Shown: one piece after another, positions 1 through 44,587 of the stretch
Layout: every line of letters starts with the position of its first letter
Numbering within the stretch: the first letter of the stretch is position 1
Notes under the pieces: generated by a model
Told to the model about the DNA's origin: nothing
Database searches by the model: none
The model's input: only the letters and a program-made list of their open reading frames with translations
UHGV virus genome: UHGV-0201915
Source of the DNA: a virus
Length of the DNA: 44,587 nt
Reading direction: 5' to 3' (one strand)
Translations under genes and position numbers: made by a program

Positions 1-7
1 ATAGGGT

Positions 8-415
8 TCATTTCAGCTCACTCCATTTGTGCCAGTCGTACAACTCTACATGTCGTATTTCATCGTAATCTACTTTTTGATCATCAATGTAGATTCCTAA
101 TTCATCATAGCCTTTTATCATACCTACCACATCATCTAAATATTTACCTTCCATATCTAGCTGTTCTAGTTGAATTGCGACAGGACGTCTTTTTAAGCGA
201 GCATGCTCTAGAACGTGTTGTATTTCGTGAGGGTACATCTGTGGCTTTTGTTCATTGACTCGTGATCGTTCAGCAACATCTTTTTGCATTGCTGCAGTGT
301 GATCGGATAAAAAGAATCCTGTCAACCATTTCAACATGCCCCTATCCTCATAAACGCTTTTTGCCTCTAAAAAAAGCTTTTCTGCTGACTCATCATCATA
401 AATCATAACCTTCAC
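8..415 (-). CDS. ImmA/IrrE-family (DUF955-like) Zn-metallopeptidase-like protein
   Basis: 135-aa ORF with an HEIQH(x3)H motif (HExxH zinc-peptidase signature, as in ImmA/IrrE). It lies left of the integrase with no partner HTH gene. Confidence 0.45.
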   Translation of the reverse strand: MKVMIYDDESAEKLFLEAKSVYEDRGMLKWLTGFFLSDHTAAMQKDVAERSRVNEQKPQMYPHEIQHVLEHARLKRRPVAIQLEQLDMEGKYLDDVVGMIKGYDELGIYIDDQKVDYDEIRHVELYDWHKWSELK

Positions 416-478
416 CTCACCGATATTATACGAACGTTTGTTCTGGTTTGTAAAGCGAACAGTTTCTTAAATCTGAAA

Positions 479-509
479 AAAAGGGGCAAAAAAGGGGCAA
501 ATATTTGCC
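479..509. repeat. Composite repeat R1: tandem AAAAGGGGCAAA x2 followed by the 14-bp palindrome GGCAAATATTTGCC
   Basis: Read directly from the sequence. It sits about 65-95 bp upstream of the ImmA-like start and just past the int 3' end. Candidate att-arm or operator site. Confidence 0.6.
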
Positions 510-684
510 AATGTTGTCAAATAATCAGTAAGAAAGAGTGGGGGGAAGGTCGAAAAAACATTGATATGACAACAATTAGCAATATTTGTTTAGCGATAAT
601 CCAACTAAGTAGGATCCGGCATGTGTCTGATATAAACCGCGTAACAGCAAGCCTGAGAGCTTGCTTTTTTATTTGTCAAAAACC

Positions 685-718
685 AAAAGGGGCAGAAAAG
701 GGGCAAAACTCATTTGCC
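685..718. repeat. Composite repeat R2: AAAAGGGGCAGA + AAAAGGGGCAAA followed by the inverted GGCAAA(actc)ATTTGCC
   Basis: Second copy of the R1 module in the same orientation, overlapping the int stop codon (710-712). Confidence 0.6.
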
Positions 719-1846
719 TTTAGCATTGAGCTTTTCAACAATACTAGCTTTTGTTTTCTTGGTTACATGAGTGTAGATTTTCATTGTTGTCTCCATGTCT
801 GCATGACCTACGCGTTCCATGATTGCTTTTACTGGTATGTTTAATTCAGCAAGTAGGGAGATGTGAGAGTGTCTAAAAATATGACTAGACATTTTTTTTT
901 TGATAGCATCTTTACCAAGTTTGTCATTCATAGCTTTTAGCGAATTGTTGAACGCATTGATTTGAATTGGTTTGCCAGTCTTGCCAACAAAGAGATAAGA
1001 AGTCTTTCCTTTAAATTTTAACTTATTCTCTAAAATCAATTCGTCAATTATTTCTATCGCTCGATTCGATAAATCAATTTCACGATATGATGCTAATGTC
1101 TTTGGCATCTCTTTTTTTGCATTCTTGTAGCCGTCTGAATAATCTAGAGTACCAATCACTTTTATAGTTTTGCTATTCGGATCGTAATCATTGATTGTGA
1201 GGCTTATAGCTTCTCCTGCACGCAGTCCAGTTAAATACATGAACTCAGCTAGCCTCCCGTGATGAACGCTCTGAAACGTGCTGTAATAGACGTTTAACAA
1301 CTTAGTTATTTCTTCTTCTTCTAAATATTTATCCTCGACTTTTTCATAAGTCTCTTTTGTTAAAGCTGGCTTTGGAACTTTCGTCCTACTAATAGGATTA
1401 ATTTTGATCATTTCCATATCGACTGCATAATCAAGCGCCATTTTTAGCACACTTCTAAACTTTTTTTTGTATTCATAAGATTGAGTTAACCCGTTTAGGA
1501 AATCTTGATAAAACTTTGTATCTGTATTACGTACCACTGCTTCAGTGTTAATGTTCTTTCGTATGTATTTCAAAAGTTTCTCATAATTAACTTGTGATGA
1601 TTGGCGAATAGAAACCTTATGCTGATTCCACCACGCATCTAATAGCTCGCCAAGTGTAATCTTGATTTGATTCTTTTCTTCGATCTTCTTATCGATTTTA
1701 TCTTGAAGTTCACTGATTGCTTGTTTTTTTGCTTGATTAGATTTGCTGTTAAGAGTGACTGAAACTTTCCTGCTCTTTTCTGTATAAGGGTCAATGTATC
1801 GTTCAGAATATTTGTATTTACCGTTCGGTAATTCTTCAATCCACAT
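710..1846 (-). CDS. int: Tyrosine site-specific integrase
   Basis: 378 aa. The C-terminal catalytic region reads HIFRHSHIS...MERVGHADMETTMKIYTHV (R...HxxR...Y family signature). It sits at the prophage end next to the lysogeny module. Confidence 0.95.
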   Translation of the reverse strand: MWIEELPNGKYKYSERYIDPYTEKSRKVSVTLNSKSNQAKKQAISELQDKIDKKIEEKNQIKITLGELLDAWWNQHKVSIRQSSQVNYEKLLKYIRKNINTEAVVRNTDTKFYQDFLNGLTQSYEYKKKFRSVLKMALDYAVDMEMIKINPISRTKVPKPALTKETYEKVEDKYLEEEEITKLLNVYYSTFQSVHHGRLAEFMYLTGLRAGEAISLTINDYDPNSKTIKVIGTLDYSDGYKNAKKEMPKTLASYREIDLSNRAIEIIDELILENKLKFKGKTSYLFVGKTGKPIQINAFNNSLKAMNDKLGKDAIKKKMSSHIFRHSHISLLAELNIPVKAIMERVGHADMETTMKIYTHVTKKTKASIVEKLNAKGK

Positions 1847-1932
1847 GTTTATTCAACTCCTTAAATGGAACGTATGTTCTTTTTTGGCGTTATTAAAGAA
1901 GCCCCTAAGGTGGGGCGTAGGTGTAATTGATG

Positions 1933-2238
1933 CTAAAACATTGAAATAAGAAACCATAAACACAAGAGTCCTATGGGCAACATGAATAAAAGGCAACCAA
2001 TTTGAGAAATAGTTTCTCCAGTTTTTTCTAGTCGTTCTCCTGATTTTTGCATTCTTTGACTGCGTTGATATAATTTAGAATTAGCCAGTCTCGATTCATA
2101 ATTATAAAAAATTTCGTGGATTTCATCGATATTAAGCGCTATTCCGCATTTTGGACATTTTACCGTATTGAAAGTCAATATAAAATCATTTCCGCAAGAC
2201 TCACACTTCATTTTTAATGTCTTTTTTTCTATATCCAT
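1933..2238 (-). CDS. Zinc-ribbon protein with C-terminal transmembrane anchor
   Basis: The N-terminus carries CESCG...CPKCG (two CxxC pairs). The C-terminus is a hydrophobic helix (LLFMLPIGLLCLWFLISMF). It lies between int and the repressor, a typical moron or exclusion slot. Confidence 0.5.
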   Translation of the reverse strand: MDIEKKTLKMKCESCGNDFILTFNTVKCPKCGIALNIDEIHEIFYNYESRLANSKLYQRSQRMQKSGERLEKTGETISQIGCLLFMLPIGLLCLWFLISMF

Positions 2239-2256
2239 TTCTACCCCTCCGAATAA

Positions 2257-2814
2257 TTAACTAGGTAAATTATTGATCGCAAATTGTGCTTCGTCAGGCG
2301 TATACTTGTCGTGAATTAACTGATCGTACAAACCTTGATCAGAAAAAGAAGTAAAATCCAAGTAATCTTTAGCTGTTTGAAGGGCATTTTGGTTCCAATC
2401 AGCAGAAATATTATCAATTGCGTACTGCGCTGCATCTGCTGGGTATTCTTCAAAGATTAATTGATCATATAAACCTTGCTTAGAAAATGCTGAGTAATCA
2501 AGATATGCCTCAGCAGCGCCTAAAGCATTTCTTTGTTCTCTAGTAACTGAATTGTCTTGAACTTTGACTGGACTAGAACTTGATTCATATGGTGCCACTG
2601 ATGAAGTTTCTTCTGTTTCTCCACCCACATATTCAATATCTGGGTCGGCGGTTAAATGATCATCGCCAGTGTTATCTTTAGCTTTTTCAAATTCGGAGTC
2701 AAAATCATAAGAAGATGAGCTTTCGTCCTTAATCGCTTCATCACTGTTAGATGAACAACCAGCAATTGTAAAACCAAGGGTAATCACAACCAAACCTAAC
2801 AATATTTTTTTCAT
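2257..2814 (-). CDS. ltp: Ltp-like surface lipoprotein (superinfection exclusion family), duplicated domain
   Basis: Signal peptide plus lipobox (TIAGC). Two tandem ~45-aa repeats (AAEAYLDYSAFSKQGLYDQLIFEEY...AAQYAIDNI and TAKDYLDFTSFSDQGLYDQLIHDKY...AQFAINNL) match the Ltp repeat architecture of the Streptococcus thermophilus TP-J34 Sie lipoprotein. The int-ltp-cI position also matches. Confidence 0.7.
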   Translation of the reverse strand: MKKILLGLVVITLGFTIAGCSSNSDEAIKDESSSSYDFDSEFEKAKDNTGDDHLTADPDIEYVGGETEETSSVAPYESSSSPVKVQDNSVTREQRNALGAAEAYLDYSAFSKQGLYDQLIFEEYPADAAQYAIDNISADWNQNALQTAKDYLDFTSFSDQGLYDQLIHDKYTPDEAQFAINNLPS

Positions 2815-2831
2815 TTATAACGCTCCTTTTC

Positions 2832-2840
2832 TGATATAAT
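2832..2840 (+). promoter_or_regulatory. Extended -10 element TGATATAAT on the plus strand
   Basis: TGnTATAAT lies between ltp and cI and points toward the 2868-2907 terminator. It defines a possible ~60-nt plus-strand sRNA. Confidence 0.3.
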
Positions 2841-2867
2841 ATGTTTATACGACTCAGAAATGAGTAA

Positions 2868-2910
2868 CCCTAGCCGAAGCTGTAACTTCGACTGGGGTAT
2901 TTTTTTAAAA
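2868..2910 (+). terminator. Intrinsic terminator (plus-strand orientation) between two minus-strand genes
   Basis: 12-bp stem (CCCTAGCCGAAG / CTTCGACTGGGG, one mismatch), 6-nt loop, then TATTTTTTTAAAA. The U-tract is on the plus strand only. Confidence 0.55.
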
Positions 2911-3612
2911 CACGACTTTCCCAATTATTCTAATCTGTTCCGGCGAGACGACTCTATCTTCATATAATTCGTTTATAGAGCGTAGAATAATCGATTGATT
3001 TTCATAATCTTTAAATACTTCCTTACACGTAACACCGTCACCGTCTAATTCTACAATAGCAATTTCTCCGTCTTCCACGTCTGGTTGTTCCTTAACAAAT
3101 ACAAATTGTCCATTTCTGATTACTGGCTCCATTGAATCTCCTATAATAGGAACGGCAAAATCAGCATTACTTGGAACCCTTTCAAATTCTTCTTCCTCTA
3201 CAACTGTATCGCCATAAACTAATTCAGTCGGGTTGGCGGCAGAAGCTGAATTTTTGATTGTCGGAAGTTTTTCCTTTTTAGGAAAGTGCACCACGTTGCT
3301 ATTTTGTTCTTCAAGTTGCTGTTCAGCAAAGTTGTAGACTTTTGTTTGTCTTGGTTTTTCTAATTGATTGTAGATTGTTTCAATGGAAGGAACAGCGGAG
3401 TTATTGTTTTTCGATAAATCCTTAGTCATTAAATCATCAATATCTACTTTAAATATTTTTGCTATGTCGTTCAAGGTGCCTATCCTCGGAGTATATTTTC
3501 CTTTTTCCCACTCGCTGATAGATGAAGAACTTTTTCTTCCTAGCATTTCAGCTAGTTCTAATTGTTCCATATTCTTTTTTTCTCTTAGAAACTTCAAGTT
3601 TTTAGAAAACAT
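2905..3612 (-). CDS. cI-like repressor: N-terminal XRE HTH plus C-terminal S24 LexA-like peptidase
   Basis: The HTH region reads LREKKNMEQLELAEMLGRKSSSSISEWEKGK. The S24 domain has GDSMEP...GEIAIVELDGDGVTCKEV (catalytic Ser and Lys). The probable start is the internal ATG after the GGAGGTG RBS; the ORF track extends to 3621. Confidence 0.9.
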   Translation of the reverse strand: MFSKNLKFLREKKNMEQLELAEMLGRKSSSSISEWEKGKYTPRIGTLNDIAKIFKVDIDDLMTKDLSKNNNSAVPSIETIYNQLEKPRQTKVYNFAEQQLEEQNSNVVHFPKKEKLPTIKNSASAANPTELVYGDTVVEEEEFERVPSNADFAVPIIGDSMEPVIRNGQFVFVKEQPDVEDGEIAIVELDGDGVTCKEVFKDYENQSIILRSINELYEDRVVSPEQIRIIGKVVF

Positions 3613-3645
3613 TTCATTCACCTCCTTATTTTTATTATAACACCG

Positions 3646-3662
3646 TTTCGGAAAAAACGAAA
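3646..3662. promoter_or_regulatory. Operator O1 (TTTCG-N7-CGAAA palindrome)
   Basis: Sequence TTTCGGAAAAAACGAAA in the cI/cro intergenic region, adjacent to the cI RBS. Confidence 0.6.
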
Positions 3663-3722
3663 TACATTTCTTGAATTACATTTACAATTATTTAAAATGC
3701 GGTCATATAGAAATAAAAATAA

Positions 3723-3739
3723 TTTCGGAAAAAACGAAA
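3723..3739. promoter_or_regulatory. Operator O2 (TTTCG-N7-CGAAA palindrome)
   Basis: Exact second copy of the O1 17-mer. Confidence 0.6.
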
Positions 3740-3747
3740 TAAAACTC

Positions 3748-3776
3748 TTGACTTCGGAAAAACCGAAATGTATACT
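3748..3776 (+). promoter_or_regulatory. PR early lytic promoter: -35 TTGACT, 17-nt spacer, -10 TATACT
   Basis: Consensus-like sigma-A promoter. Its spacer is operator O3. The GAGGTGA RBS and the cro ATG (3809) follow. Confidence 0.7.
3753..3767. promoter_or_regulatory. Operator O3 (TTCGG-N5-CCGAA palindrome) inside the PR spacer
   Basis: TTCGGAAAAACCGAA lies between the -35 and -10 of PR. Confidence 0.6.
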
Positions 3777-3808
3777 TAAATCAGAGTTAAGAAACGAGGT
3801 GACACAAA

Positions 3809-4051
3809 ATGGAAAATAAAAAAGAAAAGTACACTCTCAAACAACTGCGCGGTTTAAACGGTTTAACAAAAGAAGAACTTGCCAAAAAAAGTGAAGTTAC
3901 TTCTCGAACTATTTATATCTACGAAACAGATGTTAAAAAAATGAGAAATGGCAAATACGTAACGTTAGAAAAAATTGCTAAAGCGTTAGGCGTTAGAGTT
4001 GGAGATATTTTTTTAGATCCCGATTCGGAAAAACCGAAACAAATCAGTTAA
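3809..4051 (+). CDS. Cro-like XRE-family HTH regulator
   Basis: 80 aa, transcribed divergently from the repressor. The HTH reads LTKEELAKKSEVTSRTIYIYE. Confidence 0.8.
   Translation: MENKKEKYTLKQLRGLNGLTKEELAKKSEVTSRTIYIYETDVKKMRNGKYVTLEKIAKALGVRVGDIFLDPDSEKPKQIS
4024..4038. promoter_or_regulatory. Operator O4 (TTCGG-N5-CCGAA) inside the 3' end of cro, upstream of the antirepressor gene
   Basis: TTCGGAAAAACCGAA is identical to the O3 core and lies 32 bp before the antirepressor start. Confidence 0.5.
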
Positions 4052-4069
4052 GTTTAGGAGGAAACGTAA

Positions 4070-4828
4070 ATGACAACACAAAAATTTGAAAACAACTTAT
4101 TTCTATTAGAAGTAAAAACAGAAAGCGGAGAATCATTGTTCGATGTCGAAACTGTAGCGAAAAGTTTAGGTTTTACTCAATCGAAAAACGGCAAAGATTT
4201 TGTAAGGTGGGAACGGGTTAATGACTACCTGAAAAAATATTCCCCACAACTGGGGAAAGGGTCATTTATCAGCGAGCCGATGGTATACAAGTTAGCTTTT
4301 AAAGCGAATAATGCTTTAGCAGAAAAATTCCAAGACTGGTTAGCAACGGAAGTCCTACCGCAAATCAGAAAACATGGAATGTATGCCACAGACGAGTTAC
4401 TAGACAATCCTGATTTACTTATTGAAGTAGCAACCAAGCTCAAAGAAGAAAAAACACTGCGCCTGATTGCGGAACAACGAGTAAATGAATTACAGCCGAA
4501 GGCGGACTACTACGACCGAATCTTAAACAATAAAGGATTAGTTCCAGTTAGTACGATTGCTAAGAACTACGGTATGAGCGCTGTATCGTTTAATAAATTG
4601 CTACATGAGTTAGGTATCCAGTTCAATCAAAGTGGCACATGGCTGCTATACAGCAAGTTCCAAGACAAAGGATACACGCATATCGAACCATTTGATTATG
4701 AAGATAAAAACGGCAATCGGCAAGTAAAAACACGGATGAAATGGACGCAAAAAGGACATATCTTCTTATATGAGACATTGAAGAAGAATAATTACTTACC
4801 GATGATTGAACGTGAACAAACAGCGTAG
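4070..4828 (+). CDS. Phage antirepressor (N-terminal Bro-N/AntA-like domain, C-terminal KilAC/ANT domain)
   Basis: The C-terminus reads KADYYDRILNNKGLVPVSTIAKNYGMSAVSFNKLLHELGIQF, typical of the KilAC antirepressor domain. It is the second gene of the PR operon. Confidence 0.8.
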   Translation: MTTQKFENNLFLLEVKTESGESLFDVETVAKSLGFTQSKNGKDFVRWERVNDYLKKYSPQLGKGSFISEPMVYKLAFKANNALAEKFQDWLATEVLPQIRKHGMYATDELLDNPDLLIEVATKLKEEKTLRLIAEQRVNELQPKADYYDRILNNKGLVPVSTIAKNYGMSAVSFNKLLHELGIQFNQSGTWLLYSKFQDKGYTHIEPFDYEDKNGNRQVKTRMKWTQKGHIFLYETLKKNNYLPMIEREQTA

Positions 4829-4839
4829 GAGGTAACACA

Positions 4840-5028
4840 ATGAAAAAAATCCAACTATCAGACGGAATGCCTAGTGACATTCGTAGAAATGAGGTCAGTG
4901 CAAAAGTGAAAGAGCTCTTGGACAACACAAAGAAATTATGCAAGGAATCGGAACTATCCTATGTAGAAATCAATAAAGCTCTCTATCTTGCAGATAAAGA
5001 ACTTTATATGGAAAAGATATCTAGTTAG
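4840..5028 (+). CDS. Small hypothetical protein
   Basis: 62 aa, preceded by an AGGAGGT RBS. Confidence 0.4.
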   Translation: MKKIQLSDGMPSDIRRNEVSAKVKELLDNTKKLCKESELSYVEINKALYLADKELYMEKISS

Positions 5029-5264
5029 TGCCATTCGTTTTGCTTTTGTTCCTCTAGGTATTGCTGATACTGTTCGTCAGTTGCTCCAACAACGTACGCA
5101 GTATTGTAATACACTTGATCGTTATCACCAATCAGATCAACTAGTTTAGGGCCAACACTTAAAAGCAACCATCCTTTTTGTAATAACTCGTTTGCTTTTG
5201 AGTTTGCAGCGTCATCATCGAATTCTAGTGTAAAAACAATTTTTGAATAATCCACATTTTTCAC
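5025..5264 (-). CDS. Hypothetical protein (minus-strand moron, divergent from the 5309 gene)
   Basis: 79 aa. A GAGGTGA RBS sits 5 nt before the ATG on the minus strand. Confidence 0.5.
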   Translation of the reverse strand: MKNVDYSKIVFTLEFDDDAANSKANELLQKGWLLLSVGPKLVDLIGDNDQVYYNTAYVVGATDEQYQQYLEEQKQNEWH

Positions 5265-5308
5265 CTCGCTTTCTAAAGCGATTATATCAAATGATAGGAG
5301 GATAAATA

Positions 5309-5554
5309 ATGACTGAAAAAATAGCCTTAGCAGAAACCATCAAATTGCCTCAATTATCAATGCCAAAGGATGAAGCGATAAAATATTTCGGATTTGAAGG
5401 ACATGAATCTACATTCCAAAGATTGTTAGCAGAGTTCAAAGTACATCCAGATTACAAACGTGGTTATCGAGCACCGACATACAAAATTGTGCTGATAAAC
5501 ATCAATCTGTTTGATCAATTTTTGGATTGGAAGGACAAAAATAAATTTAAATAG
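5309..5554 (+). CDS. Putative excisionase-like HTH protein (Tn916-Xis/MerR-like)
   Basis: 81 aa. LSMPKDEAIKYFGFEGHESTFQRLLAEF resembles the small excisionase HTH pattern. AGGAGGA RBS. Confidence 0.35.
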   Translation: MTEKIALAETIKLPQLSMPKDEAIKYFGFEGHESTFQRLLAEFKVHPDYKRGYRAPTYKIVLININLFDQFLDWKDKNKFK

Positions 5555-5567
5555 AGGAGAGAACACA

Positions 5568-5807
5568 ATGACAGATTTAGTCATAAACGCAAAGTTAATC
5601 GGAGTAGAAGAAGCTACGGCTAAAGCAGAACGGTATGTCGAACTATTAAAAGAAGCCAAATCGTTGGCGGACGAATTGGCTTCAATGGAATTTGAAATTG
5701 GTATTAAACAAGCAACTGATTCTTCACAAGAAAGCATTATCCCTCTTGACGAAAAATCAATTACAAAATCAAGCGACTTGCTTACTCGTTCACTAAAAAC
5801 TCTTTAA
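5568..5807 (+). CDS. Hypothetical protein
   Basis: 80 aa read from the ATG after the AGGAGAGAA RBS (the ORF track begins at 5511). Confidence 0.4.
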   Translation: MTDLVINAKLIGVEEATAKAERYVELLKEAKSLADELASMEFEIGIKQATDSSQESIIPLDEKSITKSSDLLTRSLKTL

Positions 5808-6006
5808 GTGCGACGCGAATTAGATTATCAGTTCTTTCACGACTGATTGTGCTTTGTAACGCTATCATTCTTTCTAATTCAGAAGAATCAGGCATTGTAT
5901 TCTGGATAGCCTCGGCATTTCTTAAATAATTTTCTTCTTGATCGTACATTTCATCAAATCGGTCTAACATTTTAGAAAAATTTTTTTCGAATGTGTCTTT
6001 ATCCAT
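5782..6006 (-). CDS. Hypothetical protein (minus strand)
   Basis: 74 aa. AAGGTGGTGA RBS on the minus strand. A 9-bp inverted repeat (CCTTATCAG/CTGATAAGG) lies in its 5' region. Confidence 0.5.
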   Translation of the reverse strand: MDKDTFEKNFSKMLDRFDEMYDQEENYLRNAEAIQNTMPDSSELERMIALQSTISRERTDNLIRVALKEFLVNE

Positions 6007-6083
6007 ATTTTCACCACCTTATCAGTTATTTCAGCAGACCACTTGCTGATAAGGAAATTATACAACAGAAAGGAAGTAGCAAA

Positions 6084-6545
6084 ATGAAAAATAAAAAAAT
6101 TGCACTAGGAGTTAGCGCTGCATTGTTTCTAGGTTCAACTGTAGGATTCGCCGCAGGCGTTGGTTTCTTCGATAATGCAACGACTGTTGAACAGAATATC
6201 TACAAACTGGCTAACATTGCTACGCAGAACAAGCAGAAGGCAGCAGATGTTCAAAGTAAACTTGATCAAACGACTGGGCAGCAAAAGAACCTGCAAGATC
6301 AACTAGACAGTTTGAAACAGCAATTGGCAAACAAACAAAACGAGGTCAATGCGAAGCAGTCTGAAATCGAAGCCAAACAACGTGAAGTCGAATCTAAGCA
6401 AAAAGAAGTCACACAGAAACAACAAGAGGCGGATAAGCTGCGTAATGAACTATCTAACGCTCAAAATGATTCAGCACAAAAAGACGTACGCATGGCGGAG
6501 TTAGCAAATTTGAGCCAACAAAAAGTAAACGAGTTGGGCCAGTAG
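6084..6545 (+). CDS. Secreted or membrane-anchored coiled-coil protein
   Basis: N-terminal signal/TM segment (KIALGVSAALFLGSTVGFAAG) followed by Q/K/E-rich heptad-like repeats. The likely start is the ATG at 6084 after AAAGGAAG. Confidence 0.5.
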   Translation: MKNKKIALGVSAALFLGSTVGFAAGVGFFDNATTVEQNIYKLANIATQNKQKAADVQSKLDQTTGQQKNLQDQLDSLKQQLANKQNEVNAKQSEIEAKQREVESKQKEVTQKQQEADKLRNELSNAQNDSAQKDVRMAELANLSQQKVNELGQ

Positions 6546-6554
6546 GAGGATTAA

Positions 6555-6701
6555 TGATGAAACGACTAAATTTTCAAACGATCCTGCTTTCGATGATCGC
6601 AATTCCAGTTTTCACGTTAGTCAATATTTGGCTGGCCTACGGCTACATTCTACTTTTCTTTTTGGTGATCGGATGGGAAAAGAAAAAGCCAGCCGAGGGG
6701 G
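6555..6701 (+). CDS. Small membrane protein (48 aa; not in ORF track)
   Basis: AGGAGGA RBS, then MMKRLNFQTILLSMIAIPVFTLVNIWLAYGYILLFFLVIGW, which contains two hydrophobic helices. Confidence 0.4.
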
Positions 6702-6709
6702 CTGACTAG

Positions 6710-6904
6710 ATGAGGACCGTATTTGTAATAGTATCTTCGTTCTTTACTATTAGTAGCTTATGGTTACTTATTTCGTGGATTCAAATAATAAAGGCACAAA
6801 AAGAATTAGAGCTGCAAGATGTAATGATCATGGTTTTAGCAGTTATTGCCGTAGGTTTGAGTGTTACTTTTCTTCTAGTGAGCCTATTCCATAGGGAGGA
6901 TTAA
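6710..6904 (+). CDS. Small two-helix membrane protein
   Basis: 64 aa with two hydrophobic segments. GAGGGGG RBS. Confidence 0.45.
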   Translation: MRTVFVIVSSFFTISSLWLLISWIQIIKAQKELELQDVMIMVLAVIAVGLSVTFLLVSLFHRED

Positions 6905-7439
6905 ATCCAAGTTCTTGAAATGTTTTCTCATAGTCGTTATACGGAGCTAATTTGCCACTTGGATATCTAACCCATTGTGTATTTTTATAGTCTGTAAAAA
7001 ACATAAAAGGAATTGCGTGAGTTCCGCCAGCAGCGACACCAGGACTTTCCATTGTGATTTGATAACTTCCTGGAGGCAAGACGTCAATATAGGTTGCATA
7101 ACTTTGAGCATCTTTTCCAATTGCAAATTTCAAATACTCATTCAGTTTTCCGTTACGGTTTTGTGAGCTTGCCAAAAAAACGAACACATTATAAACAGGC
7201 GTATTATCAGCGTTATTCAAATTAACTTTTTGAGTATTGCCACCAAATTCTGTGCTCCAAGTAGATATGAATTTGGCTTGTTCAAATTTTTCAGCTTTGT
7301 TCTTTTCGTCATTAAGCTTTTTGATTTGTTGAGAGTTAATAATAATGTTCCACACTGTAAAAATTGCCACAAGCATAGCAACAACTTTAGAAATATTATC
7401 CAAAGTAAAAAAAGAATTTTTATCCAAAAAAAGCACCAC
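6864..7439 (-). CDS. Membrane-anchored protein of unknown function, with its own promoter
   Basis: 191 aa with an N-terminal TM helix (VVAMLVAIFTVWNIIINS) and a ~150-aa extracytoplasmic domain. Its 3' end overlaps the 6710 gene convergently. An extended -10 lies upstream (7453-7461). Confidence 0.5.
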   Translation of the reverse strand: MVLFLDKNSFFTLDNISKVVAMLVAIFTVWNIIINSQQIKKLNDEKNKAEKFEQAKFISTWSTEFGGNTQKVNLNNADNTPVYNVFVFLASSQNRNGKLNEYLKFAIGKDAQSYATYIDVLPPGSYQITMESPGVAAGGTHAIPFMFFTDYKNTQWVRYPSGKLAPYNDYEKTFQELGFNPPYGIGSLEEK

Positions 7440-7452
7440 CAGTTTTTAAACC

Positions 7453-7461
7453 ATTATATCA
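7453..7461 (-). promoter_or_regulatory. Extended -10 (TGATATAAT on the minus strand) for the 6864..7439 gene
   Basis: Reverse complement of ATTATATCA. It lies about 14-22 bp upstream of the GTG/TTG start region. Confidence 0.4.
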
Positions 7462-7665
7462 AATTGAAAGGGGAGAAAAGGACATGAGTAGAAAAGAAGC
7501 ATTACAAATTGGCAGAATTATCGCTGATCGTTGGTGACATCATAACGAGTCAACGATTCTAGCAAAACAGAACATCGAGCGAAGAAAAGATTGGCAACAA
7601 AAAAAGCTCACTACGCCTGCAAGCAAATAGTGAGCAAACAAAGAATGATTTGAGGTGATTATATC

Positions 7666-8016
7666 ATGCTATCAGAAAAAGAGAAAGTGGCTTTGGACAA
7701 AAATATAACCGCAGTTCCTGAACCGCTTGAAATTGCGCCAGAGACTCGCAAAAACGCTTTTGGTGAATCAGTTGAATTTTATCAAGATGACACAGGAGCG
7801 CCAATTTATGATACTGACACAGTTTATCATTTGTTGATTGAGACAGAAACAGGTACAAAGGTATTTTTTGTACTATTCGAGCGTGCCCAGGAGTTACTTG
7901 ACGAATTTGAAGTAGAACTAGTAGCGGCAAAACTTTCAAAATACAGTTATGGTAAAACCTTCAAAAAGGAAATGAAGGAGACGATGAAAGAAATGGAGGA
8001 GATATTCAGTGAGTGA
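7666..8016 (+). CDS. Hypothetical protein (first gene of the recombination/replication block)
   Basis: 116 aa. GAGGTGA RBS. Confidence 0.5.
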   Translation: MLSEKEKVALDKNITAVPEPLEIAPETRKNAFGESVEFYQDDTGAPIYDTDTVYHLLIETETGTKVFFVLFERAQELLDEFEVELVAAKLSKYSYGKTFKKEMKETMKEMEEIFSE

Positions 8017-8734
8017 GTTTACTAGGGAAGATAATCAACTTTTTAATCTTCTTTACCAAATAGATGTAAAGGATGTAGCGGAGAAACGGAATAAGCTCAC
8101 CTACCTTTCTTGGGCATGGGCGTGGGCCGAAGTGAGTAAACGTGTCGACTCAATTGATTACTCAGTCTACAAGGACGAAGTAACCAAACAACCGTATATT
8201 TTTGATTCAAAAACAGGTTATATGGTCTTCACTGAAATTACGATCGATGGGGTAACGAGAGAAATGTGGCTACCAGTGATGGACAGTTCAAATAAGGCAA
8301 TGAAGGATGAGCCATATACCTACAAAGTCAAAGAGTACAAAGATAGTAAGTGGACAGGAAACTATATTGATCGCACTTGCGAAGCAGCAACAATGTTCGA
8401 CATTAACAAAACGATTATGCGGTGTTTGGTCAAGAATCTAGCTATGTTCGGATTAGGCCTATACATTTTCACAGGAGAAGATATGCCCGAAGATGTGAGC
8501 ATGTTAGAAGAGGCCAGCGATCGTAGTAAGAAACTATTTATTAAAACGATGCAAAAAATCGCAGATCAATACGATAAGGACTTGGATTGGATGATTTTAC
8601 AGCTTGCTGATACTGCCAAGATACCTGCTGATGATTCTAAGTGGACCAAGGGCGATTTAGGGATGCTCAAACGCGGTGTAGGCTGGCTAAAACAACAACT
8701 GGAAGATGCCGATAAAAGCAAACAAGAGAAGTGA
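8009..8734 (+). CDS. Hypothetical phage protein; position suggests a recombination/ssDNA-annealing function
   Basis: 241 aa. Its start overlaps the previous gene. The LTYLSWAWAWAEV motif was noted. No family was assigned with confidence. Confidence 0.35.
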   Translation: MSEFTREDNQLFNLLYQIDVKDVAEKRNKLTYLSWAWAWAEVSKRVDSIDYSVYKDEVTKQPYIFDSKTGYMVFTEITIDGVTREMWLPVMDSSNKAMKDEPYTYKVKEYKDSKWTGNYIDRTCEAATMFDINKTIMRCLVKNLAMFGLGLYIFTGEDMPEDVSMLEEASDRSKKLFIKTMQKIADQYDKDLDWMILQLADTAKIPADDSKWTKGDLGMLKRGVGWLKQQLEDADKSKQEK

Positions 8735-8739
8735 TCTAA

Positions 8740-9408
8740 ATGAATAACCTTTCTTACCTTGCAAAAATAACAAAAATTTCTGGAAGAAAAATCATTTTAG
8801 AACTCAAAGAAGAACTGAATATCGAAAGATTGAAGACGATTTTCAATGGATTTGATGGCGAGAGACAGGCGGAGCTTTTCATTAAAGATCCAAGAGGCTT
8901 CACTTCGCAACAGAGACGCTTTGTATTCGCTCTAATGCAGGATATATACATTTACACTGGGGAACCGTTGGAAAGCCTTAAAGACGTGTTCTATTGGCAA
9001 TTCAGATACTTCACAGGTAAGAACATTAGTTTATCTAATGAATCTGAAAACTCAGTGGATGAAATAGCAACACTTGCGGAACTTATCTTAGACTTCATTT
9101 TCGAGAATGATATCCCATTCAGAGAAGGGTATGAAATAGCTCCACAGAATCAGGAGTATTACTTCTACAAATGTGTCATGGCCCGTAAATGTTGTATTTG
9201 CGGCAAGCCTGCGGATATTTGCCATATAGAAACTGTCGGAGTCGGTCGGAATCGTAGGAAGATTGATCATACGAAACATACTTTTTACGCTGGGTGTCGA
9301 AAGCACCACAGTGAAGAGCATCAAATCGGAACACAAAACTTTTTAAATAAATATCAAATTATCCCAACCAAGTTAAACGCAGAATCAGTGAAGCAGTTGG
9401 GGATATAG
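8740..9408 (+). CDS. Hypothetical protein with C-terminal Cys/His-rich (HNH-like or zinc-binding) region
   Basis: 222 aa. The C-terminal region reads CVMARKCCICGKPADICHIE...HTKHTFYAGCRKHHSEEH. Confidence 0.4.
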   Translation: MNNLSYLAKITKISGRKIILELKEELNIERLKTIFNGFDGERQAELFIKDPRGFTSQQRRFVFALMQDIYIYTGEPLESLKDVFYWQFRYFTGKNISLSNESENSVDEIATLAELILDFIFENDIPFREGYEIAPQNQEYYFYKCVMARKCCICGKPADICHIETVGVGRNRRKIDHTKHTFYAGCRKHHSEEHQIGTQNFLNKYQIIPTKLNAESVKQLGI

Positions 9409-9420
9409 GAGGAACTGTAC

Positions 9421-10041
9421 ATGCCAAAAAAGAATAAAGAAATAAAGAATTTGCATCGTCACTTAAAAAGAGCAGCTTCGTCGGTTGATTCAAGACCCAT
9501 ACTAAAAGCTGTGCATTATGATGCTGACGGGAGTATTAGTGTTACTGATTCTCATCGATTATTAAGGATCGCAGACTTTCACAATCATAAGGAAGAATTC
9601 AATCAAGATTTGTCAACGATGATGCTATTAGACGGTAATTATCCAGATACAAGCCGACTAATTCCTAAAAAGTTTAGTACTGAAATTACCATCAGTTTGT
9701 CCGTTTTGATCAGAATCATGAAGGCTTTAGGAACTAGCTCTGAGGAATGTGTTCATTGGAAACTTTTAGAACATAAAATCATTTTTAGCAATCAATCTGA
9801 CAAATTTAACTATGGAGAACCGATAAAAATATCAGCGAATGCAAATATCAAAGGAGATTTGTTTGATATTTCGTTCAAGGCAAGATACGTCAAAGAATGC
9901 TGCGAATTTTTCATGGATGCTAAAGAAAGATATGCAGTTGACGATGTGACTATCAAAATACTCAGTCCTATAAGACCAGTTATTTTCACTATTGATGAAT
10001 CTAAATATATCTATTTAGTGACTCCAGTGAGGACTAGCTAA
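9421..10041 (+). CDS. Hypothetical protein (replication module)
   Basis: 206 aa. AGGAGGAA RBS. Confidence 0.45.
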   Translation: MPKKNKEIKNLHRHLKRAASSVDSRPILKAVHYDADGSISVTDSHRLLRIADFHNHKEEFNQDLSTMMLLDGNYPDTSRLIPKKFSTEITISLSVLIRIMKALGTSSEECVHWKLLEHKIIFSNQSDKFNYGEPIKISANANIKGDLFDISFKARYVKECCEFFMDAKERYAVDDVTIKILSPIRPVIFTIDESKYIYLVTPVRTS

Positions 10042-10056
10042 AAGAGGAGGGATAAC

Positions 10057-10902
10057 GTGGCTGAGATAAGTTGGATCAAACTAAAAACTACAATGTTTGA
10101 TGATGAAAAAATACGGCTGATCCAAGCTGTTCCTGAATCAGATGCTATTTTAGTCATTTGGATTCGCTTGCTAGTTTTAGCAGGGAAAACGAACGACGAC
10201 GGATTGATATATATACAGCGTAACATGCCCTACACAGAAGAAATGTTAGCAACGCTGTTTGACAAGCCCGTAAATACAGTTCGATTAGCATTACAAACAC
10301 TTGCTAGCTTCAATATGATCGATTTAAACAGTGATGGTGTTATAGCGATTGCTAACTGGGAAAAACATCAGAACATTGAAGGCATGGAAAAGGTAAGAGA
10401 GCAGAATAGGTTGAGAAAACAACGGCAACGGGAAAAACAAAAATTACTAAGTGACCAAGCGGGACAGTCACGTGACAGTCACGCAACAGATATAGATATA
10501 GATAAAGAATTAGAACTAGATAAAGAAATAGATAAAAAGAAAGATGTTGCGCCTTCGAAAACGAAGGCTAAGCCTACGCGTCATAAATACGGGGAATACA
10601 AAAATGTTTTATTAAGTGATGAACAACTTGAGAAGCTGAAAAAAGAATTCCCTGCTGATTGGGAAGCGCGTATAGAAAGAGTGTCTTCTTACTGTGAATC
10701 CACAGGTAAGTCATATAAGAACTACTTTGCAACGATTAAGAATTGGGCGAAAAAAGATCATGCGGGTAATAGATATGGGAACAAAAGAGTTGAGAAATTG
10801 CCTAGTCATATAACTGAAACACCAAAGAAAGTTGAACCAGAAATAGATTGGGTGGCTGAGGCAGAAAGATCTCTCGCTGAAAGAGGTGAGGATAGTGAAT
10901 GA
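10057..10902 (+). CDS. Phage replisome organizer (DnaD-like N-terminal domain)
   Basis: The N-terminal region (ISWIKLKTTMFDDEKIRLIQAVPESDAILVIWIRLLVLAGK) resembles phage replisome-organizer N-domains. The central coding region contains iteron-like DNA repeats. Confidence 0.6.
   Translation: MAEISWIKLKTTMFDDEKIRLIQAVPESDAILVIWIRLLVLAGKTNDDGLIYIQRNMPYTEEMLATLFDKPVNTVRLALQTLASFNMIDLNSDGVIAIANWEKHQNIEGMEKVREQNRLRKQRQREKQKLLSDQAGQSRDSHATDIDIDKELELDKEIDKKKDVAPSKTKAKPTRHKYGEYKNVLLSDEQLEKLKKEFPADWEARIERVSSYCESTGKSYKNYFATIKNWAKKDHAGNRYGNKRVEKLPSHITETPKKVEPEIDWVAEAERSLAERGEDSE
10488..10550. repeat. Iteron-like direct repeats (TAGATAAAGAA-like x3 plus GATATAGATATAGATA), candidate ori inside the organizer gene
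   Basis: The stretch gatatagatatagataaagaattagaactagataaagaaatagataaaaag encodes the DIDIDKELELDKEIDKK linker. Confidence 0.5.
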
Positions 10903-11188
10903 CTTTGAACTGTTGAAGGCTGTTCATAACAAATTGCCACAAGCCTATAAAGAAGTGCAGGTCCCATACCTAAAACGCTATAGCCAGTTTCTCGCTCAAG
11001 GTGGAGGCTTTACAGATGAACGTGCGGAGCAACTATTCAGACAGTATTGGGTTGGTTATTTCATCTTTCACTATCAGCAAAAACAGAAAGAATATGACTT
11101 TTGGGAATTAAACGCCCGACCATATGATGTGCAACTTGAATTTGCTAAGAAAATGTATGCGCAACTTGTGGAATCCAACGGAAGATGA
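10886..11188 (+). CDS. Hypothetical protein
   Basis: 100 aa, overlapping the end of the organizer gene. Confidence 0.45.
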   Translation: MRIVNDFELLKAVHNKLPQAYKEVQVPYLKRYSQFLAQGGGFTDERAEQLFRQYWVGYFIFHYQQKQKEYDFWELNARPYDVQLEFAKKMYAQLVESNGR

Positions 11189-11198
11189 AGGAGAAAGA

Positions 11199-11606
11199 AT
11201 GAGTCTTTACACACTACATTTAGAACCCAAACCGCAGTCAAGACCTCGATTTGGGAGAAATAGAGCTTATGAAGACGGTAAAATGACGCAATGGAAAAGA
11301 AATTGCGAGAGTCAACTACGATCGTTGAATCCTAAAATAATCCCAAAGGGACCTGTATACGTCGCTATGACGTTTTACATCTATCCGCCTAAACGGATAG
11401 CCGAGGTGAAAAAGAAACGCTTAGAACTCGAATCAGAGGCGATTTACGTTGATAAGCGACCAGACATAGATAACTATATTAAAGCTGTTTTGGACTGTAG
11501 TAACGAAATTCTTTTTAAGGATGATGGGCAAGTCGCAGCATTGTCATCACAAAAGCTGTATTCACTTGATCCACGAATAGAGATTGAAATTTATGAATTG
11601 GAGTGA
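11199..11606 (+). CDS. rusA: RusA-family Holliday junction resolvase
   Basis: Start taken at the ATG after the GAAGGAGAAAG RBS. The motifs KPQSRPRF...RAY and RPDIDNYIKAVLDCSNEILFKDDGQV are RusA hallmarks. Confidence 0.85.
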   Translation: MSLYTLHLEPKPQSRPRFGRNRAYEDGKMTQWKRNCESQLRSLNPKIIPKGPVYVAMTFYIYPPKRIAEVKKKRLELESEAIYVDKRPDIDNYIKAVLDCSNEILFKDDGQVAALSSQKLYSLDPRIEIEIYELE

Positions 11607-11888
11607 TTGCACATGAAATTACCTAGAAATGAACAAGAGACGATTTTCACTTATTCAATCAATGAAAATTGGCACATATATACAGATGTGCCCAAACATA
11701 TCAGAAAGTATTTACCTCTCGTAAAATCCCCTAAATTAAAAGAAGAAAACGGAGAAATAATCGCTTTAGAGGGTTTCATTGATGGAAATGTTTCCGCGCG
11801 AGCAAAAAGAGTGATGTCAGATGAACAAAGACAAGCTGCCGGAGAAAGATTGAAAGCAGCAAGAAACAATTCAGAGGAGGATGCATAA
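11607..11888 (+). CDS. Hypothetical protein
   Basis: 93 aa. Confidence 0.45.
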   Translation: MHMKLPRNEQETIFTYSINENWHIYTDVPKHIRKYLPLVKSPKLKEENGEIIALEGFIDGNVSARAKRVMSDEQRQAAGERLKAARNNSEEDA

Positions 11889-12362
11889 ATGATTAACAAT
11901 GTAGTTTTGGTCGGACGATTGACAAAAGATCCTGACCTACGATATACGGCAAATGGCACAGGAGTAGCAACATTCACTCTCGCAGTGAACAGAAACTTTA
12001 CCAATCAAGATGGGAACAGAGATGCAGACTTTATTAACTGCGTAATCTGGCGGAAGTCTGCTGAGACGTTAGCCAATTATGCTAAAAAGGGAACGCTGTT
12101 AGGTGTGATTGGCCGTATTCAAACAAGAAGCTATGAAAATCAGCAAGGACAACGTGTCTATGTAACAGAAGTAGTTGCTGAGAACTTCCAATTGCTTGAA
12201 TCACGTAGTGCGAGTGATCAGCGTCAGAGTAATAATGCCAGTGCTAACTCAAGTGGCAACTATGATCAATCAAATAAAAATAGTGTGCCTGACTTTGGTA
12301 GAGATAACGATCCTTTTAGTGGTTCATCGATTGACATCGGCGACGATGACCTGCCGTTTTAG
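11889..12362 (+). CDS. ssb: Single-stranded DNA-binding protein
   Basis: OB-fold N-terminus ([31 protein letters not shown]) and an acidic C-terminal tail ending DDDLPF. Confidence 0.95.
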
Positions 12363-12372
12363 GAGGGGTTAA

Positions 12373-12861
12373 ATGAGTAGACGTAAAACACCAGAACAAC
12401 AAGCGGCGTGGAGCGAATTGTTATTATTGATCAATGATCCAGAGTGGTATTTAGACAGGGAAAAAAGTGATAGGCATAAAACGCTTATGAAAATCATATT
12501 AGCGGATGACAAAGACGACTCCTCAAAATCGAAAAAAGAAAAATATCAGGACTATTTGAACAAACGTCCAGGGATGGAGAAGAAAATAGTTGAAATGATT
12601 AGACAGGGGAAAACAATAGCTCAGATTCATGAGGTATACACGATTGATCGTAAGATATTTGCTTATGTGAGGCACAAACACCAGTTACCAAAATTTAGAA
12701 AGCTAGTGGTTCCTACTGCCGAAGAATTAGAAAAGTCATACAAAAGCGGCGGTTGGAAGAAAGCGAGTCGAGATTTTGGTGCGTCCCAAGGAACGATTTA
12801 TCAATGGATGCGGAAATACGGAATTGAAAGAAACTATGTGATAAACGAAATGGAGGATTAG
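12373..12861 (+). CDS. Hypothetical protein with C-terminal HTH-like segment
   Basis: 162 aa. The C-terminus reads GWKKASRDFGASQGTIYQWMRKYGIE. Confidence 0.45.
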   Translation: MSRRKTPEQQAAWSELLLLINDPEWYLDREKSDRHKTLMKIILADDKDDSSKSKKEKYQDYLNKRPGMEKKIVEMIRQGKTIAQIHEVYTIDRKIFAYVRHKHQLPKFRKLVVPTAEELEKSYKSGGWKKASRDFGASQGTIYQWMRKYGIERNYVINEMED

Positions 12862-12862
12862 C

Positions 12863-13105
12863 ATGCATATAGCAAATATCTACGGCGAGTCTATCGTGGG
12901 TGAAGAAATCGAATATCTAGATCAACCCTACAAAAATATTATTATCGTGGAGGATTCTAACGGTGACAAACACGTGGTTCACAAAGACACGATCGATAGG
13001 AATCGTAAGCGAAAACCAAGCCGTGCAGGAGTGAGGTTTGACCTTCTGGGTTGTCAGGCGCATGGAAGAAAAGGGACGTTGAGAAAATGGCGGAGGATTG
13101 GTTAG
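12863..13105 (+). CDS. Hypothetical protein
   Basis: 80 aa. Confidence 0.4.
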   Translation: MHIANIYGESIVGEEIEYLDQPYKNIIIVEDSNGDKHVVHKDTIDRNRKRKPSRAGVRFDLLGCQAHGRKGTLRKWRRIG

Positions 13106-13111
13106 GACATA

Positions 13112-13154
13112 AGAAAAAGCTCCGCAAACTGGAGCTATCACAGAGCTTTTAGAG
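13112..13154. terminator. Bidirectional terminator between convergent genes
   Basis: Hairpin AGCTCC gcaaact GGAGCT (13118-13136). The upstream AAGAAAAA gives a minus-strand U-tract. A downstream TTTT run is also present. Confidence 0.5.
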
Positions 13155-13166
13155 GACAGGACTTAT

Positions 13167-13412
13167 CTAACTAAGATAAGCCCAATCTTCTAAACGGATT
13201 GTTTGACCAAGAAGAAATAACTCCCCTTCTTCTACTCCACATTTTGTACAGATCAAAACTCCTTCAACTTGTCTGGAAGTAGAATTGAGAATGGGTTCGC
13301 CATCGAGTAATTCTTCGCCACAGCGTGGGCACCAACAATCACTAGAAGGATTTTCTAAAAATAAGGCAGTTTCATTTTTAAGCTCATTGGCTAATTGATC
13401 AGTATTTGACAA
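13167..13412 (-). CDS. Zinc-ribbon protein with own promoter (minus-strand moron)
   Basis: CWCPRCG...CTKCG motif. On the minus strand, a TATAAT -10 precedes a GAGGTGA RBS, 5 nt, then a TTG start (13412). The ORF track extends to a GTG at 13454. Confidence 0.5.
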   Translation of the reverse strand: MSNTDQLANELKNETALFLENPSSDCWCPRCGEELLDGEPILNSTSRQVEGVLICTKCGVEEGELFLLGQTIRLEDWAYLS

Positions 13413-13550
13413 TTTTATCACCTCAAGAAAATTATACAGGGGAAAAATTGACACAGCGAACTTTGTTTACAGAATAAGAGCTAAATACGATCAAACCAAT
13501 GAAAAGGAAATAAAAAAGATAAGGTAACGGAAGACTTAGAGGAGGAAAGT

Positions 13551-13745
13551 TTGATGAAAAGAGTTAAATATTTTGATGCAGAAAATCCAGACAAGTTGGA
13601 AAGGGAAATAAACGAGTTTCTTAGTGAAACGAATGTTTCCTTTGTAGACATAAAGTTTCAATCTGAAAAAAGCAGTGAAGGTTATGGCGAAGAGATTCTT
13701 CATTCGGTTTTTCTGATTTATGAAGAACCGAAAATAGGTCAATAA
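13551..13745 (+). CDS. Small hypothetical protein
   Basis: 64 aa. GAGGAGGAAAG RBS. Confidence 0.45.
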   Translation: MMKRVKYFDAENPDKLEREINEFLSETNVSFVDIKFQSEKSSEGYGEEILHSVFLIYEEPKIGQ

Positions 13746-13784
13746 GCGACCACTATCACGTAGGAAAAAGAAAGAAGAGAATTT

Positions 13785-14270
13785 ATGAAGCCAATTTTGG
13801 ACATGTGCTGTGGAGGCAAAATGTTTTATTACGACAAAGAGAATCCTGATGTCGAGTTTGTAGATAAGCGAGTTTACTTTGAGCAGCTGGCGGATCATGC
13901 AATTGATGTTAATCCAACCACAGTCGCAGATTTTAGAAATTTACCATTCGAGGATAACAGCTATCACTTAGTTGTTTTTGATCCACCGCATGTTTCCTAT
14001 GCTGGTGAAGATTCTTGGATGTTTAAAAAATATGGATCGTTGGATAAAGATACTTGGAAAGAAGATTTGGCTAAAGGTTTTGATGAAGCTATGCGCGTCC
14101 TAAAACCATACGGAACTTTAGTTTTTAAATGGAATGACGTTCAATATCCACCAGCTGATATTTTGAGAAACATTCCATACAAGCCTATTTTTCTGCAAAA
14201 AGTGACTAAAACGGCGAAGGGGACACGGACTCACTGGATGGTGTTTATGAAATTACCAGACGAAGAATAG
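13785..14270 (+). CDS. Putative SAM-dependent DNA methyltransferase (motif I-like LDMCCGGK, motif IV DPPH)
   Basis: 161 aa. LDMCCGG resembles the AdoMet-binding motif. VVFDPPH resembles the (D/N)PP(Y/F/H) catalytic motif of amino-methyltransferases. Confidence 0.45.
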   Translation: MKPILDMCCGGKMFYYDKENPDVEFVDKRVYFEQLADHAIDVNPTTVADFRNLPFEDNSYHLVVFDPPHVSYAGEDSWMFKKYGSLDKDTWKEDLAKGFDEAMRVLKPYGTLVFKWNDVQYPPADILRNIPYKPIFLQKVTKTAKGTRTHWMVFMKLPDEE

Positions 14271-14314
14271 TTCCGATAACCACGCCAATTAAGTAGGAAA
14301 AGGAGGGATAGCAC

Positions 14315-15091
14315 ATGATTGTTTGGGCACTATTTGACAGCGGAAATGGTTGCTATTCCCAAGCAGCAAAGAATTTTCCAGAGATAGAACTCTACAGTAT
14401 TGGATTGGACAAAGAGCATAAGAACGACCATTTTATCAATCTCAATTTAGCTACTTATTCAATCGATGGTAAGGCAAATCCCTTGTTCAAATCATTGGAT
14501 AAGTTACCAAGACCGGATGTAATTTTAGCAAGTCCGCCATGTGAGTCATGGTCAGTTGCAAGCGCAATGAAGGGTGGTAATGCGTCATGGAAGCAAGAAA
14601 CAGGAGATGCATTATTCCAACCACAAACACCATTGTCTCGTTTCACAATAAGAGATTTCATTGACTACAGAGAAGTACAGTTCAAACCTGAAAAATCGTT
14701 GATAAATCGAATAAATGGTGAGTTGTGTATTTTCAATACAATTCAAATCATTTTACATTATGATCCGAAATATTACGTAATTGAAAATCCTGCAGCTAGT
14801 CGAATTTGGGAGTATGTGGATCGTGTTTTAGGATTTGAGATTCAACATGACAATCTAACCTATTACAACAATTATGGTTATCCAATTAAAAAGCCAACCC
14901 GATTTAAAAGCAATATAGAATTGAAGCTAAAAAAAGAAAAAATTCCTAATGAGGTTGATTGGGGAAAGTTTGATCGTAAAGGTGGAGCCTATAATTCTAG
15001 GTCAAATATTCCTCTGAAATTGGTGAATCAAATTTTTTCTAGAATATTGGAGGCGAGCAATGAAACGAATACTGAATTATCCAGGCAGTAA
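14315..15091 (+). CDS. C5-cytosine DNA methyltransferase-like protein (short)
   Basis: LFDSGNG (motif I, FxGxG-like), ILASPPCESWS (motif IV, PC dipeptide) and YVIENPAAS (motif VI, ENV-like) appear in canonical order. At 258 aa it is shorter than typical C5 methyltransferases. Confidence 0.5.
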   Translation: MIVWALFDSGNGCYSQAAKNFPEIELYSIGLDKEHKNDHFINLNLATYSIDGKANPLFKSLDKLPRPDVILASPPCESWSVASAMKGGNASWKQETGDALFQPQTPLSRFTIRDFIDYREVQFKPEKSLINRINGELCIFNTIQIILHYDPKYYVIENPAASRIWEYVDRVLGFEIQHDNLTYYNNYGYPIKKPTRFKSNIELKLKKEKIPNEVDWGKFDRKGGAYNSRSNIPLKLVNQIFSRILEASNETNTELSRQ

Positions 15092-15848
15092 ATGGACAAT
15101 GGCCGAGAAGATTGTTGATCTATTCCCTGAACATATAACATATCTTGAGCCGTTCTTTGGCTCAGGTGCAATGTTTTTCACCAAAGCACCATCAAGAATA
15201 GAAACAATTAATGATTTGAACAGTCGAGTGGTTAATTTCTTTGCAGTGTGCAGGGAGCAACCGTATAAGTTAGCCGAAGCTGTTTATCTTACGCCTATTA
15301 GTCGGTGGGAGCAACAAGAATCATTAGAACTAGATCCGGATCCATTAGAAGATGCACGGCGGTTTCTCGTTTTAAGTTGGCAGTCGATCGGCGGTATTCA
15401 ACGTCATTTAACAGGTTGGAGATCAAACATCACGACTTATGGATCAAAGACAATTAACGAGTGGACCGCATTACCTGAGTTAATTATTGAAGTGGCCAAT
15501 CGTTTAAAGATGGCTCAAATAGAAAATCAGGATGCACTTCAGCTGTTACAACGCTATAACCGCAAAGAAGTATTTGCTTATGTTGATCCGCCTTATCTAA
15601 TGAGTACACGCAAAGGACGCTACTATCAAACAGAACTAGAAGATGATCGGCAGCCTGAATTACTCGAGATCCTGAAAAACTTCGAGGGCAAAGTAATGCT
15701 TTCCGGCTACGAAAATGATCTATACAATCATCAGCTGTCGGATTGGCACAAGCTTCAATTTCAAAGTAACGCTGAAGCAGGAGAGCGAAGACTCGAAACA
15801 ATTTGGTGTAACTATGAGCCGAGCGGTCAGCTGTCATTATTTGGTTGA
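15060..15848 (+). CDS. Dam-family (D12 class) N6-adenine DNA methyltransferase
   Basis: N-terminal NYPGSKW...YLEPFFGSGAMFF and a later VDPPYL (DPPY) motif, characteristic of Dam/D12 methyltransferases. Its start overlaps the upstream gene. Confidence 0.85.
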   Translation: MKRILNYPGSKWTMAEKIVDLFPEHITYLEPFFGSGAMFFTKAPSRIETINDLNSRVVNFFAVCREQPYKLAEAVYLTPISRWEQQESLELDPDPLEDARRFLVLSWQSIGGIQRHLTGWRSNITTYGSKTINEWTALPELIIEVANRLKMAQIENQDALQLLQRYNRKEVFAYVDPPYLMSTRKGRYYQTELEDDRQPELLEILKNFEGKVMLSGYENDLYNHQLSDWHKLQFQSNAEAGERRLETIWCNYEPSGQLSLFG

Positions 15849-15855
15849 TCACTCG

Positions 15856-15883
15856 AGATCCGGTAACTCAGCCTATCAAGTAA
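15856..15883. repeat. Intergenic boundary element copy A (AGATCCGGTAAC...)
   Basis: AGATCCGGTAAC lies 8 nt after the Dam stop. This copy is more diverged downstream (TCAGCCTATCAAGTAAG). Confidence 0.5.
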
Positions 15884-15898
15884 GAAAAGAGGGATGAA

Positions 15899-16420
15899 AT
15901 GGAGAAACAAGATTTAATCAAAGAAATTAATAAAGAAAAATATGATTTTTCAAAACCGGAAACGTCACTCAACAGTTCGGATTATAAGGAAGGATACAAT
16001 GATGCTTCTGATGACATTCTAGATATTATCAAGAAACTAGACGAACCGCAGAAAGTCAAAGTGCCGCAGTTTGTTGCTAAGTGGATTTCGAAATGCCAAG
16101 AATTAAACTGGAACTTGTCAGATTTGCTTGCACCAGAAATTTTTGATTCAACTTTCGCTTTCAACACGAAAGAGTGGTTACGACAGGATAAGCAAAACTA
16201 CGATATTCTAGCTCGTGCTTGGCTAGACGGCTACGAGGTCGAGGAAGAGCCGAAATATACAATGCCAGTACCCTATGTCTCATATCCAGTGCATTACAGT
16301 ATTAGAGACGACGGAGTAATTACTTTCACACAAGGGAACCCACAGACGTTTACACAAGCTGAGCTAGACAAGTATTTTCCTGATATTAAGCAGTTTGCGG
16401 TGCCGGTCGAGAAAGTGTAG
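15899..16420 (+). CDS. Hypothetical phage protein
   Basis: 173 aa. AAAGAGGGA RBS. Confidence 0.45.
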   Translation: MEKQDLIKEINKEKYDFSKPETSLNSSDYKEGYNDASDDILDIIKKLDEPQKVKVPQFVAKWISKCQELNWNLSDLLAPEIFDSTFAFNTKEWLRQDKQNYDILARAWLDGYEVEEEPKYTMPVPYVSYPVHYSIRDDGVITFTQGNPQTFTQAELDKYFPDIKQFAVPVEKV

Positions 16421-16428
16421 GTGTGAGA

Positions 16429-16845
16429 ATGAGTAAAGAAAGCCGATGCGAATTAGCAAATGAGCTTATTCGTTTAATCGCTTCTACTGGTCGACAATTC
16501 TTTAATTACGAAGAAAACGGCGGCTCTATTGGACGGTTTGAGTTAAGAAGTGGGAGAACGTATTTTATTGATGGTTATTTAGGTAAATCAATATATGCCT
16601 ATGAGAATCGCTTTTTTAGACAGAAATTTACAGAAGGCGGAACGATGCAAGCTTTAATCTTGGATATCGCCGAGTGGATTCGAACTGGTAAAGCTACAAA
16701 CGCGAAAAATGGATACGGTGGCATCTATTGTGATCATTGGGGCTATCCAGATGAAGATATGAAAAAGGTAAGAGAGAAAGCTATAGAGATTGGCTTTTCG
16801 AAAGGGCTAGATACAGATATCTACAAGTTTAACTATATTAATTAA
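16429..16845 (+). CDS. Hypothetical protein
   Basis: 138 aa, start taken at the ATG after the AGGTGTGAG RBS. Confidence 0.45.
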   Translation: MSKESRCELANELIRLIASTGRQFFNYEENGGSIGRFELRSGRTYFIDGYLGKSIYAYENRFFRQKFTEGGTMQALILDIAEWIRTGKATNAKNGYGGIYCDHWGYPDEDMKKVREKAIEIGFSKGLDTDIYKFNYIN

Positions 16846-16872
16846 GATCCGGTAACCGAAGCGATTGCATAG
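16845..16872. repeat. Intergenic boundary element copy B: AGATCCGGTAAC-N7-ATTGCATAG
   Basis: It begins inside the TAA stop of the upstream gene. It matches copy C at 22 of 28 positions; the conserved ends flank a 7-nt variable core. Confidence 0.6.
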
Positions 16873-16877
16873 AAAAA

Positions 16878-16915
16878 GACCGCTGAACATTGGGTGGCAG
16901 CGGTCTCTGAGCTAG
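16878..16915 (-). terminator. Hairpin 1 (GACCGCTG/CAGCGGTC 8-bp stem) followed by TGAGCTAG; minus-strand-oriented intrinsic terminator
   Basis: The A-run (AAAAAG) lies on the plus-strand 5' side, which gives the U-tract only for leftward transcripts. Confidence 0.45.
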
Positions 16916-16986
16916 TTGAAATATGCTTTCAGTTTAATGAAATTAAAAAGGAAGAATCTAGCTCGTCTGAATTATACCATAAAAAA

Positions 16987-17028
16987 GACCGCGTCATATG
17001 AGGTGACAGCGGTCAGTGAGCTAGGGGG
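16987..17028 (-). terminator. Hairpin 2 (GACCGCGTCA/TGACAGCGGTC), a paralogous copy of hairpin 1, followed by GTGAGCTAG
   Basis: Same architecture as hairpin 1 (AAAAAAGACCGC...CAGCGGTC..TGAGCTAG). It is a tandem duplication about 110 bp apart. Confidence 0.45.
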
Positions 17029-17111
17029 TATTCATAATGGTTATAGAGTAACTATTGTGATCTAGCTCAAACATATTATACAACAAAAAATAGTAAATGG
17101 AAGTGAATTAT

Positions 17112-17519
17112 ATGATACCGAAATTTAGAGCGTGGGATAAAGAAGCAGATACGATGCATGATGTAACATCAATATGGTTCGATAGAAACAATGAACAATA
17201 CAAGTTGGGGCATGTTAGTTTCCCAAGTCAAGAAACAGTAGATACAATATTTGATAATTTCGAACTCATGCAATCAACAGGACTGAAAGACAAGAACGGC
17301 GTTGAGATATTTGAGGGGGATATAGTGAAAGTGACTAATCATCCTTTTCAAAAGAAAGAAGACAGTGCAGGCATCGAAATAGATGGCGATTACTTAATCG
17401 GATGGTCTGATCATAATTTAACTTGGCTAGCTGGCGATTTACTTTTGTATCAGCTAAAACCTTATATCGAAGTTATAGGCAACATCTACGAAAACCCAGA
17501 GTTATTGGAGGTGCCATAG
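17112..17519 (+). CDS. YopX-family phage protein
   Basis: MIPKFRAWDKEADTMHDV is the characteristic YopX N-terminus. GGAAGTGA RBS. The ORF track begins at 17097. Confidence 0.8.
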   Translation: MIPKFRAWDKEADTMHDVTSIWFDRNNEQYKLGHVSFPSQETVDTIFDNFELMQSTGLKDKNGVEIFEGDIVKVTNHPFQKKEDSAGIEIDGDYLIGWSDHNLTWLAGDLLLYQLKPYIEVIGNIYENPELLEVP

Positions 17520-17710
17520 TGAGAGATGAATTTATGGTCAGATACACAAATAAGCACGGTTTTGGTTGCACTCTAGTCGTTTATGCTGCCACGTTGTTTG
17601 AAGCAAAAGAGAAGGCTGAAAAAGAACTTGGTGATTATCTAAAGTCCATTAATGAGATTGTCAACTGCTCATTTGCGCGTGAATTGATTCGCAGTCAAGA
17701 CTTTGAGTAG
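17519..17710 (+). CDS. Small hypothetical protein
   Basis: 63 aa. The GTG start overlaps the YopX stop (TAGTG) after a GGAGGTG RBS. Confidence 0.4.
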   Translation: MRDEFMVRYTNKHGFGCTLVVYAATLFEAKEKAEKELGDYLKSINEIVNCSFARELIRSQDFE

Positions 17711-17736
17711 ATCCGGGAACGTCGCCTATTGCATAG
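17709..17736. repeat. Intergenic boundary element copy C: AGATCCGGGAAC-N7-ATTGCATAG
   Basis: It begins inside the TAG stop of the upstream gene. See copy B. Confidence 0.6.
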
Positions 17737-17752
17737 GGTTAGGAGGTATGAA

Positions 17753-18004
17753 ATGAACTTTATTTTCTTGATTAGTGGAGTAATTATCGGATTTGCTTAT
17801 CGATCTATAACATTTAATTATAGATTTTCATTAATGGTAAACAGCTTTGAAAAGATAAAAGTGTTTAACATTGAACTGATGGAGAAGCAACAACAGAATA
17901 GCAATCGTTATTACTACATCAAGGGAGTCTTGGACGGATGCCAAGGAACCGGAGAAGTACTTCTTGGAAAAGAAAATGTTAGTAAGGCTGTAAATAATGA
18001 TTGA
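17753..18004 (+). CDS. Small membrane protein
   Basis: AGGAGGT RBS, then MNFIFLISGVIIGFAYRSI (a hydrophobic helix). Confidence 0.45.
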   Translation: MNFIFLISGVIIGFAYRSITFNYRFSLMVNSFEKIKVFNIELMEKQQQNSNRYYYIKGVLDGCQGTGEVLLGKENVSKAVNND

Positions 18005-18135
18005 CGAACTTAAATGTTGAGTTAGCATACAGGAGTTAAAAACACAATATATTGTACGCGAAAATACGTTCCTACGATATATTGTGGATAAACCTGTTAA
18101 TATGTGTATAACAAATACTTTGGGGAATAATTTGA

Positions 18136-18648
18136 TTGGGAGGAAACGATTTGGAAATTCAAGTACATGAACTGTCAGAATCGCAGTTAAATGAATTATC
18201 GGATATGATTGTTGCAAAAATGATGAAGTCGCAAGAATCAAAAAGAAAACAAATAAGATCAAATGCCTATCATAATACTATGATGCTGTTAAGAAATTAC
18301 AAGAAATTGAAAGCTCACTGTCAAATTGTAGAAGCAGAAGTTGAAGAAGAATTTGGTACGATGTGGAACGAATGGAGATTCGATATTGATAGTTTACTTG
18401 AACATAAAGCTAAAACCGCAAAGCTAATGAAACACGTAGATTTCGCGTTAAGAGAGTTCAAGAAAGATCAGCCAGAAGATTATGATTTAATCAATATGAA
18501 ATACCTTCTTCCAAGGTGTTTCTCAGATGAGTTTATTGCTGGACAGAAGAATATTGATCGTACAACCGTCGGTAGGAGAATTAAAAAAGCCTCGGAAGAA
18601 TTAGCAATAATTCTTTTTGGGATTGATGTTGTAATTGATTGGTTCTAA
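18136..18648 (+). CDS. arpU: ArpU-like late-gene transcriptional regulator (sigma region-4-like C-terminus)
   Basis: About 165 aa. The C-terminus has an HTH-like segment (DRTTVGRRIKKASEELAII). It sits immediately upstream of the packaging genes, where Firmicutes phages carry ArpU/RinA-type activators. The true start may be the TTG at 18151. Confidence 0.5.
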   Translation: MGGNDLEIQVHELSESQLNELSDMIVAKMMKSQESKRKQIRSNAYHNTMMLLRNYKKLKAHCQIVEAEVEEEFGTMWNEWRFDIDSLLEHKAKTAKLMKHVDFALREFKKDQPEDYDLINMKYLLPRCFSDEFIAGQKNIDRTTVGRRIKKASEELAIILFGIDVVIDWF

Positions 18649-18904
18649 TGCACATTTTGTGCACCACAATGCAACATTAAAAGTGTTACTATGATAGCGT
18701 GAAATAAATGTGATTAATCCGCCAAGCAGACGACTCAAACTTAACTTTATTGGCATGAAGTTTCTCCTTATACCTCTTAACATATATACGTCTAGCTTGG
18801 TGGGTTATTCTCTTTTTGACTACACTGCCACTTTGCGGAAACAGAGTAGGCAAACAATTGGCGGCATGAAATAATGATTTCTACATTGAGCGTGCCGTCT
18901 TTAT

Positions 18905-19027
18905 GTCACTGTGGCGGAATAGGTAGACGCTTATAGGAAAGATAAGGTTTTTGCGTTGCAGGCAACGGCTTCGTTGTGGGCGCTCTTACGAATAAAACCA
19001 TGCAAGGTGCAAATCCTTGCCAGTGGC
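18905..19027 (+). ncRNA. tRNA-like structured element 1 (Leu/Ser-type D-arm and T-arm flanking an ~70-nt insert); not a canonical tRNA
   Basis: GTGGCGGAATAGGTAGACGC is a type-II tRNA D-arm consensus. CAAGG-TGCAAAT-CCTTG is a T-arm-like stem-loop. The termini GTCACTG/CAGTGGC can pair as an acceptor stem. The spacing is incompatible with a standard cloverleaf. Confidence 0.25.
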
Positions 19028-19140
19028 TTAGAGATTGAGCAATAAGCATGAGGCAATCAGACCACTGAATTATCCCAGGTCTTTTGCTGGATAAACAATC
19101 TCAATTACAAGCAAGCTTGCAGGAGGTAGCTCCTCCGAGT

Positions 19141-19216
19141 TGACGTGAAGCATCATTGGTGATGCGTCTGACTGTTTTGGTTGGAAATGAGGTCGGTTCG
19201 AATCCGGCCACGTCAA
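19141..19216 (+). tRNA. tRNA-like element 2 (76 nt): perfect 7-bp acceptor, D-arm and canonical T-arm; non-canonical anticodon arm (possible UUU anticodon)
   Basis: Acceptor TGACGTG/CACGTCA. D-arm GCAT-CATTGGT-GATGC. T-arm GTCGG-TTCGAAT-CCGGC with the GGTTCGAATCC consensus. The anticodon region CTGAC-TGTTTTG-GTTGG needs G.U pairs and an extra nucleotide. Confidence 0.4.
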
Positions 19217-19295
19217 TAGCAACCGAGGATATAAGTGGTACGTGGAGGAACAGCACGATGACGGTGCTATGTAGGTTGCACAAATACATAATCAA

Positions 19296-19322
19296 GATCG
19301 CTTCGGCGGTCTTTTTTATTTT
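19296..19322 (+). terminator. Intrinsic terminator ending the structured-RNA locus
   Basis: GATCGC-TTCG-GCGGTC stem-loop with a tetraloop, followed by TTTTTTATTTT. Confidence 0.7.
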
Positions 19323-19538
19323 GGATACAAAAATAGACCACTACCGGGTAATAGTGGTCAGGAATTAAATGAAAAAGATGTTAAAGGGTTGTTAGACAAG
19401 TATAACATCATAGCGTTTACATAGCAATACAAAAAAGAGCCACTGTTTCCGCAGCGATCTATCTGTGAAACGTAAACAATTTATACATAAAGCATACAAT
19501 AATAACGCTTACATTGCAACGCAGAAAGGGATAGAGCA

Positions 19539-19763
19539 ATGAGAACTTACTGGTACGTGTCATTAAACAATAAATACCCGCTGCCAATGAAAGGACAGCA
19601 TAAACGTGTAGTGATGTCTGTTCAAATGAAGGCGAAGTATTCAATTGTAGAAATGACCAGGGAAGCGACGCCAGTAGAGATTGATCATTGCAAGCTAGTT
19701 TATTGTGGGTATGGGCTTTGGAAAGAGGATCATGTACAAGAGAACATCAGAAAATACATATAG
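19539..19763 (+). CDS. Small hypothetical protein upstream of terS
   Basis: 74 aa. AAGGGA RBS 8 nt before the ATG. Confidence 0.35.
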   Translation: MRTYWYVSLNNKYPLPMKGQHKRVVMSVQMKAKYSIVEMTREATPVEIDHCKLVYCGYGLWKEDHVQENIRKYI

Positions 19764-19781
19764 AAAGGTGGTGGAGCTAGT

Positions 19782-20621
19782 GTGGAAAAATGGGAGTTAG
19801 CCTATAAGGACAGACAACAAGGCATGAAGTATAAAGAGATTGCTGAAAAGTACGGCGTGTCAATTAACACTGTCAAAGCGTGGAAGTCGAGGAAGTGGAA
19901 CAAACAAGACAAAGCTAGTAATCCACCATCTAAGAAGGTTGCACACAAAAAAGGAAAAGGTTGCACACAAAAAAAGTTGCAACCTGTGATAGATAATGAC
20001 GAACTGACGGAACAACAAAAAATGTTCTGTCTTTTTTATTTGCAACACTTTAATGCTACGAAAGCATATCAGCAAGCTTACGAAGTGGATTATAAGACAG
20101 CTAACGTAAATGGTAGCAGACTGCTAGTAAATGCTAGTGTTAAGAATGAACTACACAAATTAAAATCAGAACTTCAACAGGACAACTTTGTTACAACGAA
20201 GGATTTGATTAAGGAGTATATAAAACAAGCCTTTTCTGATATTACGGATTTTACTGAGTTCGGGAGTCAAACAAGAGTTGAAACAGAGTTAGACGAGAAT
20301 ATGAAACCAACACCAGTGTTAGATCCAGAGACAGGTGAGCCAATAACTTATTTAACTACATTTGTCGCTTTGAAGAATTCCGAAGACGTTGATGGAACAC
20401 TTATCCAAGAAGTTAAAAAAGGTAAGGACGGCGTTTCAGTTAAGTTGTATGACAAGCAAAAAGCAATGAGTGAATTAATGAAGTATCTTGGCGGTGATGC
20501 GTTGAGAGAGGCTCAGTTGTCGAAGTTAACTGGGAATGATGGGGCTACTAATGATCAAGAAAATTGGAAAAAGGCAGTTATTGAAGCAGCGAACAAGCGA
20601 GCGGTGATTGATGATGGATAA
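19782..20621 (+). CDS. terS: Terminase small subunit with N-terminal HTH
   Basis: GTG start after an AAAGGTGGTGGAG RBS. The central region (LTEQQKMFCLFYLQHFNATKAYQQAYEVDYKTANVNGSRLL) matches the terminase small-subunit (Terminase_2-like) pattern. Confidence 0.8.
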   Translation: MEKWELAYKDRQQGMKYKEIAEKYGVSINTVKAWKSRKWNKQDKASNPPSKKVAHKKGKGCTQKKLQPVIDNDELTEQQKMFCLFYLQHFNATKAYQQAYEVDYKTANVNGSRLLVNASVKNELHKLKSELQQDNFVTTKDLIKEYIKQAFSDITDFTEFGSQTRVETELDENMKPTPVLDPETGEPITYLTTFVALKNSEDVDGTLIQEVKKGKDGVSVKLYDKQKAMSELMKYLGGDALREAQLSKLTGNDGATNDQENWKKAVIEAANKRAVIDDG

Positions 20622-22062
20622 GATGATCGTACCGTTTTCGGATATAGGCTCTGCAATAGATTACTACTATGACAGACCTGTGGAGTTTTGTGAGGATTTG
20701 CTTCACTTAGAGCCTGATGATTGGCAAAGAAGTGTTCTGAATGATTTATCTGAACATCCGAAGGTATCAGTACGGTCGGGTCAAGGTGTTGGAAAGACAG
20801 CACTTGAGGCTGGTGCAATCCTTTGGTTTTTGACATGTAGACCCTATTCAAAAGTTATAGCTACCGCTCCTACTATGAAACAACTTTATGATGTTTTGTG
20901 GGCAGAAGTATCAAAGTGGTTGAATGATAGTTTGATAAAAAGTCTTTTGAAGTGGACGAAGACAAAAGTTTCTATGGTTGGGGATGCTGAACGATGGTTT
21001 GCTACCGCAAGGACTGCGACGAAACCTGAAAACATGCAGGGGTTTCATGAGGATCATATGTTGATCGTTGTTGATGAAGCTTCTGGTGTGTCTGATCAGA
21101 TTATGGAAGCAATTCTTGGGACCCTTACAGGTTATGACAATAAATTATTGATGTGTGGGAATCCCAACAACATTGAAGGTGTTTTCTTTGACTCACACAA
21201 TAAAGACCGCGATAAGTATCGTGTTCATAAGGTTTCGAGCTACGACAGCAAACGAACCAGTAAAGAAAATATTCAGATGCTTATTGATAAGTATGGGCAA
21301 GATAGTGATGTAGCGAGAGTTCGGATATTTGGAGAATTTCCAAAAGGAGCGCTTGACTCATTTATCAGCTTAGAAGTTGTTGAATTAGCAACGAGTCAAC
21401 AATTGTCCAATGATTATATTGAAGATGCCGTATTTGGAGATGTCGGAGTCGATGTCGCTCGCTATGGTGATGATTCAACTATAATTTTTCCAAGAATAAA
21501 GATGAAGTGTTTGCCATTCAAAAAGTATACGAAGCAAAGCACTATGAACACTACAGGTTATGTTATTGATTGTGCGAAGAAGCTAATGAAGAAATACCCT
21601 AATTTAAAAAAGATCAGGATAAAGGTAGATGATACTGGTGTTGGTGGCGGAGTAACCGACAGATTGAAAGAAATAGTATCTGATGAGAAGTATCCATTCG
21701 AGATTATCCCTGTTAACAATGGTGAATCATCTACTGATGAGTTTTACGATAATCTGGGTACTCAAATTTGGGGAAATATTCGTGAAGTTTTAGAGGAAAA
21801 CATGACAACCAATTTAAACGGCGGTGGACCAATAATTGAATTACCGGATGATTCGAGTTTGATCAAAGAATTAAGTACACGGAAATTCAAGATGACAAGC
21901 CGTGGGAGAATTAGATTAGAAAGCAAAGATGATATGAAAAAAAGAAATATTGGTAGTCCAGATATAGCAGATGCTTTAGCTTTGGCATTCTATGAGCGAC
22001 GAACCCATAAACCAGTAGATGCTAAGTCAGTTATAGACACATACAGAAAGTTAGGATTGTAG
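20608..22062 (+). CDS. terL: Terminase large subunit
   Basis: 484 aa. Walker A-like VRSGQGVGKT and Walker B LIVVDEASGV. The C-terminal nuclease region carries acidic residues. Confidence 0.95.
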   Translation: MMMDKMIVPFSDIGSAIDYYYDRPVEFCEDLLHLEPDDWQRSVLNDLSEHPKVSVRSGQGVGKTALEAGAILWFLTCRPYSKVIATAPTMKQLYDVLWAEVSKWLNDSLIKSLLKWTKTKVSMVGDAERWFATARTATKPENMQGFHEDHMLIVVDEASGVSDQIMEAILGTLTGYDNKLLMCGNPNNIEGVFFDSHNKDRDKYRVHKVSSYDSKRTSKENIQMLIDKYGQDSDVARVRIFGEFPKGALDSFISLEVVELATSQQLSNDYIEDAVFGDVGVDVARYGDDSTIIFPRIKMKCLPFKKYTKQSTMNTTGYVIDCAKKLMKKYPNLKKIRIKVDDTGVGGGVTDRLKEIVSDEKYPFEIIPVNNGESSTDEFYDNLGTQIWGNIREVLEENMTTNLNGGGPIIELPDDSSLIKELSTRKFKMTSRGRIRLESKDDMKKRNIGSPDIADALALAFYERRTHKPVDAKSVIDTYRKLGL

Positions 22063-22070
22063 GTGAGATA

Positions 22071-23690
22071 ATGGGAAGAAAGATTATTGATTTGCTAGAC
22101 GGACAACGGTTTGATGATGAGGCGAATCTTGTTTATAAAGTGCCAATAGAAAAATTACCCAAGAAGAAAATGTACGATAAAAAGTCTTCAGAAACAACAG
22201 AAGAAATCGACTTTGAAGATCCAGAAGTATGGAAGGTAATTGTAGAATTTATTGAGCACCATAAAACCCATCAGGTCCCGCGCTTGGAAGAGCTATTGCG
22301 ATATTCAGTTGCGGATAATAACATTCACTACAGAAAACCGAAACCAGAAGGACGCGCAGATAATCGGATCGGAAGTGACTTTGCTAACTTTATTGTGACG
22401 TTTAAGAAAGGAGTTCTTCTCGGGAATCCTTTGAAATATAGTGGTAATAAATCAGTTTCTGATAGAGTTAACCAGTTTGCAAGTGAATCGAACGAAGATT
22501 ATCATAATCAGTTAATGGCTGAGGACCTTTTCACTTTTGGTCGTGCGTATGAATGGATTGGACGCGACGAGTTCGGAAAGGAAACATTGGCGAAGTTAGA
22601 CGTAACGAATACTTTCATTATCTATGATACATCTAAAGCGAAGAAGTCAGTCTGCGGTGTAAATTACTACAACATTGAATATTTAGATAAGACTACGACG
22701 CACATTGATGTTTATGCAAATGATGGTATCAATTATTATTTCGAGTGTGAAAACGAGGATTACGCTGAAGCGGACATTATTGATCGGGAACAATCCTATT
22801 TCAATACTGTTCAGCTTAATGAATGGATAAATAACGAAAAGCGTTTAAGTGATTTTGAATCTGTTCTTGGTTACATTGATGCATACGATCTTTCTCAGTC
22901 TGAGATGGCAAACTTCCAGCAAGATTTATCGGAGGCTATGCTTGTAATTAAAGGGAACCCTGATACTTTCAAGAAGGAAGACGGTTCAATTGATACAAAA
23001 GGGCTAGACTACACGTTTAAGAATCGCATCATGGTCTTAGGTGATAAAAAGACTTATGATGACAACCAAACAGGAAGTGAACCGGATGCAAGTTATCTGG
23101 TTAAAGAATATGATACGACAGGAACCGAAGCGTACAATAATCGCCTGGTTGCTGACATCCTTAGATTCACAGCCTTGATTGATTTCACTGATGAAAACAT
23201 CGGATCAAATCAATCTGGAATCGGATTTAGGTTCAAAGGTTGGGGGTCAGATAACGATCGCAAGAACAAAGAACGTATGATAAAAAAAGCGATCATGCGT
23301 CGATTAAGATTGCTGACCTATTCCTGGTCTATAAAAGAGGATATTGCAAAGCCCAAAGGCCTCATCAATATGATGAAGGCTGTTTTTGTGTATCCGAATA
23401 GCAAGCAGCAATCTTTATACGATCGAGTGAATGAGATAGAAATTCTATTTACTCCAAATGTACCGCAATCAGACGAGGAAATCATGAACGTGATAAAAGG
23501 AATGAACGGCATTGTTTCAGAGGAGACACTGTGTGAAATGGCTGAACGGTTGACAGGTGTTCCAGCTGATGAGGAACTTAAACGTGTGAACAAAGAACGA
23601 CCGAATGAACCAGTGTTGGACTACGAGTTTCCAATTAGTGATGACGGTTCTAATGAAAAGGATAAAGAAGAACCAGTCAGTGAGGAGTGA
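22071..23690 (+). CDS. Portal protein (SPP1 gp6-like)
   Basis: 539 aa, immediately after terL, with an acidic C-terminus. The size and position match SPP1-family portals. Confidence 0.8.
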   Translation: MGRKIIDLLDGQRFDDEANLVYKVPIEKLPKKKMYDKKSSETTEEIDFEDPEVWKVIVEFIEHHKTHQVPRLEELLRYSVADNNIHYRKPKPEGRADNRIGSDFANFIVTFKKGVLLGNPLKYSGNKSVSDRVNQFASESNEDYHNQLMAEDLFTFGRAYEWIGRDEFGKETLAKLDVTNTFIIYDTSKAKKSVCGVNYYNIEYLDKTTTHIDVYANDGINYYFECENEDYAEADIIDREQSYFNTVQLNEWINNEKRLSDFESVLGYIDAYDLSQSEMANFQQDLSEAMLVIKGNPDTFKKEDGSIDTKGLDYTFKNRIMVLGDKKTYDDNQTGSEPDASYLVKEYDTTGTEAYNNRLVADILRFTALIDFTDENIGSNQSGIGFRFKGWGSDNDRKNKERMIKKAIMRRLRLLTYSWSIKEDIAKPKGLINMMKAVFVYPNSKQQSLYDRVNEIEILFTPNVPQSDEEIMNVIKGMNGIVSEETLCEMAERLTGVPADEELKRVNKERPNEPVLDYEFPISDDGSNEKDKEEPVSEE

Positions 23691-23694
23691 TTGA

Positions 23695-24624
23695 ATGACG
23701 TCCTCAAAAGATTACTGGCGCAAACGTGAAGAACAGCATATCGCTAAAATGATCAAGGATGAGCAACAAATGAAAAGAGCGATCGCCGAACGTTTTCAAG
23801 TTGCCATTGATAATATCAACAAAGAGATTGATGCAAACTGGTCTAGGTTTGCCGGCAAAGAAGGGATTTCATTATCCGAAGCCAAAAAGATTTCAATGGA
23901 GATGGATGTCAAAGCTTTCGCGAGGAAAGCAAAGAAGTACGTTAAAGAAAAGGACTTCTCACAGACCGCCAATGACGAGTTGCGTCTTTATAATGTCACA
24001 ATGAGAGTCAATCGTTTAGAACTCCTTAAATCGCAAATAGGGCTTGAATTAATTGCTTTATCTGATGATCTCGACAAGTACACTGCTGACTTGCTTACAA
24101 ATGAAGGTATTGCTGAAGCTAAAAGACAAGCTGGCATATTAGGTGAAACCATTTTCGATGGCTACAAAGATTTTGTAGAGGCTGTCGTAAATGGTTCTTT
24201 TCATTCTGCGACGTTTTCTGAACGTATCTGGGGCAACATGGAGGCGTTTAAAGCTGAGTTAGATAAATTGTTAGTCCAAACGGTTACGCAAGGTAAGAAC
24301 CCACGTGACATGGCTAGAAAACTACGTAATTTATTCGAGTCTAGCAAGTATGAAGCGGAAAGGTTAATGAGAACTGAGTCTGCGCGAGTTCAAACAGCAA
24401 TTCAAAAGCAAAGTTATGATAAATACGAAATAGACGAATATGAATACATTGCTGAACCAACAGCATGTAGCGTTTGCCTACCGTTAAATGGGAAGATATT
24501 CAAATCAAAAGACATGTTGTCAGGGACTAACGCCAGTCCAATGCACGCAAATTGCAGATGCAGTACAGCACCTTATGTTGATCGTGATGCATTTGAGAAG
24601 TTGCTTAAAGAAAGAGGGCTTTAA
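23695..24624 (+). CDS. Head morphogenesis protein (SPP1 gp7 / Mu F-like)
   Basis: 309 aa. The C-terminal MHANCRCSTAPY motif is typical of the gp7/Mu-F family. Confidence 0.8.
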   Translation: MTSSKDYWRKREEQHIAKMIKDEQQMKRAIAERFQVAIDNINKEIDANWSRFAGKEGISLSEAKKISMEMDVKAFARKAKKYVKEKDFSQTANDELRLYNVTMRVNRLELLKSQIGLELIALSDDLDKYTADLLTNEGIAEAKRQAGILGETIFDGYKDFVEAVVNGSFHSATFSERIWGNMEAFKAELDKLLVQTVTQGKNPRDMARKLRNLFESSKYEAERLMRTESARVQTAIQKQSYDKYEIDEYEYIAEPTACSVCLPLNGKIFKSKDMLSGTNASPMHANCRCSTAPYVDRDAFEKLLKERGL

Positions 24625-24627
24625 TTT

Positions 24628-25042
24628 TATGACATTCACTGATTATAAAGATGAAGACGGCGACATTATTATCATGGCTAAAGAGCGGTTGCCAAGTGGC
24701 ATGACGGTACAAATCGAATTTTGTCTTTACGAGCTATACAACATTGCGGTAGCAAATGTTTATCTAAATGTGTATCACAAGCGTAAGCAGATTAGCGATA
24801 ATACTTTGCATCAGACGGGTAAAGATGGTATCTATCCGTTTATATGGGCATTACGCAAAATCAGAGAGTTTGAGGAGTATGCTAAAGAATCATTAACCAA
24901 CCCTCTTCCAAAGTATATTCAAGTTCACTGGGAAGACAATCGCAGAGCGAGGATATACAAAAGGTTTTTGCAACGTGAAGGATTTGAAATTAGAAACTTT
25001 GGAATTGGCAACCAACTGTATAAGCGTATTAAAACATATTGA
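24628..25042 (+). CDS. Hypothetical protein
   Basis: About 138 aa from the ATG at 24628. The ORF track begins earlier in-frame, overlapping the gp7-like gene. Confidence 0.45.
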
Positions 25043-25071
25043 TAAGCAGATAAAGGAAAGAGAGGGGTAAG

Positions 25072-25401
25072 ATGAAAGATTTTAACGAAGTCATTTTAAC
25101 CATCGAAGTTCAAAAAGGGTTGGGGAAAGCTTATAAAAAAGCCATTGAAACTGAAAATAGCACTCAATGGAAACAGAATCCAATCTACAATAGTAATAAA
25201 GAATTGATTAGTAATGAGCTAAAACCGGTATGGAATGGCAATCATGCATCCGTAAATGTTGTAGAAGGAACTGCAAAAGATCAATTAACCATTTCAATTA
25301 TTTCGCACACACTACCTAACCTTTTAGAAACGACTAGCTGGTATGAGCGAATGGGTGCGAAGGCTGTTTATAAAAAAACTATTAAGAAAAGGAATGATTA
25401 A
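25072..25401 (+). CDS. Hypothetical protein
   Basis: 109 aa. GAGAGGGG RBS. Confidence 0.45.
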   Translation: MKDFNEVILTIEVQKGLGKAYKKAIETENSTQWKQNPIYNSNKELISNELKPVWNGNHASVNVVEGTAKDQLTISIISHTLPNLLETTSWYERMGAKAVYKKTIKKRND

Positions 25402-25402
25402 T

Positions 25403-25543
25403 ATGTGTGTGCATTGGTCAATGAATTGTAAAACCTGCGCTTTGTGTGGAGAGCCTATTCCAGATGCGTTGAAGGCAAGAGCAAGTGAAATTACCACTGG
25501 AAAATTAATGGCGAAGTTTTCAGCTCTGAGCCATTGTCTGTGA
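25403..25543 (+). CDS. Small Cys-rich protein (46 aa)
   Basis: ATG after an AAAGGAATGA RBS. Reads MCVHWSMNCKTCALCGEP. Confidence 0.3.
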   Translation: MCVHWSMNCKTCALCGEPIPDALKARASEITTGKLMAKFSALSHCL

Positions 25544-25773
25544 ATGAGATATTGCTAGAAGCTGCGATTGAATTTTTGCATGATATTGACTCTGAAAAGA
25601 TTGAGACTATTCAATTTAATTCAGCAAAACACGATGATCGATCAAGAGATGTCACGATTAAAATTACGTATCCGCCAGAGCTTACTGAGTTGGAGAAACA
25701 GGTGGACTATGCTCGGAGCCAAATTGAGCGTGACAAGGAGAGAAAGATGTTATGCCAAAAACATTCACGCTAA
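25534..25773 (+). CDS. Hypothetical protein
   Basis: 79 aa. Confidence 0.4.
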   Translation: MSVNEILLEAAIEFLHDIDSEKIETIQFNSAKHDDRSRDVTIKITYPPELTELEKQVDYARSQIERDKERKMLCQKHSR

Positions 25774-26055
25774 AAATTAAACTCAAATTTCCTTTCTATT
25801 GGTATTCTTTCAAGATTAAGTTTCAAAGTTTGTTCAACGAAGAATTAGCAGAAGATACATTTTGGTGGTTTATGCGCGATTTCGAAGAGAACAATGACAA
25901 ATATATCAAAGTTATTAAAAGTCGCTAGCACATCAGCTATCGGCTTTTTATTATGCCTTCTTACTGCTTACAGGCGTTAAAGAGAAAGCTGTTCCGGTTG
26001 ACTGGCGTAACTGGTCAAATATATCGGGTAGCGGCGTAACCGTGGGGGTTTACTC

Positions 26056-26679
26056 ATGAAAAAAAGTTTATTAATGCCTATGAAACTTCAATTTTTTGCT
26101 GAACAAGATGGCGGTTCTCAAGAAACGACGTCGACTGAAACAACTGAAACCACCACAGATGAAACAAAGAAGGAAGAAACTGGCAAAACATTTTCTCGTG
26201 ATGATGTAGCAAAAATGATTGCTGCTGAAACGAATAAAGCAGTAACAGCAGCAGAAGAGAAATGGCGCAATGAAAAAGCTGAAGCTGAAAAGTTGGCCGA
26301 AATGAACGAAAAAGACAAGGCAGATTATGAGCGTCAAAAGCTTGAAGAAAAAATTGCTGAATACGAGAGAAAAGACAATTTAGCTAAGATGTCTGAAAAA
26401 GCTAGTGAAATGTTATCTGATAAGGGAGCGGTTCCCACTAAAGAAATTCTTAGTTTGATTGTTACGGAAGATGCTGAATCAACCTCAAACAACGTCAAAA
26501 CGTATTTAGCTGCTATCGAGCAAGAACGTGAATCGATTAAAGCTGATTTTGAAAAGCGTTTAGGGGGGAAAGTTCCATTAGACGGAACGGATTCACCTAG
26601 TCTTTCTCGCGGAGCTCAAATGGCGAAAGAAGCAAATAACCAAGCAAAGCAACCAGAAAATGACCCTTGGTCAATTTAA
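26056..26679 (+). CDS. Capsid scaffolding protein (LQFFAE family)
   Basis: The N-terminus MKKSLLMPMKLQFFAEQDGG carries the LQFFA signature of siphovirus scaffold proteins. The remainder is E/K-rich coiled coil. Confidence 0.8.
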   Translation: MKKSLLMPMKLQFFAEQDGGSQETTSTETTETTTDETKKEETGKTFSRDDVAKMIAAETNKAVTAAEEKWRNEKAEAEKLAEMNEKDKADYERQKLEEKIAEYERKDNLAKMSEKASEMLSDKGAVPTKEILSLIVTEDAESTSNNVKTYLAAIEQERESIKADFEKRLGGKVPLDGTDSPSLSRGAQMAKEANNQAKQPENDPWSI

Positions 26680-26695
26680 CTAGGAGGAAAAGTAA

Positions 26696-27037
26696 ATGGT
26701 CTATGTAAAAAAAGTAGAAACGATTAATAATATTAACTTTTTGAAAAGTCAAAAATTCTTATCATTCACGAAACAAGTTGATGATACTCATGCAGGTGTG
26801 GTAGAGGGAGTATTGCCAGCAGGATCGATTTATCCGGCAAATGATGGAACGGCCGAAGGTATTACGATTAACGATATTGATGTTACTAAAGGCCCACAAC
26901 CTGTCGGCGTGATCGTTGAAGGGCATGTCCTAATTGAGCGTTTGCCAGTTAAACCTAGCAACGAGGCTCAAAAAGTAATGCGTGAAATCAAATTGTATGA
27001 TGCAGATGGTAAATTACTTGCAATCCCAACTGCGTAA
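26696..27037 (+). CDS. Hypothetical head protein (between scaffold and capsid genes)
   Basis: 113 aa. AGGAGGAAAAG RBS. Confidence 0.45.
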   Translation: MVYVKKVETINNINFLKSQKFLSFTKQVDDTHAGVVEGVLPAGSIYPANDGTAEGITINDIDVTKGPQPVGVIVEGHVLIERLPVKPSNEAQKVMREIKLYDADGKLLAIPTA

Positions 27038-27062
27038 ATAGAGAAAATAGGAGGATGGATTA

Positions 27063-28070
27063 ATGGCAAATATTGCAGAATTATTTTCACAACGTAACGT
27101 TTTAGATTACGTAAACAACCGACAAGCTCCAGCATTATTGGGAGAAACTTTGTTTCCGGCACGTAAGGTGCAAGGATTAGAATTTGATATTTTGAAAGCG
27201 GGAACTCGTATTCCAACGATCGCTAGTGTTCATGCATTCGATACAGAAGCGGAAATTGCTTCTCGTGTTGCTTCTCGTAGCGCACAAGAGTTAGCGTTTA
27301 TCAAACGTAAGATTCAATTAAAGGAAAAAGACTTAATCGCGTTACGAAATCCAAGAACGGCTGAGGAACAACGGTTCTTAGAGCAAGAAGTGTATAACGA
27401 TGTGTATTCAATGGTTTCCTCTGTGAATGCTCGTGTTGAAAAAATGCGTATGGAAGTATTATCAGATGGTAAAGTGACGTTGGATGAGAACGGATTGGAC
27501 TTAGTAGTTGATTACGGAGTACCTGATGATCATAAGGCCACTGTTGATTTTGCACTTCCAAGTACTGATGTTATTGGTTTGTTAACAGATTGGTCAGCGG
27601 CATTAGATACCCCACCAACTCGTATTTTGACATCAACTAAAGTTCGAAACGCGATTCTAAAAAACGCAGGTATCAAGGCATACTTTAAAGATGCAGGCCT
27701 ATTACCAACTCCAGGAGCATTAAATCAAATTATGGAGCAATTCGGATTACCGACAATTGCGACGTATGACGCGAAGTACTACAAAGAAGATGCGAATGGT
27801 AAGTTGATAAAAGAACGCTACTTCCCAGAACACAAACTCGTGATGTTCGGTTCGGAAAATCCTGGGGAATCTATTTTTGGTGTAACTCCTGAAGAGTCAC
27901 GATTGTTATCTGGTGGTTCTAAAGATTATTCAGTAGGTAATGTGATTGCGATGGTTTATGAATCAAATCTCGATCCAGTTGGTACATGGACTAAGGCGGC
28001 AGGGACTGCTTTACCAAGTTTTCCTGAAGCTGATAACGTATTCCAGGCTACTGTTTTAGCAGAGGCATAG
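27063..28070 (+). CDS. Major capsid protein
   Basis: 335 aa, downstream of the scaffold gene. Assigned by size and position. Confidence 0.75.
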   Translation: MANIAELFSQRNVLDYVNNRQAPALLGETLFPARKVQGLEFDILKAGTRIPTIASVHAFDTEAEIASRVASRSAQELAFIKRKIQLKEKDLIALRNPRTAEEQRFLEQEVYNDVYSMVSSVNARVEKMRMEVLSDGKVTLDENGLDLVVDYGVPDDHKATVDFALPSTDVIGLLTDWSAALDTPPTRILTSTKVRNAILKNAGIKAYFKDAGLLPTPGALNQIMEQFGLPTIATYDAKYYKEDANGKLIKERYFPEHKLVMFGSENPGESIFGVTPEESRLLSGGSKDYSVGNVIAMVYESNLDPVGTWTKAAGTALPSFPEADNVFQATVLAEA

Positions 28071-28080
28071 GAGAAAAGAT

Positions 28081-28299
28081 ATGGCAAAATATGAAGTTGC
28101 AAAAGAGTTCAAGGACGCATATACCAAGAAAACCTATCAAGTTGGAGAAGTAATTGAACTTACAAAACAGCGCGCTAAAGAAATTGATGATAACTTAGTT
28201 GCATTTGGTGGCGGTTATATTCATCAAGTTAAATCAAGTGCGCCGATAGAAAAAGTACAAAAAGATGAACAGCCAAAGAAAGCCAGCAAGAAAAAATAG
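28081..28299 (+). CDS. Small head-associated protein
   Basis: 72 aa with a Lys-rich C-terminus. Confidence 0.45.
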   Translation: MAKYEVAKEFKDAYTKKTYQVGEVIELTKQRAKEIDDNLVAFGGGYIHQVKSSAPIEKVQKDEQPKKASKKK

Positions 28300-28321
28300 T
28301 CACAAGGAAGGTTGTGATTAA

Positions 28322-28648
28322 ATGTCAATCATTGATGATGTAAAAAAACTTCTAAATGGTACTTTGGATGAAAAGTTAGAAATTGTCGAAAGACGGACAA
28401 AGGAACGTTTATCAAGTTTGGTTAAACTAGACAACGTTCCTGAACAATTAGACTATATTTCTTACGAAGTAACACTCAAACGGTTCAATCGAATCGGACA
28501 AGAAGGAATGACTTCGTATACACAGGAAGGATTGTCAATGGTTTTTCCTGACTCAGACTTTTCAGAGTATCAGCAAGAGATTGATGATTTCATAAAGAAT
28601 AATGACCCGAATTATTCGAACCGGACAAGTGCTGCGAGGTTTTTCTAA
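28322..28648 (+). CDS. Head-tail connector / gp6-like DNA-packaging protein
   Basis: 108 aa. Assigned by position and similarity to gp6-like head-tail connectors. Confidence 0.6.
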   Translation: MSIIDDVKKLLNGTLDEKLEIVERRTKERLSSLVKLDNVPEQLDYISYEVTLKRFNRIGQEGMTSYTQEGLSMVFPDSDFSEYQQEIDDFIKNNDPNYSNRTSAARFF

Positions 28649-28965
28649 TGAGGTATACAGATAAAATTACCTTTATTAAGGAGTCTGAAAAATCTCACTA
28701 TGATACAAATTTGGGAGAATGGATCGAAGAACCACCGATAAGAATCTCAACTGATGCAAACGTCACTGATCTAGGTACTAATCGATCAATGGCATTATTC
28801 GGTAGTATAAAACAAGGGGCTAAAGTCGTTCGGACTCAGCCTCTTTTTGTTGTTCCCGAATGGGATCAAATTGAAATTGATAACAAGATTTATCAATTGA
28901 CAACAGAGAGAATACCTAGTGAAAGAACTTCTATCATTGTAGAGGAGGTTATTCCAGATGGCTAG
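28648..28965 (+). CDS. Head closure / head-tail adaptor protein
   Basis: 105 aa, translationally coupled (ATG overlaps the upstream TAA). Confidence 0.5.
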   Translation: MRYTDKITFIKESEKSHYDTNLGEWIEEPPIRISTDANVTDLGTNRSMALFGSIKQGAKVVRTQPLFVVPEWDQIEIDNKIYQLTTERIPSERTSIIVEEVIPDG

Positions 28966-29299
28966 AAACTCATTAAGTTTTAACGGTATTGGCGCTCTGG
29001 AATCGAAATTAAAACGTAACGCGTCAATGAATGAAGTAAAAAATATTGTCAAATCAAATGGTGCTGAGTTAAATGCTAATGCGGCACGAAAAGCGCCAGT
29101 AGATACTGGTTTTTTACGACGATCAATTGTTTTTGAGATTGCTAACTTTGGCTTATCTGCACGGTCTGTGGCGCTTGCTGAGTATGCACCTTATTTAGAA
29201 TACGGTACGCGCTTCATGTCTGCACAACCATTTATGGGACCGGCCTTCCGAGCACAAAAAGAAAAATTCAAAAGTGACATGCAAAGGTTGGTGCGCTAA
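28958..29299 (+). CDS. HK97 gp10-family tail-completion protein
   Basis: [19 protein letters not shown] matches the gp10 family motif (PVDTG.LR.S). Confidence 0.7.
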
Positions 29300-29688
29300 T
29301 GATCAAAACAAGAGACCAGTCGATTTTTGATGAAATGTACAAACGATCAGAGGAGCTGGGGTATTCGACTTTTGACTACAAACCGAAAAACGAAAAGAAC
29401 TACCCGTTTGTAGAGTTCGAACGTTCTGAAACAGTACATGTACCAAACAAAACGGATATCAAAGGTTCTGTCACTCTTCTACTGTCGGTATGGGGATTGC
29501 AGAAAAAGAGGAAGCAGGTGTCGGATATGGCAGCTGCTCTTTTTGATGCCGCAAAAAATATTAACAAGACTGATGGCTACTCATGGTCATTAAACATTCA
29601 ATCAAGTGGTATTCAGATCATGGATGACACGACAACGAACACGCCCTTAAAGCGGGCGATGATCACACTCGAATTTCGAGTATTTTAG
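29299..29688 (+). CDS. Tail completion / neck protein
   Basis: 129 aa, coupled start (ATG overlaps the stop). Confidence 0.5.
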
Positions 29689-29699
29689 GAGGAAAACAG

Positions 29700-30212
29700 A
29701 TGGAAGCATTAAAAGGTATTGATTTAATCCTGCTTTATCGCATTTTGAGTAAGGCGAGCACAGAAGCAGCATGGAAGATGGCCTTTCAAACAGAACATGA
29801 AAACTCACTCACTCGTGATAGTGATGCAGTGGTAACGAAGGATGGAACGGTTCAAAGTCTCAAAACAGTTGCCTACGATTTCTCTGCGACTAGTTTAGTC
29901 GGCAAGGGTGATCCACATGTCGATGAAATGCGTCAAGCTATGATTGCAGGTGAACTGATCGAGATTTGGGAAATCAATCGTGTTGAAAAGGGCACCGGTG
30001 AAAATGCTGATAAATACAAGGCGACTTATTATCAAGCGTACATCGGCGAATATACACCGACTTCGAACGCTGAGGACAACGTAGAACTGTCGATGGCCTT
30101 TGCTGTTAATGGCGTGGGTCAAGATGGCTACGCTACGTTAACCGCCGAGCAAGAGGAAGTTGTTCAATACACATTCAAAGACACTGTGAAAGAGACTTTG
30201 CCTGAAGGCTAG
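29700..30212 (+). CDS. Major tail protein
   Basis: 170 aa, preceding the chaperone pair and the tape measure gene. Confidence 0.65.
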   Translation: MEALKGIDLILLYRILSKASTEAAWKMAFQTEHENSLTRDSDAVVTKDGTVQSLKTVAYDFSATSLVGKGDPHVDEMRQAMIAGELIEIWEINRVEKGTGENADKYKATYYQAYIGEYTPTSNAEDNVELSMAFAVNGVGQDGYATLTAEQEEVVQYTFKDTVKETLPEG

Positions 30213-30235
30213 TCTCTTTTTTAGGAGGAAATCAT

Positions 30236-30610
30236 ATGAAGATTACGATCAACAAAAAGGAATACACATTGCACTTTGGCTTGGACTTTATCGAGGCATT
30301 AGACAAAACAGAAATCATTGATCGGAACGGTATGCAGGTTGGGATGGGTACTCAGATGAATGTTGGTTTGTTGGCGGATTCCCGCAATCCTAAATATCTG
30401 GTCAATATTGTTCATGCAGCATTAACAACTGAGGACTCCACTCCTTCTATTTCAGATATTCGTCAATGGATTGAGGAGCAAGAGGACATCCCAGGTGTGA
30501 TTGATGCTTTTTTATTGCAGTTAGAGCAAGTCAACCTGTTAGCGGGCATGGTGAACTGGAAAGCCGTCAAAGTACAGAACAAAGAAGCACTCAAGAAGTT
30601 TCTCAAGTAA
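30236..30610 (+). CDS. Tail assembly chaperone (gpG analogue)
   Basis: 124 aa. It contains the slippery TTTTTTA site near its 3' end. Confidence 0.7.
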   Translation: MKITINKKEYTLHFGLDFIEALDKTEIIDRNGMQVGMGTQMNVGLLADSRNPKYLVNIVHAALTTEDSTPSISDIRQWIEEQEDIPGVIDAFLLQLEQVNLLAGMVNWKAVKVQNKEALKKFLK

Positions 30611-30948
30611 CAGTCGATGACATGAAAATTGAAATCATGCGCCATTACCCTTCCTTCTGTGATCCAAAGCAGCTGGGGAGGGTTACTTTGCGTCATTATT
30701 TTCAAATGATGAAGGCAGCACGTTTACGAGAGTTGGACAACGAGCAGAACATTCATCTAATGGCTTGGAAGAATCGTGAAATTGAAGCAACGAAAGACAA
30801 AGGAAAATACGTTTATACCCGCTTCGATGATTTCTTCAAGGCTGATAAACGTAAAGATGAACTATTGGGAAATCCGACGAAAAAAGTAATCAATGATCCG
30901 ACACAAAAGAAATTACTATTACTGGCCAATCGAGGAGGTGGAAGCTAA
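30508..30948 (+). CDS. Tail assembly chaperone G-T fusion extension via -1 programmed frameshift
   Basis: Slippery heptamer T TTT TTA at 30508-30514 in the zero frame (GCT TTT TTA). The -1 frame opens at 30505, just after a TGA at 30502-04, and continues through the annotated 30622..30948 ORF. Confidence 0.6.
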   Translation, partial: FFIAVRASQPVSGHGELESRQSTEQRSTQEVSQVTVDDMKIEIMRHYPSFCDPKQLGRVTLRHYFQMMKAARLRELDNEQNIHLMAWKNREIEATKDKGKYVYTRFDDFFKADKRKDELLGNPTKKVINDPTQKKLLLLANRGGGS

Positions 30949-33900
30949 ATGACAGAGAGCTATTCAGTTGAGGCGCGGCTATCAGCCGTAGACAACGGCT
31001 TTACAAGCACTATGGGTTCAGCAACGAAATCCCTACAAGGAATTGACAGCGGCTCTCAGAGCGCCACGAAATCGGTTGGAAGCTTTGTCCTCGGACTAGG
31101 GGCTTTGAAAGTAGCTTCCTCAGCATTCAAAGCTATTTCCACTTCGATGGATGCGGCGATTACCCGTTTTGATACGATGCAAAAGTATCCGAAAGTAATG
31201 TCAGCGCTTGGCTTCTCCACTGACGATTCTAGCAAGTCAGTCAAACGACTGGCAGACGGCATTGACGGTCTGCCGACCACATTAGATGCCGTTGTTTCCA
31301 CCGCTCAACGTATGACCGCTGTTACAGGGAACATGAATAAATCGACTGATGCGACTATCGCTTTGAACAATGCAATGTTAGCCAGTGGCGCTTCTACCGA
31401 AGGCGCAAGTCGCGGCATGGAGCAATACATTCAGATGCTGAGTACTGGGAAAGTCGATATGCAATCATGGCGAACGCTTCAAGAGACAATGCCGATTGGA
31501 TTACAGAAGACCGCTGAAGCGATGGGATTTGTCGGAGAAACCGCACAGACGGATCTCTATGCTGCACTGAAGGATGGCAAGATTACCTTTAAAGATTTCC
31601 AAAATCAACTAATTGAATTAGGTACCGGAACTGGTGAACTTGCTAAATTGGCGAAGGTGAACAGTGAAGGAATCGCAACATCTTTTGGGAACTTAAAGAA
31701 CGCAGCGGCTAAAGGAATCGCTAATGTCATTGAGTCAGTAGACAAGTTGACTCAAAAAGTGACGGGTAAAAATATCGCTCAGAACTTGGATAGTCTGAAA
31801 GGCGTAGTCAACACGACATTCTCTGCAATAGGTACGACGATTGAGAAATCAGAGCCGATTGTTTCTGCTTTTGCGGACGGATTGACGGGGCTGTATTCTG
31901 TCGCAAAACCTCTTTCTCCTGTGATTATAGGAGTCGGTGCAGCCTTTGGTACATGGAAAGTACTAACTACGGTTAATTCAGCACTTAAAACAGCTACTAC
32001 AACAATAAATGCTACTAAAGCAGCAAGTGAAGTATTGACATTAGTTACACAAAAACAAGCAGCGGCACAAGTGACAAAAACCGCAGCAACAAAAGCTGAT
32101 ATTACCGCTCAAACTATTCAAAACGGACAACTGACACTGGGGACAGCAGCGTTGGGGATTTTCACTGGTGCGTTGTCAGTATCTGAAGTGGCGACAATAG
32201 GAATGACGGTGGCAACTTCAGCCTTTAATGCTGCATTATCAGCCCTACCGTTAATAGCTGTGGCAGCAGGTATCGGGGCTTTAGTGGCTGGTGGAGTTGC
32301 TTTGTGGAAACATCTAAATAAAGACAGTGAAGCCGTTAAGAAGCTTAAAGGCAGCCAAGAAGAACTACTGGAAACATCAAAAGAAGTAGCGGAGTCAGTA
32401 GATCAGAATGCTCAGAATCGTAAAGATGAAATCTCTACGATTGAAAATAGCACGAAGTCCTATCAGACATTAATTTCTGAGCTTGATCGTTTATCCGAAA
32501 AGGAAAAGAAAACGACAGGCGAGAAAAATAAAATGAAAGATATGGTCGAGGAACTGAACAACTCAGTTGCTGGATTGAACCTTGCTTATGATGCGCAAAA
32601 CGACAGTTTGTCGCAAACACCGTCTAAGATTCGGGAACAGGTAGCCGCATTCAAAGAATTAGACAAAGCGGCAGAAGCACAACAGCAGTTAAACGCCATC
32701 ATCGAGGAACGAAACACGCTTGAAGGCAAACTTTCTGAGATCAACGAACAGCGAAAAGAATGGAACTCAGTTGTCGCAAGTAGTCCGATTGAAGTGAAAA
32801 AAGTGAATGATGCGTTAAAAGAATTAGACGCACAAGAAGCAACGCTGAAAGAAACACAGAGTGCCCTTCAAACGGAGTTTCAAAACACCTCTCAGATTCA
32901 CCAAGACGCAATGAACAATGCGACAGCCGCTGTTGATGCGGGCGTATTCAAGCAACAGGCATCTTATAACTCACTGAATGAAACACAAAAAGAAGTCATG
33001 GATTCCATGCGAGCTGAATATCAAAGCTTACAAGAACAAGCGACCAACGCTTTTGATCAGATTTCTCAGAAAACAGCCGTATCAACTGAAGAAATGATCA
33101 CAAATATGCAAAAGAATCAAGAAGTCATCAGTCAGTGGGGGCAGAATCTTGCCACACTTGCTGAGCGAGATATTAACCAAGGGTTCCTTGAACAGTTGCG
33201 TCAAATGGGTCCTGAAGGTGCGGCACAAGCGGCAGAACTCGTAAATGCTTCAGACGAACAATTGCAGCGCCTGAACGCTGTTTACGCAAATGGCGGATCG
33301 GCTGCAATGAACGCCATGAAGCAATCCTTAAATCTTGAAAAGGTTGGCGTGAATGAAGAAGTAGCCACGATCATTCCAGAAGCACAAGCTACATTACAGA
33401 GCAAAATTGCCGGTGCAGATTTCGGTTCAGTCGGCAGTGATATGTCATCAAATATTAAAGCCGGAATTGAAAGCAGCAAACATCAAGTATCAGATATCAC
33501 AGGTAAGATGATCGATGATGCGGCAACAGCAGCGAAAACTAAAGCTTCAACTGCCAACTTTAAAGATATCGGTGTTCAAATTCCAAATGGAATGAAAGAG
33601 GGCATTGATAGCGGCAAAGGTAACGCTGAAAAATCCGCGGAGAGCATGGCGGAAGGTATCACAACGAAAGCCAAAGCAAAATTAGGCGTTCACAGCCCAT
33701 CTAGGGTCTTCAATGAGATTGGGGCAAATGTCGATCAAGGAATGACAGACGGTATCAATGAAAACAAAGATGGTCCAAGCTCAGCTATTACCTCAGTTGC
33801 TGATGGCATGGTTTCGGCAATGCAAGGTCTACCGGATCAAATGAGATCTTCTGGTGTTATGGCTATGAATGGTCTAACGAACGGAATCTACGAAGGAAGT

Positions 33901-34308
33901 TCAGGACCATTAGCTGCAGCACAAAGCATTGCGAATCAAATCATTGACACCATTAACTCTGCTTTGGATATTCACAGTCCCTCAAGAGTCTTGATGGCTA
34001 CTGGTGAGTTTGCTACAGAAGGATTGGAAATCGGGATGCTGAATAATTTGAACAATTTGACAACAAGTGCGAAAAAGCTTTCTCAGACAATCGTTGATTC
34101 GTTTTCTGGAAGAACTGGCTTTGGTTTAGCAAGTAGTTTGGTCGGGCGGAAGCACTCTAACTTGAATCTACAGTTAGGCGACAATCAGATGAAAGCTAAG
34201 CAACCTCTGCAACTGAACCTGCATGTAGGGAATCAAGTTCTAAAATATTTCGTCGAGGACATTTCTGATATCCAAGGCGCTAAAGCTGATTTATACTCGC
34301 AAATTTAA
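30949..34308 (+). CDS. Tape measure protein
   Basis: 1119 aa, Ala/Gly/Ser-rich with coiled-coil and TM-like segments, following the chaperone pair. Confidence 0.95.
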   Translation: MTESYSVEARLSAVDNGFTSTMGSATKSLQGIDSGSQSATKSVGSFVLGLGALKVASSAFKAISTSMDAAITRFDTMQKYPKVMSALGFSTDDSSKSVKRLADGIDGLPTTLDAVVSTAQRMTAVTGNMNKSTDATIALNNAMLASGASTEGASRGMEQYIQMLSTGKVDMQSWRTLQETMPIGLQKTAEAMGFVGETAQTDLYAALKDGKITFKDFQNQLIELGTGTGELAKLAKVNSEGIATSFGNLKNAAAKGIANVIESVDKLTQKVTGKNIAQNLDSLKGVVNTTFSAIGTTIEKSEPIVSAFADGLTGLYSVAKPLSPVIIGVGAAFGTWKVLTTVNSALKTATTTINATKAASEVLTLVTQKQAAAQVTKTAATKADITAQTIQNGQLTLGTAALGIFTGALSVSEVATIGMTVATSAFNAALSALPLIAVAAGIGALVAGGVALWKHLNKDSEAVKKLKGSQEELLETSKEVAESVDQNAQNRKDEISTIENSTKSYQTLISELDRLSEKEKKTTGEKNKMKDMVEELNNSVAGLNLAYDAQNDSLSQTPSKIREQVAAFKELDKAAEAQQQLNAIIEERNTLEGKLSEINEQRKEWNSVVASSPIEVKKVNDALKELDAQEATLKETQSALQTEFQNTSQIHQDAMNNATAAVDAGVFKQQASYNSLNETQKEVMDSMRAEYQSLQEQATNAFDQISQKTAVSTEEMITNMQKNQEVISQWGQNLATLAERDINQGFLEQLRQMGPEGAAQAAELVNASDEQLQRLNAVYANGGSAAMNAMKQSLNLEKVGVNEEVATIIPEAQATLQSKIAGADFGSVGSDMSSNIKAGIESSKHQVSDITGKMIDDAATAAKTKASTANFKDIGVQIPNGMKEGIDSGKGNAEKSAESMAEGITTKAKAKLGVHSPSRVFNEIGANVDQGMTDGINENKDGPSSAITSVADGMVSAMQGLPDQMRSSGVMAMNGLTNGIYEGSSGPLAAAQSIANQIIDTINSALDIHSPSRVLMATGEFATEGLEIGMLNNLNNLTTSAKKLSQTIVDSFSGRTGFGLASSLVGRKHSNLNLQLGDNQMKAKQPLQLNLHVGNQVLKYFVEDISDIQGAKADLYSQI

Positions 34309-34323
34309 GGGAGGGGATCGAAA

Positions 34324-35100
34324 TTGTATAAATTTAGAGATACGGTCGCGGGTCTAAGCCCTGTAGATTTCGAGAACCTTCCAACATCTGCGATGATGTA
34401 CAACGGAAAGTATCTCGAAAATGTAATCGAGGGGTATCAAACACTCACTGTTACAGGTCGGGAAATGATCTCGCTTGAGATCGATAGTGATGCCATCAAA
34501 GTTGGGGCGCTGATTTCTATGCAGCGCATTCAACCGAGAGTGCTCACTGTTCAATACAAGCTAGAAGACAACGACCCAGAAGAGCTGCAGAACAAATTCA
34601 AGCAACTGATGATCCTGCTCTATCAAGAAGAGGATGTCGAAATCTCCTTCAAAGATGAGCCAGGCATCAACTACTTAGGCCGGTATTCGGAAACAGATGA
34701 CGTGCCAGGAGATACGAACAGCATTTTTTCTTCCTTCTCCATTTATTGTCAGGACCCGCGGAAGTATTCGAAAACGAAACAAACAGGGGTCAACATTACC
34801 ATTCATTCGCCTGTCGAGACACCACCAGAAAAAATTGTGGTGAAATTGGCGAGAAGCCAAAGCATCAAGATCACTAACTTGAACACCAAGGCAGTTATCA
34901 GAATTACTGGTGCCGCAATCTATGCCAATGACGTTCTCACCTTTGATTTGGATCAAGGTATCTTACTAGTGAACGGAAAAGATATGACCAGCATTTTAGA
35001 CTTGGAGTCAGACTTCGAAAACTTCTTTATTCACCGTGGGGATAAACTAACCTGCGACAATGGACAAATGACGATTTATGCACGGGAGGTGTATCTGTGA
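34324..35100 (+). CDS. Distal tail protein (Dit)
   Basis: 258 aa, TTG start after a GGGAGGGGA RBS, immediately after the tape measure gene. Confidence 0.7.
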   Translation: MYKFRDTVAGLSPVDFENLPTSAMMYNGKYLENVIEGYQTLTVTGREMISLEIDSDAIKVGALISMQRIQPRVLTVQYKLEDNDPEELQNKFKQLMILLYQEEDVEISFKDEPGINYLGRYSETDDVPGDTNSIFSSFSIYCQDPRKYSKTKQTGVNITIHSPVETPPEKIVVKLARSQSIKITNLNTKAVIRITGAAIYANDVLTFDLDQGILLVNGKDMTSILDLESDFENFFIHRGDKLTCDNGQMTIYAREVYL

Positions 35101-37199
35101 GATATACAACTTCTGTGTATTTTTTTAACGAAAAACAAGAACTGATTCGACGAGTGACCGAACGATACTTAACTCAATTGGTTCAAGAAAAAGAGATCAC
35201 CGATGACAAATCAGAACTGTTACTCGATATACTCACGGTTTCAACGATCTTTGACAAGCGGATTGCAAATGCTGTATACATGGCGGTGAAGGAGTCGGAC
35301 AAGTCTTTCTCACTTTACTACATCAACAGTATTGAAGATCCGGATAATCGTTTGATTTTTACCGGGGTGAATTTTGCTCTGAAAGAGTTAGATGGCTACG
35401 TCGTGAAAGATATTCGACCAGTGAAAAGAACAGTCAATTATGTCGCTACTCAAATCCTTCAAGTAACAGATGGTGAATGGAGACTGGGGTATGTAAAACC
35501 GAACCTTCCGATGATCACAGACACATTCTACTATCTGTCAGTTAAAGATTGCTTGAAGCAGCTTCAAACTCATGGTTGCGAAGTGCTGTTCAAGTGTAAG
35601 ATCCAGAATCGACGAATCACGGATAAATGGATTGAAATTTATGACAAGATTGGCACTGCATCGAATAAGCGCTTTGTTTATGGTGGCAGTGCTCTTTCTG
35701 TTGTGAAGGAACAAGATCGGTCGCAAATCTACACGTCATTGATTGGTCGAGGCAAAGGAGAGGAGGTAGGCGATGGCTACGGCCGCCGGTTAGAGTTTAC
35801 CGATCTCGTTTGGAAGACATCTGCCGGGAAACCTGCGAATAAGCCTGCCAATCAGAACTGGATCGAGTTGCCGGAGATGACGGCGAAATACGGAATACCT
35901 AAAAAGAACGGAACGATGCGAAAGCGTGAGGGCGTCGTTGTCTTTGAAGATATCGAAGACACTGAAACGCTGTTGCTGAATACCTATAACGCCCTAGTTG
36001 AAATGAGCCGGCCACTGATTCAATTCAAGACTCAAGTCTTTAGTGGCGATGCGATAGGCAATACAATTCCTGTCATTCGCTACGATCGGGATTATCGTTA
36101 CCGGGCAAGAATATTCAAGGTGACGATCGATCGACTTATGGGAAAAGTAACCAGTGATGTTGGCGATAACTTGGGTAAGAAATCAACCATCAAAGTAACT
36201 TCGGGATTAAGGATTGACCTAGATAGAGTCGAAACAACAAAACCAAGTTTCTACACTGCGGAACAAATCGCACAGTGGCAGACTGATATCATTCGGGGAT
36301 TGAAAGGCGGCTCATTTGTCATACTCACTGAAGAGGATTTGGGTATCTCAGATGAACGAATTCCATTTTGTTCTGTCTGGATGAATGGCAAGTCGCTTGA
36401 AACCAGTGATCACTTCTTAGTTGCCAACTCTGAGGGAATCGGTTTTATTGATGGGGATTTCAATCTAGATAATTTCCACACCGCTTGGACCATTGATGGC
36501 GTATTTAATGCGCGATTCATTCAGGTTGGTCGATTAGGCGGCGAACAGGTCTTTATGGACCTAGATACTGGCGAAGTCTTCTTTGGTAAAGGGTGGATTA
36601 AATCTACGAACGGCAACATGCAGATCAATATCACGGAGGGAATCATTGAAGGGCCTATCATTCGTTCGTACACAAACAAAGGCATTACAGCAGGTATCGA
36701 GATCCAAGCCGGAGAAATTCGAGTGTTAGATAGTTCTAAGAATATGCTTGGAGCGATTGGGACAACAGGATTGACAGGCGGAAGTATGAGAATTTCGAAT
36801 AGGCAAGGTAAGTCTATGGTAGTTGGCACGGAAAGCGGTGGTTCGATAGGAACTTTGTTGTCAATTCCTAGCAGCTCCACTGTTACAAATCCTGAACTGG
36901 ATTATTACGGTACACATGATATGTCAGGAGCGAAGATTGGAACTGGCAGCAGCCAATACGCAAAGTTCATGACCACTCAGATAGGTAGCACAAAATATCC
37001 AGCGATATTTGATATCAACGGGCGATCTGGCGTGGCATTTGGTGGTAGTGAACTGTATCTGATTAAAGGAAATCAATACTATACTTTGTCGGATATTCTC
37101 AATATAACAACCAAATTAAAAGCGCTTGGGTCTGTTAAAATCCCATCAGAAATCAGAGGGGATGGAACCGTTGGGACCTATTACAATGTGTATTTTTAG
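35097..37199 (+). CDS. Tail-associated lysin / tail endopeptidase-like (Tal)
   Basis: 700 aa. The GTG start overlaps the Dit stop. It occupies the third position of the TMP-Dit-Tal baseplate block. Confidence 0.7.
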   Translation: MRYTTSVYFFNEKQELIRRVTERYLTQLVQEKEITDDKSELLLDILTVSTIFDKRIANAVYMAVKESDKSFSLYYINSIEDPDNRLIFTGVNFALKELDGYVVKDIRPVKRTVNYVATQILQVTDGEWRLGYVKPNLPMITDTFYYLSVKDCLKQLQTHGCEVLFKCKIQNRRITDKWIEIYDKIGTASNKRFVYGGSALSVVKEQDRSQIYTSLIGRGKGEEVGDGYGRRLEFTDLVWKTSAGKPANKPANQNWIELPEMTAKYGIPKKNGTMRKREGVVVFEDIEDTETLLLNTYNALVEMSRPLIQFKTQVFSGDAIGNTIPVIRYDRDYRYRARIFKVTIDRLMGKVTSDVGDNLGKKSTIKVTSGLRIDLDRVETTKPSFYTAEQIAQWQTDIIRGLKGGSFVILTEEDLGISDERIPFCSVWMNGKSLETSDHFLVANSEGIGFIDGDFNLDNFHTAWTIDGVFNARFIQVGRLGGEQVFMDLDTGEVFFGKGWIKSTNGNMQINITEGIIEGPIIRSYTNKGITAGIEIQAGEIRVLDSSKNMLGAIGTTGLTGGSMRISNRQGKSMVVGTESGGSIGTLLSIPSSSTVTNPELDYYGTHDMSGAKIGTGSSQYAKFMTTQIGSTKYPAIFDINGRSGVAFGGSELYLIKGNQYYTLSDILNITTKLKALGSVKIPSEIRGDGTVGTYYNVYF

Positions 37200-37214
37200 A
37201 AAGGACGTGGATGC

Positions 37215-39545
37215 ATGGCAATAGAACAGTTTAAGACGGATGAAGTCATTCTTTCAAATATCAATCAAGATACGATCCCAAAACAAATCGTCATGCAGGG
37301 AGAAAAAGACGGGCGATCACTCACTGTTCAAGTGCGGAATGGTGGGATTGTCGAACCGCAGGCAGGCTTGAACTTGAATTTGGGTTGGAAACACCGGACA
37401 GCAAAGGACAAAAACGGCGATTTGATTCAAGGACTAGATGCCTTCCAAGCAATAGATAGAGAAAATGGGATTTTCAGAATTGAGTACGCTTCATCAATGG
37501 CGCAGCCAGGGATAATTGATGCGGAAATTCAATTTGTCACGAGCACCTCTGTGACAAAATCGCAGCCATTTATCATTACGGTAAAGCCTTCAACGGTTGA
37601 TGAAAACGCCGTTGAGAGCGAAAGTTCATTTACTGTCCTACAGGAGGCATTGACCCGAGTCAGTCAGTACGATGGAAAAATTGAAGGTTTAGAGATTAAT
37701 AAAGCCGATAGAAATCAAGTTAATGAGCTGGAAGTCAGCAAAGCAGATCGGGAGCAACTAGATAAAGTTGAAAATATGGTTTCTAAGATGCCAACCGCAA
37801 CTCCAAAAGAAACATTTCTGAATTTAGGTGCTCTGCAATCAAAATATCCTCTTGGGAATGCTTCGGCTATGCTTGTCCTAGAATCCGATGGAGAAACTGG
37901 CTATGTGTACCTTTGGGACGGCTCCTCGTGGAAAAAAGGTGCACTGTATCAAGAAAAAGGGATAGGAGAGAAACAAGTCCAAACGAAAAATTTGGATATC
38001 TCCTCCGTGTCTCAGGAAAACATAGCTGAAGAATTTGCTAACATTTACGATTACAAAAAAGGTCAAGATGGCTATGTTGCCTCCCTTAGCGGTGGCGGGT
38101 TGATCGCTAACGCTAATTGGTCCGTTTCTGAATACATTCCTGCAAGCCAAGGAGATGTCTTCCGAGCTAAAAAAGCAAACTTTGTCGTCGCGGCCGCTTT
38201 CGATGAAAACTATAAAATATTCTGGGTCTTTGATACGATGACGGGAGATTTGATTGAGCGTGAGTTTGTTGCACCAGCTGGTACAGCGTTCATTGTATTC
38301 AATGTACTAAGAACGAACACAAGGGAGTTCGTTGCGACAAAAAATAGGCAATTGCCGCTGGATTACATTCCTGCTGAAAAGAAAAAACTAAACTGGTTGG
38401 AAGTTGACAACAAGAACATAAAAGAAAAGTCGATTGAGTCTCGACATTTGACTGGTGAAATCATCCATCCGGGAAACATAGCTGGTAAATCCAATTACGT
38501 TGCTGGGAGTGCAAACCGTTTTGATAAAAATAAGCTAATTGATGGTTCGTACGCTACGCTCAACGGATTTGTCACAAGTGCGAATTGGGTACGGACTGAC
38601 TATATCCCAATTTCTGAATCAGATGTAATACGAGTTAACGAACCGTCTTACTTATACGCAGTCACTTATGACGCAAATAGCAAAGCATTAAGAAGTTTTG
38701 AAGCAGCAGGTAATGGAGCTGCGGAAGTATACTTTATGGCTGATGAAAAATTTATTGTGTTGAATGTTATTCGATCAAAGATTGATAGTTACATGTATAC
38801 AATCAATTCACCATTGCCAAACGAATACGAGGAATATCAAAAAGAAAAAACTGAACTGGACTGGTTATCGCTCCAATTGAAAAACGTATCATTCTGGTCA
38901 AACAAGACCTGTCAATGGTTTGGTGATTCGATTAGCTGGCAAGACGGGAAACCTTATCCGAATTCTACTGAAATAGCGAAAGGATTCCAGACCATCTTGA
39001 ACGATAATTTAGATTTTAAAGAAATCGAAAATCTAGCGATTTCTGGTAGACCTATTGCGGATGGGACCGTCAATGGTCCTGGAATTGTGTCCGTCATTCT
39101 TGAGAAGTATAAGAAATGTGATTTGGTTGTTGTATCAGGAGGAACAAATGATTTTAAACTAAATGTTCCTCTTGGAGAAATAAAAAAAGTCAAAAGTGTG
39201 TTTGATAGAAATACATTTTGCGGGGCTTTACAAGCTGGTATTGAACAAGTACTTTCAAATGAGAGTGAGCAACAGTTTCTTTTTATGACACCACTTCAAC
39301 GTGATAACGCAGGCTATGACATTTACTCAACGAACACAGCGGGGCAAAAGCTTATTGATTACGTCAATACGATAAAAGACGTGTGTCAATTATATTCGAT
39401 TCCTTGTTGGGACGGATACTCTGTTTCTGGAGTTAATCTAATAAACCTAAGTGATCTAACGTTAGATGGTCTTCATTTGAATGATGAAGGGTATAAAAAG
39501 TGTAGTCGTACCTTGGTGCCATTTGTTAATTCAATAAAAGTTTAG
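37215..39545 (+). CDS. Tail fibre / receptor-binding protein with duplicated internal module and C-terminal SGNH (GDSL) esterase domain
   Basis: Two paralogous ~45-aa modules (ANWSVSEYIPASQGDVFRAKKANFVVAAAFDENYK and ANWVRTDYIPISESDVIRVNEPSYLYAVTYDANSK). The C-terminus reads QWFGDSISW...VVSGGTNDF...DGLHLNDEGY (SGNH blocks I, III and V). Confidence 0.7.
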   Translation: MAIEQFKTDEVILSNINQDTIPKQIVMQGEKDGRSLTVQVRNGGIVEPQAGLNLNLGWKHRTAKDKNGDLIQGLDAFQAIDRENGIFRIEYASSMAQPGIIDAEIQFVTSTSVTKSQPFIITVKPSTVDENAVESESSFTVLQEALTRVSQYDGKIEGLEINKADRNQVNELEVSKADREQLDKVENMVSKMPTATPKETFLNLGALQSKYPLGNASAMLVLESDGETGYVYLWDGSSWKKGALYQEKGIGEKQVQTKNLDISSVSQENIAEEFANIYDYKKGQDGYVASLSGGGLIANANWSVSEYIPASQGDVFRAKKANFVVAAAFDENYKIFWVFDTMTGDLIEREFVAPAGTAFIVFNVLRTNTREFVATKNRQLPLDYIPAEKKKLNWLEVDNKNIKEKSIESRHLTGEIIHPGNIAGKSNYVAGSANRFDKNKLIDGSYATLNGFVTSANWVRTDYIPISESDVIRVNEPSYLYAVTYDANSKALRSFEAAGNGAAEVYFMADEKFIVLNVIRSKIDSYMYTINSPLPNEYEEYQKEKTELDWLSLQLKNVSFWSNKTCQWFGDSISWQDGKPYPNSTEIAKGFQTILNDNLDFKEIENLAISGRPIADGTVNGPGIVSVILEKYKKCDLVVVSGGTNDFKLNVPLGEIKKVKSVFDRNTFCGALQAGIEQVLSNESEQQFLFMTPLQRDNAGYDIYSTNTAGQKLIDYVNTIKDVCQLYSIPCWDGYSVSGVNLINLSDLTLDGLHLNDEGYKKCSRTLVPFVNSIKV

Positions 39546-39564
39546 CTAGAATTTATTATTTTGT

Positions 39565-39590
39565 AGCACACTTTCGGGTGTGCTTTTTAT
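39565..39590 (+). terminator. Intrinsic terminator after the tail genes
   Basis: AGCACAC-tttcgg-GTGTGCT stem followed by TTTTTATTATT. Confidence 0.6.
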
Positions 39591-39614
39591 TATTGAAAGG
39601 AAGGGGATAGGCAA

Positions 39615-39887
39615 TTGTTGCAAACAGTAGCAGTAGTGATCAGCATTTTGACTGGTTCAATTCTGATAGGGGAGAAAATTTCTAAACCATTTCAAGACAT
39701 GAAGAAATCAGTAGACGGGTTGAATTACTCGATTCAAACACTCAACAAAGATTTAGAAGATAGTAAAAATGACCGTCGAGGCATTCATGAGGATCTAGCT
39801 AAACAAGATCGTCGGTTAGACGGTCATGATGTATTACTTGGCAAGCATGATGAGCAAATTAGAACCTTATTCAGGAAAGAGAAATGA
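39615..39887 (+). CDS. XhlA-like lysis-associated membrane protein
   Basis: 90 aa with an N-terminal TM helix (VAVVISILTGSILIG) and a charged coiled-coil tail, immediately upstream of the holin. TTG start. Confidence 0.5.
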   Translation: MLQTVAVVISILTGSILIGEKISKPFQDMKKSVDGLNYSIQTLNKDLEDSKNDRRGIHEDLAKQDRRLDGHDVLLGKHDEQIRTLFRKEK

Positions 39888-39920
39888 AACGCCAACTAAT
39901 GGTGAGGGGAGGTGAGAATA

Positions 39921-40127
39921 ATGCAAAATAAGACGTTTGAAATTTTGAAATGGGTGGCCGCAATTGTCATTCCTGCGCTGGCGACATTTGTTGGTGTGGT
40001 AGGAAAGGCGGTTAATTGGGAGTACACCGATATCACGGTAATCATTATCACAGCGCTAGGCACTTTTTTGGGAACCGTTTTGGGGGTATCAAATCGAACA
40101 TACAAGATGTTTTCAGCAGATGAATAG
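39921..40127 (+). CDS. Holin (phiLC3 / phage_holin_1 family)
   Basis: [31 protein letters not shown]... with two TM segments. Start taken after the GGGGAGGTGAG RBS. Confidence 0.85.
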
Positions 40128-40137
40128 GAGAGAATAC

Positions 40138-41433
40138 ATGAAAAAGAAAATTATTGTAGGAGCTATTGTAGCTCTTTTTTTGTTGCCGATTTTTCCAAGT
40201 ACAGTACAAGCGGCGAAAGGGGATCAAGGCGTTGACTGGGCTGTATATCAAGGAGCACAAGGGAAATTTGGGTATGGCTCGGATAAATTTTCGATTAGTC
40301 AAATCGGTGGATACAATGCTGGTGGTTTGTACAATCAGTGGACTTATTCTAGTCAAGTAGCATCGACGATCGCACAAGGCAAACGAGCGCATACCTATAT
40401 TTGGTATGACACGTGGGGAAGTATGAGTATTGCAAAAACAACAATGGATTACTTTTTGCCTAAGATTCAAACGCCGAAAGGGTCAATCGTAGCGCTTGAC
40501 TTTGAACATGGTGCTTCAAGCAACAAACAAGCCAATACAGAAACCATTTTGTATGGCATGCGGCGAATTAAACAAGCCGGTTACACTCCGATGTATTATT
40601 CGTATAAACCATTCACGCTTCAGTATGTGAACTATCAGCAAATTCTAGCGGAGTTCCCTAACTCGTTGTGGATGGCTGCCTATCCGAATTACAATGTAAC
40701 GCCAAAACCTGTCTGGAGTGTTTTTCCGAGCATGGAAGGCGTAGCAATCTATCAGTTTACATCTACGTATGTCGCTGGTGGCTTGGACGGTAATATTGAT
40801 TTGACAGGTATTACAGATAACGGCTATAACGGAGCTATCAAAGACGATGACGGCAAAGTTACTGTGAAGCCTGATACTGAAACGCCTGCGATTGATCAAG
40901 GTCAGCAAGCGAACGAAACGCCTAAGAATGACATCAAAGCTGGATTCAAAGTTAAAGTGAACTTCTCTGCTTCTACTTGGTCAACCGGCCAAGCGATCCC
41001 TCAATGGGTCAAAGGCAATAGTTACACCGTTAAGGAAGTAAGCGGAACGAAAGTATTGCTCGATGGCATCATGAGCTGGATCAATCGCAAGGATGTTGAA
41101 ATCTTGCAAACGACCACTCAAACGCCAAGCACTACTACATCGACACATATTGTTCGTTCGGGTGAGACTCTATCAGGTATTGCTACTAAGTATGGGACAA
41201 CATATCAAGCGTTAGCGAGCCTAAACGGACTAGCTAATCCGAATTACATTTATATTGGTCAACAACTGAAGGTTAGCGGAACAGCGTCAATTAGTCGAAT
41301 ATACACTGTAAACTATGGTGAAACTCTATCAGATATTGCAGCTAAACTCGGTACGACATATCAGGCATTGGCTCAAAAAAATGGTATTTCGAATCCAAAT
41401 TTGATTTACTTGGGTCAACAATTAACATGTTAA
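40138..41433 (+). CDS. Endolysin with N-terminal signal peptide: GH25-like muramidase + SH3-like domain + 2x LysM
   Basis: Cleavable signal peptide [25 protein letters not shown]. Catalytic region [12 protein letters not shown]... Two C-terminal LysM repeats ([29 protein letters not shown]... and [29 protein letters not shown]...). Confidence 0.85.
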
Positions 41434-41527
41434 AAAACGATTGTAATTAAATGATTAAAGAGTTATAGTAAAATTGTAAGTTACCATAGCTTACTTTTTC
41501 TTTCATAACTAAGTTTCATCTTGATAG

Positions 41528-41559
41528 CAACCAGTCGTGTGCGAGCTGGTTGTTTTTTT
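41528..41559 (+). terminator. Intrinsic terminator after the endolysin gene
   Basis: CAACCAGTCG...CGAGCTGGTTG stem followed by TTTTTTTG. Confidence 0.7.
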
Positions 41560-41587
41560 GTGGAACTTAGAAACATGAGTGTATCAT

Positions 41588-41616
41588 TTGCAAAGAAATC
41601 GGTTTCTAGGTAACAT
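41588..41616 (+). promoter_or_regulatory. Candidate promoter (TTGCAA-17-TAACAT) upstream of the hairpin and tRNA-like element
   Basis: The spacing is exact; the -10 is weak. The annotated ORF 41579..41764 in this region is probably spurious. Confidence 0.25.
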
Positions 41617-41653
41617 CTACTCTATTGGGAAGTCACTCGCCCATAAAAAAAGG

Positions 41654-41706
41654 GAACGTCAGATACAGTTACTTGGGGAAGTGGACTGTGGGGAAGATCT
41701 GACGTT
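41654..41706. other. Long-loop hairpin: perfect 11-bp stem GAACGTCAGAT/ATCTGACGTTC with a 31-nt loop containing a nested ACAGT/ACTGT stem and TGGGGAAG repeats
   Basis: Read from the sequence. U-rich tracts lie on both sides (minus strand: CCTTTTTTTATGG). Candidate bidirectional terminator or att-associated structure. Confidence 0.5.
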
Positions 41707-41754
41707 CTATTTCTTTATTGTAACACGTTTAAAAAATAATAATACTCATTTAAA

Positions 41755-41826
41755 GTACCCTTAGTTCAATTGGTAGAATACTCCGGTTCATATCGGAAGA
41801 TGCGGGTTTGAGGCCTGCGGGGTACG
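41755..41826 (+). tRNA. tRNA-like remnant (72 nt): good acceptor, D- and T-arms; defective 8-nt anticodon loop (TTCATAT, CAT-like)
   Basis: Acceptor GTACCCT/GGGGTAC, D-arm GTTC-AATTGGTA-GAAT, T-arm GCGGG-TTTGAGG-CCTGC. The anticodon stem CTCCG/CGGAA has a mismatch and an 8-nt loop. No CCA follows. Possible pseudo-tRNA or att-site tRNA fragment. Confidence 0.3.
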
Positions 41827-42078
41827 TAGAAAATTTTAGTCATTAAAAAAGAAATACTTATTTTAATAGGACACACATAGGTAAGTGATGATTTACATAT
41901 TTAATATTTTCATAAATGTCAAGATTTATCTCCAAGATTAAGCGTAACTATTGATTAACAGTATTTAGAATGATATATTTGGGTTGACAAAAACGATCGC
42001 AGAGATAATCTGTGTTACGTTTCTTTTTGGTATATTTAAATATAGGTGTTATTCTTATATTTTTGGAGGGGATATACA

Positions 42079-42269
42079 TGAGAGCTTTAATCGCTAAAAA
42101 TGCTGTATGTTTTAACGAAAAGGAATACAGAGACTTCGTTAAAAACGTAGAAAGTCGTAAGATTTCAAAAGAAAGAGAACAAGAATTGAAAATGGTTTCT
42201 AAAAGGTTTAATCAAGCAAAAAAATTGCACGGGGAAACCTCTTTGAAGGGGCTATTGGTTGTAAAGTAA
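42079..42269 (+). CDS. Small protein, putative antitoxin of the GNAT-toxin pair
   Basis: 63 aa from the ATG after a GGAGGGG RBS (the ORF track begins earlier at 42012). Its stop sits 1 nt before the toxin ATG (TAATATG). Very AT-rich island. Confidence 0.45.
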
Positions 42270-42270
42270 T

Positions 42271-42834
42271 ATGATCGAGCCTGAGTATTCGATTATTCCT
42301 ATTAATTCACTGATAGAAACTGAACAAATAAAATCTTTTACTTGCGGTACTGAAGACGAGGAAATAGAAATTGATAATTATTTAAAAAATCAAGCACAAT
42401 CTTTTGATAAAACAGGGATTTCAAAAACTTTTTTATATATGAAAGAAAAGAAGCTTGTAGGCTTCTTTTCTCTTTGTACATCAGAAACAAAAGTGACACA
42501 TAAATTTAAAAAAGCCAAAAAAAATAGTCAAAAAACATTTAGCTTAGAAAAATCACTAAGCATCTATCCCACTATAGAATTAACGTATTTTGCAATAAAG
42601 CATAGTGAACAAAATAAAAAAATAGGAACCAATATGATGTTCGCTGTTTTAGAAATGCTTTATTACAACGTGTATCTTTATGTAGGTTTTATTATGGTTA
42701 CTTTGAAATCAAGAGACTCTTCAAGTGAGTTTTACAAAAAGATGGGATTTGACTATCATACAACTAAGAGCGGTAATGATAATCTCATGGCTTTGACAAT
42801 AACGGATATAGAAGCTATTTTGGGTATGGAGTAG
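42271..42834 (+). CDS. GNAT-family acetyltransferase, putative type II toxin (TacT/AtaT-like)
   Basis: 187 aa. GNAT motif A-like LTYFAIKHSEQNKKIGTNMMFAVLE (Q-x3-IGT) and a C-terminal FYKKMGF. Tightly coupled to the upstream small ORF. Confidence 0.55.
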   Translation: MIEPEYSIIPINSLIETEQIKSFTCGTEDEEIEIDNYLKNQAQSFDKTGISKTFLYMKEKKLVGFFSLCTSETKVTHKFKKAKKNSQKTFSLEKSLSIYPTIELTYFAIKHSEQNKKIGTNMMFAVLEMLYYNVYLYVGFIMVTLKSRDSSSEFYKKMGFDYHTTKSGNDNLMALTITDIEAILGME

Positions 42835-42934
42835 TGTATTAAGACCTCTAGACTAAGCTGTTTTATCTATTGCACATGTAAGCGTTTCATTGTATACTCT
42901 AATTACTAACAACCTAACATTTTTTTCATGATTA

Positions 42935-42966
42935 GTAGCACTCGTTAATTCGGGTGCTACTTTTTT
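42935..42966 (+). terminator. Intrinsic terminator after the GNAT gene
   Basis: GTAGCACTCG-ttaatt-CGGGTGCTAC stem followed by TTTTTTG. Confidence 0.65.
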
Positions 42967-42986
42967 GTTTACAGGCTAAACTAAAA

Positions 42987-43012
42987 AAAGCCCGAAAATT
43001 CAGGCTTTTTTA
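42987..43012 (-). terminator. Intrinsic terminator for the convergent minus-strand lipoprotein gene
   Basis: AGCCCG-aaaattc-AGGCT hairpin flanked by A/T runs. On the minus strand it reads AGCCTG...CGGGCT followed by TTTTTTT. Confidence 0.5.
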
Positions 43013-43021
43013 TGATTAATA

Positions 43022-43771
43022 TTAGATTATATTATAGTGGTCTAAGTAAAAGGCTGGAACTTCGTTCGTCGCTCCTGAAACTGTCTCATATTCGAGCGGC
43101 TTTATATATCTCACCCAAACTCTTAATTCGTCATCGTTAAGAATTTTCGTCGTAAGCTCTTTATTTTTAATCAACAAAGTAATGGTTACGTTCTCATCTG
43201 GAGAGGGTGTTACTGTTGCTAAGTATTGTGTTATATCCTCATCTCCATCTGAATTCACTTGGAAGATCTTAGCGACAAACGATTGTTTCACACCTTTATA
43301 TTGTTCAGGGTCACGCATCAAATCATCTAGAGACGTTTTATCGACATAGCGTGTTGAATCGAATTCATATTTTTCCTCGCTGCTACTCTCAGAACTAGAA
43401 ACCGACTCCTTTTTCTTTGAACTGCTATTTTCAATTTTAGAGACTTCCGTGTACTCTATTACAAACGATCCTGCAACGCTTTTTACATTTGTTACCTTAA
43501 CAATTAAAGAGTCTCCGTCATCAACTTTTGGATTACTCTCTGATACAAAGTTAAGGTGTTCACCTGTTTGAATATTATATCCAAAAGCACTGTTCGGAAC
43601 TAATTTATCAACAGTGATGCTGACAGTTTTACCCTCAATATCTTCACCATCATTGAGTGCGGATTCAGCTTCTTTGGTAGAGTAATCAGCTTTAGCTTGA
43701 TCTCTCCCGCCACATCCTGACAAAAAGATACCCAAAATTAATATAGACATGAACCCAACAATCTTTTTCAA
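43022..43771 (-). CDS. Lipoprotein of unknown function (probably host or island gene)
   Basis: Signal peptide with lipobox (LSGC). Ser/Glu-rich linker and a C-terminal beta-rich domain. Confidence 0.65.
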   Translation of the reverse strand: MKKIVGFMSILILGIFLSGCGGRDQAKADYSTKEAESALNDGEDIEGKTVSITVDKLVPNSAFGYNIQTGEHLNFVSESNPKVDDGDSLIVKVTNVKSVAGSFVIEYTEVSKIENSSSKKKESVSSSESSSEEKYEFDSTRYVDKTSLDDLMRDPEQYKGVKQSFVAKIFQVNSDGDEDITQYLATVTPSPDENVTITLLIKNKELTTKILNDDELRVWVRYIKPLEYETVSGATNEVPAFYLDHYNII

Positions 43772-43858
43772 AATTTCCCCTTCTTTCGATAAAATAATTA
43801 ACTCATAATTATTTTACCATTCGATGAAAGAAAATAAACTGATATTTTATCTTCATAT

Positions 43859-44586
43859 TCATACAATAATTTTCCCACGATCTATTCGATAACTAAAAAT
43901 AGCGATTTTGCTATTATTCCAATAAAAAAGCTGCTTATTTTTATGGAGAAGCAAAATCGAGAATAGTGTTTTTATGCTCATAGGTGATTTTCTATTCTGG
44001 CGAAAAAAGACAAGATTCCCTTCATCATCAGGCTTTGCAGTAGTTAGTTGTACTAAAGTTCCGCCTAGTCGAGTATAGATACCCTTATACTCTTCATGAA
44101 AAGGATTCGCAGTTAATTGTTTTAATAGTACGCCAGCCTTCATTTCATACCTTCTTTCGTTGGAACCTACTTGATTCAAATTCTAACATGATACTAGTTT
44201 TGCCGACAACTGCATATTTTTTAATAATGAATTGTTTTCTACTATTGTAGTCACCAGCCACTACGACTCGCATTCCGTTCTCAACATCTGCCAAAAAAGA
44301 TAGTGAGTGTGAGGCAATAAGACATGACTGATTATTCAGCTTAAAATAGACAAGGGGGCGTTCTGAAAGCTTTAATATTTTAATACTAGTCACTAAACCA
44401 CTCATGCTCATCATTTAAACCACTCCCATATCTAAGAATATAAAAATCGTCATTGTGAAAGGCGTTTGCTTTCATACAGTAAAACTCAAAACATTTTTCT
44501 CCGACCTCAAAAATGCTATTTGGTCCGAAATCCCACAATAAGTCTTGTAATGTAGAAAAAGGTATGTAGCCTTGTTCGTAGAGCAA
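43859..44586 (-). pseudogene. Probable frameshift-disrupted gene (three consecutive overlapping out-of-frame ORFs)
   Basis: ORFs 44386..44586, 44145..44414 and 43859..44179 lie on the minus strand with 29- and 35-nt overlaps in different frames. This is the classic appearance of two frameshifts, or of sequencing errors. It may continue past the window edge. Confidence 0.3.
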
Positions 44587-44587
44587 A

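Follow-up and report, generated by a model that had tools for sequence, protein, structure and literature searches.

The window, meaning the whole 44,587-nucleotide stretch of DNA analysed here, belongs to an Enterococcus-type prophage and holds an accessory-gene region flanked by the replication and packaging modules, and within it seven copies of an element of about 28 nt with the consensus AG[T/A]TCCGGTAAC-N4-[G/C]C-N-AT-N5-TA[G/A]. All seven lie on the plus strand within 13118-17709 and are listed below with the genes between them, two genes further upstream and two candidate units on the minus strand. Cassettes were assigned from ORFs with Pfam and PHROG matches, and scores in bits are those of a position weight matrix (PWM).

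8009-8734, plus: Sak-type (Rad52-like) single-strand annealing protein (PF06378, 4.5e-45; PHROG 659, 6.9e-63)
8740-9408: putative HNHc_6 nuclease, adjoining Sak (PF16784, 1.2e-33)
13118-13145, plus: element copy of a hairpin-forming subtype, AGCTCCGCAAACTGGAGCTATCACAGAG (30.1 bits)
13517-13544, plus: degenerate element copy, AGATAAGGTAACGGAAGACTTAGAGGAG (19.0 bits)
13551-18004, plus: array of promoterless cassettes between elements, made up of the cassettes below
13551-13745, plus: Cse60-like cassette
13736-13763, plus: degenerate element copy, AGGTCAATAAGCGACCACTATCACGTAG (17.0 bits)
13785-14270, plus: methyltransferase cassette
14269-14296, plus: element copy, AGTTCCGATAACCACGCCAATTAAGTAG (35.1 bits)
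14315-15848, plus: C5-like and D12 Dam-type methylases, overlapping
15856-15883, plus: element copy A, AGATCCGGTAACTCAGCCTATCAAGTAA (31.0 bits)
15899-16845, plus: DUF1642 gene and a gene without assignment
16845-16872, plus: element copy B, AGATCCGGTAACCGAAGCGATTGCATAG (sequence match to the full 28-mer pattern)
16873-16979, minus: candidate small-RNA unit 1 (fold -27.4 kcal/mol, z -3.2)
16981-17083, minus: candidate small-RNA unit 2, its tandem paralogue (fold -26.2 kcal/mol, z -3.3)
17112-17710, plus: YopX gene and a gene without assignment
17709-17736, plus: element copy C, AGATCCGGGAACGTCGCCTATTGCATAG (30.9 bits)
17753-18004, plus: gene without assignment

The D12-class adenine methylase match stands at 1.4e-23, while that to a C5-methylase is weak (2.2e-5); the methyltransferases, YopX and DUF1642 probably serve counter-defence and host takeover. 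The recombination machinery of the phage includes Sak, SSB, RusA and an HNH nuclease, and the sole recombinase found is the prophage integrase, a tyrosine recombinase on the opposite strand at 710-1846, 11 kb off.

Exact matches to AGATCCGGTAAC start at 15856 and 16845, and an exact match to AGATCCGGGAAC at 17709, all on the plus strand. At up to two mismatches (<=2) the 12-mer has 7 matches in the window against 1.8 expected, a count reached by 0/100 shuffles, and the full 28-mer pattern is matched only at 16845-16872 and 17709-17736, for an expectation of 0.00. The PWM, built from other loci only and applied at a threshold of >12 bits, finds 13118, 13517, 13736, 14269, 15856, 16845 and 17709 and nothing in the rest of the 44.6 kb, the late-gene junctions included; shuffled sequences gave a mean of 0.33 sites and a maximum of 3. 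The element is repeated at gene boundaries beyond chance, as is expected of a linker sequence. A first-pass annotation had counted three copies (A, B and C), all of them real but short of the total of seven, and had set the identity of B and C at 22/28 positions, which we correct to 21/28 (75%).

The intercistronic joint and the minus-strand hairpins

The element is the whole intercistronic joint. The upstream gene finishes in frame over positions 0-11, positions 13-21 form a short spacer, and over positions 22-28 a TAG/TAA end is followed by GAAAGGAGG, or AAGGAGG is contained within, the 3′ end adjoining or including the Shine-Dalgarno sequence of the next gene. Upstream genes stop in one fixed frame, at a TAG at position 0, which is optional, or at the TAA inside GG-TAA-C (positions 9-11), which is near-universal. 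A long upstream ORF runs in frame f0 in 59/93 contexts, and upstream stops fall at position 0 (TAG, n=24), position 9 (TAA, n=19) and position -3 (n=8). Downstream start codons cluster at positions 36-37 and 44-47, that is 8-19 nt beyond position 28, while about a third of the contexts (35/99) lack a ribosome-binding site there and run on into a hairpin or other sequence. This anatomy gives every cassette, whether of one promoterless gene or two, a 5′ leader that is semi-conserved and a 3′ tail that is conserved. Neither the fixed reading-frame relation to upstream stops nor the Shine-Dalgarno sequence at the 3′ end figured in the first-pass annotation.

The copies in the window occupy this joint in different ways. 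The first two bases of copy 14269 finish the TAG stop of the methyltransferase ORF 13785-14270 (f0 is open for 168 codons and the stop is position 0), and a Shine-Dalgarno sequence and ATG 14315 follow. The AG of copy C likewise finishes the TAG stop of ORF 17519-17710, ahead of a Shine-Dalgarno AGGAGG and ATG 17753, and the first A of copy B closes the TAA stop of ORF 16423-16845. Copy A lies 7 nt past the Dam-type methylase TGA at 15846-15848 (ORF 15060-15848) and in frame with it, this TGA sharing the frame of the other copies' stops, with ATG 15899 downstream; the claim that the 12-mer starts at or inside the stop codons of three consecutive transcription units therefore stands for 16845 and 17709 but not for copy A. 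Copy 13736 contains the TAA stop of ORF 13551-13745, offset by 1 nt, and copy 13517 lies in the 5′ leader of the same ORF with its 3′ end forming the Shine-Dalgarno sequence, downstream of sigma-70-like promoter matches at 13406-13435 and 13448-13475 (promoter scan). Copy 13118 begins 12 nt past the stop of ORF 12863-13105, and its stem, with an A-run before it, also reads as the minus-strand terminator of the gene at 13167-13454 (terminator scan, 13136-13118). This subtype, with relatives in L012, L016, L017, L018, L024 and L047, is the only one among the elements to form a hairpin.

Over 102 distinct element instances RNAalifold returned no consensus pair and no covariation, and the column pairs with the highest mutual information were not Watson-Crick; on these two analyses RNA structure was ruled out as the basis of the element. 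The promoter scan placed no promoter on any copy, and by eye a sigma-70 promoter or an ECF-type GGAAC/TGTAAC -35 box has the wrong spacing to -10-like hexamers.

Copy B is followed by paralogous hairpins, at 16873-16915 and 16982-17024, that are 79% identical. As the A-runs lie ahead of the stems, only the minus strand gives a terminator reading, the plus strand having no U-run; on the minus strand, stems of 8-11 pairs run into U5-U6, as in intrinsic (Rho-independent) terminators. An alignment of 12 homologues contains 7 compensatory terminator stem pairs and one G-U pair possible on the minus strand only. Stem, U-run and compensatory pairs bear out the first reading of these hairpins as minus-strand terminators in a plus-strand operon.

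Each hairpin also ends a self-contained minus-strand unit with its own -10 box, a feature that had been overlooked, and the two tandem units, each with its own TATAAT, look like small-RNA genes. Unit 1 has an extended -10, TGGTATAAT (16979->16971), a stem P1, GAGCUAG/CUAGCUC, pairing 16964-16958 with 16915-16909, and a terminator stem (16905-16878) with its U-run (16877-16873). Unit 2 repeats this order with TATAAT (17080->17075), P1 (17068-17062 with 17024-17018), terminator stem (17014-16987) and U-run (16986-16981), and the tandem is marked by direct repeats D4 and D8. Homologues occur in about 25 viral contigs, always on the strand opposite to the elements. Rfam 15 at gathering score found only the tRNA at 41755 in the whole window; permissive scans gave no match at E<=1 over 13000-18100 and nothing credible over 16780-17160, where isrD, the best match in the hairpin region, scored 20.6 bits (gathering score 37). 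Paired with 51 start regions of the window, the candidate small RNAs gave duplex energies no better than shuffled RNA did.

Reassortment of flanking genes among related phages

The family was assembled from 42 related stretches plus the window (43 in all), drawn from IMG/VR viral contigs and from Enterococcus prophages whose hosts are Enterococcus avium, raffinosus, malodoratus and dongliensis. It comprises 152 element instances, arrayed at 5-8 copies per locus with a median spacing of 858 nt; 0 of the 43 stretches have matches on both strands. The related stretches seldom extend as far upstream as Sak. Columns T4, C12, C18, A20 and T21 hardly vary. Neither megablast with 15000-18500 as query nor a sensitive search using a consensus of 49 nt gave more than trivial matches in 50,697 phage records, and at present the element family is seen in prophages and metagenomic viral contigs alone. 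A literature search for the element sequence gave unrelated primer matches only.

In related phages the same element joins differing upstream and downstream genes. Flanks fall into 75 upstream and 72 downstream classes in 103 combinations, the classes not being independent observations, and multiple partners occur for 21 upstream classes and for 19 downstream classes. The window, L006, L003 and L001 form a complete 2x2 square of upstream and downstream classes; the 28-mer of copy B is identical in the other three, with other genes attached. The flanks in the square match the window at about 98% identity (L006 over 16543-16878, L003 over 16833-17329), and the exchanges it records are therefore recent. 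The first-pass proposal that the elements bound cassette-like gene units is upheld, and the search of related phages that it called for finds the flanked cassettes varying between genomes, with the element as the joint.

Pairs with different upstream but the same downstream genes are 72% identical over positions 1-12 (background 67%) and 94% over positions 13-28, whereas pairs with the same upstream but different downstream genes are 90% and 69% identical over these intervals. In the former, identity rises sharply from background to ~1.0 between positions 12 and 13. The 5′ half of the element thus follows the upstream gene and the 3′ half the downstream gene, and crossovers therefore fall inside the element; hybrid variants exist, such as AGTTCCGGTAAC+CGAAGCGATTGCATAG in L024. 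Of 59 distinct BLAST endpoints in 13-18 kb, which are not independent observations, 15 fall within elements +-10 nt against 4 expected (p = 6e-6). By half-element identity and by BLAST endpoints alike, homology breaks inside the element, as a linker sequence would have it.

Junctions occur at several positions: at 12|13, at about 21|22 (as where AGATCCGGCAACGTCGCC[A/T]A[T/C] is followed by three different 3′ ends), or past 28. The variable 7-nt core described in the first-pass annotation is better understood as a junction zone, positions 13-19, between the upstream-gene and downstream-gene halves, and the idea of a site with conserved ends, a variable core and one fixed point of action gives way to these several positions, as homologous rather than site-specific exchange would give.

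Explanations for the conserved joint

We consider it probable that this intercistronic joint serves as a boundary or linker sequence for cassette exchange among temperate phages of the Enterococcus avium group; the evidence for exchange is comparative throughout. In a cell that harbours two phages of this kind, one of them possibly a resident prophage, similarity over ~28-40 nt at two joints would suffice for short-homology recombination, with the phage-encoded Sak (Rad52-like) annealing protein as the probable catalyst. Every recombinant would stay expressible because the joint provides both an upstream stop and a downstream ribosome-binding site, and recombination between adjacent direct copies would delete a cassette or turn it into a circle. 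The sequence may be conserved through second-order selection for exchangeability, through homogenisation that the exchanges bring about, or through an added expression function.

The minimal efficient pairing segment of Red-beta is 23-27 bp, and Rad52-like recombinases show relaxed recombination on diverged sequence (PMC3945230). At many junctions the perfectly identical stretch is just 4-12 nt long (TAAC or TCCGGTAAC), short of this published minimum, which implies that the parental elements were once more alike or that the mechanism is more relaxed or different. The near-invariant columns are unexplained by recombination alone, and an expression or binding function may be the primary constraint on the element.

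An alternative that we judge possible but rather doubtful is that the element is primarily an mRNA expression signal, its part as a recombination joint being a by-product of conservation. One possibility is an operator recognised by an RNA-binding protein or an endoribonuclease of phage or host origin, much as T4 RegA and RegB act on targets at early ribosome-binding sites; another is a termination-reinitiation spacer setting the translation level of each cassette. Strict co-orientation with transcription, the fixed register with upstream stop and downstream Shine-Dalgarno sequence, single near-invariant columns not demanded by homology, confinement to one operon and one temporal class, and the placing of copy 13517 in a 5′ leader with no gene upstream would all suit such a signal, and a 13-bp repeat of Cluster K mycobacteriophages has been proposed for translation initiation (PMC3203893). 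The element, however, has no consensus secondary structure, covariation or Rfam match at E<=1, is missing from late-gene junctions of the same phage, and continues in 35/99 contexts with hairpin or other sequence in place of a ribosome-binding site; the expression reading is moreover compatible with recombination and does not exclude it.

More speculatively, the elements together with the Sak/HNH pair, and perhaps the antisense small-RNA units, would form a dedicated system by which temperate Firmicute phages acquire cassettes, an 'integron without an integrase' that prefers to exchange at the TAA|C stop. We think this improbable; if true, phages would trade anti-defence and accessory genes often, with all recombinants expressible. 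Still less credence goes to an integron-like, site-specific system whose enzyme acts at a defined point, e.g. after TAA in TAAC. The co-oriented promoterless cassettes, each ending in a conserved stop-bearing site, do resemble an integron array, identity does jump sharply between positions 12 and 13, and an HNHc_6 nuclease gene adjoins Sak, but the junction position is not unique (12|13, ~21|22, past 28), the element has no inverted repeats and no foldable attC-like structure, and the only recombinase is the prophage integrase at the far genome end. With IntI also missing, an attC-like or site-specific site was rejected.

The first-pass annotation had pointed to recognition sequences of Dam-type (GATC) and HpaII-type C5 (CCGG) methyltransferases in the core; were the core a methylation target, its modification would put the cassettes under regulation or shield the joints. 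GATCCGG is indeed present in copies A, B and C, and a D12-class adenine methylase and a weak C5-methylase match are encoded just upstream, but among 94 distinct variants GATC is kept in 19, CCGG in 31 and both in 17, the commonest form being AGTTCCGG and some forms reading TCCGAT, which leaves the proposal scarcely tenable. A hidden coding role, as a -1-frame peptide (VPVTTPIK*, DPVTEAIA*) or a conserved C-terminal tripeptide (K-F/I-R), has synonymous-looking variation in frame 2 (ACC/ACG/ACT, ATT/ATC/ATA, GCN) and frame 0 (CGN, NTC) to recommend it but is almost certainly wrong, as frame 2 closes a few codons upstream in most contexts, T4 and A10, third-codon positions in that frame, are invariant, C-terminal tripeptides are diverse (QFM, DLL, KVN, PLR, others), and the 12-mer is better conserved where untranslated (identity 0.91 with the stop at position 0 against 0.75 with the stop at position 9).

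As a joint for cassette exchange, the element would exemplify, with unusual clarity, the 'linker' sequences long postulated for modular phage evolution. Since 1978 it has been debated whether phage mosaicism arises via special linkers or by random illegitimate joining followed by selection, and reviews hold that linkers are not findable at most boundaries. Here a single linker family fills the whole accessory region of a phage group, with crossovers mapped to within a few bases, and the linker question becomes open to experiment. The in-frame stop, spacer and Shine-Dalgarno sequence suggest a natural design for cassette swaps in engineered Gram-positive phages, and annotators gain a marker of cassette boundaries and of a candidate antisense small-RNA family.

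Comparison with known systems

The attC sites of integrons fold as single strands through imperfect inverted repeats (R''/L'' with L'/R') and carry RYYYAAC and GTTRRRY boxes; they are recombined by the IntI integrase at one fixed position beside attI and Pc. Integrons share with the element array co-oriented promoterless cassettes of one or two genes, and attC, like the element, is a conserved cassette-end site finishing ...AAC and often holding the gene's stop codon. The element lacks internal complementarity and covariation, only its ...TAAC resembles the inverse core, the listed element instances show no GTTRRRY partner, and the window has no adjacent IntI-type integrase with attI and a cassette promoter.

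The SAS/ESAS of Cluster K mycobacteriophages, a 13-bp sequence (GGGATAGGAGCCC) 3-7 bp upstream of start codons (Pope et al. 2011, PMC3203893), is like the element asymmetric, in a single orientation and confined to non-structural genes, and lies at the ribosome-binding site of many unrelated genes, sometimes with the upstream stop inside. Its sequence is unrelated, and it is start-codon-anchored and proposed for translation (PMC3203893), whereas the element is tied to the upstream stop, has twice the length and gives direct evidence of cassette reassortment. With another consensus and starts 8-19 nt past position 28, the element is an analogue and not a member of SAS.

In T4-type phages, PeSL combine a sigma-70 promoter with a terminator stem-loop (Arbiol et al. 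2010, PMC2839356; Comeau et al. 2014, PMC4122927). They too are short conserved repeats between small non-essential genes in a hyperplastic part of the genome, bound indels and replacements between related phages, and have been interpreted as points of homologous exchange between otherwise unrelated DNA (PMC2839356, PMC4122927). PeSL are nevertheless transcription signals, whereas the element consists of translation signals (in-frame stop, spacer, Shine-Dalgarno) inside an operon, and its setting is a temperate siphovirus-type prophage of a Gram-positive host rather than a T4-type phage. Neither a PeSL stem-loop nor a PeSL promoter appears in the elements, RNAalifold giving no pair and the promoter scan no site on them.

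Susskind and Botstein in 1978 reportedly invoked boundary or linker sequences in the modular theory of phage evolution, and Clark et al. in 2001 are said to have treated such sequences in lambdoid phages. Both works are cited in PMC3029335. Like the element, these linkers are short conserved gene-boundary sequences that give homology for module exchange. The element differs in that one family stands at essentially every non-overlapping junction of the accessory region, 5-8 per genome, and in that crossovers can be placed within it.

The element array and its relatives

The window is a temperate siphovirus-type prophage in which the element array occupies the accessory-gene stretch, with replication on one side and packaging on the other:

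710-1846, - strand, integrase
CI-like repressor
antirepressor
8009-8734, Sak annealing protein
8740-9408, HNHc_6 nuclease
replisome organiser and RusA
11889-12362, SSB
small-gene run after SSB: Cse60-like gene, three methyltransferases, DUF1642, YopX and unknowns
18136-18648, regulator, 3' of the small-gene run
from 19782, terminase small and large subunits

The 12-mer highlighted by the first-pass annotation is present as AGATCCGGTAAC at 15856 and 16845 and as AGATCCGGGAAC at 17709, all on the + strand; with up to two mismatches it has seven matches in the window against 1.8 expected, a number reached in none of 100 shuffles. The 28-mer pattern AGATCCGGKAAC-N7-ATTGCATAG matches the window at 16845 and 17709 only (0.00 expected). 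These copies, B and C, are alike at 21 of 28 positions rather than the 22 first counted, and copy A (15856), said to start in a stop codon, begins 7 nt past the TGA of its gene. The count of three copies was also too low: a repeat finder already gives additional copies at 14269 and 13118, and a weight matrix trained solely on outside loci, the window being excluded, finds seven sites above a 12-bit cut-off (13118, 13517, 13736, 14269, 15856, 16845 and 17709), all on the + strand, with none in the remainder of the 44.6 kb (shuffles: mean 0.33 sites, maximum 3). Between 13105 and 17753 all 39-50-nt gene junctions are made up of the element, which the window scan did not find at overlapping or abutting gene pairs or at any late-gene junction.

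Three consecutive methyltransferase-like genes lie at 13785-15848 (Methyltransf_11-like, a weak C5-type match and D12 Dam-type), the last two overlapping by 32 nt (15060-15091) as one cassette. A reverse-oriented 95-aa gene (13167-13454, -) matches a zinc ribbon below threshold (19.6 bits, cut-off 25). It is accompanied by two TTGACA promoter-like sites and has an element copy on each side; block 13146-13516 looks like an inserted unit with its own transcription.

Outside the window, the exact 28-mer occurs in seven IMG/VR contigs and the degenerate pattern in 24 viral contigs and, with one genome scanned per bacterial species, in Enterococcus malodoratus, E. dongliensis, E. avium and E. raffinosus. 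The bacterial scan also gave four matches in unrelated MAGs, each without another copy and about as many as chance predicts. Ten loci were taken as chance matches and left out of the statistics (L026, L027, L028, L031, L033, L035, L039, L043, L045 and L052, from Thermoguttaceae, Acidobacteriaceae, a deltaproteobacterium, a Clostridia MAG and others); none holds a second copy. The family then comprises 152 instances in 43 stretches (42 related loci and the window), none with matches on both strands, in arrays of 5-8 instances whose median spacing of 858 nt corresponds to one or two small genes between neighbours. Segments 94-98% identical are common to the window, E. avium and E. raffinosus prophages and several viral contigs, suggesting a host in the Enterococcus avium group. 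A search of 50,697 sequenced phages gave no match to the element, and a literature search did not find its sequence.

The element as a gene junction and reassortment point

The elements are points at which upstream and downstream genes reassort. The copy B 28-mer is identical in three outside loci, L006, L001 and L003: the window's upstream gene precedes it in L006 and another gene in L001 and L003, while on the 3' side L003 has the window's hairpin region and L001 and L006 a different gene. All four upstream-downstream combinations therefore exist, and the common flanks are ~98% identical to the window, so these exchanges are recent. As predicted, flanked cassettes vary among related phages: the flanks sort into 75 classes upstream and 72 downstream, joined in 103 combinations, and 21 of the upstream and 19 of the downstream classes have several partners. 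BLAST alignments of the window to the loci end at elements more often than expected (15 of 59 endpoints, against 4). Block 13146-13516, for example, is missing after the homologous element of locus L047, where a different, forward cassette follows.

Pairs with different upstream but the same downstream flanks are 72% identical over positions 1-12 (background 67%) and 94% over positions 13-28; for the same upstream and different downstream flanks the values are 90% and 69%. Each half thus moves with the gene next to it, 5' with upstream and 3' with downstream, placing the joints inside the element. Joints occur at 12|13, near 21|22 and past position 28, and such a variety of positions fits homologous exchange better than fixed-site exchange.

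Elements also carry the stop of the upstream gene and the ribosome-binding site of the downstream gene. Across 102 distinct instances T4, A10, C12, C18, A20, T21 and A27 are near-invariant. The long upstream ORF keeps a single frame with respect to the element in 59 of 93 contexts, ending at a TAG overlapping positions 0-2 (24 cases), at the TAA within GG-TAA-C, positions 9-11 (19), or one codon 5' of the element (8); the TAA is invariant because the ORF stops there in a fixed frame. In frames 1 and 2, stops are frequent at position 22 (TAA) and position 26 (TAG or TAA). On its 3' side the element either closes with TAG/TAA followed by GAAAGGAGG or includes AAGGAGG, with the next start codon clustering at positions 36-37 or 44-47; in about a third of contexts an A-run and hairpin follow instead.

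A serious alternative account of the conservation, and one compatible with exchange, is that an mRNA-level function (operator, processing site or reinitiation spacer) maintains the sequence. At the level of structure, RNAalifold gives no conserved pair, Watson-Crick covariation is absent, and Rfam has no element match at E<=1. The proposed methylation core is without comparative support: of 94 variants, 19 keep GATC and 31 keep CCGG. A frame-2 peptide or conserved C-terminal tripeptide, suggested by synonymous-looking variation, is rejected: frame 2 is closed just 5' of the element in most contexts, T4 and A10 are invariant despite being wobble positions, actual protein tails are diverse, and 12-mer conservation is 0.91 where untranslated against 0.75 where translated, so that the constraint acts on nucleotides.

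Candidate small RNAs and tRNA-like features

The hairpins 3' of copy B belong to two tandem ~105-nt units (16873-17090) that resemble small-RNA genes oriented against the operon. Each has a minus-strand -10 box (TGGTATAAT at 16979-16971 in one, TATAAT at 17080-17075 in the other), a GAGCUAG/CUAGCUC stem and a terminator hairpin with U5-6 (fold z-scores -3.2 and -3.3). Fifteen distinct homologues in ~25 viral contigs are always opposite in strand to the elements, and their U-run adjoins the reverse complement of an element. Seven compensatory pairs in the terminator stem among homologues, together with the U-run, bear out the original reading of the hairpins as minus-strand terminators, and where A is replaced by G in the first stem, pairing (G-U) survives on the minus strand only. 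The Rfam scan of the hairpin region gave no match, and target prediction none better than shuffles. The units are modular in turn (loci L001, L006, L024, L041 and others), one body occurring with different terminator hairpins and vice versa; bodies are of three or four types, most sharing a UUCCUU-containing loop.

Further features lie downstream, two of them read by eye (the 18912-19050 arms and the 9-nt loop):

18912-19050, +, GTGGCGGAATAGGTAGACGC and later GCAAGGTGCAAATCCTTGC, resembling the D-arm and T-arm of a long-arm tRNA with extra sequence between; no tool calls a gene here
19141-19216, +, tRNA gene within the phage, between regulator and terminase genes; tRNA-Lys (UUU) by ARAGORN, 31.8 bits in a local Rfam scan, absent from the whole-window gathering scan; anticodon loop of 9 nt against the usual 7
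19288-19368, back-to-back terminator-like hairpins on opposite strands (19294-19313, +; 19359-19336, -), 3' of the tRNA and 5' of the terminase operon
41755-41826, +, tRNA match near the right prophage end (Rfam 34.6 bits, no anticodon assigned by ARAGORN), possibly the attachment-site tRNA itself or a hybrid form

Proposed exchange mechanism and known systems

Cassette exchange would proceed by short-homology recombination, the probable agent being the phage's Rad52-like annealing protein Sak with SSB, RusA and the adjoining nuclease. The minimal efficient pairing segment is 23-27 bp for Red-beta against 31-34 bp for RecA, and Rad52-like recombinases remain active on diverged sequence in which no perfect stretch exceeds 11 bp (PMC3945230). 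At 28 nt, or ~40 nt with the Shine-Dalgarno sequence, the element is within this published range.

The boundary-sequence concept is old and reportedly fails for most joints in phage mosaics (PMC3029335). The element can be set against better-known systems. In position, its nearest counterpart is the start-associated sequence (SAS) of Cluster K mycobacteriophages (PMC3203893), and the best-documented functional analogue is PeSL of T4-type phages, a promoter-terminator cassette (PMC2839356, PMC4122927). The element lacks the defining features of PeSL, attC and SAS; even so, it works like PeSL.

Follow-up and report, generated by a model that had tools for sequence, protein, structure and literature searches.

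Phage tRNA genes are currently viewed as codon-usage helpers, or as replacements or decoys for tRNAs lost to host immunity. The tRNA shape also recurs in modules and scaffolds that include MALAT1 mascRNA, the tRNA-like domain of tmRNA, and engineered scaffolds with anticodon-arm inserts. YrlA is a substrate for tRNA-processing and tRNA-modifying enzymes; its tRNA-like module, joined to a Ro60-binding helix, has a closed acceptor end, and its gene adjoins rsr. In published tRNA-targeting defences the cut falls in the anticodon or variable loop, and the phage tRNAs that oppose them do so as “decoy or supplement” (e.g., the tRNA-Tyr of T5 counters retron-Eco7, and the tRNA-Tyr of T6 counters Septu; PMC13096335). 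The ROOL (RF03087) and GOLLD RNAs sit in prophages within tRNA arrays, and GOLLD can embed tRNAs (PMC12286853, PMC12990946). This report describes a locus in which tRNA-derived domains have been built into a single phage RNA.

The locus lies in Enterococcus prophage DNA, in the noncoding region 18649-19538 of a window of 44,587 nucleotides (the whole stretch that was analysed, virus genome UHGV-0201915). Very probably it is an autonomous accessory gene of the phage whose product, a modular structured RNA about 420-440 nt long, would run from about 18882 to 19322 on the plus strand, a strand assignment that follows from G-U pairs and terminator orientation. A promoter-like site (18847-18875) and a strong terminator (19294-19322) enclose three stem-closed domains, termed here element A, element B, and module C. 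A reading made from the sequence alone had placed a noncoding, terminator-closed locus at the entrance of the packaging/late module, and this placement is correct: an ArpU-like regulator (phrog_1558/phrog_36) lies upstream and phrog_1202/terS lies downstream. The same reading saw no convincing open reading frame in the gap. That holds for the remaining small frames, which have no credible family support (no PHROG support for any, those in the 18719-18803 block included, and protein coding of the RNA part is rejected on this ground), and fails for the phrog_1202 gene at 19539-19763, which has 180 relatives in IMG/VR and stands outside the RNA locus though within the interval first described as noncoding. 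More than 100 distinct relatives of the RNA occur in Enterococcus prophages, and it is comparison with these relatives, not the folding energy of one sequence, that sets the following features apart from chance.

18719-18803, plus strand: conserved upstream block with a long-range inverted repeat, CCGCCAAGC-AGACG ... CGTCT-AGCTTGGTGG (alignment to relatives)
18847-18875, plus strand: promoter-like site TAGGCA-17-AATAAT with TG extension (consensus scan)
18860-18899, plus strand: leader stem GGCGGCA...UGCCGUC around a small hairpin, then UUUAU (read from alignments)
18905-19028, plus strand: element A, a tRNA-shaped domain (model R1, covariation)
18905-18911 with 19021-19027, plus strand: acceptor stem of element A, 7 bp
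18914-18930, plus strand: class II D-arm of element A, GTGGCGGAATAGGTAGACGC
18930-18946, plus strand: anticodon-arm remnant of element A, CUUAU-AGGAAAG-AUAAG
18946-18999, plus strand: expanded variable arm of element A
19002-19020, plus strand: T-arm-like hairpin of element A
19029-19121, plus strand: linker module (alignment of 18 cassettes)
19031-19037 with 19096-19102, plus strand: long-range linker stem, GAGAUUG with CAAUCUC, with an internal hairpin inside
19111-19120, plus strand: 10-nt palindrome of the linker, GCAAGCUUGC
19122-19136, plus strand: conserved hairpin GGAGG-UAGCU-CCUCC, directly 5' of element B (18 cassettes)
19140-19217, plus strand: element B, a tRNA-Lys(UUU)-derived tRNA-like domain (ARAGORN, Rfam tRNA, minimum-energy fold)
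19219-19280, plus strand: module C, the conserved 3' domain, GCAACCGAG...GTAGGTTGC
19284-19322, plus strand: junction sequence ATACATAATCAA and intrinsic terminator (terminator scan)
19336-19359, minus strand: hairpin of 10 pairs, followed on that strand by TATTTTTG (terminator scan)
19539-19763, plus strand: phrog_1202 gene, 74 aa, function unassigned (full-length match, E 3e-39)

The locus resembles phage tRNA islands in several respects. Elements A and B come from tRNA-Leu and tRNA-Lys genes of phages, intact tRNA-Lys(UUU) at position B and tandem A-type units occur in some relatives, and the cassette of one relative (L047) has received an HNH_3 homing endonuclease, as phage tRNA regions do. 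In contrast to the islands, the A family and the window's element B lack an anticodon loop, which makes a translation supplement impossible, and the domains are fused with the linker, the hairpin, and module C into one terminator-closed unit. With ROOL and GOLLD the A-C RNA shares a phage-borne, tRNA-gene-associated, modular character, and ROOL itself (252 bits) occupies exactly the same slot in the sister phage L002, with the same flanks, leader, and terminator. The A-C RNA has, however, no Rfam-detectable similarity to ROOL or GOLLD and is much smaller in its minimal form. Its conserved parts come from tRNAs, a trait reported for neither. The likeness to YrlA and the bacterial Y RNAs (PMC4201824) is that of a non-decoding tRNA-body mimic with acceptor-like stem, D-arm, and T-arm; elements A and B, unlike YrlA, have open acceptor ends. 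Rfam 15 gave no match to a Y-RNA or YrlA family at E up to 10 (it may hold no such family), and no Ro60 (rsr) gene was noticed among the open reading frames examined. As in the tRNA-like modules and scaffolds, an acceptor/T-arm minihelix is kept while a foreign or expanded insert replaces the anticodon and variable arms, and handling by RNase P, RNase Z, and the CCA-adding enzyme would be expected; the A-C RNA differs from them in forming a family that occurs naturally in phages and in having its own partner domain, C.

Known RNA families account for little of the locus. Rfam 15, searched over the whole window at gathering score and within 18600-19800 at E up to 10, returned only tRNA for element B and chance-level sRNA matches; in the same searches ROOL, GOLLD, ribozymes, and introns were absent. 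Intron and tmRNA models, which the sequence-only reading had brought up, found no match on 18600-19800, and tmRNA identity is rejected (no ARAGORN or Rfam match, no tag reading frame). The literature searched contains no earlier description of the A-C RNA family, and Cousin et al. 2017 are silent on prophage context; the family in Enterococcus prophages is apparently undescribed so far.

Element A had been noticed as a class II D-arm and a T-arm-like hairpin around an insert of about 70 nt (18905-19027) that could not fold as a normal tRNA. The arms and the insert are there, and an overlooked acceptor stem of 7 bp unites them in a single tRNA-shaped domain. Its discriminator base, at 19028, is U, and CCA is not encoded. 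R1, a covariance model of element A built from 15 relatives with the window excluded, has a single match in the window (60.4 bits, E 5e-16, 18905-19029) and, as a measure of family size, 37 + 61 matches. Element A is detected with E down to 1e-30 in phages whose hosts are E. hirae, E. gallinarum, and other enterococci, across which core nucleotides of the D-loop and T-loop are conserved, and its 5' strand is present in more than 120 viral contigs. The ends of the element are 98% paired, against 30-48% in shifted controls, and both sides have changed in four of six T-stem pairs. Pairing is 95.9% over the whole element and 93.7% in a larger sample, where both sides have changed in 15 of 26 pairs; acceptor pair 4 is A-U in 23 versions and G-C in 17. 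Retrieval of the first 80 loci went through the neighbouring protein, not an RNA motif, and motif retrieval of element A used a regular expression that left the T stem free and allowed a mismatch at acceptor pairs 3, 4, 5, and 7. Retrieval by conserved motifs could account for part of the acceptor/T-arm conservation, as could recombination anchors between mosaic modules. The fold of element A alone is not significantly stable (z = -0.8), and its single-sequence fold energy is therefore not counted as evidence.

The ancestry of element A can be assigned with high confidence to a phage class II tRNA-Leu, because genuine tRNA-Leu(UAG) genes in other viral contigs carry the same acceptor and D-arm. 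From this ancestor the acceptor, D-arm, and T-arm have been kept, and never an anticodon loop. Element A as a canonical tRNA is rejected: the window copy has no ARAGORN or Rfam match and no anticodon loop, and ARAGORN calls a tRNA in 0 of 56 versions of the family. In its commonest form (90 nt), UNCG-type tetraloops cap both the anticodon arm and the variable arm.

Element B was first described as a 76-nt element with a perfect acceptor stem, a T-arm, and a noncanonical anticodon arm whose plausible anticodon was UUU. ARAGORN (tRNA-Lys(ttt), 19140-19217, anticodon at abnormal position 36) and a local search with Rfam tRNA (RF00005; 31.8 bits vs gathering 29, E 1.9e-4, 19141-19216) confirm the element with all these parts; the whole-window Rfam scan with default filters does not list it. 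The acceptor is a perfect 7 bp (UGACGUG/CACGUCA) and extendable to 8, the D-arm (19150-19165) can form 6 bp with a 4-nt loop, and the T-arm is GGTTCGAATCC (19191-19209), in agreement with the GTTCRANYC consensus. The discriminator is A, again with CCA not encoded. The anticodon arm (19167-19185) is a hairpin of 19 nt, where the normal length is 17, with 7 bp and the 5-nt loop GUUUU. A canonical 5-bp stem and 7-nt loop do not form, and the 7-nt reading UGUUUUG has G33 and U37; U33 is near-universal in tRNAs, and position 37 is canonically a purine. An intact tRNA-Lys(UUU) anticodon stem-loop, absent from the window, is found with the canonical loop CUUUUAA on the same scaffold in relatives L012 (61 bits), L098, and L126 and in phage EH-TP1.

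The Lys(UUU) identity proposed for element B is thereby upheld as one of descent: the element does derive from tRNA-Lys(UUU), and its anticodon arm is now a closed hairpin. The proposal that it serves as a decoy or replacement against PrrC/RloC-type threats is not supported for this copy, which could neither decode nor present a normal anticodon loop as substrate; the same applies to anticodon nucleases of the PARIS type. Pairing in element B is 90.9%, against 28-45% in shifted controls, and in the derived element B group pairing is retained in all eight of eight stem substitutions. Covariation among homologues, to which the sequence-only reading had looked, is strong, and pairing is preserved in both tRNA-like elements. 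Element B may be dispensable, because several independent truncations occur in relatives (a stub in L001/L109, a deletion in L003, and loss of the anticodon arm in L093/L105).

The remaining modules vary in how widely they are shared. The upstream block is 90-99% identical in many loci, ROOL-bearing L002 included, whichever cargo comes next, and is a candidate promoter or regulatory region, or part of a leader. The promoter-like site, whose sequence is kept in window-type relatives, predicts a transcription start near 18882, about 22 nt 5' of element A (consensus match only); in minimal-form loci no sigma-70-like promoter was found on the plus strand. The leader element is common to relatives with ROOL or rli28 cargo, and its stem pairing is retained despite changes (GACGGCAU/AUGCCGUC in L015, as read from the alignments). 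The linker is one of at least three interchangeable types in relatives, and palindromes read by eye lie at the same position in other types (AGCAUGCU, AGCAUAUGUU). The hairpin that follows the linker is nearly invariant in 18 distinct cassettes, and the GGAGG/CCUCU version of EH-TP1 retains the pair as G-U.

No module is more widespread or better conserved than module C. It has a closing stem (GCAACC/GGUUGC), conserved junction nucleotides (GAGG and (G)UGUAG), and a variable, purine-rich interior with GUGG, and at least 39 distinct versions occur in bona fide cassettes. The closing stem covaries from C-G to U-A in L114 and L196; in both element A and module C the interiors are hypervariable and the closing stems fixed. 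K-turn, loop-E, and HDV-like readings of module C do not fit the conserved nucleotides (by eye). A metagenome scan with the module C pattern gave mainly chance matches in high-GC or unrelated contigs, and L108 and L113, which have the A-end pattern, were rejected as chance matches. Downstream, the strong intrinsic terminator that had been reported was recovered by terminator scan, with a stem of 8 pairs (19294-19313), the loop UUCG, the T-run TTTTTTATTTT, and a fold z of -5.1. This cassette end, junction and terminator together, is common to relatives with ROOL or rli28 cargo (L002, L024, and others). A further hairpin, earlier placed at 19334-19360, is present and reads as a minus-strand intrinsic terminator; it forms a convergent pair with the plus-strand terminator and is probably not part of the tRNA-like RNA.

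Among 63 distinct element A units, 15 have A followed directly by C across a 3-nt U-rich spacer, 25 have the order A..B..C, and 15 have another insert between A and C. The minimal form of the family is therefore A + C + terminator (about 170-190 nt from A to C), and element B and other modules are optional inserts between A and C. Some loci have a divergent gene upstream, and there the unit stands alone; in L056 the A elements come after phrog_1202. As a hot-spot for cargo, the slot in place of the A-C RNA or ROOL can hold a toxin-like rli28 module/peptide gene or small open reading frames.

The RNA is non-decoding. Because the tRNA body is under structural selection and the anticodon has been discarded, the A-C family must do something besides decode; from selection on the tRNA body and not on decoding, it follows that the RNA is probably read by proteins that recognise the acceptor, T-arm, or elbow. 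The best explanation overall, to which we give an even chance, is that a non-decoding tRNA-body mimic RNA is processed and may act as an uncleavable decoy for tRNA-targeting defences. Processing by RNase P and RNase Z, judged from the sequence, is slightly favoured. RNase P would cut at 18905 and 19141, and RNase Z 3' of the discriminators (19028; 19216/19217), where its cut is expected because the gene supplies no CCA and the trailers are rich in U/A. Those cuts could open the ends to the CCA-adding enzyme, and the products would be a stable tRNA-like A, a tRNA-like B, and a fragment of C plus terminator.

The decoy role itself is a more tentative proposal. Mimics that do not decode, expressed beside late genes, could harmlessly compete for or soak up host effectors of tRNA-targeting defence, and the loops normally cut by such effectors would be capped or closed in A and B. 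A broader tRNA-mimic decoy against such defences is plausible because of published tRNA-targeting systems (PMC13096335). It counts against the decoy model that it offers no role for module C, the part found most widely. To our knowledge, no tRNA-targeting defence has been described in these hosts. More speculative still is that A-C RNAs, with B optional, form a new class of phage anti-defence RNA, cleavage-resistant mimics with hairpin-capped anticodon and variable arms. These would bind and titrate effectors of tRNA-targeting immunity (PtuAB/Septu-type variable-loop nucleases, anticodon nucleases, or acceptor-end-modifying toxins, for example) and leave translation undisturbed. If so, the hypervariable arms would be the record of an arms race, and the slot shared with ROOL would hint at ROOL acting in the same host-phage conflict.

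The alternative that survives best, although unlikely, is a riboregulator scaffold, in which the tRNA-shaped domains would serve only as RNase P/RNase Z punctuation and stabilisers. The product would be C plus terminator, in the manner of an sRNA from a tRNA 3' external transcribed spacer, or variable inserts carried on a tRNA scaffold. Both the prominence of module C and the hypervariable interiors within fixed stems would suit such a scaffold, as would the 15 units in which A, a short spacer, and C follow one another. Precedents exist in tRNA-linked sRNAs (3'ETS-leuZ) and in tRNA-like processing signals (MALAT1 mascRNA). Full conservation of the D-arm and elbow is left unexplained, however, as a minihelix would do for processing, and no module is complementary beyond chance to the phage's own transcripts. 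The longest such complementarity is 10-12 nt, no better than in shuffles, and an antisense guide against these transcripts is rejected. We know of no Hfq-type pathway for such sRNAs in Enterococcus.

Quite improbable is a functional analogue of ROOL and GOLLD, that is, a modular “ornate” RNA with built-in tRNA-like parts that would form an RNA-only assembly or a particle related to tRNA metabolism. The ROOL copy in the slot of L002 invites the comparison, along with the tRNA-array setting of ROOL and GOLLD and the modular stem-closed layout, in which the self-complementary GCAAGCUUGC and the loop UAGCU could kiss. Against it stand the lack of ROOL/GOLLD similarity or any such Rfam match even at E up to 10, minimal members far below ROOL size, and the toxin-like peptide gene and small open reading frames that also use the slot, which may be a mere cargo hot-spot.

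That the domains are decaying tRNA genes, functionless remnants (Leu, Lys) of a phage tRNA island, is very unlikely. The optional and repeatedly truncated or replaced element B, the never decodable element A, and the highly mosaic content would fit decay; covarying stems, substitutions that keep pairs, the spread of element A across Enterococcus phages with its loop cores conserved, and loops swapped for stable tetraloop caps rather than eroded would not. A little less probable again is that the structured region acts in cis, as a 5' leader of the late operon whose terminator would govern read-through into phrog_1202/terS/terL. Its place and orientation, directly after the ArpU-like late regulator and before the packaging genes, agree with a leader, as does a strong terminator ahead of the late genes; yet the minimal-form unit follows a divergent gene and stands alone, L056 has its A elements beyond phrog_1202, the cassette is exchangeable for ROOL or a toxin-like module, and an attenuator of tRNA-derived architecture is without precedent here. 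Scarcely credible is an unusual decoding tRNA, with element B as a Lys/ochre/opal suppressor type of tRNA-Sec-like geometry or a replacement tRNA-Lys against anticodon nucleases: ARAGORN labels on relatives, three loop variants (UUU/UUA/UCA) that differ at the would-be anticodon, the possible 8-bp acceptor and 6-bp D stem with 4-nt loop, and the intact tRNA-Lys(UUU) of relatives are outweighed by the 19-nt arm with its 7-bp, 5-nt-loop best fold and G33, the missing long variable arm of tRNA-Sec, a score of 31.8 bits vs 61 for an intact relative, and the absence of in-frame stops from late genes of the tta and tca loci.

Other candidate identities were also rejected. Suppression or recoding is discounted by terS, terL, and portal, which are intact long open reading frames in the window and in the “tta” and “tca” loci, and an att-site tRNA by the prophage ends, which no direct repeat of 15 nt or more joins. 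A hammerhead was considered for the A inserts of L009 and L012, which carry CUGAUGAG; those loci have no Rfam match.

As small and numerous RNAs (more than 100 variants) in a tractable pathogen genus, members of the A-C family are good subjects for the study of tRNA mimicry in phage-host conflict, and they offer a comparative handle on ROOL/GOLLD function because a sister phage carries ROOL in the same expression cassette. The elements are unannotated in two deposited phage genomes (EH-TP1 and EG-TP1). Misleading “tRNA-Stop,” “tRNA-SeC,” and “tRNA-Lys” calls in phage annotation arise from these elements; in relatives, element B receives the ARAGORN labels “Stop(tta)” and “SeC(tca).”

The window spans a complete temperate phage of Enterococcus, and the RNA unit described here lies on its + strand between an ArpU-like regulator gene and terS. 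The main features are the following.

near 710-1846: integrase
18136-18648: ArpU-like regulator (phrog_1558/phrog_36)
18847-18875, + strand: promoter-like site
18905-19028, + strand: element A, a tRNA-shaped domain
19140-19217, + strand: element B, a tRNA-like element
19219-19280, + strand: module C, a conserved 3' domain
19294-19322, + strand: terminator
19539-19763: 74-aa ORF (phrog_1202)
19782-20621: terS (Terminase_2), followed by terL
end near 41433: lysin

The sequence-only reading saw no convincing ORF in this gap; however, 19539-19763 matches phrog_1202 (E 3e-39; 180 relatives) and is a real, widespread phage gene. The non-coding stretch is therefore 18649-19538, in which other small ORFs have no family support. 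The A-to-C locus is a non-coding, + strand unit ending at its own terminator, the strand being assigned from G-U pairs, tRNA orientation, and the terminator. That terminator had been called strong, and its stem (19294-19313, followed by a T-run; z = -5.1) bears this out. The promoter is putative, a consensus match. An 8-bp hairpin reported near 19334-19360 is present at 19336-19359 but reads as a minus-strand terminator.

Conserved blocks flank the unit. Upstream, 18719-18803 is 90-99% conserved regardless of downstream cargo and contains a 14-bp long-range inverted repeat; its minus strand has a strong RBS and ATG (AAGGAGAAACTTCATG) opening a 51-aa ORF that overlaps the regulator gene end and matched no protein family. 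Downstream, 19311-19455 is 97-99% conserved in several loci and carries convergent terminators. A minus-strand promoter-like site at 19427-19399 (TTGCTA-17-TATACT, with TG) would drive a transcript of about 60 nt with its 3' end at the 19359-19336 hairpin, and may belong to a small antisense RNA or sRNA gene.

Eighty related loci were retrieved through the neighbouring phrog_1202 protein, independently of the RNA; further loci were retrieved through conserved RNA motifs, so that the apparent conservation of those motifs is inflated. Hosts are named in four records: Enterococcus hailinensis, Enterococcus sp. AZ128, E. hirae (phage EH-TP1), and E. gallinarum (phage EG-TP1). In 18 distinct aligned cassettes of the window type (leader-to-terminator RNA units), stem-closed domains follow one another in a string: leader stem, element A, linker, hairpin GGAGG-UAGCU-CCUCC, element B, module C, junction ATACATAATCAA, and terminator. 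The linker has at least three interchangeable types, and the closing helices of A, B, and C are conserved while their interiors are swapped, expanded, or deleted (e.g., element A spans 51 to 250 nt). The segment 5' of the hairpin (19111-19136 and relatives) stays palindromic despite sequence change between linker types (GCAAGCUUGC, AGCAUGCU, AGCAUAUGUU), and the UAGCU loop includes AGCU; both could permit intermolecular pairing.

Another large prophage group carries a minimal form, in which a U-rich spacer of 3 nt joins A to C and a terminator follows; A through C measure about 170-190 nt. The gene before it is transcribed divergently, which leaves the unit on its own, still positioned between an ArpU-like regulator and phrog_1202/HNH/terS. 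Among 63 distinct A-containing units, A adjoins C directly in 15, B lies between them in 25, other modules do so in another 15, and 8 have no C within 1.5 kb. These counts, with the tandem A domains, indicate that A and C form the core of the family and that element B, the focus of the sequence-only reading, is an optional insert. Two paralogous A-type domains stand in tandem at four related loci (L043:876-1172, L056:4630-4926, L069:3282-3599, and L100:920-1206), the L056 pair downstream of the phrog_1202 gene. In one class the D-loop is GGGUAGA and the T-loop UUCGAUU; in the other, GUAGAAGA comes with UGCAAUC or GGCGGUG as the T-loop. D-loop and T-loop types co-vary. At locus L159 the insert between A and C, closed by AGUAGCUUGCAC...GUGCAAGUUACU and containing two T-arm-like hairpins (GUAGAGUUCAAAUCUCUA, GUUGGUUCAAUUCCAAC), is another tRNA-fragment-like module.

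The commonest form of element A is 90 nt long and has a class II tRNA shape. A 7-bp acceptor is accompanied by U8, a D-arm (3-bp stem; A14 and G18G19 in the loop), a short "anticodon" arm with a UGCG/UGUG/CGCG tetraloop cap, a variable arm with a UUCG cap, and a T-arm (6-bp stem, UUCGAUU-type loop); the discriminator is U, and CCA is not encoded. The window's copy retains a remnant with a 7-nt loop (CUUAU-AGGAAAG-AUAAG), and its variable arm is 54 nt long. The type II D-arm, insert, and T-arm described in the sequence-only reading are all present, but a 7-bp acceptor stem (18905-18911 with 19021-19027) had gone unnoticed and closes them into one tRNA-shaped domain. A covariance model, R1, built from 15 relatives with the window excluded, has a sole match in the 44.6-kb window, at 18905-19029 (60.4 bits, E 5e-16); with filters off, large inserts split this match in two.

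Among relatives, pairing in A and B is kept far above shifted controls. The acceptor and T stems of A are 98.0% paired, versus 30-48% in shifted controls, over 35 distinct end combinations, in which four of the six T-stem pairs show changes in both partners; for the whole 90-nt fold, pairing stands at 95.9%. A 45-sequence alignment, model-fitted and so biased toward the model's structure, has 93.7% of cells paired and both-sided change in 15/26 pairs; at acceptor pair 4, 23 versions have A-U and 17 have G-C. ARAGORN called no tRNA among 56 versions of A. Eight unrelated viral contigs (L345, L347, L354, L361, L392, L396, L402, and L425) carry a genuine tRNA-Leu(UAG) with the acceptor (GUCGCUG/CAGCGAC) and D-arm (GTCGCTGTGGCGGAATTGGTAGACGC...CAGCGACA) of element A, which is thus a tRNA-Leu derivative. 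This lineage, whose R1 scores are the lowest (37-44 bits), is the likely ancestor.

The 76-nt element recognized earlier as tRNA-like is element B. ARAGORN calls it tRNA-Lys(ttt) at 19140-19217, with the anticodon in an abnormal position, and the Rfam tRNA model gives 31.8 bits in a local search (gathering 29, E 1.9e-4), although it is absent from the whole-window search list. The proposed Lys(UUU) identity fits the relatives: a canonical CUUUUAA anticodon loop occurs on the same acceptor and T-arm in L012 (Rfam 61 bits), L047 (47.6 bits), L098, L126, and EH-TP1, so element B is tRNA-Lys(UUU)-derived. Its cloverleaf is 90.9% paired versus 28-45% shifted (17 variants). A derived group (the window, L013, L015, L025, L048, L092, L095, L096, and L103) has an arm UCUGACU-GUUAG/GUCAG/GUUUU-RGUUGGA, a 7-bp stem with a 5-nt loop, in which 8/8 stem substitutions preserve pairing (chance at most ~0.004, if all are transitions and half would break pairs); the derived form is therefore maintained rather than decaying. 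In other lineages B has changed differently: the loop is Ile-like with C37 in L009, L100, and L104, the anticodon arm is missing in L093 and L105, the 5' half-arm is deleted in L003, and only a 40-nt stub is left in L001 and L109. ARAGORN labels of Lys(ttt), Stop(tta), or SeC(tca) on derived copies are mislabels. A suppressor tRNA role is unsupported, since loci whose B reads "tta" or "tca" have intact late genes.

Module C (GCAACCGAG...GUAGGUUGC) exists in at least 39 distinct versions sharing a closing stem GCAACC/GGUUGC, junction nucleotides GAGG and (G)UGUAG, and a purine-rich, GUGG-containing interior with a hairpin at its end. The closing stem covaries from C-G to U-A in EH-TP1 and L196; the search pattern permitted all four combinations at this pair, and only the two that pair occur among true cassettes. 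No known motif fitting C was found. A perfect 18-nt direct repeat in the 5' part of terS (AAGGTTGCACACAAAAAA, two copies 22 nt apart, 19935-19974) has AGGTTGCACA in common with the 3' end of C (19273-19282), and may be pac-related or coincidental.

None of the families in Rfam 15 matches A, C, or the whole unit, and the two deposited phages carrying it (EH-TP1, EG-TP1) have no feature annotation at the element. Literature searches covering few subscription journals found neither its conserved sequence nor a description.

The slot between regulator and phrog_1202/terS also houses other cargo. In L002:846-1434 (IMGVR_UViG_2606217798_000001), a full-length ROOL RNA (RF03087, 252 bits) replaces the A...C body in the ArpU-to-terS slot, flanked by the window's upstream block, leader stem, and terminator. 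The Rfam RNA rli28 occupies the slot in L024:3338-3517, L011, L035, L049, and L058; these copies encode a small hydrophobic peptide (MSVYQALSLMIAFATLVLLITDHKNKK), have their own extended -10 promoters, and look like type I toxin-antitoxin modules. R1 detects no element A in ROOL or rli28 loci. Other loci add small ORFs. In L047:2868-3377 and L141, a 169-aa HNH_3 homing endonuclease ORF inside the cassette takes the place of the interior and 3' half of A and the linker, an echo of how such enzymes are known to associate with tRNA regions in phages.

The unit is under selection for tRNA-like pairing, as compared sequences show, and does not decode. Because acceptor, T-arm, and elbow are kept, CCA is not encoded, and trailers are U/A-rich, A and B would be natural substrates of RNase P, RNase Z, and the CCA-adding enzyme; processing would cut the transcript into A, linker, B, and C-terminator pieces. 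The preferred, though tentative, reading of the biological role is that non-decoding mimics of the tRNA body compete for defence effectors that recognise tRNA. The variable loop of class II tRNA-Tyr is cleaved by Septu and retron-Eco7 (PtuAB); PrrC, PARIS, and OLD also target tRNA, and phage tRNAs, near which homing endonucleases cluster, are considered a "decoy or supplement" (PMC13096335). The loops cut by tRNA-targeting enzymes are capped or closed, and most variable, in A and in the window's B. Alternatively, the tRNA-like domains might be a processing scaffold for a riboregulator in the C domain, or the unit might form a ROOL-like assembly; ROOL and GOLLD occur in prophages within tRNA arrays, with tRNAs sometimes embedded in GOLLD (PMC12286853, PMC5737381, PMC12990946). 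Further rivals are pseudogene remnants, against which the maintained pairing speaks, a late-operon leader, and an odd decoder, at variance with a unit that does not decode. The analysis also gave no support for antisense action on transcripts of the phage itself.

A second abnormal tRNA-like gene lies at 41755-41826 (+), just past the lysin near the right prophage end. Rfam scores it at 34.6 bits as tRNA, and ARAGORN labels it "tRNA-???" and gives an anticodon of just 2 nt (ca); its 6-nt anticodon loop (UUCAUA) resembles that of tRNA-Met (CAU) minus one base. It shares no att-type direct repeat with the left end. Four TTCGGAAAAAACGAAA-type repeats (16-nt core with its own inverted symmetry), probably operators of the lysogeny switch, lie at 3646-4054, in the region where leftward and rightward early genes diverge.

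Follow-up and report, generated by a model that had tools for sequence, protein, structure and literature searches.

The segment at positions 41833–42968 (plus strand) of UHGV virus genome UHGV-0201915 is probably a type II GNAT toxin–antitoxin (TA) system or defence cassette in which the antitoxin is domain-minimal, as judged by sequence comparison. The window, i.e. the whole stretch of DNA that was analysed, comprises 44,587 nucleotides. The cassette is an AT-rich exchangeable unit consisting of a promoter, a leader, two genes and a terminator. We consider it likely that it represents a phage-carried type II TA-like pair, in which a GNAT toxin is combined with a 63-residue antitoxin reduced to a toxin-binding module.

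The cassette has a GC content of 0.294, whereas the window averages 0.388 and the endolysin gene 0.42; it is the lowest-GC 1.1 kb stretch of the whole window. The original prediction had placed an AT-rich island at 41830–42970, after the lysis cassette; these limits nearly coincide with those set here by comparing related phages, and a Dp-1 holin gene (39912–40127) and a GH25+LysM endolysin gene (40120–41433) do lie upstream. The first gene of the pair is a small ORF encoding a putative 63-residue mini-antitoxin (42078–42269, plus strand), with its ATG at 42078, a TAA stop codon at 42267–42269 and a Shine–Dalgarno sequence, GGAGGGG (42065–42071), 6 nt ahead of the start. A single nucleotide (T, 42270) separates its stop codon from the ATG at 42271 of the second gene (42271–42834, plus strand), which encodes a 187-residue GNAT protein, a putative aminoacyl-tRNA-acetylating toxin. 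The ORF pair was thus correctly described as to its 1 nt gap, strong ribosome-binding site and GNAT length, but the small ORF starts at 42078 and not at 42079. No comparable Shine–Dalgarno sequence precedes the GNAT gene itself, as would be expected if its translation is coupled to that of the small ORF.

The GNAT protein was assigned to Acetyltransf_10 in Pfam (29.3 bits, cut-off 23.6), fell just under the Pfam cut-offs of Acetyltransf_7 and Acetyltransf_1, matched PHROG 1758 at 1.8e-29 and had no match in NCBIfam. In a single-sequence phmmer search of the PDB it matched TacT-type toxins only. A family profile built from 11 homologues matched AtaT (1.3e-6), TacT (2e-5) and KacT (9e-5); the 15 best PDB matches of this profile are all TA toxins (AtaT, TacT, KacT, AtaT2, GmvT and TacT2/3; E values from 1.3e-6 to 0.1), and non-TA GNATs appeared in the same search at E values of 0.099 or worse. 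The profile aligns with the TA toxins over the full length, the N-terminal F-x-C-G motif included. Foldseek ranks 1–38 were likewise all TA GNAT toxins when queried with an AF2 model of the protein, which is of low confidence (pLDDT 58). Residue Tyr155 (E-F-Y-K-K-M-G-F) aligns with Tyr144 of AtaT (T-F-Y-K-S-L-G-F) and is invariant in the 11 homologues and in a wider alignment of nine sequences; the Y144F variant of AtaT is the form in deposited structures 6gtp, 6gtq and 6gtr, and in KacT the tyrosine replaced by phenylalanine in a deposited structure is Tyr145. Taken together, the sequence comparisons and the model support a grouping with the tRNA-acetylating TA toxins TacT, AtaT and KacT, and not with RimI or antibiotic acetyltransferases. 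Membership among the housekeeping acetyltransferases, which had been named as grounds for abandoning the toxin assignment, was not found, as both the profile and the fold matches are TA toxins.

Two features of the protein count against the TA reading, as does the low confidence of its AF2 model. The relationship to the solved toxins is remote, with 13–23% identity and a single-sequence E value of about 0.02, and motif A is non-canonical. The motif quoted in the original prediction, LTYFAIKHSEQNKKIGTNMM, corresponds to residues 104–123, within which motif A is Q114-N-K-K-I-G119 and reads Q-x-x-K-x-G, versus the canonical Q/R-x-x-G-x-G/A. Among the relatives the glutamine and the last glycine are invariant and the first glycine position is occupied by K, Q, R, H, N or G, the glycine being retained in the homologues from a Listeria phage and from locus L021.

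The replaced glycine also favours another explanation, which we regard as unlikely: that the GNAT protein is an enzyme acting on a different substrate to the benefit of the phage or lysogen (in anti-defence, or on a host protein or small molecule), with the small protein as an adaptor, chaperone or specificity factor. AcrVA5 is an anti-defence acetyltransferase of the kind invoked here. The endolysin–attP region of Firmicute prophages holds many kinds of accessory gene besides TA systems, and neither protein of the pair has a match in PADLOC-DB v2, a result that favours the different-substrate explanation and counts against a TA system. Bikmetov et al. (2022; PMC9177977) explicitly leave room for 'different physiological functions' where the ORF upstream of a GNAT is non-canonical. 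Against this stand the closest solved relatives, which by profile and by fold are all tRNA-acetylating toxins, other GNATs being clearly set apart, and the invariance of the toxin-family F-x-C-G motif and of the tyrosine aligned with Tyr144 of AtaT. Moreover, the partner appears to match specifically the toxin-neutralizing segment of the cognate antitoxins (see below), and TA systems typically show such strict coupling with the antitoxin gene in front.

A small ORF of 54–67 codons (60–66 in the close family) was present 5' of the GNAT gene in every relative found, with a spacing of −7 to +5 nt. Lack of conservation of the upstream ORF, which would have weakened the original prediction, was therefore not observed. 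Among 5.8 billion proteins, ten clusters of the small protein and 11 clusters of the GNAT protein were found on the same contigs. For the small ORF, pN is 0.20–0.40 and pS is 0.62–0.85 (four homologues compared); for the two genes together, pN is 0.16–0.40 against a near-saturated pS of 0.62–0.85. By this measure, the small ORF is a real gene under purifying selection. These values also bear on the suggestion that the pair is a decaying or inactive TA remnant, a passive passenger of a recombination hotspot, to which we give the least credence. The non-canonical motif A, the clearly degenerate tRNA-like gene next to the pair and the rarity of the family (about 11 GNAT clusters in the 5.8 billion proteins) would suit a remnant. 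However, both ORFs are intact and have kept their length across 55–100% identity, pN is well under pS, 62 positions in the GNAT protein and 13 in the small protein are invariant, and the promoter, Shine–Dalgarno sequence and coupling are conserved.

The small protein had been suspected not to be the usual DUF1778 ribbon–helix–helix (RHH) antitoxin, and our comparisons agree: it resembles the C-terminal neutralizing part alone. Pfam (including PF08681, RHH, CopG, Arc and MetJ) gave chance matches only among the 14 mini-proteins scanned, and NCBIfam gave no match for the mini-proteins. In the PDB, the single sequence gave chance matches only and the small-protein profile found no antitoxin at an E value below 10; PHROGs yielded no match. 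Foldseek found no matches for the small-protein model, which is unsurprising if, as is probable, this short peptide takes up its fold when bound. When 1.84 billion representatives were searched exhaustively with phmmer, four relatives only were returned.

Profile–profile comparison was performed in hhalign using 13 mini-proteins and six PDB-verified DUF1778 antitoxins. Residues 3–33 of the mini-protein were aligned with residues 45–75 of TacA1 (P = 3.6e-4). Against the C-terminal half of DUF1778 alone the P value was 1.3e-4; against the RHH half the score was 6.4 (P = 0.73), i.e. no similarity. The alignment to the C-terminal segment is gapless and in the expected place, but with hhalign probabilities of 37–54% across these comparisons the similarity is weak, which counts against the TA reading. 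None of 300 column shuffles reached the observed score in either direction, although a column-shuffle null is lenient. The helices of the AF2 model (residues 14–25 and 31–51) match αC (57–70) and αD (75–86) of KacA, and Asn13, Tyr17, Phe20, Val24 and Arg33 fall on Asn57, Trp61, Val64, Ile68 and Arg77 of KacA. The R77A substitution in KacA abolishes neutralization (PMC6698736). C-terminal antitoxin peptides alone have been crystallized bound to their toxins (7ak8_G, 6gtq_C, 9ilr_B and 7ak9_C). From sequence and model, the match of the small protein to the βB–αC–linker–αD neutralizing segment of the DUF1778 antitoxins is suggestive, and a length of 63 residues leaves no room for both an RHH and a neutralizing domain.

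The same topology can be read in another way. The N-terminal extended segment followed by helices 14–25 and 31–51 is also that of an RHH domain, which in KacA is formed by βA (5–13), αA (14–28) and αB (31–51) (PMC6698736). The 63-residue protein would then be a small RHH-type transcription regulator and not a neutralizer, and the GNAT protein would be harmless or controlled by expression only. We consider this very unlikely, as hhalign gave no similarity for the RHH half whereas the C-terminal half is matched, and no RHH, CopG, Arc or MetJ model was matched among the 14 members scanned.

A candidate σA promoter at 41951–41979 (plus strand; TTGATT, 17 nt, extended −10 element TG-n-TATATT) was identified by consensus scan; this block is invariant between Enterococcus avium and E. 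gallinarum, and its flanks diverge. It is followed by a terminator- or attenuator-like hairpin in the 5' leader (41998–42014, plus strand; terminator-like scan), after which comes the conserved sequence GTTACGTTTCTTTTTG. A hairpin or dyad just 3' of the promoter could suit an RHH regulator; however, the stem is preserved in E. gallinarum with a different sequence (CGCAGA/TCTGTG versus ACGTGGA/TCCATGT), and such covariation between species fits an RNA structure better than a conserved operator. The folding z-scores of the leader are −2.6 and −3.4.

At the other end, an intrinsic terminator was located by scan at 42934–42968 (plus strand), with an 11 bp stem, a 6 nt loop (hairpin 42934–42961) and a T-run. 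No other terminator lies between the GNAT stop codon and this hairpin, and the homology of the cassette ends at this terminator, at 42968. The terminator originally ascribed to the pair is present, but may be shared, since a promoter-like element (42869–42898, plus strand; TTGCAC, 17 nt, TATACT; found by scan) lies 3' of the GNAT stop codon and ahead of the hairpin. This element may start a short transcript of about 60 nt, a separate unit sharing the terminator; the segment 42841–42898 is common to contigs with other cargo or with none. At locus L048, four promoter/short-RNA/terminator units are arranged in tandem.

The cassette lies inside the phage genome, between the endolysin gene and attP/integrase. 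Its left neighbour (41457–41832, plus strand) is a conserved flank that contains the endolysin terminator, an 11 bp inverted repeat (41653–41663/41697–41707) and a tRNA-like element. This flank is 84–99% identical in 25 IMG/VR viral contigs, and in all 25 the homology to the right of it ends between 41812 and 41848, mostly at 41828–41834. The tRNA-like element, a tRNA-Met(CAU)-like remnant with a 6 nt anticodon loop (41755–41826, plus strand), forms the left limit of the variable cargo. It was reported as 'tRNA-??? (ca)' by ARAGORN and scored 34.6 bits with the Rfam tRNA model (gathering score 29); an intact tRNA-Met(CAT) occupies its position in the E. gallinarum relatives, and the 3' part of the element is mosaic between contigs. 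The contigs L001 and L005 share 41457–42968 at 97% identity; past 42968, L001 rejoins the backbone at 44175 and L005 next matches 477–691. In 24 related phages other cargo is found in the same slot, and the cargo of sister phages includes Abi_2, SocA/Panacea, PIN, DUF3800, an SDH protease and another small-ORF/GNAT pair. The right flank of the slot starts with two lysogeny-side backbone genes encoding 89 and 70 residues (44175–44587, minus strand), which are present in 13 of the 25 related contigs. The 70-residue gene runs on into window positions 1–11, and the end-to-start junction of the window is contiguous in contig L002 (100% identity over 3.5 kb).

It had been left open at first whether the pair is a prophage-end moron or a separate island beside the tRNA-like remnant; elements of both descriptions apply, as the cassette is exchangeable cargo, starts where the remnant ends on its 3' side and is carried inside the phage. 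Placement of the pair in host DNA beside an attR tRNA was considered and rejected, because in another assembly the two ends of the window are joined without a break. Also against it are the host junctions, which lie beyond the 132-residue gene, and the E. gallinarum locus L010, where the prophage that contains the pair borders at its right end on the tmRNA gene, the presumed integration site. A role of the tRNA-Met-like gene as toxin target, decoy or replacement tRNA was rejected as unsupported: the tRNA-like block is present in 24 phages without the GNAT gene, and distant GNAT pairs (L014–L017, Listeria and Latilactobacillus) have no tRNA.

Two further phages have the order endolysin, small ORF, GNAT and integrase: Listeria phage vB_LmoS_293 and Latilactobacillus phage TMW 1.1397 P1, the latter sequenced from virions. 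The pairing is one-to-one in phages of Enterococcus, Listeria and Latilactobacillus, and the generic type II TA layout is present, i.e. an adjacent co-oriented gene pair that is conserved together on mobile elements. No GNAT relative was found in the plasmid collection at an E value of 1e-5 or better, and no relative with the family patterns was found in the GTDB species-representative genomes. A search of the literature on phage-borne GNAT antitoxins or those without a DNA-binding domain found no description of this family.

The TacT, AtaT and KacT toxins use acetyl-CoA to acetylate the α-amino group of charged tRNAs, whereupon translation stops. The 187-residue protein would be a distant member of this group and would act in the same way, acetylating charged tRNAs and halting translation. 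What the comparisons show is the kinship of the GNAT protein with TA toxins, a conserved and coupled pair, its position within the phage and the hotspot; toxicity, the tRNA substrate, neutralization by the 63-residue protein and the biological role of the pair are inferred. The antitoxin would extend β3 of the toxin by a short strand and pack one helix against the toxin through hydrophobic contacts; beyond a linker, its second helix would bear an invariant arginine. The antitoxin would have no RHH DNA-binding domain, and the operon would consequently not be autoregulated as it is by TacA, AtaR and KacA; no regulator is evident in the cassette, which is atypical of a type II TA system and counts against this reading. 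Expression is predicted to proceed from the conserved extended −10 promoter through the structured, terminator-like leader. Given the 1 nt gap and the lack of its own Shine–Dalgarno sequence, the toxin would be translated only via coupling to the antitoxin. The slot itself is an exchangeable cargo site of a temperate Enterococcus phage, and as relatives hold abortive-infection and TA genes there, the most likely role by analogy is lysogen defence (abortive infection or superinfection exclusion) or prophage addiction; the defence role is drawn solely from these hotspot neighbours.

A broader proposal is put forward tentatively, and we think it possible rather than probable. The proteins of 54–67 residues encoded 5' of phage GNATs would constitute a new class of antitoxin made from the DUF1778 neutralization domain alone, without a DNA-binding domain, which would explain the orphan TA-like GNAT loci that were unaccounted for in 2022. 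Firmicutes would then possess tRNA-acetylating toxins after all, in the form of exchangeable cassettes for abortive infection or superinfection exclusion; these would be lodged in a temperate-phage defence hotspot with a tRNA-Met-like recombination junction at its border.

Few translation-targeting TA families have been studied as thoroughly as the GNAT/DUF1778 systems, which are defined in part by their RHH antitoxin. In AtaT–AtaR (Escherichia coli O157), TacT–TacA (Salmonella), KacT–KacA (Klebsiella), GmvT–GmvA and ItaT–ItaR the antitoxin gene comes first and the tightly coupled GNAT gene second; the likeness to TacAT, AtaRT and KacAT claimed at the outset is upheld here by GNAT kinship and by the conserved pairing, as far as sequences can tell. 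The likeness extends to full-length homology of the toxins, with the N-terminal F-x-C-G and the β3 motif G-(F/Y)-(F/Y)-(S/T)-L-C, to the catalytic tyrosine in (F)Y-K-x-(L/M)-G-F, to a tentative alignment of the partner with the βB–αC–linker–αD segment and to residence on a mobile element. Unlike the known antitoxins, which have about 88–99 residues, that of the phage has 63, is without any N-terminal RHH domain and goes unrecognized by the DUF1778 model; autoregulation by conditional cooperativity would therefore be unexpected. The phage GNAT also has another residue in place of the motif A glycine, and the pair is carried by a phage of Firmicutes, in contrast to the proteobacterial or mycobacterial chromosomes and plasmids on which the characterized systems are located. 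The domain-minimal antitoxin is thus probably a new form within the already known GNAT/DUF1778 kind of TA system.

Binding of a toxin by the C-terminal segment alone has precedents in TacA1 (39 residues; 7ak8), TacA3 (7ak9), AtaR 44–88 (6gtq and 6gtr) and a GmvA fragment (9ils). The 63-residue protein would in effect be the natural counterpart of these co-crystallized peptides; they are laboratory truncations of RHH antitoxins, whereas the short form described here is a native conserved gene product. In the analysis of Bikmetov et al. (2022; PMC9177977), TA-like loci in which a GNAT gene follows a short ORF without recognizable domains lie outside the 'true TA clade', with other functions possible, and the authors note a near absence of GNAT toxins from Firmicutes; both points count against the TA reading. 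That GNAT toxins can switch antitoxin partner has a precedent in their DUF4065 (Panacea)–GNAT clade C. The present pair resembles their TA-like loci in having a GNAT toxin homologue after a short ORF without a predictable DNA-binding domain; those ORFs were left unexplained, whereas here the similarity is specific to the DUF1778 neutralization half. An antitoxin consisting of the neutralizing segment only would, if confirmed, mean that neutralization has been separated from transcriptional autoregulation in the GNAT/DUF1778 family, would offer a minimal peptide scaffold with which to inhibit toxins, and would account for GNAT loci with unclassifiable upstream ORFs.

As the well delimited Enterococcus phage slot holds Abi, Panacea, PIN and unknown genes, it is a practical site in which to seek new enterococcal defence genes. 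In the defence hotspots of P2 and P4 prophages and satellites, variable cargo is carried between conserved flanks. The slot is similar in that a tRNA-like left block and the 89-residue right gene enclose mutually exclusive cargo (Abi_2, Panacea-type TA and PIN); it differs in belonging to an Enterococcus siphophage lineage and in having as its left flank a tRNA-Met-like remnant with a mosaic 3' end.

The pair comprises a 63-aa ORF (ATG at 42078, stop ending at 42269), with the SD sequence GGAGGGG 6 nt upstream, and a 187-aa GNAT ORF (42271–42834) that begins after one intervening nucleotide; a hairpin with a T-run lies downstream (42934–42968). The original prediction had placed the start of the small ORF one position too late, at 42079; the rest of its description of the two ORFs stood. 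A longer, 85-aa reading from GTG 42012, produced by some gene callers, is not conserved. At every locus encoding a relative of the GNAT, an ORF of 54–67 aa (60–66 aa in the close family) lies directly 5′, so the upstream ORF is conserved. The E. gallinarum pair (GNAT identity 72%) also has a 63-aa small protein and a 1 nt gap, and in distant relatives (55–63%) the gap is 0–2 nt. A profile search with the small protein returned just 10 clusters, on contigs that also hold GNAT clusters, and exhaustive phmmer searching returned four representatives. Thirteen positions of the small protein are invariant (M1, N13, F20, R33, E36, L37, V40, S41, R43, F44, A47, H51 and G52). Between species, pS is 0.62–0.85 (near saturation) versus a pN of 0.20–0.40 for the small gene and 0.16–0.28 for the GNAT. 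Judged by this conservation, the 63-aa protein is the product of a real, co-inherited gene; that the pair is an inactive remnant is considered very improbable.

The 187-aa protein contains a GNAT domain (Pfam Acetyltransf_10, above the gathering score) and matches PHROG 1758 'acetyltransferase' at 1.8e-29; no match was obtained in NCBIfam or PADLOC. As a single sequence searched against all PDB sequences it retrieved four chains only, all TacT-type toxins (E about 0.02–0.05). It has few homologues, amounting to 11 clusters among 5.8 billion proteins (55–100% identity). A profile from their alignment identified AtaT (1.3e-6), TacT (2e-5) and KacT (9e-5) in the PDB, followed by AtaT2, GmvT and TacT2/3, with the best non-TA GNAT at about 0.1. 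The alignments with the toxins span residues 18–160 and include an F-x-C-G motif (F23, C25 and G26 invariant; F-D-C-G in AtaT), the β3 strand G-F-F-S-L-C and Tyr155, which is aligned with Tyr144 of AtaT. Foldseek was run with an AF2 model of moderate confidence only (pLDDT 58, pTM 0.56) and ranked 38 TA-toxin chains (AtaT, TacT1–3, KacT, GmvT, AtaT2 and ItaT; 3e-9 to 1e-6) ahead of all other GNATs. Since TA toxins lead in both the profile and the fold rankings, the protein does not group with RimI or antibiotic acetyltransferases, in agreement with the toxin assignment originally proposed. A caveat is that motif A reads Q-x-x-K-x-G instead of Q/R-x-x-G-x-G/A; a nontoxic GNAT with another substrate is regarded as unlikely.

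The 63-aa protein was not recognized in sequence searches of Pfam, NCBIfam, PHROG or the PDB. By eye, its segment A-V-C-F-N-E-K-E-Y-R-D-F-V-K-N-V-E resembles R-V-F-N-F-N-D-E-Q-Y-E-E-F-I-N-L-L-D of TacA1. Six DUF1778 antitoxins (TacA1/2/3, AtaR, KacA and 7f37_C) were checked against the PDB and aligned. The products of the small ORFs (mini-proteins) were compared with this alignment using hhalign, with the addition of more distant mini-proteins encoded 5′ of GNAT genes in phages (Listeria phage vB_LmoS_293, Latilactobacillus phage TMW 1.1397 P1 and the IMG/VR loci L021, L033, L035 and L036), some of which contain the P-x-P linker typical of DUF1778. Eight mini-proteins gave P 1e-3 and 13 gave P 3.6e-4, residues 3–33 aligning without gaps to TacA1 45–75. 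The C-terminal half of DUF1778 alone gave P 1.3e-4 (probability 54%), and the RHH half alone gave a score of 6.4 (P 0.73). When the columns of either profile were shuffled 300 times, the observed score of 23.9 was never attained (null mean 7.9, sd 1.5; maxima 12.7 and 19.5). With neither a DUF1778 profile match nor RHH similarity, the small protein is not the usual DUF1778 RHH antitoxin, as had been suspected, and its being an RHH regulator is quite improbable.

In the KacA–KacT–DNA structure, the neutralizing region of KacA consists of βB (52–56), αC (57–70), a linker (71–74) and αD (75–86); βB pairs with toxin β3 at C69, N57, E58 and S60 form hydrogen bonds to the toxin, W61, V64, A67 and I68 pack against toxin phenylalanines, and R77A abolishes neutralization (PMC6698736). 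The gapless alignment places N13, E14, Y17, F20, V24 and the invariant R33 of the 63-aa protein on KacA N57, E58, W61, V64, I68 and R77, respectively. In the AF2 prediction, a disordered N-terminus is followed by a helix (14–25), a loop and a second helix (31–51). Toxins have been co-crystallized with the C-terminal antitoxin peptide alone (PDB entries 7ak8, 7ak9, 6gtq/6gtr and 9ils), and this segment is therefore sufficient for binding. We infer homology to DUF1778 from statistics that are suggestive, not conclusive, and which point to a neutralization-domain-only antitoxin. The pair is probably a TA-type GNAT toxin with a neutralizing mini-antitoxin.

The window is the genome of a temperate siphophage of an Enterococcus avium-type host; a protein identical to its GNAT is assigned by NCBI to an E. 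avium MAG. The lysogeny side carries, on the minus strand, the integrase (710–1846), an adjoining Ltp-type surface lipoprotein (2257–2814; PF07553, 4.6e-35) and an S24/HTH repressor (2905–3621). A tRNA-Lys(UUU) gene identified by ARAGORN lies in mid-genome (19140–19217, plus strand), and the late operon ends with a Dp-1 holin (39912–40127) and a GH25+LysM endolysin (40120–41433). The ends of the window interrupt a 70-aa gene (44386–44587 and 1–11), and another assembly, L002, joins the final 1.5 kb to the initial 2 kb without a break (100% identity over 3.5 kb); the 44,587 nt therefore make up an entire phage genome, circular or circularly permuted. In other assemblies, the junctions with host DNA lie beyond a 132-aa gene, between it and the integrase (window about 461–478 or 634). 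In E. gallinarum locus L010, tRNA-Met, the pair and backbone genes all belong to a prophage that borders on the tmRNA gene at its right end; this gene is presumed to be the site of integration. The Listeria phage and the Latilactobacillus phage, whose sequence was obtained from virions, both have the pair in the interval separating endolysin from integrase. Together, these observations identify the pair as phage cargo and not host DNA.

An IMG/VR search with the tRNA-like core yielded 25 contigs sharing window 41457/41498–41832 at 84–99%. In all 25, homology ends within a few bases of the tRNA-like 3′ end and, where it resumes at all, does so at 44175, at an 89-aa backbone gene; none carries the 63-aa/GNAT pair of the window. 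The interval 41833–44174 is a hypervariable cargo slot, with at least 14 different contents among these contigs: Abi_2 proteins (two types), SocA/Panacea antitoxin with partner (two types), a PIN protein, DUF3800, an SDH/ClpP-like protease and several proteins without a family. In L039 it is empty and the integrase follows directly. Contig L037 (IMGVR_UViG_3300012836_000004) has, at 115–866 after its tRNA-like element, a different pair of 63 and 188 aa, 21% identical to that of the window, with genes overlapping by 7 nt, GNAT motifs FDCG and FYKSLGF and an N-x-x-x-Y…RF..A pattern in the small protein, which suggests that this type of cassette was acquired more than once. The segment 41457–42968 is common to the window and the related loci L001 and L005, and L001 resumes at the 44175 backbone; these limits define the cassette as 41833–42968, so that the island limits first proposed (41830–42970) were nearly exact. 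Its GC content of 0.294, the minimum of all 1.1-kb spans in the window (median 0.388), bears out its description as AT-rich. Two further genes occupy the window slot on the strand opposite to the pair: a second cargo gene (43022–43771, minus strand), whose 249-aa product belongs to no Pfam family and has a signal typical of lipoproteins (…LGIFLSGCGG…), and a gene of 94/106 aa. The 249-aa gene is convergent with the pair across a bidirectional terminator (about 42989–43011) and is missing from L001 and L005.

The tRNA-like element (41755–41826, in block 41457–41832) is a tRNA-Met(CAU)-type gene that has diverged and whose anticodon loop is 6 nt long (UUCAUA); only the window copy has the T-loop TTTGA in place of TTCGA. 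At the corresponding position, the tRNA-Met(CAT) of E. gallinarum phages is intact (L009–L013, 5467–5542), and L003 (4672–4745) has both forms. The 27 copies agree over their 5′ two-thirds and are mosaic in the 3′ part, which reads either GCCTGCGGGGTAC(A/G) or TCCTACA(A/G)GGTACA, the latter being the 3′ end of genuine tRNA-Met. Together with a duplication in L041, this gives the element the appearance of a recombination junction. An inverted repeat of 11 bp with perfectly matching arms (41653–41663/41697–41707; GAACGTCAGAT … ATCTGACGTTC) encloses a 33-nt loop with repeated (T)GGGGAAG motifs (41620–41695 region), within the block conserved in the 25 phages; a similar ACTTGGGGAAGTG precedes tRNA-Met in E. 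gallinarum phages.

A block that includes a candidate promoter (41951–41979; TTGATT, 17 nt, TG-n-TATATT) is identical in E. avium and E. gallinarum within diverged surroundings. The leader of roughly 90 nt contains a terminator-like hairpin (41998–42014), whose stem persists although its sequence differs between the two species, then the conserved GTTACGTTTCTTTTTG, and a second hairpin (42028–42076) just before the SD (leader z −2.6 and −3.4). A comparable hairpin with a T-tract is present in L014; the corresponding stretch in L009 is 5722–5800. The structured leader looks like a putative attenuator holding expression low, and may stand in for the missing DNA-binding domain of the antitoxin; the cassette contains no third gene able to act as a regulator. 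Within 42869–42968, a terminator hairpin lies about 35 nt beyond a promoter-like TTGCAC-17-TATACT, suggesting an sRNA-like unit of roughly 60 nt. The window has one copy; several units of like design, with related hairpins (GCAC..CGGGTGC), occur in tandem in L048, L049 and L052, and in L048 they lie on the reverse strand, about 760 nt beyond the tRNA-like element. Segment 42841–42898 is shared with contigs carrying other cargo.

In the proposed mechanism, a lysogen would transcribe the cassette at a low level; the antitoxin would be made first and the toxin translated only via re-initiation. The antitoxin would wrap the toxin and block acetyl-CoA binding or dimerization, as in KacA and AtaR. 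If its supply failed or it were removed, the GNAT would acetylate charged tRNA and translation would stop. We are less confident of the specific role than of the TA-type identity; the neighbours in the cargo slot make abortive infection, superinfection exclusion or prophage addiction a likely use. The Ltp-type lipoprotein is a candidate superinfection-exclusion gene, so the phage would carry several lysogen-protecting genes.

Our literature search found no published description of this mini-antitoxin/GNAT family. By analogy, the pair would work in the same mode as AtaRT, TacAT and KacAT, but it differs from the canonical GNAT/DUF1778 family in that its small protein has neither an RHH domain nor a DUF1778 profile match. 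The 'true TA clade' was defined by DUF1778 association in the work of Bikmetov et al. (2022; PMC9177977), who found GNAT toxins to be almost absent from Firmicutes and noted as unresolved those TA-like GNAT loci in which the upstream ORF is short, divergent and devoid of domains. The mini-antitoxin/GNAT family matches this description and offers a way to account for such ORFs.
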